NCBI GenBank assembly: GCA_045837725.1
Contig: JBEWZL010000287.1
Location: forward strand, 62,001-126,000
Reading direction: 5' to 3'
From: Vermamoeba vermiformis
Taxonomy: Eukaryota
Length of the DNA stretch: 64,000 nt
Below are positions 1-64,000 of this stretch, piece after piece; position 1 is the stretch's first letter; the number at the start of each line of letters is the position of its first letter. The notes under the pieces are model-generated. The model was not told the origin of the DNA. It saw nothing but the letters and a program-made list of their open reading frames with translations, and ran no database searches. The position numbers and the translations under genes were made by a program.

Positions 1-2443
1 TATTTCAACTCTTACTTTGGTATTGCGCCAGACCAAGTTATCGATCAATAACTGATTCAACACGTGGCTATTTAAGCGAACAGTCAGAAGATTGAATTAT
101 AAAGTTCCAAATCAAATCAGGTTGAAATTTCTTACTCTACGTAAGCCTCGGTATAAGGTCTTTTGTAATGTGTCGACCAATTGTCGTGAACAAACTTGCG
201 TTCTTCAGGTGTCTGGTCGCGGAAATTTAAAGGTATGGTGTGCTTGGCAAACATGTCTAAAAACGTTCGGACACCTTCCAACGAATCACTGAAGGTTAAA
301 TAATATGTTATTAAGGCTATCAGTAAAATTATAGTCTGAATGATGCTACGTACAATTTTGGAAAAGGAGTGCCACTCATGTACCACGAGAACGTTCGTTG
401 CAAATAATAGATCACATCTATGAACATCAGTTAAATTCGATTGAACATTAATACCAAATTAGGAAAGTGCATACCCATCGTGAACTCATCGCCAATGACT
501 TCGTGACCCTCGTCCATGACAATGCGGTGCCAATGAAAATGCTCGAGAATCACTCCTTTGATCTTCTCAGGTGCCTTGTCTTTCAAGTAGTTTTCGAGCA
601 TTTTATCGACACGGTCAATGCGATCATGTGGTGCTGCTGCATCCATTTTGATTTGTGAGCCGTGATTGGGGTAGGCAATATAGTTTTTGTTTTTGAGCAA
701 GTTGTATGTCACGACAACAACATCTAACAAAGGTATTAAGGTCATCGAATGTTATTTCAAATATCTGTGATCTTACCAGCATCAAGGATTTGTTGATAAG
801 TGATCTTCTTGACCTGTGCAATCGTTGTGATTGTAATCACGCTCAACTTTGGTTCCGAATGCTCTTCGATTTCCTTCACCCATTGGTCAACGAGATGGTT
901 CGGACACAGCACTGCAAATTTAAGTCAGTTTGTTGAGAACAGCTAAGCGAGTACTTACCAAGGGTCGCTTTTGTTGCAAAGTAAGGATCACTCTTCGGCG
1001 CTTGTTTCATCGGATTTGAAAGTATCAAGCCAAGCATTTCAATGGTCTTGCCGAGGCCCATTTCATCGGCGAGCACTCCGCCTCTCGGTTTGAACTGCAA
1101 GTTGTGTTCACTTGCGTTCTCAAGCAACACGAGCTTCTCTTCTTTTGGCGTGTACTTCAATAGGATTTTAGGCATTTCTGTCTCAATAAGTGGAGACACT
1201 TCGAACTCTGTCGAGACACAAAAGTGTGTTACGGATGGTTATATTGTTGAGACTTATATCAATCACTTACTCTTATCAGCTTCTTGTTCGGTAGTGACCA
1301 TCCAGTTGATTGCGTTGATTTGATAGTTGTGCAATTTGACACCTGTCAACGATTGAGGCTGTTCGGCGATGACTGGAAGAACCTAGTAACGCGAATATTA
1401 TTCAATATTCAAGTGCTGCATGCCTACGTACGGTAGGTAAATAAGATTCCTTTGGCGAGAAGTAATCCTCAACAGGCCGGTGCTTGGCGAACTTTGCATT
1501 AAGTTTGGCAAGAACAGGTTTTTTGAATAATCCGATCTCTGTAATCTGCTCGTCTGATCTTATTCTTCGCTCCAATCTATTATACAATAATTAATAATTT
1601 ATCATATTTCAATGCGTCTACTTTCATCCATACTTAGATAAATTAACTTCGATGGATATGTCGCACTTCACTATTTCTGATCCTGCAATTGCCTTGCTAT
1701 CCAAAAGAAATCGGTAGCAATCTGCTTTTTTAGACGCTTCCATTACTGCTACTAGTTGCTTATAGAAAGGACTTCGGGTATGAGCTATCGCCGTGTGATT
1801 TCCTTGTTTGTCAGCGAGCTTTATAATTTATTAGAAGATCATAATAATTTTTTCCGTCCGGCAAAAGTTCATGATAATAATTACTGAAAAAGATCAGCTT
1901 TTTTTTTTCACCGGTTTAATACACTTACGATTGCGAAATACTTCCCGCGTACAAACTCAAATGACTTGACCGTCACTGGGGGTCCTGCGTTGGGATACAA
2001 CTTGCTTCGGGTCATTTCATGATTGCCTTCAGCAAACGGTTAATCAATTTAAAAATGCGGATCTCAACAAGTTTCTCACCAGTATACTGTGAATACGTGT
2101 GTGGATTGTTATCATGGAAAAGGAATTTGCTAATCAGGTGCCACGATAACGATTCATCTTTCGACACAAGCCACCAATGTTGACAAACAGCGCCTGCACG
2201 AGAAAGATCTACACGCGAAAGTTGACAAAATATTGACACTAAAATTTCTGGTGGAAGTTCTATTTGCTCTGCAATATTTTCAGCTGCATTATCGTCATTT
2301 TGATTATTTTTTGGAGATTTTTGGTCGTTGTTGGCTGTCAGATCAAGTTTTTGTTTTTTTGTTTGAGGTTCTGTTGCTTCATCCAAATCGTTTGTTGCTG
2401 AAATATCATCAATCTTTCGCTTTAGATCCTTTTTAGAGGTCAT
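1..2443 (-). CDS. F-box + SNF2-family helicase (RAD5/SHPRH-like ATPase), copy 1, multi-exon, runs off the window start
   Basis: N-terminal F-box (LPPEILVSIFCQLSRVDLSRAGAVCQHWW), SNF2 motif I GGVLADEMGLGKT, motif II WHRIVMDEGH, and WYMSGTPF. Spliced with GT-AG introns. Confidence 0.9.
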
Positions 2444-2561
2444 ATTTCGCGCTGTGGTGCACTTGCTGGCTTTTTTCTGGAAATAAAAGTTAACTGATGG
2501 GCCCAGTTGTGGTTCGGTTTGTGCATAAAACAATTCCCGGAAATTAACAAAAACTTCGTTA
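1..2561. repeat. Inverted segmental duplication, arm 1 (partner about 26657-29170)
   Basis: The reverse complement matches 26657 onward through promoter, exons and introns (e.g. cacaaaccgaaccaca...catcagttaac). Homology ends near 2561/26657. Confidence 0.92.
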
Positions 2562-2680
2562 CGAGGCGCGCAAAATTATTCAAGGCGCACATCTTAACGA
2601 GCTGCGTAATTGTTTTGGCGGGATGAAAAAACATTAAACGTGAAATTAGGTCCTGAATTTATATTCTATGTTAACATGGC

Positions 2681-4964
2681 TTATATTGTTTCTAGCTTGT
2701 AAAAGTATTCAAATGCTCTGATAAGTTTCTCAGGTCGAATGTTGTACAACGGATCCGTTGGTTTCTGAAAGCACGTGGTTAGTTCCATTACAGTTGATGA
2801 CTATAACCTTACCAATAAATTTGAATGCTTGCCAAGTACTGTTGGTGGTAAACCTAACGCATTATGTTGAGCAATAGATAGACCGCTTAACGCGTAGCAA
2901 GTGTGGTAATAATCGGGGGATCTGAAAAAAAAGTTCAATTTAGCAACAAGTAAATAATATTATATATGTATATATTAATATAGTGTGACTTACTTTCCGG
3001 GTTTATCGCGCAATCCACCGTTCTTTTCTTGCGCACAAGTCAACAAGTACTGCTGCAACATTTTTTGATTGAACAACCAGCCAGCAGGTCTTTGATCAAA
3101 ACTCTCGCTCCGATGTTTCATACTAATCAAATTCTCTGCAATCGAAATTTCATCGATTTCCTCGTCTTCATCCATAGACTCGCTAATAGCGCCACTTTCA
3201 TCGGGATTCCAGTCCTTCATTTCAACGCTGTTCATGCGCGTCAGCTCATCGAGTGCCTCGCCGCTTTCGGAAATTTCCGTGATACTCATGCCGCTCTTCA
3301 TGCTGTCCCGTAACGATCTCATGCTGATTGCTGAGGCTCGGAGATTTCGTTTAGTTTTCTTGCCATCTTCTTCTCCGACCAGATCCGATTGCGTTGGGCT
3401 GGGATCTTCGACAGTACTATTGATATTTGTATTATTGCTATTGTCTTGATTTTTCATTTGCAGCAATCGATCGATCAGCGGGAACAGTCCTCCGCCCCAA
3501 TAGCTGTAACACGCGTCCACAACTTTATTAGCACGGCCTTGAAAACCTCCTTCGCTGCTCATTTGCCTCGACACAGCCCATTTCTAAGAAAATTAAACGT
3601 TTAATAACACCACCATTAAAAGACTAATTTCCACCACTAGCAAATTTAAAAAAAAAATCGTATGGCTTAGAAATTCATATAGATGGTAAGTTCAATTTGA
3701 ACGAAGTTTCTTAATAAGAAAAGTGCGTACGATGAACCGATTGAGATCAATCAAGTGAGCCTTGTTGATCATCATTAATGCTCCGAGACCACAAAACGCG
3801 AGACCTGCGTGAGCTTCAACGCCTGGCTCGCCGCCGATACCTCCTTCATATGTCTGGCATCTACGGATAATTATTAATACACCATTTCAATCTAGAACTC
3901 GCTGAAAAGACGGATCCAAAAAAGCATATTTCAGAAATATTATACGCAAGCTATTAGTCAATCACATTACGTTAAGCTATTTTGGATTATATTATGGTTA
4001 CGTACTTCGCAAGCCATTCACCAGTGCCTTCAATCAGATCCGGTGTCATAATGTTCAAGTACGACGCGGTGACTACAGCACAATAAGCAGAACGAGTGTC
4101 AGACTCGCCTTGATCGTGCATCATAAATGCGCCGTTAGGTAACTTTAAGCTCAATAAAAACGACTTCATTTTCTCTCTAAATAAAAGTATTGGGTTAGTA
4201 TTAATTTTTTGACAGATCTTGAAAAAAATATCTGTACGCACCTATTTATGATTTTATAGGCTCTATCATCGTTTAATAGCATTAGTGTACTGACTGCCGC
4301 AAAAGTTGGCGCAAGATGAGGCATTTGGCCGGGTCCTGGAAAATTTTAATTTTTTATCTCGATCGGATGTGCTATGTGCTTCGACTTACCGCCACCAAAA
4401 CCTCCGTGAGGGCTCTGGCACTTATTTAAATAATTAATTACATTCGTTACGAGTTCGGGACTGAATGGCGCATCCAGTAATTCTAAACTATGCATGATCC
4501 AATAACAAAGCCAAGGCTTGCTTGCATCGAGACTAGACCAGCCTCCACCGAGGCCATTTAATGCTTTATGGAGATATTTTATATGGACCTCTCGATTAAG
4601 ATTCAGCCTGTAGAAGGAAAATAGATCAATAATACAAAATATTTTGTAAATCCAGCTTGCAACATTTCAAAAAAATAAAAATAAAAATTCTGTAAGCCTG
4701 CAATAACCTCTATATGTGATGAGTATCAATTTAATGCTTTCTAATCGAAATGGAATTTATTAATGCAAAATTTCAGCTAAGACCGAATTTGAATGCTAAA
4801 AATAACCAAATTGCTTTTCTTTCCAAATTTATTATTAATATTGAATATAAATTGTAGTCTTACTCGTCCCAGCTCTGATTGACAGTCATAAAAGTCTCGT
4901 AAAAGCTCAAAATGTTGCTTTCAACATCGCGCTGCTCGGTGCTCGTGCGAGTATCAGGCTCCAT
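2681..4964 (-). CDS. FNTB: Protein farnesyltransferase subunit beta, multi-exon, with a low-complexity acidic insert
   Basis: Motifs LDASKPWLCYWIMHSL, GGFGGGPGQMPHLAPTFAAV, GESDTRSAYCA, EGGFQGRANKVVDACYS, GGLRDKPGK..DYYHTCY. Confidence 0.93.
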
Positions 4965-5552
4965 TGAAATAACAATGTATTAACGAGAAATATCAAGTCT
5001 TGTGATATTCAACAGAGTGCATCTAAAATTAATCAAGTTTGTGGCAGGCAATAAAATTTATTCAATCCAAACAAAAGTAATACAAGCGCAACAAGCCATG
5101 AATACGCAAAATTAACACAATTTTACAACAACAGCGCTGAATTAACCTAAAAGAGGTGGCTTATCAGATCGACAACAAGAAGACAAGGTCGATCTTGCCT
5201 TCTTGATATTGGTTGTAAATCCTTACCACGTATACGATAATTTGAACGTGACAAGCTAGCTTAAAGCATTATTTTGTGTTGAAACAACCTCATTTTCTCA
5301 AATATTATAATATTACAATATTCAATATTACAAGTGCGATGTGACCAGTCCCCTAACTGAGAATAGATGTGACGATTAGAAATGCATCAAAATGTGCATC
5401 GTTCGACCTGCTAGTAAGTACTAGTATCTTCGAAAGTGCACAAAAAAACGTGCGGGTGAATTTTTCGTTGTTAGCTTTGAATTGATTCAACGAGTAGCAG
5501 GCCTCACCGTGTCGTAGTCTCAATAATCCGTATTTACTTAATAACGGAGCCA

Positions 5553-8500
5553 ATGAGAGGGTGGTTTGGCTTCAAAAGCTGCATCTTCTCGATCCAGCTG
5601 TTAGTCATTGCTCTTAGCTGGGAATTAATAGCTGCGGATAGTACAATAGGGCTAAACCTGACTCCATATAATTTAGTCAATGAAACTACTGTAGTATTCA
5701 ATTACACGGATGGCTCGCCAATCTGCATGGAGCCAGTTTGTGCCAAAAATCAGACCTACTTCGAACATTTTGCATGGTAAATATATAACATAATTATGGT
5801 TAATTTTACCACGAAGAAAATTTGCTAAACTAATTGAAGACACCGAAATACGGATTTGCTATTTAATTTCAACGTGCTTCAATCCTAAATATATACTAAT
5901 CATTATAAATAATAGCTATGATGGTAACGGTAATTGGGGATTTGGTATTAGAACACTCCCGGCTGGCCTTATTGGTCCTGGTTATACGCTGCTAAGAGTA
6001 AGCTAAATCCATTTTCACAATCAACCTTCTAGAACGTTATTTGCATTATTATCATGATAATCGCAGTACATTAATATTAATCAAGCTGTTAAATAATATA
6101 TCACGATTTTATGTTTTAAAATTAACGATATCTTTGCGTGATCTAGGTCAATCTAACGTTATATGGAAAATTCGTTTGGAAAACAAATGATTCAGCCTTA
6201 ATTTCGATACAATTACAAGACGAGCTTATATTTCAAGGCAAATTGCCTCGCGATGGCAAAAACTTGTAAGTGCATCCGTGATCCAAAATTAGATTTTCTG
6301 TTTTGCGATATTAACGAGGCGAGCCCAGTTTATTAACAAATTTAAATACAATACTATGGATATTATCCGATGATATAGTATTTGATTGAATCTCTATTCC
6401 GTGAACGCACAATTTTTAAAATTGGATGTACCTCACGATTCGCTCGATTGTTTTTATTGACTGATAATATTATCTTAGCGAGAATTCATGCGCTAATTGC
6501 GTGTCAAAGTGGTCTATTGAAGTCGATGCAGCAAATTGGATAACTGGATGGGAAGGCTGGAGTCACACCTCGCCAAACAACTTCTACAGCATCGTTGCGG
6601 CGGGTGATATGTGTTTATCTCAAGTAGTATTGAGATTATATTATGCTAAGGGTACGTTACTTTCATCTACAAAGGATATCCGATCCGTTACACACGGAAT
6701 ATTTGTTTTGAAACAATTGTTTATCGAAGTTCAAAATCATTTCTCGAGCCATTATTATATATAATGCACATATTGTGTCTATAATATGGTCATTTACTAT
6801 TTAAAATATGAGAGTGGTTTTAAAGGCCGAAATTATTTTGGAAAAGTCAATCGAGCATTCAAGCTAATTTTTTTTTCTGCATTTCAGCCTTGCCAATAAT
6901 AGAGCACCTGAATCCAACCGGCGGAGCATATTCAGGCGGTACGACATTAAGCCTTACGGGCCACAACTTTGATCCGAGCAAAAACATGAGCTGCCTTTTC
7001 GGAGGCGACATCCGTGTTCCGGCCGTAGTCTCGAGTGATGGCAATAGTATACTATGTACTACACCTCCTCGTAGTGCGTTTAAGAATAGCACTGCATTTG
7101 TGAACATTGATGGCTTTGAAGGCATTGAATTGGATCTGGAAGTCAACGGACTGAGGATCAATACGACACTGTCGTTCTTTTACTATCGTACGTAATATAG
7201 GCATACTTTATATATAGCATTAAGCCGATACCTACTACAAATATCTATAACATTCAATTTGTTTTGAATCAGTAATACACTAAAAAAGTGGATCTAACAC
7301 GCACCTTTACAGCGGATCCGGTCGTCACGAGCATGACTCCAATGTTTTCCAATGCAAATCAGCCCACGTGGGTTACATTCTACGGCACGGGATTTATGTA
7401 CGAAGAGAATTTTGGAATTTATCCTCGATGCAAATTTGGCGACAGAATTGCCACCAACATGACCTTTGTGTAAGTCCAAATTTTTAACTCAGATCTGAAC
7501 CTTTATATCACTACTGCACAAAGTAAGTATACTAATGTTCTATATATTAAGCAACTCGACGCAGTTCATGTGCATGACAATTGCTGGTCCACCCAATGAC
7601 GCACCTGTGTTTGTCTCCTTCAACGGACAACAGTTCACAGAGCTCAATATGACATTTTCATTCGGTAAGTACGACATAGTATATATATTAGATGATATGA
7701 TATGATATGATATCATTACAGTATAATGTACTTTTAGTGTTGGAATTTTGTGGATCTGCATTGATTTTTTGATGTTTGATAGTGACGGGATTCAACAACG
7801 GAGATACATTAGCGTGGGCAATAGTAACCATAGCAGGAGTACTAGTCCTCAGTGGCGTGCTGTTGGTGATTTGTTTGGCTCGCAGAAACAAATACGGACG
7901 TGACATGAGCTTACAGCCACACACGCGACTGGTCAACGAGACGAGTCCTTTGTTGACTGGTAAGTTGATAGAAATGGTTCATTATGCGCGCGTTATACTA
8001 AAGCTGGCATCTATAGACTCGCTACGTGCTATATTGGATATAGATGATTTCTCTAAGGAATTGAAAATCTCCGAGATCCAGTGGGGAAAGCGGATCGGCC
8101 GCGGTAGTTTTGGCGAAGTCTATTTGGTAATTAATACGTTGTTATATATTATTGATAGTGTATTAACATCGTTAATAGGCTACTTGGCGAGGAACTAATG
8201 TCGCCGTCAAAAAATTATCGGTTCATAATTTGAATCGCGAAGTGTTGAAGGAGATCTTCCGAGAAGTTACAATTATGAGGTTAAAAAAGCCCTATTTTAG
8301 TTAAATAACACAATTTAATAATATTTGTTCTTCAGAGGATTGCGCCACCCGAATGTCCTTCAATTTTTGGGTGCGTGTACGGAGCCACCAGATGTGTACA
8401 TTGTGATCGAGTACATGCCAAAGGGCAGTTTGTATCAAATCATTCACGACAAGGTAAGTACTATAATATGGTGTTGTATATATAGGATAATAATAGACTT

Positions 8501-9333
8501 TTTTCAGTCGATCGCTTTGCCGTGGGACAGGATCAAGTCGATCGCGATTGATGCAGCGCGAGGAATGTCTTATTTGCACAATAGTGATCCTATTATTATC
8601 CACCGTGACTTAAAATCTCAGAATTTACTCGTTGACGATAACTGGCGTGTCAAAGGTACGTGCACCGTGACTCGATCCAAGGCACATGTTTGAGCTCACC
8701 TTTCATTCTTTAGTGTGCGATTTTGGTCTCTCAAGAATCTACAAAGACACGCAGTCGACGAAGTTGACAGCTTGTGGCACTCCTTGCTGGACTGGTACGT
8801 GACGTGACACTTTTAACATTTTGACACTTCAAGTTTGACACGCGCAATAATACCAAAACTCTTTTCTCGGCTAATTATGACTAAGTTGAATTATTAGTAG
8901 CATATAAATGCAGTTATTAATGTTATTTGATAGCACCGGAGGTTCTCCGTAGAAATCGATACACGGTCAAAGCGGATGTGTACTCGTTCGGTGTTGTGCT
9001 ATGGGAGATGATTACACGTGAAGAGCCATTCAAGGGCATGCCACCATTCCAGGTCATATTATTAGTTGGCACTCAGGTACGTTTTGATAGACTTTGTGAG
9101 CTGCAACTAGATCGAGATCGGATCGCTGATATTTTTTATCATTAGGGCCAACGACCTGATATTCCTAATTATTGCCCGCCACAATATGCTCAATTAATAG
9201 AAGACTGCTGTAAGTATATAGTAATGTTAGTCGCTAGAGTTGGTTTGGTAACGGATCCCTTATTTCAGGGCAAGAAGATCCGGATAAGCGTCCCAGTTTT
9301 GAAGAAATAATCACTCGACTAGAGTCGTTTTAA
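5553..9333 (+). CDS. Receptor-type TKL protein kinase with signal peptide, IPT/TIG repeats, TM helix and kinase domain
   Basis: Hydrophobic N-terminus, IPT-like [82 protein letters not shown]. Confidence 0.9.
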
Positions 9334-9388
9334 TAATTGTTATTATTATTTTGATGTAAATACCATGTACAGTAAATTACACATTTAT

Positions 9389-10253
9389 TTAATCGTGCCC
9401 CTGTGCCAGGTACTCGTCCCGCAAATCACTCAACTTTACTTTTTTATCTCCTCGTACTACTTTTGCTTCCCATCCGTTCCTCATTGTCTTGCTGCCTTCT
9501 TTTTCCGCTCTGCAAACGTAGGTTACCCACTTTGACGGCGACGAACTGTAGCCTTCTGTGCCTTCTTCGCCAATGTAGCCGCTCACATCCACCCTCGTTT
9601 GATAGTTTCCGTAGACGATGGTATCACCAGCCTTTAGCAAACCTTGCTGGACAAGGTCGCGAATGGTAACGTTTGGAACTCGCTTTCTTTTTCGTTTTCC
9701 GTCTGCTGTCACCACAGAGGTGTCGTGAGAGACTTCTTCATCTGACAAACTCTCTTCAATCTCCTGCTGTAACGAGTCTATAAATATGTTGTGAAAATAT
9801 TTATAATTACCTGAATGAGATCTGTTGAGGTGCTCAGAGGGGCGAGAGGCTGCGCTGACAGATTTTTGGGGTGGAGAGACCGCACGGTGGGAAAATTGAC
9901 CGCACCGGGTGGTGTGAGGCTCACACTAGGTGCTTCGACGAGGCCTATTGTTCGTGGAAATTGGAAGATGTGCGCAGCTCAAACCCTGGGTAAGATAACA
10001 ATTTAGCTCCGGATGTCAACAAAATTTTCATTTAAAAATTTCAAAACAACGGCAAAAATATCGTACCTAATCGAATTGCTTTTAGGATGCAAGCAGATAG
10101 CTCGTCTATTTTTTCTGCAGCTGCGTTGCTAATTCTTTCTGTTGGCTGATTCAAATCCAGCACCGCGTTAAGTTTGGCCCTCAGAGACCGCAGTTGGTCA
10201 ATGCCTGGGTCTATATAATTTTGCAACAGCCTTGAAGTATCGTTCTCTGCCAT
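9389..10253 (-). CDS. RAMA-domain protein (MPND-type RAMA at C-terminus); splicing of the middle exon is uncertain
   Basis: VTIRDLVQQGLLKAGD...SSPSKWVTYVC...NGWE...LSDLRDEY resembles the RAMA consensus. Basic NLS-like KRKRKR. Upstream exon starts MAENDT. Confidence 0.75.
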
Positions 10254-10376
10254 GACCTTGGTAGGTCGATAAGCCCTAATCAGAATTGATAAAGTTGCAA
10301 AGCCTCCCTCAAGTTCAGGGAGGAAATGATAAGAATCTGGCCAATCAGAATCGTTTGGTTTATTCTTGACCAATAG

Positions 10377-13010
10377 GAACAGTTTCAAAACCATGTGCTG
10401 CGGAATTTACACAGCGAGCTGATTAAAAGAAAAGAAGCTGACCAATCCGACCATTCTTCTCCACGTGGTTCGAAATGATAAAAACAAGCCATAAGACAAA
10501 GAAGAAAGAAGGGCCGAAAAAAGGTCTCTCCGTTCCGGACTTTCTCTTGAGAGCACAATTTCCACGAGCTAAGGACGAGCAGAAAGAATGAAAAATCCTC
10601 TTGCAGCGAAGAGGGCGTGGATCAACTGCTCTCTGCGACTTCACGCCGAGCGCGCTTCGCATCTACGACCGAGTTGGTGCCTCCAAAGGAGCTAATAGTA
10701 CTGAGCACTTTAAACAAAACTTTAACAAGAAAGTGATGGACGAGGATTTCCGTGTAATGTTTACGAACATTCACCAAGCGGAGAAATTGGTCGACTTCCT
10801 CAAAGAGGACGGGAACGCCTTCCAGTTCACTCACATCATTATCGATGAGGGTCATCATATTGATGAGAGTAGATTCGGTGCCGTCATAAACCATTTCCGT
10901 AACGCTGAAGTGAGTAGACATTTAAAAATTTAACTGACGATCTGATCTGATCTGTTCAACTTTTCTAGGTGTTTTTGTTCACCGCAACTGAGTTCAAAAT
11001 CAGGTGGACGAAGCCAATTTTAGCGAAAAGAAATCATGGCATGTTCGTCAAGTATGACAGTGACTACAAGCTAGTATTAAAATGTTAATTCATATTGTAA
11101 TTAGGTATCGCATGAGTGAGGCTGTCAACAAAAAGATCCTCAAAAAGCCCGTGCTGCTCGTAAAGAAATTTGAGCAAACCGATGAAGTAAAATTGTGCCT
11201 ACAAGACCAAGCTTTCGGTGGGCTCTCAAACCACAAAAAGAGTTGGCAATCAGTACTTTATTCTCCCACGTACATACGAGCAATGGCTAATGAGGTACTT
11301 TCTCTTCGTCGTTGTGTGACCTTGATCTGATCTCGTTATTTTTCCTCAGATGCTCTTATGCCTTAAGAAACAAATGAAGGACAATCCGACTGCTCGTGCG
11401 GTCTGCAAAGTTGATGGTATCGAGCATTGCATTCGGGTGTACAGAGAGGTCAAGAAATTAATCGATGACTCGCCAGATCCGGATGTCAAAAATTTTATTT
11501 CGATGTAAGTCATGTTTAGAAATTACAATGACAATATTAACGTACTCATAGGCCCTACTACTCGGGTATGCGAAGCAAAAGTGAAGAAAGGAATGGATTT
11601 TCCTTGTCCGAAGAAGAGCGGATCAACTTCAGCGATCGAATGAAGCAATACTTGAACAAGACCAGCGACGAACATCCGTACTCAGTTTTAATCCAGCCTC
11701 GACTCTGCAGTGAGGGCTACGATGATCCGTATATCACGACTGTCGTATTCTTCTCGATGTCCAGCTCGATGTCCGAATTCGTTCAGCTGTGTGGTCGCGG
11801 AACTCGATTTCCTTTTGGGAAATTTGACCCGAATAATCGCTTGTGCTACATTTTAATTCCAGATTTCTTCACTGACCTAGTACGTCAAGTTGCAAAAAAA
11901 AAAAAGTTAACTAATGTTTGCACTTTAGATCGACTACTTTGACAAATGGAGCAAAGACGATGAGATTTACAACATTGCGCGTCTCTCTGAAGACGAAGAT
12001 TTGATAGAAGATGGAGCCGTTGATAAAGACAGAGAGTCTCAGATGCTGTCTGCCACTTTAGAGTCCGAAGACTCAAACCAAATGGTCGTGAACGAAGACA
12101 GCAATTCACAATCACTTGAAGTTAAGACCGATGACGGCAATTGGCAATCCGATGGCTTTGGCTCAAACAATAACAACAACAATACTATGAATAATACCAA
12201 CGTCATGCCTCAACGTGAAGAGAATAAGAGCGAAGAAGAAGAGAGCGATAGCGAGAATAAGAGCCAGTCTCGAAAGGCACGAAGAACTTCCGGCAACTCT
12301 AACGTCGAACGTACGCTTACAAATATCCATCCGAGCTCCGATGCCATCCAATACAAATTCTTCAGTGAATCAGAGGACAACGAAGTCGAGTTACAAATTC
12401 TTAGAAAGGTAAAAATAGTTCGGCGGAAGTGCAATTTACCACAGAAACTAATATCGGTTGTAGGTCGTTGGAGAAACGGCCGTGGCACTCTTGGATACGA
12501 TTGACTATTCACCGAATAACAATAATGTGTCCCCACAACAGCAAGCAAAAGCAAAAAACGAGTCGAGCAAACGAAAGCGTGACAGCCTCGATAAGGATGA
12601 AAATCCGAGCCCAACAAAAAAACAAAAGCTGCCTAAAAATTCCGAGAATTTGCCTAAGAATGTTGACGCCTGGGTAAGACCATTTCGTTATTATATTTCG
12701 AAAGTACTAACCTGATATCAATTAATAGAGAAATTGCCTTGTTTACCATTCTTGCGACAAGGAGAAGAAATTTCCGGGAAGGTTAACAGCGATTGATCTC
12801 AACAAAAACAGCACCTTTAAAATCACATTCGAAGGGCAAGCCAACATTTCGCCGAACAAATTTGTCAGCGCCGTTGCTTCCAAAATTGGAATTTCGCAGA
12901 AGCAAGCGTCGGCCAATGCTGGTTACGAGCGATTTAAAGCCGTTTATGGTGATCAGGAAGTTCCGTTGGATGAGCTAAAGACTTTCTTGTCCAGACCTCA
13001 AGGTGCTTAA
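10377..13010 (+). pseudogene. ResIII/type I-III restriction-like SF2 helicase with C-terminal RAMA-like domain; 5' end damaged
   Basis: Spliced motifs IIIDEGHH (II), FTAT (III), YRMSEAVNKKIL, LCSEGYDDP (V), VQLCGRGTR (VI). Last exon 12729-13010 reads ISPNKFVSAV...AGYE...GDQEVPLDELK. No Walker A found and an in-frame TGA at 10589. Confidence 0.7.
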
Positions 13011-13157
13011 TTGAATCAGACCAATTCATTCGAAATTACTTTTTGAAGTTCGCATTAAGTTGCAGCTTCGAATTTTTTTTTGTCAACATTGTAAATAAAC
13101 TCCGTATTTCATTTATTCTAACATCGGAGCATGATAAAGAGGGACTTTCATATACAT

Positions 13158-14552
13158 CTACGTACGTGAAAACTCCCCAGAATACCCGGACAATCGCACT
13201 TCACTCTCCGTCACAGTGCCCGAGATTGTTGAAGGCTGAACGAACTGACTCCAAGCGCGACACACTTGTCTGCACATTGCACGATCAGTCTTGCCGAAGT
13301 AATCAGCAATCATAGCGACGAGTTCTGGGAGTTGAAGTGCGGACGGTGCTTGTGATTGGTAGATTTCACTCGGAGCTGCCATCGCTATCGTTGTTCGTGG
13401 TCTTGCTTCAGTTTTGTTCTTGAATAGCTTCATTAGCTCAATACGAACGTTCACTGAATCATTTGCAGGTTGGAATAACGAGAACGTGCCACCATATGTT
13501 AATATGACTTCAACTTTTGCTTGATGTTGTTCGAGAGTGAACTTGTAATGAAATGCACCGTGCTTGTAGAGCGTTAAATGCTTTTCTTTTATATTATCTT
13601 CATACGAGTAGCCTTCTCCTGCGTACCAATCCGTATAATGAAACTTTTCTTCGCTTTCTCTATGCAAAAAAGTCACGTGATCATCGTCACCAAAGAGGTT
13701 CGTCCACAAAATTTGATTTACTGACATTGGTGGTACTTGAATAATCTTTGAAAACTTCACGTTGAGTCTTTCAATGTTCATGTTAAACTCGTATCGTGCG
13801 CAAGGAACGAACGAAAAATCTGGATTTTCAATTCCTTTCGTTGTGGATGTAACGATTATTTCTTTGTTATAGTCAATATGATCGCTCGGCTCCAACATTT
13901 TCATGGTTGTGAAATATTCCGTATGAAGGATACTATTTTTGTCGAACGAGATCGCGAATTTTTTTCGCGCGATCATTTCTTCGAGATCCACGGTGCTTTC
14001 CTTTTCAATATCAAAATTTTGCCACATACATTTGACTTCTATAATTGGACCTTCTATTATAATGTCATTTTTGAGAGCTGGATTCTTCACTCGATAATAT
14101 TGTTGGCATTCCATTACTTCATCTATGCTGCCACAAGTTACAATTGAACCAATCGTCCATCTCTTTTCGCCTTTCCTTCGATGTTGTCCAAAAGGTGTCT
14201 CTATATATTTTTCTGGGTAAACGAGTTGCATGCTGGTGATAGAAAGATATTTCGCGATCGGCATCTGAAGTATTTTTGGCCAGCACTTCATTTCACAGTC
14301 AAATTTGTAGTCACTCGATTCAGATCTATATACTATAATATTAACTGTCTTGAGGTCTCCTTTCTTGAAGAAATAAGGAAGATTTTGTTCGCATCCGGAT
14401 TCGTCTCGAAGTTTCCACGACAAGGCATCTCTGTAATGCCGAGCTTCGAACGTGACGATAAAGTATTCGTAGTCTCTTGCCGCTTCTGGCATTTCATACG
14501 AGTGGGTCGTGCGCTTATCGCCCCATCCGCTTTTTAGGTAAACCATCAACAT
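13158..14552 (-). CDS. Uncharacterised 464-aa protein with C-terminal F-box-like motif (paralog 1), intronless CDS
   Basis: Long ORF. C-terminal LQLPELVAMIADYFGKTDRAMCRQVCRAWSQF. Collinear similarity to 15108-16529. Confidence 0.82.
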   Translation of the reverse strand: MLMVYLKSGWGDKRTTHSYEMPEAARDYEYFIVTFEARHYRDALSWKLRDESGCEQNLPYFFKKGDLKTVNIIVYRSESSDYKFDCEMKCWPKILQMPIAKYLSITSMQLVYPEKYIETPFGQHRRKGEKRWTIGSIVTCGSIDEVMECQQYYRVKNPALKNDIIIEGPIIEVKCMWQNFDIEKESTVDLEEMIARKKFAISFDKNSILHTEYFTTMKMLEPSDHIDYNKEIIVTSTTKGIENPDFSFVPCARYEFNMNIERLNVKFSKIIQVPPMSVNQILWTNLFGDDDHVTFLHRESEEKFHYTDWYAGEGYSYEDNIKEKHLTLYKHGAFHYKFTLEQHQAKVEVILTYGGTFSLFQPANDSVNVRIELMKLFKNKTEARPRTTIAMAAPSEIYQSQAPSALQLPELVAMIADYFGKTDRAMCRQVCRAWSQFVQPSTISGTVTESEVRLSGYSGEFSRT

Positions 14553-14776
14553 CCTGAGTCAAAAAAATCAGATTATAATTCGAATGATAACGGCACTAAT
14601 ATATTATTATTTTCTTTCGCACAAAAAGTAAAAAATGAATGAAAAGGGGGTTTAAAAATTAATTTTACAATCTGAAACCGCAAGATTACCTTTGTTTGGT
14701 CTAATAATATACGAAGGAAGCGTTGTAACAATATAATACGTGTCTTGACGTCAACACGTTCAATTTAATGCAAGTA

Positions 14777-14845
14777 AGCTTCTAGAACCAACTCCTAGAA
14801 TATTCGACTTAATCTATTCATAGCTCTCATCGAATGTTCTAAGAC
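14777..14845. promoter_or_regulatory. Cluster of heat-shock-element-like nTTCnnGAAn / nGAAnnTTCn units upstream of paralog 1
   Basis: ttctagaac, agaatattcg and cgaatgttct lie within about 70 bp, just upstream of a putative 5'UTR exon with a donor near 14689. Confidence 0.4.
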
Positions 14846-15107
14846 TTGCAAAGGTTTTGAAATGCCTGTGCTATGGCAACTCACGTAATTCGGGTCAGTG
14901 CTCATGTAATTGTGCATTCAAAGCAAAAATTAACGACTAAAAAACCGGTCAAAGTCGTTATTCACGCCATAACAGTAATACCACCTGTCCCAATTCGTCT
15001 TTATATATTAATTCAAAGAGAAAACCATACAATAAAGTGGACTGTAACAGCGAAATTTGTAGACGTGCACGCACAAAAACTTTCCACAAAGGGGTAAATA
15101 AACTGAT

Positions 15108-16529
15108 TTATTGGCGTTCAAGATCAACTCCAAATATGCGTACTGATTTACTCGTAATGGTGCCAGCAATAGTTGGTTGAATTGCTTGACACCACGTTTT
15201 TGACACAAGCCGGCTGCGCTTCAGTTGCTCGTTGTATGAGTTTTTAGCGATGCTTTGGACATCATTGTAAGCGTTATTGACTATTGTTTTAATGACTTCT
15301 GGTAGTTGTAGTAGCTCTGGCATCAACGGTGATAAACTTTTGCTGTCAATTGGCGACAACATTGCAGTTGGTTTAGGCTGAGTTTTGTTCTTACATAGCT
15401 TTAGGAAATCGATTCTTATAATCTCTGAATTCAATCTTGATAGCGCAAAGCTTCCAGCAAAGCTAGAAAGTTTTTCCGGTTGATCCGGACTGAACGGCTG
15501 AGAGTGGAACTTGTAATAAAAAACGCCATTTTTGTACAGCGTTAAATAAGTATTTTCTACTCCTGTTTGGGCCCAGACGCTCGCTCCTGCACGAAAGTCA
15601 GTCCAATGAGTGCCTAGTGTCGAGTTATGTCTATGAAATGTCACGCGATCCGCAGTACCGAAGAGATCCGTCCATAAAATAGTATCAATCGAAGCGACAT
15701 GTGGGACTTGTATCATTTTTGAATATGATATGTTGAGCTTCTCAATACTTAATTTGAGTCTGTAACGTTCTCCCGGTATTAGCACCAGCTCTTGAACTTC
15801 GAGTCCTTGATTGGACTTCACCACAATTTCATTTGCATTATCTGTTGGTAGTTCATACGGTCGTATTGTTGCTGTATATTTTGTATTGTAAAGACTTTTC
15901 TCGTTGAATGAGATTGAGAGATGCTTGTTCACTATGATATCTTCGTAATCAATAAAACAATCTTTGTCGATGTCAAACTTGTCCGACATGCACGTGACTT
16001 CCAAAATAGGACTCTCGATTATAGTGCCATCAATCAACTGATAATAACCTTGACATTCATGAACGGTGTTGAGACTGTCAAAAGTGACAAGCGCTCCGTC
16101 GGCGATTTTCCATTCTTGTTCACCTTTTCTTCGTGTTCGTGTTAGCGGATGCTCATTGCATGTTTCAGACGGTGAAATTTCAATGGTTGTGATGGAGTAG
16201 TACTTCGCGATCGGCAGCTGTAGATCTTTTGGCCAGCATTTCAGTGAACATTCGTATCTGTAGTCACTTTGGCTCTGAGAACCATAAACTATGATAGAGA
16301 ACTTGCTGACATTTAGACGGCGATCGATATCGCCTTGCTTGAAGAAATACGGCAGATCATGGTCGAATCCGGATTTGTCTCGCAGTTTCCAAGACAACGT
16401 ATCCTGATAATGCCGTGCCTCAAACGTGATCATACAATAATAATGTTTTTGGTCCTTATTAGGCAATTCAATTGCGTGAGAGTTGCGAGCACTGCTGCCC
16501 CAACCGCTGGCCAAAGCAGATACGAACAT
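15108..16529 (-). CDS. Uncharacterised 473-aa protein with C-terminal F-box-like motif (paralog 2), intronless CDS
   Basis: Shares SGWG, TFEARHY.D.LSWKLRD.SG, LPYFFK.GD, KCWPK.LQ.PIAKY and ILWT.LFG with paralog 1. C-terminal LQLPEVIKTI...RSRLVSKTWCQAIQP. Confidence 0.82.
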   Translation of the reverse strand: MFVSALASGWGSSARNSHAIELPNKDQKHYYCMITFEARHYQDTLSWKLRDKSGFDHDLPYFFKQGDIDRRLNVSKFSIIVYGSQSQSDYRYECSLKCWPKDLQLPIAKYYSITTIEISPSETCNEHPLTRTRRKGEQEWKIADGALVTFDSLNTVHECQGYYQLIDGTIIESPILEVTCMSDKFDIDKDCFIDYEDIIVNKHLSISFNEKSLYNTKYTATIRPYELPTDNANEIVVKSNQGLEVQELVLIPGERYRLKLSIEKLNISYSKMIQVPHVASIDTILWTDLFGTADRVTFHRHNSTLGTHWTDFRAGASVWAQTGVENTYLTLYKNGVFYYKFHSQPFSPDQPEKLSSFAGSFALSRLNSEIIRIDFLKLCKNKTQPKPTAMLSPIDSKSLSPLMPELLQLPEVIKTIVNNAYNDVQSIAKNSYNEQLKRSRLVSKTWCQAIQPTIAGTITSKSVRIFGVDLERQ

Positions 16530-16643
16530 TTCTATATTAATCGTTAAAAATTTGGAAAATAAATAATAATAATAACAAATAATAAATATCCGTAATTAAT
16601 TAATATTGGTTGAAGCAAATCAATTAATAGCGTTTGTAAAATA

Positions 16644-17168
16644 GGTCCCGTTACGTTCTCTGACCGTCTGACTCTGACTGACTTGTTTTCACAAATTAAT
16701 TGAATTTTTTCAGTCAGAATTCGTAACAGCCCAATTAATTGCAACTTGCTGTTGTTACGAATTCTGACTGACCCAAGAAATACAACTTGGCTCAAAATGT
16801 GATAAATCGTTGTGTGACAATACGATTTAATATTCATTAGTTAATGCTTGCAAATTGCAAAAGGAGTGGGAAAGGATGAGGTCAACAAGCCAAATCCGCT
16901 TCCCAGAGCCTGCGTGCTGTGGCGCCTTAATAGAAATGAGTGCCTCAGTGCTCTTAATGATATATATATCAAAAATATTACATTGATGGTCACACTAATT
17001 GTACGGCAATCTGATCTGCTCCAATTAATTGGCAAAATTAATTTAGTCTGACCGAAAACTCAAAAAAATTCAAGTCAGTCTGATTTTGTCACACGATTAT
17101 TGTTTTTTTCATAAGTCCGAACGGTCAGAGTCAGTCAGAGTCAGACGGTCAGAGAACGTAACGGGACC
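16644..17168. mobile_element. Non-autonomous TIR element (MITE), GG...CC termini, 8-bp TSD (Merlin- or MULE-like)
   Basis: About 40-bp TIR ggtcccgttacgttctctgaccgtctgactctgactgact with its reverse complement ending at 17168. Flanking direct repeat gtaaaata at 16636-16643 and 17169-17176. Internal tctgac repeats. Confidence 0.9.
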
Positions 17169-17586
17169 GTAAAATATTTCACTTACAAAATAATTAGTTG
17201 TTCTTTCCTGTACCTTTGATCAACTCACTTAGCACAGCGCAGATATGAACATTTTATCGACTTTACTAACGTGTTGTGAGCGCCTTGCAGTTGGTTGGAG
17301 TGAATCATTCCTTGAACCGAATTGAAATGATTGACGCCTTGGAATAAAATAAGAAACTTTTCCTAGTTAAGATTTACCTTACATTTCGATAATTGAATAT
17401 CACGCCATACGTGCTGTGCTGCTCCGAAATAACTGCGCAACAAACAAATGTAAGGTTTCGGATTCGACCGAGGAACTGGTGTTTTGAGATGAAAATGCCA
17501 CACCAACACCACAAAAATCATTTTTACCTCGGCAACGATGATGTAAGTGCTATTTATTTTTTGTGTGAATACAAAGTACGAACATT

Positions 17587-18835
17587 TTAATTACTAGCAC
17601 CCTCGCCCAACAAGAGTTCAGCCTGACCATTGCTTAACTGCGGCACTTCTCGTTTAATGGCACGTCGTTTTGAAGTATCATCGTAACGACGTTGCAACAT
17701 GTGCTCGAGGTCAAGGTATCGCTCGTCATCAAGCTTCATCGTCTTTTGTTTCTTGGCATAGGCTTTTTCAATTTTTTCACAGATGTCGTCTTCGTACTGG
17801 ATCCAGATATCCTGTTGTGCGTTCTTAGAACTATCGCCATTCCAATACCAAATTCCCTTCACATTTGCATTCGTATTGTTGTTATTATTGTTGATTTCTG
17901 TTTTGCGACGCTTTCTCAACGGCGATTCTTCTTCATCAACGATCTACAAACAAGTTCAATTAATCATAAACGAACTTAAAAAACGAGTAATGAGGTCTAT
18001 ATATAAGTTATAATTATTACCTCATCTTCTTCACGACCACGCTTCTTGTTGTTATTATTTGGACTGGCAGCCAATGCGGGCTCGCCTTTGTTAGCAGCTG
18101 CAATATCTTCTGCCTTCTTTTTCGTCAAATACTCGGTCACTATCTTGCGCGCATCGTTGTTGATCACATATTCTGATTTAACGGAAAAATAATCAATCTC
18201 GACGAACTTTACGGTTTAGAGACAATTTAATTTAAGACTTACCGACATAATTTGAATAATTAGGTGTCATAGTGAGGAATTGTATGAATTCTAACGCATC
18301 AGCATTGTTATCGGTCAAAACGTGCTCGTCTAATTTAATAGCAGCGAGGTTGGGTCCGTGATACTTTTTCTTAAATAAAGTCCACAAACTGCCATCTAAA
18401 ATGAAAATTAGCTATTAATATCTATTAAGGTATTTATGGTGTTGCTTACCGATCAAAACAAGATCTTTTAGCAATTTTAAGGCAGATTTGTTGAAGTCGG
18501 TTACTTTGTGCTTTTTCCAAATCCATCCTGAAACGATTAATTAAATACAAATATAATCAAATAATTTTTAGGATACCATATAATTAATTAAACATTTTAT
18601 CGATATTTTTTCGAAGAAGAAAAAAGGTACCTTCGGTTTTCAACGAGCCGGCAGCGTAAATAAGAGCCTGAAGCAACCTAAATTTAGAACCATCTTGATT
18701 ATCTGAATTCCCGAAGGTAAGCGATTCATAATTCTTCTCGATCTCGGCGCAGATGGAGCTAGCGCTGTCCTTCAGCGACATCAACTGGTCAATGTAGTAG
18801 ACGGTAGTACCAAGAGGAAATTTTTTGGAAGCCAT
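17587..18835 (-). CDS. WWE-domain protein, multi-exon
   Basis: WYWNGD...WIQYEDDICEKIEKAYAKKQ...YLDLEHMLQRR...KRRAIKR fits the WWE pattern. Basic NLS-like KKRGR/RKRRK. Upstream exons splice in frame. Confidence 0.8.
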
Positions 18836-18933
18836 TTGAGGTGTTGTGTTTTCTGTGTGTAAGCTGAAAATAAACGGACTCGCTTAGGGACAAAAATGGT
18901 TCCGGTTTTTCCTGGTATAATTTATTTTTTGTT

Positions 18934-21608
18934 TGTCACAGGGGAAAAACTCCACGACAAAATAAATAAAGTAAAAATTATTCGTGACCCCCTCGTGCCA
19001 TTTTTATTTCAATAGTCAATATAGATATTACTATAATAAACTAATATTGGAGTATATTTAATTTTTGTTTATTTAATTTTACAGGTCAGAATGGGAATCG
19101 TATCTGCCGAAAAAAAATCTCCACGATAACTTTTGCTCATTAACACAGCAAAGGACATCAGTATTATATTGATTATTGCATGTATTAAGTATAATGCGTC
19201 GCTTACTTGTTATTGATGCGGGTGTTGGTCAGATCCTAACCAGATTAAGAGTACGGAACAATGTGCCGGCTTATGATTTTGCTAATAAAAAATGATGTAG
19301 GAAATAACGTGTGTGGCTCATTACTGTTCGAATGATCATGAAATGAACTGGAGCAAAAATCAGGGCTGTTCGCGCGCATAATAAAGTTGATAATTCAAAC
19401 CAAAATTCCGGTTTCGTTGTTTCTAATCCTATCAAATACAATTCGCTTGATGACCACATGTCTTCATCGACATTTATATAATATTTAAATGCATATTTAT
19501 TGTTAGATATCAATTTATGCAATGCAGATGCACGAGACAACAATATTCAAATTAAAATAAATTGGCCACGAATAAAATATTAGGCAAGCAGCTCTACCAC
19601 ACTTTGACGAGCTGTACGTGTTCGAGGTTGCAGATTTTCTCCGGAACAGGCCAGCGACCAGTAGTAAGATGCTGATCGCTTCGTACCAGTAGCGGTAGGT
19701 GCTGGCAATACTGGAGTGGTAATTTTTGTTGGCTCACTGATAGTGATTGTACTAACACGAGGCTTCTTTGTAGGTTGTTTGTCGGGAAGGTCAGCTGCGG
19801 ATGCTTTTCGTTTTTGAGCGCGCTTCTTCTTTGTTGGAGCTGGCTCTTGAAATTCCTTCAGCTGCTTTGGTGCCATATTGTAAGCATCTTCTTTAATCTT
19901 CTCCTTGATCTCATTAATGATTTTGGTAAATGCAGAGCCTTCACGAATGAAAAATGGCTCGATGCGATCAACTTGAACTTGAACAAGTTGTCCTGAATGG
20001 TCACCTGAAACAAAGGTTGCAGTGTACTGATTTTCGCTGAAGGCTTGAACAATCACTGAAGGTATTTTCTTCATTTCTTTTGAAAAATTAGATCGGTGGC
20101 CAAGATCAACTAACACCAAGTCTCCCGATTCATAGACACGGACATTGTTGTTTTTCTCGTGCCGTTTAATCTCTCGACCTGCTTTTTCTTCTGCACAAGC
20201 AACAGCCTCTCGGAGAACTCGTTTGGCATAGTCGATGCGCTTTTGAACTTCGGCATCACCTGCAGCGGTAAGTTAAACAATGTCAACCAATGACTCATAC
20301 TTACCATTAGCATCCATTTTCAGGTACCTAGTCCCTCTGAATACTTCTTGTGGAGTTCGCCCGATTGTAGAGTGGAACGTCGCGTTGTACTTTTCGCAAG
20401 CAGTGATAGCAGCAGCTGACCACTCAGCTCCGAGTTTGCCCCCTATTAGCTTCCTCAAAATGCCCTTGTAGGATGCATTGAGTCGCTCGATTTGACCATT
20501 TGTTTGTGGATGCTTAGGGCGCGAGTGACGAGCTTCGATGTCAAGAAGGCGTAAGTACTCTTTGACGATGTCAGCAATGAATTCCTTTCCGTTGTCACAC
20601 TGTAGGATAGTAGGATAGCCATTTGACGAGAATATTTCATACAGGGCTAGAGTGACTGGTGCAGCGTGCTTTGTTTTGAAAGTTTTGGTCCACGCAAACT
20701 TGGTGCAGCAGTCAACGACAGTCAAGATGTAGCGATCTCCAGTTGTTGGATCACTATGATCCATCTCAGTGAAGTCAATCTCTACCCGCTCAAGTGGTTC
20801 ACGAGCAATGATTGGACGAAGAGGTGGCTTGGGAATATTGCGTCGAGTCTTTATCTGCTGACACCTCTCACACGTGCGACAGTACTCTTCAGCGTCCCCA
20901 TACATTCCATTCCACCACCACTCTCCAGAGAGAGCATAGACAGTGGCATCACGGCCTTCAAAAGTTAGTAACGGTCACTTCCTTTTTTGGATCTTACCGA
21001 GATGAGTCCCAAGTTCTCCTTCACCATGGTATGCACCAATCAGTTCTTCTTTTGTCTGGTAATCAAATTTGCCTTCTACAAACACTTGGCGTAGCCCTGT
21101 GTCTGTATCCACGTTACAATAAATTTGTACCGGATCAAATCTGGATTTATTTACCATTCGGTGAGCGAGGCGGCTTTGTTTTTGTGAACTTAATTTGCTT
21201 ATACAGAATACCATTGATTAATTTATACTTTTTAGAGGCATCCTTCAAGTAGCGACGTGCATGACGATTCTTTTGCCCGCGCAACGAATCTGGCCAGATC
21301 ACATGAGTAGCAAGGTTCAGGGCTACTTGAATGATTGCAACAAGTCCCACCCAGGTATCAATGTCCATTTGTGTTAGTGTGTTGATAAAAATCTCAAAAC
21401 TGGCGGCAAAAATTTCGGCGCGCAATTTTTTTTCGGATCGACCCCAACGGCAACTTTACTAATAAGCAATTAAATGACCTCTGTTTATCATTAAATATTT
21501 CTTTATTGTACATACATTGTATGACATAAATACTAACTGTCACTTTGCCCATAGGACGTGGCCAGATCAAGTTTATAAATTTTATCGTGGAGTTTTTCCC
21601 CTGTGACA
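18934..21608 (-). mobile_element. Ginger/Tdd-like DNA transposon (gypsy-type integrase between TIRs), apparently intact
   Basis: TIR tgtcacaggggaaaaactccacga (24 bp perfect, about 37 bp imperfect) at both ends. TGT...ACA termini. Flanking tttgtt at 18928-18933 and 21609-21614. No RT, gag or LTR. Confidence 0.92.
19580..21368 (-). CDS. Retroviral-like DDE integrase/transposase with three introns
   Basis: Spliced product has a YPYY-like N-terminus, H2C2 finger (YH..THLG..CRTCERCQ), IDFT / DNG / QIER with D35E spacing, and a GPY/F-like C-terminal domain (YESGDLVLV). Introns near 21103-21154, 20956-20997 and 20261-20303. Confidence 0.92.
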
Positions 21609-22089
21609 TTTGTTACAGAAACAAGGTGCAGCGCGTTGCTCTTTTTCGACATACTTGGTTCGTTAAATATGATGCACCTGTATGCAGTAAAGGTAACAAA
21701 ATTACTCAGTGGATTGACGATCAGAATTTTTGCAAACCAAGAACCACCAAAAAATCCGAAAAAATATTATATTATTACCAATAATTTTCGTATTAGGAAT
21801 ATCGGTCATTATGTGATGACAAATTAAGTAATTTTGTTTTTCAGATTCGGAAGATTTTGTTCTCACGCAGCACCTACCCTTTTGCAACACGAATCTAGCC
21901 AAAGAATTATTACCACCCTTATCAGCGATCAACCGTGCACCACACTTGGCGGAATAGTTGAACAGTGCCCTGACATAATCGGAGGTGTGGTGCACGGCCG
22001 TATGAATATCCCAGTTAGGTCAAATTGTACACCTAGTTGTGTATTTTAATCTAATCATGGTTTATTACCAGCGAAAAATGAAGGACTCG

Positions 22090-22285
22090 CTATTGTGAGT
22101 CACATATTTGAACGAAAGAGTGGCTTCGCTGATCAACGTACGCCGGAGCACCAGGCGGAATATTGAAGTACAAATGACTGCCATCGAACCACCCAAGCGC
22201 AATAGCGGTGAAGTGGAAGGAAGTTGTCAATGGCACAGGAGCTTGACAAGATCATCGAAGTCAAATGCAATGCAAAATCCTTCCC
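22090..22285 (-). pseudogene. Degenerate 3' fragment of secreted family type A
   Basis: Minus strand reads GFCIAFDFDD [insertion] DGSHLYFNIPPGAPAYVDQRSHSFVQICDSQ*, matching the C-termini of the genes at 22449 and 24631. Confidence 0.7.
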
Positions 22286-22448
22286 GAACAATCGATCTCC
22301 CAAGAGTTGGTCGAAGAAGTCATGGTGCCAAGTACGAATATCCTCACGTAAGTCAATTACCTTTTTTAAAATAGTAGCAAAAAGAGCCTTTATAACGATC
22401 TCGAGAACGTGATTACAAACGATAATTGCATTAAATTTCTTCCAACGA

Positions 22449-23150
22449 TTAAGCAGGTACCTCGCAGTTAGTTGTTATTATACACGTATTTGTGCCCACA
22501 GAAGCTCTCGGACCAGGAGGTACATTAAAGTAGAGGTGAGTGCCATCAGAGAAGTCGAATGCAAACCAAAAGCCTTTTGAACGCAATTCCAAACTGAAGC
22601 CTCCGAAACTAGAAGACTCACTAACACAGTCAGTTTCATCAGAGTATTTCACTTGTTGCCCGCTATATAGGTCGTAAGGGGGCAAATCACTCCAAAAATC
22701 GGCGTAGCTCACCGAAACATTAAATTTCATCGAAGAGTCATCAGTAGTTCCTGCAACCAGGGGTCAGCACAGTAAGTATAATTAATTTTGCGTACCGTTC
22801 ATAACAACATCCTGCATAGTCGCCCAATACAAGTCTGGTGATATTCTGAGGCTAAAATCGGAAGGTATTCCGGTTGCAGTAAACGGATACAAAATGCCAG
22901 TCCACGAGTCGTACAATCGGGAAGCAAAGCTTGCACTCTTATAATCAAGCGAAGGTTGTGATTGCAGTACCACGCTAAAGCCTCCTTCTAACAGTAGAAT
23001 CCACCGGTGTTGTTGATTATCAGTTACGTTTACTCGGTCCAACGGGAATATCAAATTGTTTACGAAGTGGGAAAAAGAGTCTGGATCGCATGGTTGAGCG
23101 AAGGACGGGGAGAGCCCCAAAATAATAAAGGTGAGAAGAATGAGTTGCAT
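22449..23150 (-). CDS. Small secreted protein, type A copy 1 (one intron)
   Basis: Signal peptide MQLILLTFIILGLSPSFA. Shares DNQQHRW, DSWTG, LRIS.D, SYADFW and KGFW.AF.F.DG..LYFNVPPG with A2. Confidence 0.85.
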
Positions 23151-23568
23151 TTCTTATCTGAACACTAATAAAGTTTATCCAGCTTTATATGATTGCGTTT
23201 ACTGCTTCTAAATCAGGTTATGTACCACAACGCTCGACAAGTTAACAAGATCGCTCGTGTTTTTCGGGTGATTTTAATTTTCGGCGCTTGGAACAACCAC
23301 AATACGACTTTGGAACAATATTTAATTTCAATGCGTATTCAATTGTGCATCAGCTATTATCGCTCATGACGTAAGCCGAGAATTTTTTCGTGAAATCTAA
23401 TCCAAAAAAATTCATTTTCTTTTGCTTTATAGCAAGATACATACTTCTAAAATATCACCGCGAATTTTTGCGCATTTTTAAATGTAAATTAACGTTGCAA
23501 GATAGAAAACCGGATGCGCGTGCCTTTCTTTTCCCACGCCCTGTTCCGACCACAACAATTCTTTACAA

Positions 23569-24405
23569 ATGAAATTGCATTTTATCGTTGTGTTATTGTT
23601 GCTGCTTCATTTCCGTGATTGTTCTTGTAACAATGCAGACCCCTGTTCCGATCCGTCAAATCAACGCGTGAGAGTTCCCTTCAGAACTGTAGACACCATT
23701 TCCTCATCCCTACAAACTCCTATCTTTCAAGGCGCAGAACTTGATGACAGCACCAACTGTTTTTGGATTGACCTGGAAGACTTAGCGATCCATCAAGAGG
23801 AAAACAGTAAGAATTATCAGAAAGAAATGATTAATCGTTTGTTCAAACTTACAGATATACAAACTAGGTAGAAGGTTGCCGGCAACTCAAGTTGACTTTC
23901 GAGGCCGGTTAAGCAACCGGTGTGATAATGGACTTCAATTGTTTCGAGCGCCTTTGCAGGCCAGCGAAACCACAAACGATCTTTTGCTAAGTTTTCCGTC
24001 ACCTGTAACAGGATCCCTGCACATGAATTCTTTGTCTTTACAAGGTACTTTGATGTACGCAAAAACTTTCATTAACGCGTTGTTTAAGGTTTTGTGAGCA
24101 ACGGAACTTACTCATGGGCACTCAATATCACGACAGACTCAGCTCTATTTAGTCCCAACAACACTAAGCCACCTAATACGGGAAGGCTTGACGATCTATT
24201 TCAACTAAACCCACCTTGTTCGGTTCGTTCAAGATCCGACGGTTTTTATCGCAACACTCTCTATTCGCCTGACTTTCGATTCTACGTACAAATAGAGGAC
24301 GGAACATCTTTAACATTTACTTTTCCCGCTGGCGTACGCAGTGCAGGAGGACAAAACCGAATTAATTTTTATTACCAGAACTGCGAATGTGTAGAGCAGC
24401 CATAG
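23569..24405 (+). CDS. Small secreted protein, type B copy 1 (two introns)
   Basis: Signal peptide. Shares RDC.CNN.DPCS.P.N, DSTNC, PC.VR.R.D and DGT.L.FTFP.G with B2. Confidence 0.85.
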
Positions 24406-24630
24406 TGCAAATCTGACTTTTTAAGTCCCCTTGTTACCAAATAAAAATTTTTATGTCCTTCGAAATCGAACTTTCCTGTGCGGAAGACGTTTTTAAGCCC
24501 GTGCTTCTGCGTCTATTTCAAATTATTAAAAAAATTTCGCGTGCAGATCTTTCTTGTGCAGTACCGGTTGTTAACATTGTTTAATGTTAATGGTAGATGA
24601 GTCACTAAAGTGTATTTATTGAACGATACA

Positions 24631-25389
24631 TTATACGGCGCAATACTGGAAATTTGCGTACGTGCGCTGGTCAACTTGCGCCGAAGCACCAGGAGGTACA
24701 TTGAAGTACAAGTAACTACCGTCTTCGAAATGAAATGCAATCCAAAATCCTTTTGATTGTATCATATTTGTGCCGGTGGTAGTTAATGATTCGGTTGTGC
24801 AGGATAAGTACGGTGGACTAGTTCTATATTTGCTCGAGAACAGATCGTTGGCGGGAGAATCGGTCCAGAAATCTGCATAACTAATCGAGACGTTGAAGTT
24901 AAGTGAGCCATCGTCGCTTGTGCCTTTTTATTGGAAATTAGACATCAGTCATTATTGATTTTTATAAATTACCGTTTAGCGAAACATCGTAAAAAGTCGC
25001 CAATTTGAAGTCAGCGGAAATTCGAAGACCTAAAGGCGGGAAAGTTCCGGTCGCATAAAGTGAGTAAATGTTGCCGGTCCATGAATCGTTCAATGCAGCT
25101 CTGAAGACCGAAGTCCTGGCTTCATTATTGTCTGTTTCACAATAAATTAGAGAAAGCCCCACTGAAATCAAAATGGCTTACTTTGTAGCTCTAAATTTCG
25201 TCCGAACAAAATTAAATTCCATCGGTGTTGCTGGTTATCATAAACGGACTCAGATCTGTCCGTTGGCCACGACAAATATTGGTACTCGTTCAAAGAGACA
25301 GTCGTACCGGGCTGTTGAGCTTTGCAAATGGCCACCGCTAGTAAGAGCAAAAAAACAGATCGGATTTGTTGGAATCCTTTCATTTTCAT
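24631..25389 (-). CDS. Small secreted protein, type A copy 2 (two introns)
   Basis: Signal peptide. Exons splice in frame to ...GFWIAFHFEDGSYLYFNVPPGASAQVDQRTYANFQYCAV*. Confidence 0.85.
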
Positions 25390-25807
25390 TATCGTTGTGC
25401 ATGTAAATTCTACGCTCTTTTAATTCTTCCTTTCTTTACTAATCAAGTTATGTACCTACTTTGTTAACTAACGACGTGTTTTCCACGGAATAAACGGTGT
25501 TTTGTTTTTATCAGAGCCGTGCAATCACGAACTCAAAAGAAGAATGTTATTTTACTATGATGCGATTGCAAGTTACTGGTAAGGTAGTCTCAAATTTCTG
25601 AGCGTTAAAATCTATAATTCCGATTAGAAATATTTACTAAATTCCTTCGCTCTACTTTTTCAATTCTGCTAATAGCTATAATTTATAGGCAATAAAAGGG
25701 AATTTTTGCTGTTTTTTTGGGTATTTCATAGTGCAGATAAACCACAAACGTAAAAACGGATTCGTTTGCCTACCTTCTCGATACATACGCATCAAATGAT
25801 TATTATC

Positions 25808-26635
25808 ATGAAATACGCTATAATATTACTAGTGTTGTTTTGTTTGCGAGATTGTTATTGCAATAATCTTGATCCGTGTTCGAATCCAGCGAATTCCGAC
25901 TTGATTGTGCCCTTCCGAGAAGTTTCAAGCACTTATTCAAGCACATATACCTATTATCGCCAGAATATGCACATGTATGACAGCACCAATTGCTATTTGT
26001 TCAGCGCAAGTTGGTTAAACGACTACCAGCGAGAAGAAAGTACGTAATTACAAAAAAATTCAAAATTTTAACGCAATTAGGCAATCAACTTCCTTCGTCG
26101 ACCATTGGACTTGCTGGTTCGCTGCAAAATACGTGCAATGAAACTTTAATTATTCCATCGATTTCCATATACGAATCATTCAACGCAACAACGCTTACCT
26201 TCGCAAATAAATACTTGACTTCTGCTACAATTGGGCCAGCGCAGTTTTGTAAGTTCTTTAAGGCCTCGGAATCAAGAACTAACGAGACGAATAGCCTCTC
26301 AAATCGTCAACATTAGTATCACTGCTGCCGTTTTTAGCACCAATGCCACAACTCCTTCAGACGAATATCAGACAGACGAGCTTATTACGTACGACGATTC
26401 GCCGTGCACTGTCAGAATTCGAACAGATAACCTTAGGCAATACTCAATTTATACCCAAAACTTTCCTGTTGATATGGTACTCGCCGACGGAACGCGGCTA
26501 CACTTCACCTTCCCATCAGGCATAGAGGGCACAGCATTCTTATACCAAACCAAGCGATATTATAGTCAATGTACCTGCGCTCAGTCGCAAGCGAATATGT
26601 CAAGTTCCACCGAACAATACAGATTTACTCCTTGA
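25808..26635 (+). CDS. Small secreted protein, type B copy 2 (two introns)
   Basis: MKYAIILLVLFCLRDCYCNNLDPCSNP. Same intron layout and motifs as B1. Confidence 0.85.
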
Positions 26636-26788
26636 TTAATTTTGTAGACTACATTTAAACGAAGTTCTTGTTAACTTACCGAAATCGTTTTATTCACAAA
26701 CCGAACCACAGCCGGTCCCATCAGTTAACCATAAAATTTCTCTTTTTTATTTCCGGAAAAAGCCAGCAACTACACCACACAGCAAAAT

Positions 26789-29700
26789 ATGACTTCAATA
26801 GATCTAAAGCGAAAGTTTGATGATATTTCAGCAACAAACGATTCGGATGAAGCAACACAACCTCAAACAAAAAAACAAAAACTCGATCTGACAGCCAACG
26901 ACCAAAAATCTCCAAAAAATAATAAAAATAATGATAATGCCGCTGAAAATATTACAGAACAAATAGAACTTCCACCAGAAATTTTAGTGTCAATATTTTG
27001 TCAACTTTCGCGTGCAGATCTTTCTCGTGCAGGAGCCGTTTGTCAGCATTGGTGGCTTGTGTCGAAAGATGAATCGTTATCGTGGCACCTGATTAGTCAA
27101 GTCCTTTTCCATGATAACGATCCACACACGTATACAGAGTATACTGGTGAGGAACTTGTTGATCCGCATCTTTAATTGATTAACCGTTTGCTGAAGGCAA
27201 TCATGAAATGACCCGAAGCAAGTTGTATCCCAACGCAGGACCCCCAGTGACAGTCAAGTCATTTGAGTTTGCATGCGGGACGTATTTCGCAATCGTAAGT
27301 GTATTAAACCGAAAAAAAAAGCTGATTTTTTCATACAATCATGAACTTTTGCCTGACGGAAAAAATTATTATGCATCTTCTGATAAATTGTAAAGCTCGC
27401 TGACAAACAAGGGAATACCGCGGCGATAGCTCGCAACCAAAGTTCTTTCGATAAGCCACTAGCGATGGAAGCGCCTAAAAAAACAGATTGCTACCGATTG
27501 CTTTTGGAGCGTGATGCAATTGCAGGAACAGGAATAGTGAAGTGTTTTATATCCACTGAAGTTAATTTATCGAAGTACGGATAAAAGTTTACACATATAT
27601 ATGATTAATAATTGTATAATAGATTGGAGCAAAAAATAAGAGCAGGTGATCAGATTACAGAGATCGGATTATTAAAAAAAAAAGTGCTTGCCAAACTTGA
27701 TGCAAAGTTCGCCATGCACCCACCTATTGAGGATTACTTCTCGCCAAAGGAATCTTATTTACCTACCGTACGTAGGCATGCAGCACTTGAATATTGAATA
27801 ATATTCGCGTTACTAGGTTCTTCCAGTCATCGCCGAACAGCCTCAATCGTTGACAGGTGTCAAATTGCACAACTATCAAATCAATGCAATCAATTGGATG
27901 GTCACTACCGAACAAGAAGCTGATACGAGTAAGTGATCAATATAAGTCTCAACAAGATAACCATCCATAACACACTTTGTATCTTGACAGAGTTCGAAGT
28001 GTCTCCACTTATTCAGACAGAAATGCCTAAAATCCTATTGAAGTATACACCAAAAGAAGAGAAGCTCGTGTTGCTTGAGAACGCAAGTGAACACAACTTG
28101 CAGTTCAAACCGAAAGGCGGAGTGCTTGCCGATGAAATGGGCCTTGGCAAGACTGTTGAAATGCTTGGCTTGATACTTTCAAATCCGATGAAACAAGTGC
28201 CAAAGAGCGATCCTTACTTTGCAACAAAAGCAACCCTTGGTAAGTACTCACTTAGCCGTTCTAAGACAAACACTGCTGACATACATTTGCAGTGCTGTGT
28301 CCGAACCATCTCGTTGACCAATGGGTGAATGAAGTTGAAAAGCATTCGGAACCAAAGTTGAGCGTGATTACAATAACAACGATTGCGCAAGTCAAGAAGA
28401 TCACTTATCAACAAATCATTGATGCTGGTAAGATAGCAGTTACTTGAAATTACATTTGATGACCTTAATCCGTTCGTTAGATGTTGTTGTCGTGACATAC
28501 AACTTGCTCAAAAACAAAAACTATCTTGCATACCCCAACAACAGCTCACAATTCAAAATGGATGCACCACACGATCGTATTGCTCGCGTCAATAAAATGC
28601 TTGTAGAACTGAAAGACAAGGCACCAGAGAAGATCAAAGGAGTGATTCTCGAGCATTTTCATTGGCACCGCATTGTCATGGACGAGGGTCACGAAGTCAT
28701 TGGAGACGAGTTCATGATGGGTATGCACTTTCCTAATTTGGTAATATTGTTCAATCGAATTTAACTGATGTTCATAGATGTGATTTATTATTTGCAACGA
28801 ACGTTCTCGTGGTACATGAGTGGCACTCCTTTTCCTACATTGTACGTCGCACCATTAGTTAGTCGGACATCAATACTAATTGTTCTGCTCTTCCATAGAG
28901 AGGCAGTATTCGGAGTGAGAACGTTTTTGGACATGTTCGTCAAGCGCACCATGCCTTGGAATTTCCACGCTATTCATAATCAAAATTTTTTGAGGAACAA
29001 TTGGATTAGCCTCCCTTATGATCGGCTTAAGGGCTAGAGTAAGAAACTACAGAGGTGATTCTAACTTTGCAATTCAATCTAACGACTCTGTTTATTTAAA
29101 TAGGAGTCTGTTGAATCAGTTATTGATGGATAACTTGGTTTGGCGCAATACGAAAGTAAGATCTATCGGCAGAACCTTTGTTGATTGGCAGTCAGACAGT
29201 TATTCATTATTGTTTCTTAACATTAGGAAAGTGTCAGTGAAGAGTATCAAATGGTTGTGACCAAGCCTGAAGTCGTGTTATTAGATTTTACTCCGATTGA
29301 AGCAGCAATCTATGAAGAACTTCAGAAAATCCGTTACTGTATTCTTAAGGGCTGCAAAGATCCAGTTCGTGAACTATGTTGCAAGTTAAACTACGACTGG
29401 GGAAGCACTTTGCATGAAATGAGAGAGTTCATGATCAAAAAGAAACTCAATGACATTTCGTTTCAAAACCAATGCATCGACAATCACAAAGCTGCCAAAA
29501 TCACGCATGAGAACACGGCCAAACTACCATCAACCTTGTTCAATACTTGGCAACTGCAAACGGCAACTCGTTTCTTGGCGGACTATCAAATGAACCTTGA
29601 TGCACTCGAAAAGACGTTAGAGGGACATAAACAAGTTCTGAAATCGTTCCAAGATATCGTAAGTACTTTGATGTTACTATAAACGGGAATAATGCTAACG

Positions 29701-30514
29701 TAAAGATTATCAACTAGAAACCACAAGACACGTCAAAGATTAAATACGTAGGCGACCGAATTTTACCAATTTTATTCGGATCGGCGAAAACTAACGATCT
29801 TGTCTTCAGAACACCAAAGACTACTGGATCGAGAACTACGGTACCAAAATGGCAAGTTTGGTCGGGTACCTTCAGACTCTGTTTGACAAAGAGCCTGGAA
29901 CGCGTGTGATCATCTTCTCGCAGTTCACTGACTATCTCGACATGATCGCTGCGTTGTTGGAGGAGAATAACATCAATTCAAGCGTGCTTGAAGGGTAAGC
30001 AATCATTCAAATAAGTCCGACATACCGCCAAATCTCGCGTCATATCACTTAACTAACTAACTCTCGATGTCTCAGCAACGTGTACAAGAAGAGCAAAGCA
30101 CTCAAGAAGTTCAAAGCTGACGAGTCAGACGTGCAAGTGATTCTTTTGAGCTTGAGCAAATCTGCGTCAGGAACCAACTTGATCGAAGCGAGTCACGTGC
30201 TCTTGATGGGTATGAAATTTCATTAGCCAATCATGTTGCAGTCCTCTAATGCTATGACGATAGATCCAATGACGGGCACAAAAGAAGAAGCACAAGCGTA
30301 CGAGAATCAAGCAATTGGACGAGCACAACGACAAGGTCAAACCAAGCCAGTGACAGTGGTGCGCTTTGTGATCAAAAACACGATTGAACACGAGTTCTAT
30401 GTTCGCAACACTGGCACAAAGCAGCACGGTCAAGTCATGTTGAACAGAAGTAACTCAAAGCTCGTTCGAAGTAGCAGCTTTGGTACTTTGATTGCAAATA
30501 ACAATAACAATTAA
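26789..30514 (+). CDS. F-box + SNF2-family helicase, copy 2 (complete span, possible frameshift near 29035)
   Basis: F-box, GGVLADEMGLGKT, MDEGH, YGTKMASLV...VIIFSQF, SASGTNLIEASHV, ENQAIGRAQRQGQTKPVTVVRFVIKNTIE. No RING finger seen. Confidence 0.88.
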
Positions 30515-30589
30515 TAGATCTTTCAACAATTAATTCAACTTTCAACTATTAAATCGGCTTTTATCCCAAGACACTTTCAATTAATCACG

Positions 30590-32301
30590 TTATAATTTAC
30601 GTTCGGTTTTGATCGCAGCTAATTCTTCGCGCAACAATTTAGCCAATCTGCTCAAGGCTTCGTCAATATCTGCCTCCGAAGCTGTTGAGAATGCAGCACG
30701 AACATAAGGGGAAGGCTAAACACGAAAATTAATCACTATAATAACGATATGTATTTATTAACTTACCGCGTTATTCGGCGAGAAAACTTTGCCCGGGACC
30801 ATGACGACTTTTGCGGTAATGGCTTTTTCTTTGATTAAATTCTCCGTGTCGGAAATTCCGTTCAATTTGAACCAGATGAACATGCCAGCAGATGGCGGGG
30901 ACCATTCAGCCAATCCGGTCAAATGTTTCTCCGCTGCTTTCAACGTAACATCGCGCTTGTGGCTGTAAAAATCTTTGACTTTTTGAATATGACGCTTGAA
31001 GCCATCAATGCCCCATTGATCCAACAGCTTGTACACGAGCATTTGAGTCAATCCTGACGCGTGCAAATTGGTTGCTTGTTGATGGAACTCGAGTCTGTTG
31101 ATCAATGCTGAGGGGCCTGTTACCCACCCTAATCTCAAGCCAGACGACAATATTTTGCTGACCGAGTCAGTGCGCACGACACGACCGTCCACGTCCATTG
31201 AAAAGAAGCTCTTAAGGTCCGCATCTTCGTTAGCCTCTTGGCCCGGCAGAGGGTTCAATCTGAGGTACCAGTAAGGGTCATCTTCGATGATCAAAAAGTC
31301 GTGCTTTTGAGCGATAGCGTAAATTTTCTCTCTTCGTGCGTTGTTTAAAGTCGCGCCAGATGGATTTTGGCCCGTAGGAATTGTGTATAAAACTTTTGGT
31401 TTGTTAACACCTGGAAATTTCGTTGGAAAATTGTTGAGCAAGGCGTCTAATTCTTCGGGAATAATGCCGTGACCGTCTAATGGCACCTCTATTAATTTGA
31501 GACCCCATGGACGCAATGCGGACAAAGCACCACTAAACAAAAATTAGATCTTGCTCTAAAACACTATAATTATAATTGTCAAATAATACGATTAAATGCC
31601 ATTATAATTTGCAATACTATTGTTATGATTTTGTAGGAATTTTATCGGATCTACTTGCCTGTAGGTTGGGCTTTCCACGAGTAACGGATCATTCTCATCT
31701 AAAAACAGCTCAAATAGCTTAGCAAGACCGTCTTGACTGCCACCAAAAACACAAATCGACCAATCAGCGTCTTGCGCGGGAGGTTTATGATCGTGCTTCA
31801 TTAAATCGCGGAGTTTTGAGACAACTTCGGGGATGCCGGTCTAAAAAGGGATTAGACTCTAACCTCTCGCGCAAATGTTCAAAACAACTTGTATTAATAT
31901 TAAGATAGCGCTACTTACTGAAGGGCTATATTGTAAAGCGAGATCCAGATGGTGTCCTTCAAGTTCGATAGTTTCTCCCGTCTTCAACTTGGCTTGCACG
32001 CTTTGAAAAGGAAATAATTGTGCATTAGGCAAGCCACCTCCTAAACTCAACTGCATAATATTATTAGATTTTTGTAATTAATTGAAGTGATTTCACAACG
32101 GCTAAATTGGAACTCGATCTCGTAAAGCAATTATGCATATTAATTCATTTATATCATTTCCATTAATTATTTTGTAATTACCATGCCGGGAATGCGAAAC
32201 AACGGAGTCAAAGCACGGATGGCGGAGGGTTCACGCTTCAACGCAATGCGCGAGAAGTATTTCGTGTAATTGGTGATTTTAGTGAGTGATTGTGCAGCCA
32301 T
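30590..32301 (-). CDS. AADAT: Kynurenine/alpha-aminoadipate aminotransferase (class I PLP-dependent)
   Basis: REPSAIR, LSLGGGLPN, YTIPTGQNPSG, IIEDDPY, DSVSKILSSGLRLGW (PLP Lys), YVRAAFS. Confidence 0.9.
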
Positions 32302-32405
32302 TATAATATATTAAATATATTTTTGCTTTAGTGGTGTGCAAATCAGGTAGACATAACGTATATCATTTTCAAAAAAATCAAAATCTAACTACCACACTAG
32401 TGTGC

Positions 32406-33615
32406 ATGGAGGCACAATCTAATAGCAATCAAGATGTCCCTAGTAATAATAGTGGTATAATCAGCTACGCAGATCTTTTGCCAAAGGAGTTATGGTTTTC
32501 CATCTTATTATACACGGAAGAAAAAGCGTCAGCACGCCTCGCTCGCACGTGCAAAAAATTCAATGATATCGTAAGTAATTATTTAGATATTAATCAGCTA
32601 TTTTATTTCATTACAAAGCAAGATCTAGATGAGAAATGAAGCAGAAATGCTTACTTTGCTTTAAATTTGCTCGACTAACATTACTTATAATTTTATTAAT
32701 AGATGAAGAGCGTTGAAAATGATTGTAAAGCCAAATGCAAGGCGCTGGATCTTGGTCGTTCAGTAGATGGCTTAAAACTCTTATTTGATTGGCAAGACAT
32801 ATATTATTGCGATAGACCACCCATGGAGTACGTACTAATAGAGTATTTAATTCATTTAATTCATTGGAACTGATTTTAATTTTTTTTGACATCCAGCTTC
32901 AGTTCGCAAGCTAGATTCAGCTGGAAGACGCTATATAAATCATGGCTTAAATATATCGCTGAAATTAAGCGCTTTCCTACGCAAACCAGCGCATATTATG
33001 TGACATTAATGAACTGTAACGCGCGACGATTTTCTACTCTGCGTTGCACGGACAACTATCATTATCTTTATGTGGGCATGAAAGGAGATTACAATAGTAT
33101 GTATATTATTATCATATTCATATTCTTTTGAAGTCTAATTTGAACGCGTTCGGAATCTAACCTTTTTATGTAGATGGCACGGAAGTTGCTATTTGCAAAT
33201 TAGAAGATGGGGAGTATTATTTGGGACTATCAAACAGAAGTGACTATGACTTATATGAGCTTTATGCAAGCTTTGAAAGAGAATTTACCGATCCAGATTT
33301 GAACAAACTTTTGATCCGTGCTTTCAAAGACGTATATTATGCATTCCCTGATATGTGCACAACAGAACTACTATCAATTCCTGGAATAGATATATTATTC
33401 ATCAAGCACGTCTTTATCTACCACTTTGAGCGAAACACGCGATCACAAAGCTACATCCGCAAACAACAAAAATTGGTAGCGATCCCAAGTAAGTTAATTA
33501 AATACTATAGTCATTCATATATTATGTTATGAATATTTCACCAGCTCAATTGCAGGAAAATCATTTTTTAAAGCAATTTTCGTTGGATCCAAAACTAACT
33601 CGAATTAACCTTTAA
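32406..33615 (+). CDS. F-box protein, multi-exon
   Basis: LLPKELWFSILLYT...LARTCKKFNDI, followed by SWKTLYKSW and further exons. Confidence 0.7.
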
Positions 33616-34104
33616 TTTTAATGCTGAAATAATGCTTATTTAATTGTTAAATAACTATTATAATTATAGAAAAGAAAATTAAATGCTCAGAAGTCGGTTG
33701 CAAACAGAGCGCAAGTCACAGCTGCGCAAGTGTCAAATGCTCGAAGCATTGTACCTGTCCCAATCATAAGCACAAGCATATTTAAGTGCAAAGGTAAATA
33801 TAAGGACCATATTTAAATATTATGACCATTTGCGGCATTCATGTTTATTAGTTTAAACGAGATTGAACCAAAATTAAATTCTGCTGCAGATGTGGCCTGA
33901 AAATTGTTTTAGCCAAATTGCTTATCAACCCCAATAAGGCCTAATATATCATATTTCTCCTATAAACTGAATCAGACTATTAACCAAGGGAATCAGATCC
34001 ACTCGAGTGTCAAATTCCCAGGCACGTGTCTTGTTCGGAAACCTCTTTCGCACCAAATTGACATAACGACATTAACAACATTATTTATTGCAAGAGAAAC
34101 ACAT

Positions 34105-36585
34105 ATGCGTACTATAGTGATTTTAATCTCGGTGTTTCTCTTGCACTTTGGTCTTTTGGCTAGATGTGCCCTAGTTGCAGGTAAATTTGGTTTTGCGAAT
34201 AGATTTCCATATCCAATAGTATGTTAAAAATACTCACTCTTTTATATATTAGACCCAACATATAATACGGTGATCGCTAGTGGGCCGAACGCAGATTTGC
34301 TAAGCAACGTGAAGCTTCTGCCGAACGGAACGAACAGCTACTCGGTGTATTGGTACAACTATACTGCCTCGAGTATTTATCAAGGTGGTCCAGGCTATAT
34401 AAACGCGTTTTTAAGCATGGGACGGTGCTCGAGGTTCAATTTAGTTCCACATCCGACAAAACCGAATTCCGTCGTAATTGCTAGCGTTTTGCAACGTATG
34501 TAATCTTTATATTTAAAACCATATTAACGAGCATATTTAGCTTTAAACGCGGCCTCTTATACGGTCTATTGGGCCTACATAGAGAACGGCGCCGTCAACT
34601 TTTATCAAAATATTCCTGGCGTACCAACGATAACTGAACCAGGCCTCGCATTCGTCACTAATGATACCGTGGTATTGACTTATGACTCTAATAACCAAGT
34701 CAAGCGGAGGTAAGCCGAGGTCGTGTTCGGTTGCATCGGTCAAAGAAAATTTCAATCGAACCCACTGTCTGTCCCATTTCGAGTCCCACATTAATTTAAG
34801 AAATTACGCTTGGACTCACAATCCAATTTATTTTATTTGTTATTTTACATTACCATTGTGCAATGCTTAGTTATTAACCAAATTTTGTTTTTTTTTGGGC
34901 AGATCGACCAATCAGCTCTTAGCCACCAAGGGACTTTCGATGCTGAATACTACTACTGGTAGTTGGAGCAATACTCAATTGTATACTAGTGGCGTTGGGG
35001 ATCAAACCGGCGGATCTGTCAGTGCGATCAATGGGACCGGCAATTGGTTGGCTGTGTGGGACGATCAAGGCGGGAAAAACGTCATGGCCCAATTTGGCAA
35101 CGACCTTTCTCCATCAACATATGCGCAGATCTCGCCTTACGACGACACAACGCTGCACACTCCTGTCGTGGCTTATCCTTTCGTCGCGTACGTGGGCGCC
35201 ACAAACCAACTTTATGCAGCGTCTGTGGTGAGCTTTGACACTACGACGACGTACACTATGGGCATCGGATCCGAGCCGCACTTGTACGCGTCGAAAGGCA
35301 AGACCAACCTCATTGTGTTGAGCTACGTGCGTGCTCCGAACGAAGTCTGTATTCGTATGCAAAGCGTGCAATACACGAGCTTCTCAGATCCGGTTTGTTG
35401 GACTGAAACCGCATCCGTCACGAGACCATCTTCCATCGTACTTCCTAGTGGCTCTATTGTCGTGTCGTACTTGGCTTACACGCTTAACGTCGTGACTGTC
35501 AAGACGCAAGTGTTCAATGCCAAGTGCGGTGACGGCGTCATCGCGATGAACGAAGAATGTGACGGCGAACGAAACTGCTACACGAATTGCACCTGCAGGC
35601 CCGTGGACCAGAGAATTTTTGGTGCTGCGTATGGCTGTCCTTTTGGACCAAGCGGTATCAATCAGCCAATCGGAGAGATCATTTCCACCCCAGTCGCTGC
35701 TACCCCGTACCAAATTGTTCCGCAACCAACCACCACAACGTTGCCTCCTGACGTTGTTCCGCTTTTGGACTGCTATGTTTCAGTGAACAGCACCCACGTG
35801 CGCGGATATTTCTCGTACGAAAATCTCCGACAAGACACCGCGCAACTCCCGATCACTCTTTCGCCACCGGCTAATGCGTTCAGTCTGCAAAAGGATCGCG
35901 GTCAGCCAACGACTTTCACGCCCGGCAGATCACCGTACTTCCCAGCTAGTATATTTGCAGCCACGTGGGCCACAGAAACTATCACGTGGTACCTCACCGA
36001 TTACGAGCTGAATGTGGATCCGACCAACGCTTTGTACATCTGTCCACAAAGTAAGTCCTCGTTTTTATACACTACAGTACTGATAGTATTATTATAGACG
36101 TCTCTGTCGATATAGATGTCAATGTATCGAAGGTTCCCAATGCTACTGAACTGGCCGCCATTGGTGAACAGATCGCAGATCAACTCGGCGTAGATCCATC
36201 GCGCATTATTGTGACGATTGGTGCGGATAATAACGGCAGTGCTACGATCACTGTCACTATTATTGGTACGTCAATCCTACGTTATAATGCAATTTCTAAC
36301 AATTTATGAAAAGGTAGCGGATCGGATTCGCTCACTTCTGCTTTTGTGGCCGAAAAGCTCGTTGAAGTCATCAAAACAGCACCTAGCGAGTTAGAAGACA
36401 AAGTTAAAAACGTATTGCCTATTGAGATTAACCAAGGCAGTGTACGCGGCAAACCGGATTCGGTCACTGGTCAACGAGGTGAACTTTCAACGACGCCAAC
36501 AACACCAGAACAAATGTATAATTCAGCTATGAGTCTAAATCACTCATTGCTCCTAATTATAGGCTTATTTGTATTATTAAATTAG
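34105..36585 (+). CDS. Secreted/cell-surface protein with beta-rich region, Cys-rich CGDG..EECD repeat and hydrophobic C-terminal anchor
   Basis: Signal peptide MRTIVILISVFLL. CGDGVIAMNEECDGERNCYTNCTC, Thr/Pro linker, GYFSYEN...DRGQPTTFTPGR module, C-terminal SLLLIIGLFVLLN. Confidence 0.8.
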
Positions 36586-36872
36586 TAAAAATCCATCGTT
36601 TTATTGCACAAATCATATTTGTAAATTTGTCAAAATTAATTTCAAGGCGCGCACCTAGCGATCTAATTATGCAGTATATAAAGATTACCCGAATGTATCT
36701 TAGATTGCTAGGGAATTGTACACATTTCGCAAATGCGTAAATATTGGAAATATGATAAGCCGAATTTGGTAATTTGCCGTGCCTAGGCACGCGAGAGCAA
36801 TATTTTCGAAAAAAAAGGTTTCACTATTTTTCGCTTATAGTGTACGAAAAGCCCCCCTGTTAACCACCACAA

Positions 36873-37521
36873 ATGCTTCGCGCGATTTTAATCTCTTGCA
36901 TTATTGTCTCGGTTGTGTATTGCCAGACGAGTTGCTTTGTAAATGGGTGCACTTACAGCACCGCTACTGACCGCCGTAACAGCGCATCTATCGACATTAC
37001 CTTCGGATCTGACTTGAAATACTCTCCTGCCTGCGTCATTATTGACAATGGTACCATTGTGAACTTCAGTGGCTCATTTTCTGCTCACCCTCTTGCACCC
37101 GGTTCATACAGTAAGTCCCTTACAATTTTACGGATTTGACTTACAATGTTTTTTGGTCTTCAGGCTCGAACGGCGGTGAAAAACCTGATCCTAATAGCCC
37201 TATTCCCAGCACATCTACCGGTACTACTTTGGCCGTTACTTTCAATACGGATGGTGTTTACCCGTACTACTGCGATCTTCACGAAGCAGCCGGCATGATT
37301 GGTGTGATCTACGTTGGAACTCAATGCAATGGTCAGTCCTCGGACGCAGGTAATGCATTTGTAATGTCTCAGTCTTTGCTCCGATTTTTCTTTCATGAAT
37401 GAACAAGTATTTTCTTAGTTTCTAGTGGCACACGACTAATTAACTAACTGCTGATCCTAAAGGCGTTGCCATCCTGTCTTTGACTGCTGCTGCTGTTGCC
37501 GGTGTTGCCTCTCTTTTTTAA
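36873..37521 (+). CDS. Plastocyanin/azurin-like type-1 blue copper protein, secreted and probably GPI-anchored
   Basis: Signal peptide, FSAHPL (His ligand), YPYYCDLHEAAGMIGVIYV (Cys/His/Met ligands), C-terminal SSDAG plus hydrophobic tail. Confidence 0.88.
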
Positions 37522-37753
37522 TATGTCATCGGATCCTGTTTTCTTTTTTTCGAGAAAGCATTAATAAACGCTTACTGAAATTAAATTAACCTAATTAATC
37601 AATATTCTCGTATTACTGTAATATTACTTGATTTACTGTGTTGCACGGAACAATCTCACATTTTCATAAAATAGTTGCATAAATCTGTACATAATTTGAA
37701 TAGTGATAACTGCAGACTTTTGTCAAATTTTCAATTTATCGTTTATATCAGCT

Positions 37754-40700
37754 CTAATAGATATCGTTCAATATCCTCTGATAAGTATCGTAAATCGTTG
37801 TCCTCCAATTATCTCTAGCCTCTGCGATTAAATTAATTACAAACTCTTCGCACTGCACGGCGTTCCACTCCAAGTAAAAGCGCTTGCGCAGATGCTTTAC
37901 GGCGGATTCCTTCTCCAAACAAGGAATCGCTCCACCCTCTATAAATAGTAACATGTATTAGTCATATGGGTATTATTATTAAGTCATTGGGTCATACCGG
38001 AATACGTCATTTCGACTATCAACAAAATCTTCTCGTAATGTTTTCGCGCGGCAATAAATCCTCTTATACACAAATCAACGTATTCCTTATATGAACGGTT
38101 AGTTAAAGTCATAGTAACACCTGGTTATAATCACAAACCTTGAACAGATCGGACTTTTCTCCGCCCATTAGCTCGATAAATTCTTCGGTCAATTTGAACG
38201 GAGCCTTCTCGAACTTTATGGTCCTAATATAGGCGTTAGAATAGTACTATTACGGAACCTTGCAACTTACTTTGTGAGTAAATAGCCAAAATCAATATGT
38301 ACAATGTGACCCTCGGAGTCGATCATAATGTTCGCATTATGTCTGCAGATCCGTTGTTAGTACGTTATTAATAGCATTGAATATGATGTACCTGTCCTTA
38401 ATCTGCAAGAAATAGCAGACCAACGAGTAAGCTGCCAAACTGCTGACAAAATTTCGGCGAGCTTGTTCGAACTTGCTTGGATCCGGGAATTCCTGCAGGT
38501 TCTTGTCAGCTACATGTAACATAGCACTATGTTTAGACATACCTTCTTAAAGAAGGTGAGTAGTGTAGCCTCTTCCTTCACTCGTTGCTTCAATTTGTCG
38601 ATGCTGATGGCGTTGGGCACGACCTCAATCAGGCCTGACTGCCAGTTCGTCGCAAGAATTCTGTAAGGATGCAACTTCAAGGGAACGCCCTCTTCTTCCC
38701 AAATACGTTGGAACTGCGTGACTAATTGCATCACGAACTAACACGCATTAGTTACAAGTTTGACTTAAGTTTGTGTCCGTACCTGTTCTTGAAGCACGTT
38801 GTCACCCTCCTTAATGATCCAACACTGCAAGTTCCATTGAGGCAAGTCACCGTACTCGGACTGAGCCTTGATACGCTTGCGCTTGTCACGGAAGGATTCA
38901 CCGAATACGGCGCTAGTGCCCGGGTTAAGGGTCCACGAAGAGGGCTCCGAGTCCGTGCCGCCACGGTGTTCACGTGTCATTAACTCCGCGAGCTTCATAT
39001 ATTCGTCAGCCATTTCGCGTGTGTAGTTAGTAGGAATGTCGAGCACTTCGAGACACAAACTGTACAACACCTGAACAGGAGGTCAGTCACGTGTCAATGG
39101 TACTTTTAGGCGTGATTCTTACACGACCGTAGGTCTGGATTGGATGGCACTCTTCGATCGGGATATGAAGCACTTTATGACGGAAGTCGCTGTCATCAAT
39201 GTAGGCATAACCAGCTTTAATAAAGCTTCGAATGCTCGTCAACAGCCGCGTCAGTTCGGGCACTACTAAAGGTCAGTATAATTTCGTGAAAATTACAGCG
39301 AGTGTACATGGTGATATTATTTGAGACTCTTCTTTGCCTCGTATTGACTTACTGTACTCCTCTTTCATGCCGTACTTGGCAGTTAATGCACGAGAGATGT
39401 CCACGAGTTCATCCAAGAACCGCACTGTTTCGAAGAAGTACTCCTTGCCTTTCATTCTTAACGCCTTTGACGAGCTTCCTGGTGTCTTCTGATTGTGTCC
39501 CAGCATCGTAATGTGTGGTGCCTCACGAGGTGGGGTCGATTGGAACGCTTCTTCAGGCGATGTGCCAGGCGACGACACGTAGCCAGAGGTCGTGGACACG
39601 GGCTTGACGGGCAAATTGTTGTTGTTCGTTGATTTGCCATTGCCGTTCGCTGGCTTTGATGATGTCTTTCCCGACGAGCTCATCTTTTGTACTTCAATGT
39701 TAGGCAAACTAGGAGCCGAAGAAGACAGCTTGACGGGTGATTCTGACGGAGTTTTCGTTTGTCGCACGCGTTCCTTCATCTCGTCTTCAGTCAAGATAGC
39801 CGTTTCGACCTTCTTCAACATCTTGCGACATCTCTTGCGCCACTTCTCAGGTCCCGTTTCTCCCATTGACCTTATCAACAGGTACACTTGCAGCGCGAAG
39901 TGGATCGAGTCGCGACAATGTTCCATGATGAACTGTTCTAAGGGCTGGAAGTCTTTCTTGTTGAGCATTATGTTGCTAATATATCGTTAGTATTTGAGTG
40001 CCAGGCAAGAATATGATGGTGTTAGTGAACGTACACTAATTGCGGCAAATAGAACTCAATTTCAGCTGCGTATTGCACGTGTAACTGAGCCAAGTTCTTG
40101 CTCAGTTCTGAGCGCAAGGACAAGTTGTTGCGATACTTGAACAAATCGCTGACAGCTTTCCACACGCGGTTCTGTTGCTCAGCTCGAGATTTGAGCTGGA
40201 AGTACTATGAAGAAAAATAAAGTACGTTATTCCAAGGACCAAAACATACACGCCACACAAGCTGTAAAAATACTGCTGATTATAATCGAATAGGTAACTT
40301 ACAGGCAAAGCGCTGGACTTGGCGGAGATCGACTTTGTGATTTGCACGCTGGGCATTGAAGAGACCTGTGCTGCCATTTCTTCGTTGACCTCGGTACGGG
40401 CCTCGAGTCCTGTATCGTCAATTGGTACAATGCACGAATAGGCGACTACGTAGGGAACGTACTGCGCAGCATTGGGACCCACTTCTCGTTCTTTTGACCT
40501 CGTCGTAAGTAGCCCCGAACGATGCCACCAGCGAACGCTAAACTTCGCTTGAGTGACTTGCGTGCCTCGTCTAACAAGCCCTTGAACTCGTCTTTGAGAT
40601 TATCAAAGTTGAACTCCTCTAAAAGTAAACGTGTGTTAGGTGGTACTTTTTGACACGTGCACACGCGAGTACCTTGCTTAACGCCTTCGGGCTTCAACGG

Positions 40701-41684
40701 GAATCGCACGGCATAGACCTTCTCGAGCTGTTTCTTGAGCTCTTCGTCCGCACTAAAAGCTTCTTCGTCCGTTTGACTGTCGTCAAGGGACACGTCCTCT
40801 TCATTGTTGTTCAAGAGATCTCGTCTTAGAGTGCTGACTTTATCGCGATTTTGATGCAAAATGTCTTGCATGTCTTTAAGGACATCTTTCAACTTCTCTT
40901 CCTACGAATTTGCAAAGTTTAGATCAGCGAAATCTTTTCATAATTAAATAGGCAATATTTTTGCGAGTTTTGCTCTCCCGTCGTACTGACTTAATATGTT
41001 ATTGTCACATAAATATATAAATAAAAATATTATTTTAAATTAAGTTTGTTCTTAAAGAAACTAAACAGCAACTTTCATCTGCGCCAATTTTAGCAAAAAT
41101 AGATTGCGCGTCTCTAATATATCTAAATAGTTTGTAAAATATTTACCTGTTGATTTAACGCTTCTATCTTATCGTCCAACGTCTCGCGTGCCGTATCTAC
41201 GAATCTTGCTTCCCATTTATTGATTAATGTGTGCAACTCCTTCATTTTTTCTTGAATAACGCTTGTTGCAACGCTTTTTTTCTCCTCTAATTTCTTTTTG
41301 TAGTCTCCAAGCTTGGGAAGAAACTCTTCGACCTTTTGAATTACTAATTAGTACGGATGCGTCTGGCTAAAATAAAAGCCTGAAATTTTACAAAAAATAC
41401 CGTTATTATACAATGTCTCACTAAATTTCGATTAACGGGACGCTTCAATACCAAAGATCAAGAAATTTTTGTAATTATTATTCTTGTGCTTATTTGAAAT
41501 TATGGTGGTAAGAATTAAATGTAAATGAATAATATACACGAGCATATATTCAAATTACCTCAAAAATACGATTTTGAATTTCAAGAAGGGTCGGATCGAT
41601 CGAGCTTCTTGATTTTCGGAATTCAGGAGAAGCAGACAAGACAGCACTCGTCTTCTTTGGATTGATTAGTTGTGGAGTCGTCAT
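37754..41684 (-). CDS. Phosphatidylinositol 4-kinase type III (PI4KB/Pik1-like), multi-exon
   Basis: [86 protein letters not shown], C-terminal YQRILNDIY. Confidence 0.92.
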
Positions 41685-42330
41685 TATTGGTGCTCATTAC
41701 GGTTGATCATCGATAAATGGCCAACAAGCAAAAAAACCTCAAATTACCCGAGATCACCAACAATTGTTTGAAAGTGAATAAGAAGCAATAAACGTCGAAC
41801 ACTTAGCTTTATATTTTAAGTCCTTGCTAGGAGGTCGTATTAAGCTCTTGTGCCGGAAATGGACCGTTACAAAGATGCGCACTGGAACTCCCACGCGTTA
41901 TTTTGCCATGAGGTTCGTGCTAATTTTTTCTTATTGGTAAATATGCGTTAAATTGACTCGTCTTTCGGCTCTGTTCAGCTGACCTCACTTTCTGGATTTG
42001 TTGCGCAACTATTTAAAATTAAACAGGGCTGATAAGCAATTCAAAAATACTGAAATAAATCCTTATTTGGCAAGTGGTTACTGAATTCGAATTAACACGA
42101 AAATAGGAGGAACAAATCCGGATGATGGACAGATTTAACGTGTGTTAAAGTCATGGCATTGTTGTTACATGGCACGTCAACAACTATGCGTATTGAATGC
42201 CTTATGGTTCCATTGGATGCTTGGAGTGTGTTCAGGACGGCGATGATTGCATAAATATTCTATTATTGTGACACGACATTGAACGCAACAACAGATGACC
42301 CAAAATTAATACAAAGCGTTAAATAATTTA

Positions 42331-45300
42331 ATGGATTACCAACCAGACACGATAAATATAACGGTAAGCCTCGTGATAAGCGGAATCAAATTCTTTTCCC
42401 AATCTAAAAATTAAAATGTTTTATTACCCTCGTAATTCTATTTTTACCATGCCAAAATACTGTATATAAGATTATTGATATAATTATGGTAATTTAACAG
42501 GAATTACCTGACGGTGCCCTAGATTCGATTTTGTCCGAGCTTTGTTCATCCGTTGTTGCCGACACTGTATTATATGTGGCATACGGGCTATCAGATTTAA
42601 CCGGCTTTGCAAGATGGAAGGACGTCATGAACTTCAGACTTGTCTCCAAGTCATTTCAAAGAGTGACAGATCGGGTTGTTCCGTCGTTCGCTCTGTATCA
42701 ACAGCTCTTCAACAAAGGAGTCGATCCGTCAGCGTGGATAACTAAGCAAGAAGAAGAGTTATCAACGAGAAGCAACGGTTTTATATCCAAGGCTAATTTT
42801 ACCGTGGGTGGATTGCATTGCGATCTGCTGCAAATTCCAGATCTGTCATCAACGCCATTATTCGCTTTGGAATCCATCATCAACGTCCTAATCCACAAGT
42901 TACTTATTTCAAATGCAGCGTTAATAAGCATTATCAATATTGCCTATGCTTTTCCGAACAACAACACCGCCGGTTTCATACTGACATTGCCCGATTCATC
43001 TCTTTTTCCTGGAAAGCAATTAGCCTTTCAAGTGACAAGTCTATCTGGATACACGGAGAACGACTCGTACAAAGATCATCGTGAAATTATTGTCGAAGTT
43101 GCAGATACCCCGCTTGCACAAGTTCTTGGCGTTGTACCAAACAAAGCAAACCTAGTTTTTAATGAACGCACTTATTATGCAAGTGGAGAAACCAATGGTG
43201 AAATTTTTAAAAAGTAAGTGCATTTCCACCAATGAATAATTTTCTGACATTTTGGAAGCCTTGCATTCTTTGCAAACCTCTCACATATCATGCCTGTTTA
43301 CAATGCATTTAACTGGATTAGAAACTTGCTGCAAGTTGGTACAGCAATTCGGCAAAATTTACCCTATTCAATTGACAAAGAAGTAAATATCATTAAAGAA
43401 GTAGCCAAGGATTCTATGGATGTTGATGATCCTGAAGACTCAATGGATATTGTTGAAGAGAATTCTGAAGATGAAAATTTTGTGCATGAATGGAATAGAA
43501 GAACAGCTCCAACAGTATTCAGTTACTCTCTTCCAATGTACACAAATCAAATGGCATTATTGCACAAAATGCCTTTATTGCCTGGAGTTGTGGTCAACCA
43601 GCTAATGTTTCCAAGTAACAAATCACTGCTACAACTGATTATGATGAACAAATTGATACAGTTTTACCGTTTAAACAAACTCCACAAGCAAACAATATTG
43701 GCTAAACTTTTGACTGAACAAGATAATGCTTGTTACCAAGAAACAATGGTGCAACTCTTCAAATACATTACATACAGCCATCATTATGCACTAGAAGATC
43801 CAGCGTTGCAGTCTACTATCAAATTTTTAATTTCGTTTGGCACAGCAAACCCAGAGTTCACAGGATGCTACTTAGTGGTAAAACTCCCACACAAATTCCA
43901 TTCCAGGGAATGTACTGTAGAGATTCAGGCAATAGACAGAGAAGCCAATGAAAAAATGAACTTATACTTTGGCACCAAAAGGTAAATGGGCTTGAATATT
44001 TCTATGCACTAAACTTAATGTGTTTGTAGATCCTTTTCTTTGGACTATGCTCCTGGTTTTCAGATAGCAGCTCTGCAAATGCAAAAGCTATTGGCAATTT
44101 CATTTGTCATTCCCCCAATTGATATTTTCTCCCTGTTTACCATCCTAATTGCACAAAACAAGGAGTATTGCATGAGGAGTTACCAGTATCAAAATAGAAA
44201 AGTACACCCACAACTAGCAATTGCTTTTGATTCAAGTGAGGTGGATCCTTCTTGCACTATTGAAGATTTGCAAGTTCATGAAGAGCTTGGAGAGAGTTTA
44301 ACATCGCTTCTCATCAACAGATCCTCAAGTGCATATTTCTATACAGTGTTACAAGTCCTCCATAGTACCGATAGACTACAATCTTTTGTCCATATCCGAG
44401 TTGGCTACAAACCAGAGTTGTTCTCAACAGAGGAAAATGAAACAGCTGAATTTCACTTCAAAATAACAAATGCACTTGAATTAGCCTTTTCTAAGCAGCT
44501 CTATGACTATTGGTAATAATTTAGGTTTATCTGCTACTCATACAAGCATTCTAACTCATTGATAGGATTAATCGCTCAATGAAGGTAATTATCACACTCC
44601 ACTCCAACAAATTAATTTAGTATGACAGCCTCATCCAACTAATGAAGAAATACCAAATTACAATGAAAACTACAACAAATATTACTCGACTGATGAATCT
44701 TATATATTTATGACATTGCCACAACAAGTAAGTTATTACTGTGATTTATATGTTCTCATTCAAACATTTAACAGGAGAATGGACTTGCCTATGAGATATG
44801 GCATGCTGAAGGATTAAAACAGAAAATCTCTTCCATCAAAGCCCTTCTCAAGAGTAACAAGATTGCAGCTATGGATAAAATCAAACACTTAGAAACAGTG
44901 CTCCCAGCAAATGTCAAAGTTAAATGTTGTCATGCAAAGATGATTGCCCAATTAGAGGGACCCTATGCTGCAATCAAATATTTGAACTCTGCCCTGCAAG
45001 AGAACCCATTTAATGGACAGTTATGCTTAACAAAGGCCAGAATTCTTCAAAATGCAAATCAATTCAAAGAAGCCATTCGTTGTTACATCCATATTTGCGA
45101 CTTTCCCTTTGAGCACTTTGTTCAATACACTGAAAATGAAATCTTGCTGAAAGCTTATCAAAGACTATTTCAGCTATTTCAGCAACTTGAAATGTGGTCT
45201 GGAGCTTTGCAGATTTGTGAAATATTTCCCAATTCAAAACTGCTGTAAGTCTCAGCTTTTAAAAATTTTATCCTTTTAACTTCTTTTATTAAGAGTGATT

Positions 45301-46652
45301 ACAGAGCACATGCACTTAATGAAAGCGGAAAAATATATTCGAGAGAAAAATCAGCTTGAGTATTACTTACAAAGGGGCTTTGAAATTCTTGCTCGCTTGC
45401 CAAGCTTTGTAAAGAGAGATATGTTGATGGTTGAGGCTTTCTTTCGGTTAGGTAAGAAAAACTATGTGTTGGCACATAACCTAATATTTTGTGGCAGATA
45501 AGAATAACTCAAATGACATTTTGAAGCATTTGAATGCTTCACTTGATAAACAACCATATTATGATCAGCATTCTTTTGATATTATGATACATAAAGCAGT
45601 AATATTGCACCAACTTAAGCACTTTGAAGAAGCATTGGAGTGTTATGAAGAAATGTCTGAGATGCCGAACAGAGATCCCACTTTTGACATTGAGGCAGCA
45701 ATGGAAGCAGCAAAAAAGCAGCAGACAATTCCATGGCCCTTCAAATTTAGAACATACACGGCTGATAAACAACACCAAGTATGGACCAAAGAGGAAATAC
45801 TCATGCTATTTATAATTCATCCAAATGCAGTTACATCAGCCAAGAAAAACCTCATGAAAAACAAAACCCAACAGGATGCAATACAATTCATGTTGTGTGA
45901 AATTGATGCAGCAGAAGCTCAAATGGAAAACCAACAAGAGTGCTATGCACATATTTATCCTGCTGACTATTTATTTGAAAAGTTTTTCAAAAACACCACT
46001 CTCAAGTTCATTGACTCAATTCCAAATGTTTCTGTACACTTTAAGTCAGAATTATCAAAGGTTCTTGATCAAAGTGGTAACTTTGATACTAGTGAGCGTA
46101 TTTTACCTTTCTTATGGCAATTACAGCCCAAATCCAAAGGTAAGGAGCTTATGTGACAGTAACTAAGCTGATTTTTACATAGATAATATGACTTTGCTTT
46201 GGTATCCAGTTCACCCTTGTGCCATTCCATATCTTTTAGCAAATGGAATTTCTCCTGATGAAAATGGTGCCAAATTCTATCCAAACATAAATTCATGTGC
46301 AAAACACTATGGAGGAAGTGACCACAGCATTCCTTTGTCTGTTAGTCCCCATGCATTTGATAGAGGGGGCTATTACTCCATGGCACTTTTGGTTGAAGTA
46401 GATTCAATTGCAGCCAAGCAGAATACAGTAACGAAAGCTACAGCCGAGAAAATAGATTGGTACATGCTCCCAAGTATGTTTTAACCTTGTGCATCAATCC
46501 ATTATTAACGTACCTTTGTAGTGGTAACTATTCATGACAAGGCACATATTGGAGCAATTTGCTACATTGCCATTATAGTGGAGAGCAGATATTGGAAAAA
46601 CAAAATCTGTCTGACAGGTGGCAAATACCATTTTCCAGGTCATCGATTCTGA
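42331..46652 (+). CDS. Large multi-exon protein: F-box-like N-terminus, TPR repeats and a degenerate PARP/ART-like C-terminal domain
   Basis: ELPDGALDSILS...NFRLVSKSF. TPR-like KARILQNANQFKEAIRCY and KAVILHQLKHFEEALECY. C-terminal LLWY..LLANG..GAKFY..LLVEV..VTIHDKAHI. Confidence 0.72.
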
Positions 46653-47256
46653 TCAGAACAGGACAAAGGCTCCCTACAAACGGAACTTTAATTTTAAGAA
46701 GCTTTAACTTAATAAATTTATAAATAATAAATAACTTCGTCACTGAGACTTAGTTGTTAAATTTCGACGGATTGCTCCGTTGAATTAAACAGAAGAGAAA
46801 AATCCAAGCGTCAAAAAGATTATTTGCAGAGGTGAATACTAAATGACGCCGTTTTCGGCACAATATAAAATAGAATTAGATCAAAAAAATTAACTTGCAA
46901 TTCAGAACAACTTAGGTCAAAATTAAAAAACTATAGTTTGTGGAAACTGGGATACAACTTACTAATTTTAAAGATTTTTTGCCTTATAAATGGAAGGGAC
47001 TTCACATATTCCCATCCTCAGATGAAGAAGATTATGCGTCAAACTGGAATTCCTTTACGATCGTAGACTAAGCACTTCCACCTATTTTTCTTGTGTAAAG
47101 ATCCATACGGTGAATTCCGAACTTAATTGAGTCGTGGTTAAGTGCGGGAGAAATTCAGACTTTGGCGAATTTGCTTGCTGAACAAAGAGACGCGTTCAAC
47201 AATTATTTTTTTATCTCACAAACGTTGAAGCACACAATAGTAATTGATCTAACACC

Positions 47257-49024
47257 ATGAGCGCATCAGCTATTCAACACAAAGGTACGCATCTCAGATT
47301 CTGAGCGGTTTTACACGAGATCATTCATAAAACAGTTTAATTGACAATTAATATGCATGATATGATATGCAAAAATATCCGACATGCAACAATCAACACA
47401 AGAAAGCGCTTTGAAGCGTTTCAAAGCGAAATCTGTTTTTTATTGAAACGTTGCATTTTTAAATTGGGTAAATTAATATTGGTCTACGCGTAGATCATTA
47501 ATACAGCGTCGAATATATTTTTAATATAAATAAAGATATTAAATTATATCAGGACGCTTGTCATCTGTAAATAATTTTTCAACGCTTTCTTTGCAAACCA
47601 AGAATCTCTAACGATCGCGTATTAATTTATTTATATTCAGTCGTTAAGGTTTGCCTTTGCGGTGGAGGACGTATTGGTACTGTTCACTTGCGCGATCTTT
47701 TGGGATCTCATCGTGTCAAGCTGACTGCCATCGTCGAGGTTGTTGAAAAGAGACGATTGGTAAGTTATATATTAATTTATGATGTGAAATACGGTAATCA
47801 TTTAATTAATCTTAATACTACTCTAAATCCGACTTTGCAACGGCTAGATCAAATCCAAAATCTTTAGACAACAACTTTTGAATTTATATCTCATATCGTA
47901 TAATAGGAAATGGTCTCTCAAGCTGGTTGCAAAGGTTACGCTACCTTGGACGATGCTATGGCCGATAAAGAGGTGCGTGTACATCCAACAAAAGACACTC
48001 CTTAATTTCAACACCATAATATTACATTCGTATTAATTACAGTTATTATAGAACCAATTCGATGCTGTTCTTATCTGCACTCCCACTGGCTCTCACCACG
48101 AGCTTGTTATCAGTAAGTCAGATGCGAATCCCTATTTTCTCGCAGTAGCATTATCTTCTGGACTTCCTTTAACGCTTATTCTAATAATAGAGGCTTTGAA
48201 CGCTAACTACCCCGTTTTCTGCGAGAAGCCCATCTCATTGGACATCAACGCCGTCGATGAGTGCTACAACCTCGCCAAGCAGAAGAACCAGATCTTGTTG
48301 TGTGGTACGTACTCGATATAAGATATCACCTTAATATATAGACAGTAGGTCCCGAGCAGCGACTAATATCTTACTTTCAGCTTACCAACGACGATTTGAC
48401 CCGAGCTTCGTTAAGCTCCAAAAGGCCGTTCGCAGCGGTGAACTCGGCAAAGTGCACGTGATCAAGACCACTTCGCGCGATCACCCCTTGCCTTCCTTCG
48501 AGTTCTTGAAGACCTCTGGTGGCATCTACCACGACTGCGGCAGCCACGACATTGACGTCGTTCGTTGGGTCTTGGGCGAGGAGCCTATTGAAGTGTACAG
48601 CACTGCTCACGCCTTCTTGGGTCCCATCAAGGAAATGAACGACTACGACACCGTTGTTATGATCTTGAAGTTCCCTTCTGGCGCTACTGCCATGATCGAT
48701 TTGGATCGCACATCCGCTTACGGATACGACCAACGCATTGAAGTCTCTGCCGAAAAGGGCATGATTCAAGCTGAAAACAAGAGTGCCACCACCGTCGTCA
48801 CCAGCACTGCTGGCGGAGTTGCTCGCGACAAGATCAGCCACACTTTTACCGACAGATACGACGATGCTTACCGTTTGGAACTCGAACATTTCGTTGACTT
48901 GGTTTTGGGCATTGAGACCAAGCCTATGTTGACCCACGAAGACGTTCGCCGCGTTTCGCTCATCGCTGACGCTTGCCACAAATCCGCTCAAACTGGCGTT
49001 CCCGTCAAGCTCAACTTGGTTTAA
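47257..49024 (+). CDS. iolG: myo-inositol 2-dehydrogenase-like oxidoreductase (Gfo/Idh/MocA)
   Basis: GGGRIG, ICTPTGSH, FCEKP, YQRRFDP, TSRDHP, GGIYHDCGSHDID, YGYDQRIEV. Confidence 0.88.
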
Positions 49025-49136
49025 GATCGGACGAAAAAGTTTTTGTATCGTGATAAGGCAATATACCAAGCCTATATATACTAGTTACAGTAAATATAAT
49101 GAAAAATCGAGCGTCATATTGTTATTTAATTACAAA

Positions 49137-50780
49137 TTATACAAGCTTCGCGACGATTTTGCCGACAACGTGGCCTTGCTTAATACGAGCGAGAGCCTTA
49201 GGAATATCCTCGAGAGGTATTATTTCGTGAACTAGGTTCTTTAATTTGTTTTCTTCAAGTAATTTTGTGACTTCTTTGCCGATAGATGCGATCTCAAGTT
49301 TAGCTTCGAGATGCGCGTTGTGACCGGAGCCTATTGTCATGGTTATACATTTCCTCATATACCTCGATATTATTTTGACTTACCTAGCAGTACGGAGTGA
49401 ATGGACATGGCTTTCGTGGCCCATTTTCCAGATGCGTAAGCCTCACCACTTGGCGTTCCAGCAACACAGACCAACCCACCGCCGAAAGTAATAGCATCGA
49501 AGGCCAAGGCAGCGCTTTCCGAGTTGATATTGTCCATCCAATAATCAACGCCTTTTCCGTTCGTGAGTTCATTGGCGCGTTCCACGATGTTCTAGAATGC
49601 CAAAACATTTAACAACCAGATCTATCGTATCATTATGCTTTATACCGTACCTCAGTATTGTAGTCGATCACGTGGTCCGCTCCGAGTGATTTAACATACT
49701 CGAAGTTCTTGGCTGAGCACGTGGCTATGACATGAAGTCCGTGTAACTTGGCGAATTGTACGGCAAAACCACCTTTTGTTGAACAACGGCTTAGTACCAA
49801 TATAACTCGTTGAATACTGTCAGTTTTGACGACTTACCAACACCTCCTGAGCCTGCTGTGACTAAAATCGTCTTTCCCTTCTCGACGTGCAACTTCTTGT
49901 GTAGTGCTTGGTACGCAGTCCAGCCAGCACAAGGCACTGCTGCCGCGTCCGTGAATGATACCTACTCGATGGTGAGCACTAGCTGGTACTATATATGATA
50001 AGTAACGTACTGATTCAGGCAAGTGCACGAGGGTCAAAGCGTCAGTCAACGAGTACTCTGCGAAGCCTCCGTCTTTCTCTTGCAAGTTGCCGTGATACAC
50101 AACGCGGTCACCTTGCTTCCATTCACTGAAAAAAAGTACATTAGAAAGGCTATTTGTATTTAATAGAGCCAAAGTACTCACGTGACACCGGATCCAACTT
50201 TATCGATGACACCTGCCACGTCAAGGCCAATAATGCGAGGATACTATCAATAATAATTAGCAATTAATATCATGCAGTAATATCGGCAATAAGGACTTAC
50301 AGAGAGCTGTTTAAAGTAGACTCCAATTTTCCAATCGACCGGATTCAGCCCGACTGCGTGCACTTTGACACGTACCTACATGTCATATTAAAACAAAATT
50401 CTTAAAGTAAAATTTAAATGCTTTCGAGAAGCAACAGCAATTTGTAGTGAGGTCAGAAAGTCGGAGGTATGCGGTGGCAAATGGAAAAAGCCAGAAGATA
50501 GTAAATAACATAATATTTAAATAATATCATATTATTTTAGGTGCTTACTTGGTTTTCTTTGGGCTCGGGAACTGGGATTTCCCTAGTCGAAAAATATCGT
50601 CAGATCTTCAAATGACAGTCAAATCACGCATCTCCCGTGTTAAATTACGTGATATTTTTTGCATATTTTATGAGATTAATTATTCTCTCAGGAGCAATTC
50701 TGAAAATTAATGGATTTGACTTACTGTAATACAATCGACTCTGGAGGACCAGGCTTCGTTAAAACTTGAGCTTTCATCAT
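49137..50780 (-). CDS. MDR-family (quinone oxidoreductase-like) zinc-binding dehydrogenase
   Basis: VHAVGLNPVDWK, GLDVAGVI, GGFAEYS, PCAGWTAYQAL, AGSGGVGGFAVQFAK, GHVVGKIV. Confidence 0.9.
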
Positions 50781-51118
50781 TTTTAAGTATCGTTGCGTAA
50801 CGTTACTCGGGATATTTATTGTTTGAGTTTCGTTCGACCAGTTTTAATTTTTACATTTGGAGCACGTGTCTAGAAGCTTCTTCAGATCCGGAGCGAAGCC
50901 GAAGCCAAACCGATCCTCATTATATTTGGAACATAATTACGTTAATAAGGTATCACATATGTAGATTGTGGTGTGCGATGTGATGTGTACAAAAAAATTG
51001 AATTGAAAAGTGATTTTTTGATTTTCGACCGCGGAACCAAGACCACAATAGCCCAAATCTATTGTAAACTATTGTGATATATTTCTATATAAATAATCGT
51101 CGGATTTGCATTGGCGAA

Positions 51119-53471
51119 ATGAGTGGAATTGGATCCAACGTTGTTGCACTTTTGCTCGTGATTTGTGTTTCATTTGCGGTGGCTACACATTACCGCATTG
51201 AGTCTAAAACAGGTAACTATAACTCATTATAATATTTAGCATCACTTTAAACCAGCTGTTTGCTCGCTTATTATTGCAATCCGTTAATTTGTTGAAAAGA
51301 CATCCACAATTTATTCTCTAAATAAATTTAAAATGCCATAAATAATATTTCAATATAATAAATTGTTGAATTACTCGGATCGAATGCTCTAGAATAGTTG
51401 GGAAATTTTTTAGCTCACAAATGAATTTTCTATCTATTGTTCGTTGAACATTTGTGTCCGGATCCCAACCAATGCACGGGCGTTTATGTATTAACATACT
51501 TTTTCAACAGATTGTGGCACTTCCGAATGTCTATCTTATTTAGCAGGCCGACAAAAATTAGTTGAAAAAGAAGAATCACTTTATTATGATGCTAATGAGA
51601 GTATGAACGACTTAGAAAAGACAGGTAATTATTTGTACATATATATTGTGAATATAATCGTCTTATTTGGACCTAATTTTTAAATTCTATTTTTAGCGGA
51701 TCAGCTCCTCGAACAACTTCGCAATGATGAAATGCGCCAAACGTTCTATTCGCCTTCATTTAACTTCCGAGACGTTAAAGAAGCAATAGAACAAAAAAGC
51801 AAGATATTTCCGCTGCTGAAGAAGATGCCTAAAGGCACGTATAATATAAAATTTTCGTATTAAAAATTCGTACTAACTTTAGCAATTAGGTGCGTTGTTA
51901 CATAACCATGGATTTATGGACAGTTGGTTTATTATTCGCAACGGAACATATCGCGACGATTGTTATATGAATACAGCCTCTAATAAGTACGTCTAAGTCA
52001 AATTTCAAAAACTCTTGAAAATTTATTAAATTTATTTTTTCATTTTTAGGTTCGCGTATTTCACTTCACCTCCTAGCGGCAGTTGGGTTAGAGTCAATGC
52101 ACTTCGAGCTCAATCGAAGAACGTTACAGACTTTGATTACAAGCTCTGGCTGACGACTCAATTTTTCACGCCCGATGACACTGTCGGAGAAGATCCGATG
52201 TGGGAAGAATTCGACGATGTTATTCGAAAGTAAGACACTCATATTACTACTATAGACCTCGTTGTTAACACGATTCAACAGAGTTTCGTTGCTGGGCTTT
52301 TATAGTCCCGTGTGGGAAGCAGCGATATTGGACGGCTTTCAAAAGCTCGTGGACGATGGAATTCAACACATTGAAGTGCGCGGCATTCACAAGCCTTATG
52401 GCGGACCTCTATTGTACAAAAACACGACGAAATTAATTCACAAGTACTTGGATCTGCTCAAACGTAAGTTCCTCATACTTCGCAAATACACCTATATTTT
52501 TTCTATCATAATGTCTCATTCATATCATTTTTAAACCAAGATCTGGCTTTTTTTTTTGATGCTAATTTGTGTGCGTTTAGAGTTCAATGAGTTCACTGGT
52601 TCCAAGCTGACTATGCGCTGGATTGTTGCAGCTGGTCGCAATCTCGGTCGAGATGCAGTGTGGCTGAAGATGATGGAGGCCGTCAATCTCCGACAGCAGT
52701 TCCCGGATCTGGTCATTGGATTTGACTTGGTCGATGAAGAAGATCGATTCTACACGTTGTTGCACTACTTGGACTTGTTCATGAAAATGGATACTTATAC
52801 TAAAAGTCATAATTTGTCCAGTAAGTCGTCAAAGAGGATCCAGCGCGTCAATTCCTAATAATTTCTTTTAGATTTGAATTATTACTTCCACGCTGGTGAA
52901 ACTTTTTGGAACAAAAAATCACACGAGAACCTCTACGATGCTGTATTATTAAATGCAAAGAGAGTTGGTAAGTTCGATCTGCTGTTAGTTTTAGATCACG
53001 CGGATCTGACGTGTTTTAGGCCATGGACTTGCGTTGAAAGATCATCCTATATTAATGCAAATGATGATTCAACAGAACATTGCCGTCGAGGTAATATTCA
53101 TACGATAATAACGTATAATTATCCATTACTAATCGTGGGTTAACCAGCTCAACCCTATCAGTAACCAACTTTTGCGTTACATTCCTGACATGAGAAATCA
53201 TCCTGCAGTAGTTATGATGAATAACGGCGTGCCAGTTACTATCAGCAACGACGATCCAATGATCTACGGCTATAACGGCTTAAGTTACGATTTTTACACT
53301 GCATACATGTCGTGGAATATTACGCTTAGAGATTTGAAACAATTGACGCAAAACTCGTTAGAATACAGCTCGTTGCGCGGTCAAGATTTGTCAAACGCGT
53401 TGGACTCTTGGCAACAAGCGTGGAAGAATTGGATCCAGTGGCTTGTTAGTCAAAAGAAAAATCTTCTCTAA
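51119..53471 (+). CDS. ADA2: Secreted adenosine deaminase (ADA2/ADGF family)
   Basis: Signal peptide, KMPKGALLHNH, GFDLVDEED, YFHAGET, RVGHG, NPISNQLL..DMRNHP, ISNDDP. Confidence 0.9.
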
Positions 53472-53645
53472 TGTATTAAATAACAATATAATAAGACCAA
53501 AATAAAATAAGCGATTCTAATAGCATTTTTTTTCGTATGTCAAAAACGGCTCACAAACTCGTTCAGCTAAAAATTATCAATAATCGAAGTTTCTTTACCT
53601 GAAGACCATAAGGATTGTTATTTATTAATATGAAAATATAATATA

Positions 53646-56600
53646 ATGGGTAATGCACAAGGAAGGTCATTACTGCAGAAATATCAAAAGGTTGCAAGTT
53701 CGTTAACGAAATCTAAAGACGAGAGAGCAATTAAAAAAATATTCAAGGTAATAATTAATTCTCTATTAATACAATATATAAACCAACAGCATACTGATGA
53801 ATTTAAAAATAAACTCAATTTTCTGAACGGATTTTGAATTTCTATTCACAAAAATTCGTTTTTAGAAATATGACCGTGATCAAGATGGAAAATTGAACAA
53901 AGACGAAGCTCTACTTTACATAAAAGACGTTTTAGATATTTCTGGGCTTGCAAAACAGATCTGGGTAAGAAAATTAAATTTCACAACGGCTTGTTTAATA
54001 TCTAAATCATTATAGGACGATGCCATTTATCTAGATAATCCTCAAAAATATTATGATGATTTATTGGAGGCTGTATATAATCGTATGGATGAATCTCGAA
54101 AAGGATACATCGATCTGCCCCAATTAATCAAGCCTAACCAAGAATTCTATGAATTTTTGAATTCAACTGCTGAAATGCTCGAGCACCAATTCCAGACCCA
54201 AATCTTCGAGAAGTAAGTGCTATCTGAATTTTTTAGCATTTTTTTTGACGCAGATCTCGTCAACTTCGTTCTAAGTCTATTTGTGCCATATTAATTGTTC
54301 AAATATTAATATAAGCCATTACAATCGTATTTATTTCTAAAATTGCTATTGGAGCGCTGGGTATTAAGTTCTATTTTTAGAGCCATCCAAAAAGACATTG
54401 ACGAGGTTAAAAAAGCCTGCAAGGACCTAAATTTTATCAAAAGTAAGTCGAATTATTATAATTAACGTCGTTATTAACTATTCGAACGTTTCTTTTAGGT
54501 ATTCAATTCGAGTCCGTCAAGCAAGTCAATAAGATTAAATTTGTTATGCAGCCAAAGCCCGATTTTCAATTTGAATTTTTTATTCGAATTCCGCACGACT
54601 TTCCATTCGGCTATTTGAAGTGCTCAATACCGAGGGACGCGGAGACTATGAATTTGGATTACCTTGATATTCTTGAAGTAAGCCAGAACGACTATATTTG
54701 TTCATAAGGTCTATTATAGTAACCTTAATTCATATTTTTTAGCGTATTGAAAATGACGTTAATGAAGCCTGCAAAAAGAAAGAAATATCCATCGGAGATC
54801 TGTTCAAGCTATTTTTAACAGGTACGAGAATACTTAGCTTTAATTACCATCTACTTACCTAACCTTATTTATTTACTTATAGAACTAACGCGAGAATTTT
54901 CTCTGGATTTGCCTCCTGACTTCAAACTCGAATCGTTGAAACAAGTGCGTATCTACGTACACGAGCGTGGTTAGCGCTCCTCGGAAAAAAATGAAAATTT
55001 TATAAAATCACTGTTAAAGTGTTATTATGGCATATTGTAATACAGTATGCGAAACTAATGGTATTTTTGAAATAGATCTGGAAAGCGCAAAATGCAGATC
55101 TGTCGGACTCAGAAATCGAGATTGAAGTCAGTAAGACACCGCTTCACATCGACGCAATTGAAGCTGAATGCGTGTTCGGACACAAAGTGACCTTCATTCA
55201 AAGTGTCAATGTCGTTAGATTTGCTATTGACGCCACGGCATTGCCTTCACATCTCGCCGAAGCTTTTGGTACGAACATAATTTTCACTGAAACAATCATT
55301 CACTGAAACTAAAATTCACTGAAAAACCTTTCCGACGCTCTATGACGTCGTTTAAACTATAGATTATCGATCAAAATGTTAAATTAATTCATTTTTTGTT
55401 TTTAGGCATCAAAGATAGGTCACAAGATCACGCGTTAATTTCAGTGCAATTCGACGAAAATTATTTGTTGTCGCCCAAACCTCCGACAGTGAAGTTATTA
55501 CCGAGGATTGTTCAAGAAAAAGAAGACGCCGGTGAAGAAAGCAGCACTAGTCCGAGCAAAGCTGAAGCTAAAAAGGCGAAAAAAAAGTATTTGGACACTC
55601 ATTTGAACACGTTATTTTCAAGCGTTATGGTACGAACTCGAAAAAATATCACATTTTTTCACGGCAATGACAAAGATATTTTCTTAACTTTTTCACACCA
55701 AATTTTTTTTCCTCCAATTTTCATCGCGATATAAATAACATCGATGATAATGCATCAATATAACAGTGAATTTTTCCCGGTATTAATATGAAAAATTTTT
55801 TGTTCAGCTGTTGATCGTACAACATTACTTGCAACAACGCTGGCCTACCGTTTTAAGCACTGAAATGCCAGACGTGTCAAAAATAACTCCAGCGACAGTT
55901 TATTCGGCCCAAAGCCCTGAACCTGCGCCAGTTTCTCCACCGGCCGCTAAACCAGTGCGAAGAAATCCGGTTTTGCCCAAGCGAGCTCCTGCCAAATTAG
56001 CAGCGGCAAAAAAGAATCCACTTCGACGGCCAGCCGTGATTACAGTCCACAATATCAATGCTCCACCGCCACCTCCAATCTCGCCGTATCTCAATCCAGA
56101 TTCTTACAGCGGATCAGACGATTCGGACTCGGAATGCATGAATGATGAATCCAGCGAAGAACTGGCTAGCAATAATCTTAATGAAGAAGAAAATAATAAT
56201 AACAATAACGCTAATAATAATGAGAATCAACTTGATAACAATAATATCGAACAAAATAACGGTGAAGGAAATATCACACTTACATTTGATATTGGCAATA
56301 ATAATAATAATAATAGTAATAGTGACAACAATAATAATGATGGCAATAAGAAAGAAGAGCCAATCGACAAAGAGCCGTTGTTCGGAGGTGAATTCGAGGT
56401 CCAACGCGATCGAAGTGTGACAGTAGACAGCGTGACAGAAGAGGACAAAGAAGATGAAACGGTGTTTGAGAACTTGGACAACACTCGTGTGTTAGGCTTC
56501 TTAAGAACGAGCGTCTATGACTTGAAAAAGTTGATCAACACCGAGGCACAAAAACAGGTACGTTTCACGATCAAAATTTTCGTTACAATATTTGCTTTCT

Positions 56601-58397
56601 ATCATTTTAATTTTGTCGTCAATAATTCTAAATTGACAGATAACACTAGCGTAATTTTTAAGGCCATTTTTGAATTTTTTCACGCGGGAAATTTTTCAGT
56701 TAGAATCGTTCAAAATTACTAACAAATGTTCTTTTTGACTTGCAGCATCAACAAGATGTCGCAGAAGTGCGTGAATGGTTGGATCAAGGCATCAAACAAG
56801 TTGCAATTGCCAAAGCACTATCGTTGACCAAGTTGAATCCGTCAAAGGCCATGGAACTGTACATCGATGCTGGTGGTGAAGTAGAAGTCGTTGAAAAGTT
56901 GCACGACTTGACTGAGAGACAAAAATTGACTGATTGGAAGTACAAAAATTTCTTGCTCGAACTCGGCTGTTACCTCTCATTTGCGGTAGCGCAGCTCGGC
57001 GGCTATTGCTTAGTTTGCGGTCAAGAAGTTGCCCAAGCCACGAGGGCGGCACCTCTTAACATTTGCACTCGCGTAAGTCACGTGATTTTAATTGCCATAT
57101 TAGGAAATATCGCGTCTAACCGATGGTCTTCAAACTTTTAGCCGACCTGTCGATACTTCCATTGGAGATTTTTCCGAGATATTCCGATTAGTATTAGCTG
57201 TTCTTACGTGGCCCCAGAGATTGTTTCTAATCCCAACGAAGTCGATCTATTAGTAAGTCCGAAAAAGTTGACGAAACCTGCCATGTTGCAACTGACATAA
57301 TTATTTCACAGATTACGTTGTGTTATTCCGCTGCTGCCTCAACTCGAAATAATCTCATTTTCAATCCCAAACCACCTGTATGTCTTAAATTATTCCGTGA
57401 TGATGTAATGTCATCGCTCCTAACATTTATCAACCTTATCAGAATATGGAAGCACACCAAGTAGTGGCTTTACTCGATAGCATGCCTCCTGTTGAACAAA
57501 TTAAAGCCCATTGCGCAGTAAGTTCTGAATTAACGCTTATTTGCAACAATTTTTTTTGACCGGATCTGTTCTATAGAGTGAAGGCACGTTGAAGGAGTTC
57601 CTCAAATCTGTCAATCCTGCATCATATGAACAACAATACAAGTTCTTGTTTTGGTTGCTCGGTGTGGACAGAGGTCGTTTGATTCGATTGCCGTTCCATA
57701 AAAGACTACACATTATGAACACCAAGCATCAGTACATTATGACCGTCATTTGCGAGCCCGAGAGGTATCGTAGATTATCATTTACCATATTGTTTTTGAG
57801 GCACACACTAACAACCAATCATTGGCAGACGCCTCAAGTTCGAACAAGCACGCAAAAAGTACGGAAGTTTTTTCGCGTACCACGGCTCAGGAATGGACAA
57901 CTGGGTAAGTTAATCATTATAAAAATTGACTGTGAAACGTTATTAATCGTATAATTTGAAGCACGCAATTGTACGATCGGGATTGAAGAATGTAAGCAAC
58001 ACTTCATTGATGACTTCTGGAGCTGCTTTTGGACCAGGTGTTTATCTCGCAGCTGATTCTGATACTTCATTTGGCTATGCCCGGCTAGGTAACTATAATC
58101 CTATAACAATAATTTAACAGTAACATATATAACTTATCTTATGAAGGTACAACATGGCGTAACTCGAAGTGGGGTTCATCGGGTTCAGCGTTTTGTTTGG
58201 CAATTGTTGAAGTCGCAAAAGCACCAGGCGTACCGCTAGTGCCAAAGCCTTATTACGTAGTGCAAGAAGATCAATACGTGATGCCTCGTGTGTTTTTGTT
58301 TTACACGAGGCAGAAGAACTGGGCAACGACTCCTAGAATCGGTGCTAAGGCGTTGAATTTGCACAGTTATTTTAGCTCTCAAGATGTATTGTTCTAA
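53646..58397 (+). CDS. PARP6/8/16-like mono-ADP-ribosyltransferase with N-myristoylation motif and EF-hands
   Basis: MGNAQG start, EF-hands DRDQDGKLNKDE and DESRKGYIDLPQ, Cys cluster CLVCG..ICT..C, catalytic AYHGS..NWHAIVRSGL..GPGVYLA..SFGY..CLAIVEV..PYYVV. Confidence 0.85.
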
Positions 58398-58515
58398 CGT
58401 TTTGTACATAAATCTGAAATTTTTGCTGAGGGTTAGGGTTTAACTAAACAAATTGCAGCTGAACAGCGAAATTCCAGACAAGTGGATCCAAAAAGATACA
58501 TATATTGGCTATTAA

Positions 58516-60517
58516 CTACAAGTGATACACGATAGTCTCGTTAGGACCTTGACTGATCAACCCCCGTTCAATCATCTTGCACACAACTTGTTCCGGTTCA
58601 ACTGCCTTCTTCTTGATGCACAGTTGCGTCAAGCTGTTAATGAGTCCATCGAGCGTTCTCGGCGTGTTTTGCGGTGCCATCACCCACGCTTGACACCTGT
58701 CATATAATGATTAGCATGGCGTGTAATAAAATATTCAGCATTCACAGAAAATAGTGTCAAAAGTGCACGTGTCAAACTCCATGTTTTGACACGTGTGAAA
58801 CTGTTACATACCGTTCATAAGCCTCTTCTTCTTGACTCTTTTCTTGGTAGTGTCCTCCACCGTAGAATGAGCCGAAGTAATCGTTGTTGCCACGTGACTG
58901 GTACCCTGAACTCTGACTCGAAGTCACGGTCTGACTCTCACTCTTGCGCGTGTACTTGACATCTCCGTTCGGCTGTGGCTTGATGTACCCTTCATTTTCA
59001 AGCTTTTTCATGATTGGTGCAACTGGTGTTTCTTGCCTTAAAAGGAAATCGGTTACATATGCATACCAGCAATGATTCATTTGGATCTAGTACGTACTTT
59101 AATCTACACATTGGCCTGATGCTAGTCTTCAACTTGTCTCTAGTCTTGGGCAACTTTGATGGATCAAGATCGAGCAACCACTGCTTCAAACGAACGATCA
59201 CGAGATCCACTGGATCTGTCAACGTCGCTAACATAACATATATTAGTGCTATTACTTGGTATGACATACTATATTGATCACTAATAAAGAAACGATGCGT
59301 AAAATTATTGCAAAGATTGTTGTCGACAAGAGTAAATGTGAAATTTCTTTGCCGGATGTGACTTACACGGATCTTCTTCCTTCAACAGCTCAGGGTTAGT
59401 AACTGCTTCACTATCATCTTCATCCTCACTACTACTAGTTCCTAATTTCACTGAATGCTTAATCTCAAAAGGTGTCGTAGCACCACGAGCAATCAAGTGG
59501 ATCTGATCCACCGTGAAAACGATCGGCTTCAATCTCAATCCAAATTCGTCTCTTCTTCTTTCAGTAGCAAGCTGCAAATATAACAATATTAGGTCTGCAA
59601 ATGAAAATAATTAAATTAACATGAGCCATAATAATTTTTCATAGTCAAGGTCAAAAAATATCTTTTGGTATACGAATGGTGTGTGCCGCAAATTGATATT
59701 TCTATAATAAATTTGATAAATTTGATAATTTTTACCTTGCCAGTGAATTGTCCAACTGTCAAATGCGGGTGAAATCCGTGTTCACTTCGCGTACTCAGAT
59801 CATCGCAGATTGGAAACGCTTTCCACAACGCGGCTTGCAAATCGAGTAGAGCATTCTCTGGCTATACATAAATAATATTAATAATTTCCTGTACGTTTCG
59901 CAAACCAAGAAGATTGAATCAAGATCCGGATCCAAAAAAAAATTTCTTCAGGTTTTCAAATAATGATAACAAAATATCCATATAATAATATTATATATTA
60001 CCTCTACTTCAGGATTCATGAATAAAGTGCAACTTCGTCCGTGCTCGAAGAAATCAAATTTCTTGAAGGTGATTTTGAACGGTTGAATTTTACCAACAGC
60101 TTTTTGAACCTTGTCTAAATTCGCGGCAAATTGTGCTTCGGGAAGGAAAGGATAAAGCTATAATAATATTGGTTAATAACACTTCTTTGATCATAAAGGT
60201 TTATTTGTATTTTTTGATTTTTTAAAAATTTGACTTCAATATCGAATCAAATAACATGATAATAATATTCTAAATATTTATAATGTATTTAATCGATATT
60301 CGATTAAATTAGAATTTTTGTGGGTTTTTTGAGGCCGGAATTTGAGATCTCTATAACCGTCACCATCATATAGATAATTAAATACGGTGCTTACAAGATT
60401 AATATGAGGCATCCATCGCTCATATGATTTATCGTGCTTCGCTCGAATGTCTTGAATCTGCTGCCACATAGATTCAGGCGGCATTACAACAACCGCACTC
60501 GAAACTACTTTCTCCAT
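58516..60517 (-). CDS. 2H phosphoesterase (2',5' RNA ligase/LENG9-like) with duplicated C-terminal domain
   Basis: SAVVVMPP..IQDIR..HD..YERWMPHINL and FHPHLTVGQF (two HxT-like motifs). Two related C-terminal units. Confidence 0.82.
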
Positions 60518-60810
60518 AGTCTGCTTATTGTATTCTACTACTAGCAAACAGCAAAAAAGAACTGGATTTTGGTTTGGCCTAATTTATTGTTTAGGCGTCA
60601 GATCGTAGAAAAATAACAGAAATGGAGTTGTGGTCCTGTGGTCCGATTACACTAATAGCAAATATGCATGAAAACATATATGAAGCGCTACTGATTCTGA
60701 TTCATAACAATAATATATGGGTAAAATCTGTTACTATGATAAATAACAGCGGCGAGTAAAACGCATCTCAATGGAGTCTCTTGGTAGAATGAACTACTTG
60801 TATGGATGAC

Positions 60811-63072
60811 TTAATTTATTTTCGCTTGATATTAACATGCTTCGCTGGCTTGTTCGGTCGTCGGTAAACCGTTTCAAGCACGTACATGAATTGATTGAAA
60901 TGGTGCATCAGTTTTTCGCGATTGTTGGGGTTCTTATTCGCTAATAAATAATCTGCCATTGCCAGCTCGAGCAAATTTCCATCTTTAATCCTATTAAATA
61001 CGAAACTAAATTAATTCATGTGGATGTCGAGTAACCAAATCCGGTTTTCCAATAGAATTTGTTTAAAATGTTGGGCTAGACCTATTGGAGTTAATACTTA
61101 CTGTTGTAATAATTCTCTGGCGGCTAATAACGTCGCTGCACTGATTTCCTTTCCGGATTCGTTTTTCCAGTTGGCTTGAGTATGCGCTCCAAAATCACCT
61201 TCAGGATCATATCCTCGCTGACTAACGTCTTTGTACCAATAGCACATAGCTTTGTTCACTAACACGTCGAATTTTTGCTCTTCATAAGCCGCAGTGTTGT
61301 CCGCGCTTGGCGACTCCGCATCCAACTTTTTGCTACAAGCAAATAAGATCATTAGATATCCTTAGCTTAATATTATATGTATAGTATTAAATGAAATGTA
61401 CTTACAACTCCTCCTCTTCTTTGGTTAAAAAGAATGAAAAGTCGTGCGCTGCTTTCAAATACTCTCGGTTATGAAAGTGACATTGTGCTCGCGTTAAATA
61501 CGCTAAATGCATGTCTTTCTGGATAAATCGATTGTATATTAGCACTACATCACTATTAATTGGCTACTACAGCAACCACAATAAAATAACAGAAAAGAGG
61601 ATCCAGATGTGGATCAACATTTTGCTTAGTATTACCTTTAAACTTATCGCCTTCTCGGTATCTTGCAATGCTTTGTCCCAATTTCCTACTCCTAAGTAAC
61701 AATTTGCTCTTTTCGCTAACAAATCGGTGTTTTCTGGATCCAATTTCAACGCATTCGAAAAATTTACAATTGCCTTAGGAAAATCGTCCTTCAAATATAT
61801 TATTAGCGGTTTATATTAATTTTCATTCATATATTACTCACGGTGATATAATTGATAATTCCTAATCCCGCAAATGCCTCTTTTTCATGCTCTTTGTTTT
61901 GACCGCTCAAAATTTCGTTGTATAAACTCTTTGCGGCATCAATACTAAGGAATATAAGCATTAATATATACTATATTATGCATATATGTACCTACTTATA
62001 TGCTCGCAAATAAACATCAGCCAATAATAAGCGAATTCTAGGGTTCGAATCATGCTTCAATGCCTGAAAGGTAGATCCGACGTTAAAACCGATACATCAA
62101 TGTTTTATATAATATAGAGGTACCTCTTTATAATCCTCGATGCATCTATGCATATCTCCTATTTTCGAGTACAAATTTGCTCGACTAACGTACGCTTCAC
62201 CAAACTACATCAACAAAAAAGGTCAGCAATGCGGTAATTAAGATCAATGAATTATATATATATACCTTTTCATTAATAAATAGTGCTTGTTCATATTGCT
62301 TCAGAGCCTTTTTGATGTCTTTCAAGCCTTCGTAACATCGACCAATCAATAAAAGCAGCGGTGCATTCATTCGATTTATTCCTAGAGCCTAAAACTCATT
62401 ATAATTAGCATAATTATGTATATTATATTATGAGGGTCAATATTAGTACCTTTTCTAAATCAGGCAAAGCAAGAGCAGGTTTGCCTTCCAAAAGTAAGCA
62501 TTCGCCGCGATTAATCAACGCTTCGCCGTTGCCCGGCTGATCATTTAACACTTCTGAATATAATCGAATAGCGAGCTCATATTGGCCGCCTTTTTTAAGC
62601 TCGTTAGCTGAGTGCAGCGCATCCACGATCGGATCCTATTTGAACCAACTCATTAGAAACTATCCTCTTGAAAAATTGCTACACGTATTTAATGTTATTG
62701 TATTGTTATAATCTTTGGATTGTCAAGGTTAACAGAGCCCATAAATATGAGTTCATTAGCGTTTTTTAATTTACCTCGTGCCTGGAAGTCGTAAATGAAC
62801 CTTCTTCTTTATTTCTATTACGTATGCTGGTTGAAAATGATTTGTGCAAATTTTTCTGACGCTCTAGCAGAGAGATTTGGATCAGATCCGCAATTGTCAT
62901 ACGCTCAAGCACTATTTACGTACCGCAATTCGGACTAAAAATATTAACATTATTTTTCAATGGCTTTTTGCTGTTATTTGTTGTGGTTGTCAAACAACGA
63001 GCGTAGATTTGCCTCCTGCACTGATCGAGATCTCGTGCACAGCCTTGATAAGGCTGCTCTCGATATCAACAT
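60811..63072 (-). CDS. TPR-repeat protein, multi-exon; start uncertain
   Basis: Repeated TPR patterns: ANELKKGGQYELAIRLYSEVL..PGNGEALINRGEC and KAIVNFSNALKLDPENTDLLAKRANCY. Confidence 0.78.
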
Positions 63073-63216
63073 TATGTTATTCGTGCCAAATATAAGCTAA
63101 AAACAGTATTTTCACCCGATCCGCGATAGTTTTCTAATTTATCAAATTTATGAAATTTTTTGTCGCTAAGTTTTTCGTCATCATAAGACTACTTATAATA
63201 ATACATCAGCCACAAT

Positions 63217-64000
63217 ATGAGCTCGCAAAAGATGGAACAGGACTTCACTCCCTTAGTGGAGGAGAAGATCCCTGAGAACAGAAAATTGGCTTTGGAGGTA
63301 AAATACTAGATGTTGCTTTGTCAAAAACAAATTTCACTTTTTGACGGCATTAAATTATAAATAATATTCATATAGGCATTATAATAATATAGGGCTTATT
63401 AAGCAAGCCGCTAATATTTTCAATTTTGAAAATTTTATGGTATTGACTAATATTGATTTGTAGCACAAGAACCTCGCCCAAGCTATTGAAAATTTGTTAG
63501 TTATTGAAAAACAAACCAGAAACGTAAGTTCAATGCTAAAATACGAAGATAAAACCATCAACAAAGCGAATCTAAAAAATTGGAAAAACTTTCCATTACA
63601 AACCCCATTTATTTCAAGCTCCTATTGCTAAAATATTTGATAATGTATTTTTGTAATAATTATTGATGGCTTATAACTAATATCAAATTGAAAAGGGTGG
63701 AGATTCACCATCGACTGGAAAAATTTTGTCAGCCATCGTAGAACTCTGCTATGAAACGAAGGACTTTAAGGCACTCAATGAAAATATCGTATTATTGTCA
63801 AAGCGAAGAGGCCAATTGAAACAGGTAAGAAACTATGGCCACCTCAAAAAAATTCAAATCTGGCAAACTCAAATAGACTCGCGCACCAAATATTGGCAAA
63901 ATTCTAATTTAAATTATTTTAGGCTATTAAAGTCATGGTCAAGAAGGCAATGTCATTCTTGGAGTCCCTTGACTACGACCACAAAATGGAATTAATCGAC
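63217..64000 (+). CDS. PSMD12: 26S proteasome regulatory subunit RPN5 (5' part)
   Basis: KMEQDFT, AIENLLVIEKQTR, LNENIVLLSKRRGQLKQAI..MV. Confidence 0.93.

What the first reader, a model, noticed from the sequence alone, without database searches (positions are those of the whole stretch)
9389..13010. Head-to-head RAMA protein and restriction-type helicase-RAMA fusion: candidate eukaryotic modified-DNA sensing module
Seen in sequence: two divergent intron-containing genes about 125 bp apart. The minus gene ends in a RAMA-like domain (SSPSKWVTYV...NGWEAKVVRGDKKVKLSDLR). The plus gene is an SF2 helicase with ResIII/HsdR-style motifs (DEGHH, FTAT, SEGYDDP, QLCGRGTR). Its last exon (12729-13010, a frame missing from the ORF track) encodes a second RAMA-like domain (ISPNKFVSAV...AGYERFKAVYGDQEVPLDELK) that aligns with the first. 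Established: RAMA domains occur in prokaryotic restriction-modification contexts and in eukaryotic MPND, and are proposed readers of modified DNA such as 6mA. Inference: a co-regulated reader plus translocase pair acting on modified or foreign (e.g. giant-virus or endosymbiont) DNA. I do not recognise this architecture from eukaryotes.
Basis: partly seen in the sequence, partly recalled or inferred. Interest (0 to 1): 0.85.

Follow-up and report, generated by a model that had tools for sequence, protein, structure and literature searches.

The report
RAMA gene beside P-loop-less helicase relic
A protist genome carries, head to head, a small gene for a RAMA-type DNA-binding protein and a gene built from most of a restriction-type helicase that lacks its ATP-binding loop and ends in a faint RAMA look-alike.

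Summary
Both genes are real. The minus gene (exons 10253-10067, 9977-9811, 9766-9392; 242 aa) ends in a true RAMA domain: Pfam 49.1 bits against a cut-off of 35.2, and the best fold matches are MPND and CcrM.

The plus gene has eight exons with GT..AG introns. A 2483-nt transcript contig from a ~97% identical relative has all seven introns removed, including the one before exon 12729-13010. The last exon is therefore spliced to the helicase.

Helicase motifs II-VI are present. Of the 16 codon differences listed there against the relative, all 16 are synonymous. There is no Walker A: only 'GRGST', which is not conserved in the relative. The first 83 codons evolve neutrally, and an in-frame TGA (10589-10591) closes the frame upstream. 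An ATP-driven translocase is therefore doubtful.

The 'second RAMA' fails Pfam and the fold search. It does score above chance against bacterial-only RAMA profiles: 9.8 bits, reached by 0 of 5000 shuffles, and second of 304 window ORFs. Only the C-terminal ~28-45 residues align, and hhalign gives 28% probability.

No relatives of either gene were found beyond near-identical strains, so conservation of the pairing could not be tested. I rate the interest as moderate.

The parts
9389..9766 (-). Minus gene, last exon including the stop codon (9389-9391). It encodes an acidic patch (EIEESLSDEE), a basic KRKRKR patch and the RAMA domain.
   Evidence: Open frame. Splice model, with the acceptor after TTACAG chosen to keep the frame. 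This intron (9767-9810) has no transcript support.
9401..9700 (-). RAMA domain of the minus gene.
   Evidence: Pfam PF18755, 49.1 bits against a cut-off of 35.2. Bacterial-only RAMA profiles give 27.5 and 38.9 bits. hhalign gives 97.8% over 90 columns. The five best Foldseek matches are 7ydt, 6pbd and 7ydw, probability 0.99-1.00.
9811..9977 (-). Minus gene, exon 2 (low-complexity linker).
   Evidence: Model. The 10067|9977 joint is supported only by 9 loose letters of a 151-nt X7 contig.
10067..10253 (-). Minus gene, exon 1, with the ATG at 10251-10253. The N-terminal part has no known family.
   Evidence: No Pfam family on this exon. An X7 contig covers 10066-10207.
10230..10259 (+). Visible end of a plus-strand 5' exon. 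It overlaps the minus gene's start codon.
   Evidence: A 151-nt X7 contig joins 10259 to 10376 with GT..AG ends on the + strand. This is one contig at depth 2.2.
10260..10375 (+). Intron in the 5' leader of the plus gene.
   Evidence: Joint 10259->10376, skipping 116 bases, GT..AG.
10589..10591 (+). In-frame TGA that closes the helicase frame upstream. The relative has an in-frame ATG at about this place.
   Evidence: The 30 loose letters before 10596 read ...E H D M K L N K Q F in the helicase frame.
10592..10843 (+). Fast-evolving N-terminal stretch or leader. It contains 'GRGST' (10613-10627) and the first in-frame ATG (10736).
   Evidence: Of 16 changed codons against the relative, 11 are non-synonymous, including T->I and A->G in and after GRGST. 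No frame shows a synonymous bias. About 7.3% of letters differ, against about 2% in the core.
10844..11879 (+). Helicase-type core, motifs II-VI. Coding parts are 10844-10909, 10969-11051, 11105-11294, 11350-11504 and 11552-11879. Introns are 10910-10968, 11052-11104, 11295-11349 and 11505-11551.
   Evidence: Pfam ResIII and Helicase_C. All four joints are in the X7 contig. Of the 16 listed codon differences at codons 156-388, all 16 are synonymous. The nearest solved structure is HsdR 3h1t, E=0.007.
11929..12673 (+). Linker rich in Ser, Asn, Asp and Glu, with basic patches KRKR (12569-12580) and KKQK (12617-12628). Exons are 11929-12408 and 12464-12673. Introns are 11880-11928 and 12409-12463.
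   Evidence: Joints. The 11879|11929 joint is printed one base off because of a synonymous A->G. No Pfam family.
12729..13010 (+). Last exon including the stop codon (13008-13010), after intron 12674-12728. It is an orphan 93-aa domain whose C-terminal part (about 12846-12989) is weakly RAMA-like.
   Evidence: Spliced to the previous exon in X7. No Pfam, NCBIfam or PHROG family. Only 2 spurious hits in 1.84 billion representatives. Bacterial RAMA profile: 9.8 bits, reached by 0 of 5000 shuffles. Rank 2 of 304 window ORFs. hhalign 28%. Foldseek found no RAMA in its top 50.

Best explanation
Two resident genes of a short-intron protist are transcribed divergently, and their 5' ends overlap.

Gene 1 (242 aa) is a small protein of nuclear type. 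It has an N-terminal region of no known family, an acidic patch, a KRKRKR patch and a genuine RAMA domain. It most likely binds double-stranded DNA or nucleosomes through the backbone, as the RAMA domains of MPND and CcrM do (inferred).

Gene 2 has 681 codons in its stop-bounded frame, or about 633 from the first in-frame ATG. It derives from a ResIII/HsdR-like SF2 helicase and keeps motifs II-VI under strong purifying selection (shown). It has no P-loop, and the residues before motif II drift neutrally (shown). It continues into an acidic, Asn-rich linker with basic patches. It ends in a 93-aa domain that is probably a degenerate partial copy of a RAMA domain, plausibly duplicated from the neighbour (inferred, about 0.6).

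I read gene 2 as a helicase-derived DNA-binding or scaffold protein rather than an ATP-driven translocase. I read the pair as a lineage-specific DNA/chromatin-binding duo whose ligand, modified DNA or not, is unknown.
For: - All seven plus-gene joints sit in one 2483-nt contig of a ~97% identical relative.
- RAMA 1 is supported by Pfam at 49.1 bits, by Foldseek matches to MPND and CcrM at probability 0.99-1.00 and by hhalign at 97.8%.
- The helicase core matches ResIII (26.9 bits) and Helicase_C (25.5 bits), HsdR 3h1t at E=0.007 and EcoAI R at 20.7 bits.
- Selection on the core: of the 16 listed codon differences at codons 156-388, all 16 are synonymous.
- No P-loop. 'GRGST' is the only Walker-A-like string on the + strand of 9300-10950, and it reads differently in the relative (T->I, A->G).
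- In codons 12-83, 11 of 16 changed codons are non-synonymous, and no other frame does better.
- An in-frame TGA lies at 10589-10591.
- Alignment to a complete ResIII helicase (L162) puts our residue 48 at its residue 279. By my reading of its sequence, its GAGKT lies about 110 residues before that.
- RAMA-like tail: Smith-Waterman score against RAMA 1 is 48, reached by 2 of 2000 shuffles.
- Bacterial-only RAMA profiles give the tail 9.8 bits (0 of 5000 shuffles), 4.8 bits (6 of 2000) and 5.1 bits (14 of 5000).
- The tail ranks second of 304 window ORFs in all three profiles. The register is the same each time: NGW against AGY, LdeLr against LDELK.
Against: - Motifs II, III, V and VI are all intact, which is more usual for an active ATPase than for a dead one.
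- The relative's contig has 366 nt upstream of 10596 that did not fit the window, and I could not read them apart from the last 30 letters. The frame is open through those 30 letters, so a longer N-terminus with a P-loop in the relative is not excluded.
- The window's TGA sits beside a run of five A. It could be an assembly error or a strain-specific change.
- Only single exons could be given to Pfam, the fold tools and the big searches. The full-length protein was never folded.
- RAMA 2 fails every curated threshold. Pfam gives no hit at E<=1. Foldseek finds no RAMA among its top 50, with a model of pLDDT 66. hhalign gives 28% over 28 columns.
- Three RNA runs labelled with the source organism's name laid 0 reads on 9200-13200. 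That is no test, but it means expression in the source organism itself is not shown.
- The selection estimate rests on one contig of one run whose RNA label is a guess.
Confidence: 0.5

Rival explanations
1. An active module pairs a stand-alone RAMA reader with an ATP-driven restriction-type translocase that carries its own RAMA reader. The two are co-regulated and sense or act on modified or foreign DNA, for example 6mA-marked, giant-virus or endosymbiont DNA.
For: - RAMA 1 is genuine.
- In the bacteria sampled, RAMA sits in modification-linked enzymes. Of 7 long RAMA ORFs examined, 5 carry GmrSD type IV restriction domains. Many others have CcrM-like frames of about 365-440 aa (the CcrM reading is inferred from size and from PMC9963953).
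- Helicase motifs V-VI are closest to a type I R subunit.
- The genes are divergent with overlapping 5' ends.
- The tail is weakly RAMA-like.
Against: - There is no Walker A, and the N-terminus drifts neutrally.
- No nuclease or methylase partner was seen in the two genes.
- Of the 7 long bacterial RAMA ORFs, none had ResIII or Helicase_C in the part held.
- 6mA did not change MPND RAMA binding in PMC9963953.
- There is no evidence on co-regulation or on targets.
Confidence: 0.12
2. The helicase is complete and active in life. Its true N-terminal exon or exons, with motifs Q, I and Ia, are missing from this window's copy. The cause would be an assembly error or a strain-specific deletion or frameshift around 10484-10595.
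For: - The relative's transcript carries 366 nt before 10596 that fit nowhere in 9200-13200. Its frame is open through the 30 letters seen, with an in-frame ATG where the window has TGA.
- A second X7 contig departs from the window after 10483.
- Motifs II-VI are intact.
Against: - Codons 12-83 are shared by both strains and differ at the neutral rate with mostly non-synonymous changes. This stretch is therefore not a constrained RecA1 half in either strain.
- About 330 nt is a plausible length for a diverged 5' leader that merely fails the 95% likeness cut.
- No P-loop-like string lies on the + strand of 9300-10950.
Confidence: 0.18
3. The plus gene is a decaying remnant of a helicase gene that was acquired from a virus or bacterium. 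It is still transcribed but has no function, and the resemblance of its last exon to RAMA is chance.
For: - The N-terminus is truncated and drifting, and an in-frame stop lies at 10589.
- It is an orphan in every search.
- Its only distant relative found is an intron-less helicase next to a family B DNA polymerase on a metagenome contig.
Against: - All 16 listed codon differences in the core are synonymous.
- Two in-frame 3-nt indels and seven precise splices are kept in both strains, leaving a 681-codon open frame.
- The RAMA-like score is second of 304 ORFs in three profiles, and 0 of 5000 shuffles reach it in the broadest profile.
Confidence: 0.07

Closest known systems
MPND (animal MPN-domain protein with an N-terminal RAMA domain; PDB 7YDT, 7YDW)
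   Same: The minus gene's RAMA model has 7ydt and 7ydw among its five best fold matches. As in MPND, the RAMA domain is flanked by an acidic stretch. PMC9963953 describes acidic regions beside the MPND RAMA domain that modulate DNA and histone binding.
   Different: There is no MPN/JAB deubiquitinase domain. The protein is only 242 aa, and its N-terminal part belongs to no known family.
CcrM adenine methyltransferase, C-terminal RAMA domain (PDB 6PBD)
   Same: 6pbd is the second-best fold match, probability 1.00. NCBIfam gives a weak CcrM C-terminal hit, E=0.054. The RAMA profiles I built largely from CcrM-sized bacterial frames score the minus gene at 27.5-38.9 bits.
   Different: There is no methyltransferase domain in either gene.
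Type I restriction R subunit (HsdR; PDB 3H1T, NCBIfam EcoAI/FtnUII family) and the wider ResIII group of SF2 helicases
   Same: Motifs V-VI (SEGYDDP...SMSEFVQLCGRGTR) align best to 3h1t (E=0.007) and to EcoAI R (20.7 bits). Pfam ResIII covers motifs Ic-II-III.
   Different: - The EcoAI score is far below the family cut-off of 550 bits.
- There is no P-loop and no nuclease domain, and no HsdM/HsdS partner was seen.
- The gene is eukaryotic, with seven spliceosomal introns.
Bacterial GmrSD-RAMA(-DUF4268) type IV restriction fusions
   Same: RAMA is joined to an enzyme that acts on DNA according to its modification. Of 7 long bacterial RAMA ORFs examined, 5 have GmrSD domains.
   Different: The partner is a GmrSD nuclease, not a helicase. 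RAMA sits in the middle of the protein, not at the C-terminus. The RAMA domains there are full length.
Complete ResIII helicase beside a family B DNA polymerase on metagenome contig L162 (giant-virus-like by gene content; my inference)
   Same: It shares the exact word EGYDDPYI and motifs II-III and V-VI (BLASTP 2e-5 and 0.004). It was the only relative found among 183 candidate stretches in the metagenome scan.
   Different: L162's protein is intron-less, 547 aa, has GAGKT and a full ResIII match (profile 3-164 of 164, 81.9 bits), and has no RAMA-like tail.

Membership tests
RAMA (PF18755), minus gene | Score above Pfam's gathering cut-off | tested here: met
   49.1 bits against 35.2, profile positions 9-104 of 107.
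RAMA (PF18755), minus gene | Fold like the solved RAMA domains of MPND and CcrM | tested here: met
   The five best Foldseek matches are 7ydt_A, 6pbd_A, 7ydw_B, 7ydw_A and 6pbd_B, probability 0.99-1.00 and E 0.009-0.03. The model is weak (pLDDT 56).
RAMA (PF18755), minus gene | Binds DNA, with or without preference for 6mA | not testable with these tools
   Needs EMSA or a similar assay.
RAMA (PF18755), plus gene last exon | Score above Pfam's gathering cut-off | tested here: not met
   No Pfam family at E<=1.
RAMA (PF18755), plus gene last exon | Similarity to RAMA profiles beyond chance | tested here: inconclusive
   - Bacterial-only profiles give 9.8 bits (0 of 5000 shuffles), 4.8 bits (6 of 2000) and 5.1 bits (14 of 5000).
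- It ranks second of 304 window ORFs.
- hhalign gives probability 28%, P=6e-4, over 28 columns only.
RAMA (PF18755), plus gene last exon | Full domain, including the N-terminal helix and hairpin half | tested here: not met
   Alignments cover only profile positions from about 39-55 onward. Nothing in this or the previous exon matches the N-terminal half.
RAMA (PF18755), plus gene last exon | RAMA fold | tested here: inconclusive
   A single-sequence model (pLDDT 66) has no RAMA chain among the top 50 Foldseek matches, best E=0.34. The model is too weak to exclude the fold.
SF2 helicase (ResIII + Helicase_C) | Both RecA-like halves recognised | tested here: met
   ResIII scores 26.9 bits (cut-off 22.5) but covers only profile positions 84-153 of 164. 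Helicase_C scores 25.5 bits (cut-off 23.5).
SF2 helicase (ResIII + Helicase_C) | Motif I (Walker A, GxGK[ST]; consensus recalled, not from a call) | tested here: not met
   Only 'GRGST' at 10613-10627, with no Lys. It changes in the relative, and an in-frame TGA lies 21 nt upstream.
SF2 helicase (ResIII + Helicase_C) | Motifs II, III, V, VI | tested here: met
   DEGHH, FTAT, SEGYDDP and QLCGRGTR are present. The motif names are assigned from recalled consensus and from the alignments.
Type I restriction R subunit (HsdR) | Family-level score, nuclease domain, and HsdM/HsdS partners | tested here: not met
   EcoAI R scores 20.7 bits against a cut-off of 550. There is no sequence N-terminal of motif II that could hold a nuclease. 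No methylase or specificity domain is found in either gene. The rest of the window was only sampled.

The most novel reading that the evidence does not exclude
A free-living protist has domesticated parts of a prokaryotic or giant-virus restriction-type system. An HsdR/ResIII-type motor fused to a RAMA-type reader is paired head to head with a stand-alone RAMA reader. The native protein, with an N-terminus not visible in this assembly, works as an ATP-driven sensor or effector for adenine-methylated or otherwise foreign DNA. That would be a eukaryotic counterpart of modification-dependent restriction.
Probability: 0.1. Interest if true: 0.75.

Novelty: new variant of a known kind. Interest (0 to 1): 0.36.

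Why it matters
RAMA domains are the main candidate readers of DNA adenine methylation in eukaryotes, but their ligand is disputed. The eukaryotic fusions listed in the passage I read of Iyer et al. (PMC4738411) are chromatin and ubiquitin domains, not helicases.

A helicase-derived protein with a RAMA-like tail next to a RAMA-only gene would add a new context for this domain. It would also give a natural pair of diverged RAMA modules for testing what RAMA actually recognises.

The clear boundary between a neutrally drifting N-terminus and a strongly constrained motif II-VI core is an instructive case. It shows a helicase fold kept without its ATP-binding loop.

The limits are serious. Both genes are orphans, the pairing cannot yet be shown to be conserved, and no activity is known.

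Tried and rejected
**Searches that found nothing useful**
- Exhaustive HMMER search of the last exon against 1.84 billion representatives gave 2 hits at E<=0.001. Both are repeat proteins matched in 4-6 stretches, so I take them as spurious.
- Word-based homologue searches, 3 of 3 used:
  - Helicase exon 5 against longer proteins: 36 candidates, none scored.
  - RAMA exon at similar lengths: only P0003, 98% identical, 108 aa.
  - RAMA exon against longer proteins: 508 candidates, none scored.
- ESM Atlas gave no usable hit for the last exon. For exon 5 it gave generic Helicase_C fragments.
- Viral contig scans with helicase exon 5 and with the RAMA exon: 6 and 18 pattern matches, no relative.
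- Bacterial/archaeal genome scan with the RAMA exon: 213 pattern matches, no relative.
- The PDB sequence search with the RAMA exon gave nothing meaningful.
- Earlier findings of this scan: nothing on this genome and nothing similar. The word search gave only unrelated cases.
- No whole genome is held for this window, so paralogues and synteny could not be sought. tblastn of the spliced plus protein against the window found no second copy.

**RNA and run data**
- RNA raw reads X21-X23, labelled with the source organism's name, laid 0 reads on 9200-13200. This is no test of expression.
I draw no conclusion on habitat or range from them.

**Structure and ideas set aside**
- The AlphaFold2 model of the last exon plus Foldseek found no RAMA, but the model is weak.
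- 'GRGST' as a working Walker A: rejected, because it has no Lys and is not conserved.
- Another reading frame or a hidden intron in 10596-10840: rejected, because no frame shows synonymous bias and the other two contain stops.
- I tried to align the relative's 30 letters before 10596 with the window. The alignment is ambiguous. I say only that the relative has an in-frame ATG where the window has TGA.
- Complex prediction was not run. I do not claim that the two proteins bind each other.
Full report
**What kind of sequence this is.** The window is eukaryotic. It is about 40% G+C. Its genes are broken by short GT..AG introns of 47-59 nt, and it has no tRNA genes. No whole genome is held for it. 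Upstream of the finding lies an intron-rich protein kinase gene (PK_Tyr_Ser-Thr, 70.8 bits).

**The minus gene.** From the open frames and the splice signals I built a three-exon model: 10253-10067, 9977-9811 and 9766-9392, with the stop at 9389-9391. It gives 242 aa.
- The first joint (10067|9977) is supported by 9 loose letters of a 151-nt contig of run X7. The second intron is supported by frame logic only.
- The last exon holds a RAMA domain: Pfam PF18755, 49.1 bits against a cut-off of 35.2, profile positions 9-104 of 107.
- A single-sequence AlphaFold2 model of residues 60-178 of that exon is poor (pLDDT 56). Even so, its five best Foldseek matches in the PDB are mouse MPND (7ydt, 7ydw) and CcrM (6pbd), with probability 0.99-1.00 and E 0.009-0.03. 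The sixth match drops to E=0.86.
- RAMA profiles that I built from bacterial sequences alone score it at 27.5 and 38.9 bits. hhalign gives 97.8% over 90 columns.
- Just before the domain lie an acidic patch and KRKRKR. The N-terminal 120 residues match no Pfam family.
- A 108-aa protein from a public assembly (P0003) is 98% identical and differs at one residue inside the shared part.

**The plus gene: structure and expression.** From the stop-bounded frame starting at 10592, eight exons with canonical GT..AG borders give an open frame of 681 codons. The exons are 10592-10909, 10969-11051, 11105-11294, 11350-11504, 11552-11879, 11929-12408, 12464-12673 and 12729-13010.
- I laid four runs on 9200-13200.
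- The three raw-read RNA runs that carry the source organism's label gave 0 reads, which the tool itself calls no test.
- Run X7 is from another organism label, and its RNA status is a guess. It holds a 2483-nt contig about 97% identical to the window in which all seven introns are missing at exactly these borders.
- The joint at 11879|11929 is printed one base off. The relative has a synonymous A->G at the last base of that exon.
- The joint 12673|12729 ties the last exon to the helicase.
- Two 3-nt indels (at 10621 and 12081) keep the frame.

**Helicase nature.**
- Pfam finds ResIII on exon 1 (26.9 bits, cut-off 22.5) and Helicase_C on exon 5 (25.5 bits, cut-off 23.5).
- The nearest solved sequence for motifs V-VI is a type I R subunit (3h1t, E=0.007). 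NCBIfam's EcoAI R model gives 20.7 bits against a cut-off of 550. PHROG 16, 'DNA helicase', gives 23.9 bits.
- 'Restriction-type' is therefore a fair description of a weak resemblance, not a family assignment.

**The missing P-loop.** The ResIII match covers only profile positions 84-153 of 164.
- On the + strand of 9300-10950 the only Walker-A-like string is GRGST at 10613-10627, which lacks the lysine.
- The frame is closed 21 nt upstream by TGA at 10589-10591. The same frame further up (10442-10588) is a Lys-rich peptide with no P-loop.
- A metagenome contig, L162, was the one relative among 183 candidate stretches. It carries a complete, intron-less 547-aa ResIII helicase beside a family B DNA polymerase.
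- BLASTP aligns our residues 48-113 with its residues 279-339 and our motifs V-VI with its 479-515. By my reading of its sequence, its GAGKT lies about 110 residues before 279. Our protein has only 47 residues there.

**Selection pattern.** One search listed 40 of 66 differences between the X7 contig and the window. All 40 lie at 10626-12132. I classified them on my gene model.

| Codons | Changed codons | Non-synonymous | Synonymous |
|---|---|---|---|
| 12-83 | 16 | 11 | 5 |
| 156-388 (motif III to past motif VI) | 16 | 0 | 16 |
| 417-426 (linker) | 5 | 3 | 2 |

- The non-synonymous changes in codons 12-83 include T->I and A->G in and just after GRGST.
- By the counts per piece, one difference in 11105-11292 is not listed. 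The piece 10969-11051 was not shown.
- Twenty-six differences were not shown, among them those of the last two exons. I therefore cannot classify changes in the RAMA-like exon.
- Difference density is 23 of 314 letters in 10596-10909. It is 3-7 per piece (about 2%) in the core, and 17 of 354 in the last exon plus 3' UTR.
- No other reading frame of 10596-10840 shows a synonymous bias: 6 of 17 and 2 of 16 changed codons, and both frames contain stops.

The core is thus under strong purifying selection. Everything before motif II drifts as neutral sequence would. The functional protein therefore starts shortly before DEGHH, and the first in-frame ATG is at 10736. An SF2 fold without motifs Q, I and Ia cannot bind ATP in the usual way (established knowledge of the superfamily, recalled).

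**A caveat on the 5' end.** The X7 contig has 366 nt before 10596 that fit nowhere in the laid stretch. The last 30 read, in the helicase frame...E H D M K L N K Q F, followed by LLQRRGRGS.... The relative therefore has an in-frame ATG where the window has TGA, and its frame is open at least four codons further up. The 366 nt may be a 5' leader too diverged for the 95% cut, or may hold more coding sequence. I could not read them. The neutral drift of the shared codons 12-83 argues against a constrained RecA1 half in either strain. Still, I give the 'complete helicase, N-terminus not seen' reading 0.18.

**Arrangement of the two genes.** Another 151-nt X7 contig joins 10259 to 10376 with GT..AG on the + strand, after 30 letters at 10230-10259. 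The plus transcript therefore begins inside the minus gene's first exon and has a 116-nt leader intron. The genes overlap at their 5' ends rather than lying 125 bp apart. This rests on one contig at depth 2.2.

**The 'second RAMA'.**

Evidence against:
- No Pfam hit at E<=1, and no NCBIfam or PHROG family.
- BLASTP against the first RAMA finds only an unrelated 17-residue match, E=0.52.
- No relative in 1.84 billion representatives, only two repeat-protein artefacts. No Atlas hit.
- A pLDDT-66 model has no RAMA chain among its top 50 Foldseek matches.

Evidence for:
- A Smith-Waterman alignment with the neighbour's RAMA scores 48. Shuffles average 24.3 (sd 4.3), and 2 of 2000 reach 48. With softer gap costs the score is 61 and 0 of 2000 reach it.
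- For an independent test I collected RAMA matches from bacterial genomes with the genome search.
  - Searches gave 44 loci. I dropped 3 (two with stops and one cut at a contig end), leaving 41.
  - Searches gave 40 loci. I dropped 7 with stops and 3 from genomes flagged as unpublished, leaving 30.
- I built HMMs without any window sequence and scored the exon with all filters off.
  - The 71-sequence profile gives 9.8 bits. None of 5000 shuffles reaches it; the best shuffle scores 8.1.
  - The 41-sequence profile gives 4.8 bits, reached by 6 of 2000 shuffles.
  - A 30-sequence 'SPS-type' subset gives 5.1 bits, reached by 14 of 5000 shuffles.
- Among all 304 stop-to-stop ORFs of at least 60 aa in the window, the exon ranks second after the true RAMA exon in all three profiles: 9.6 against 4.1 for the next, 4.9 against 2.4, and 4.6 against 3.8.
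- The register is always the same: NGW against AGY, and LdeLr against LDELK.
- hhalign gives probability 28% and P=6e-4 over 28 columns.

Only the C-terminal third to half of the domain aligns. The N-terminal helix and hairpin half has no counterpart. I conclude that the exon is probably (about 0.6) a degenerate, partial RAMA derivative, plausibly copied from the neighbour. It does not qualify as a family member by any curated test.

**Context from bacteria and the literature.**
- Of 7 long bacterial RAMA frames that I scanned (the parts held, about +/-1.5 kb), 5 carry GmrSD type IV restriction domains. One has a CBS domain and one has RAMA only. None has ResIII or Helicase_C. One further long frame (871 aa) had no locus and was not examined.
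- In the passages I read of Iyer et al. (PMC4738411), the eukaryotic RAMA fusions are JAB peptidase, DAM, ankyrin, SET, PHD, Chromo, Tudor, Bromo, BRCT, ARID, MBD, PARP finger, AT-hook and RING. The prokaryotic fusions include nucleases, methylases and McrB-like AAA+. No SF2 helicase is named there.
- In the passages I read of the MPND structure paper (PMC9963953), the CcrM C-terminal domain is called a RAMA domain. Both solved RAMA domains contact the DNA backbone. 6mA did not change MPND binding. Acidic regions beside the domain tune DNA and histone binding.
- Searches for 'RAMA domain' (11 papers hold the term, 9 listed) and one search showed no title on a helicase-RAMA protein. I read only the two papers named.

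**Verdict.** The functional reading is not supported. The 'translocase' lacks its ATP loop, the 'second reader' is a faint partial relic, and the ligand of RAMA is itself uncertain. The most likely picture is a lineage-specific pair of DNA/chromatin-binding proteins, one of them a helicase-derived scaffold kept under selection. It is a new variant of known kinds, of moderate interest. Its main value is as a test bed for what RAMA modules bind and as an example of a constrained helicase core without a P-loop.

Noticed in passing
window 13158-14558 (-) and 15108-16595 (-): Two large intron-less open frames (466 and 495 aa) directly downstream are tandem paralogues, 40% identical (E=5e-117). Neither has a Pfam family above its cut-off; the first has only a sub-threshold IFNGR1_transm match (21.5 bits against 27.5).
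   Followed up: partly
window 19580-20974 (-): Retroelement remnant. One frame has an integrase zinc-binding domain and an rve core (49.1 bits). The adjoining 230-aa frame has no family.
   Followed up: partly
window 7773-9334 (+): Intron-rich protein kinase gene (PK_Tyr_Ser-Thr 70.8 and 47.4 bits on two exons). It ends about 55 bp before the stop codon of the RAMA gene, so the two genes are tail to tail.
   Followed up: partly
window 30758-31543 (-): Exon of a class I/II aminotransferase (Aminotran_1_2, 48.9 bits).
   Followed up: no
window 10230-10483 (+): The relative's plus-strand transcript starts inside the minus gene's first exon and has a 116-nt leader intron (10260-10375). After 10483 that contig departs from the window. 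The leader also holds a 9-codon upstream ORF (ATG at 10394).
   Followed up: partly
L162:1-4696: This metagenome contig has a family B DNA polymerase (minus strand), a complete intron-less 547-aa ResIII helicase with a Cys-rich insert between motifs I and II, and a 232-aa ORF with no family. By gene content it looks like a large DNA virus. That is my inference and was not tested.
   Followed up: partly
L165, L175, L185, L186, L199: Bacterial GmrSD_N-GmrSD_C-RAMA fusions, three of them followed by DUF4268. Here RAMA sits inside modification-dependent type IV restriction enzymes.
   Followed up: partly
window 9200-13200, runs X21-X23: Three RNA runs that carry the source organism's label, each with about 13 million reads read, laid no read at all on 4 kb that includes the end of a kinase gene. 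Either these genes are silent there or the runs hold a different strain or organism.
   Followed up: no
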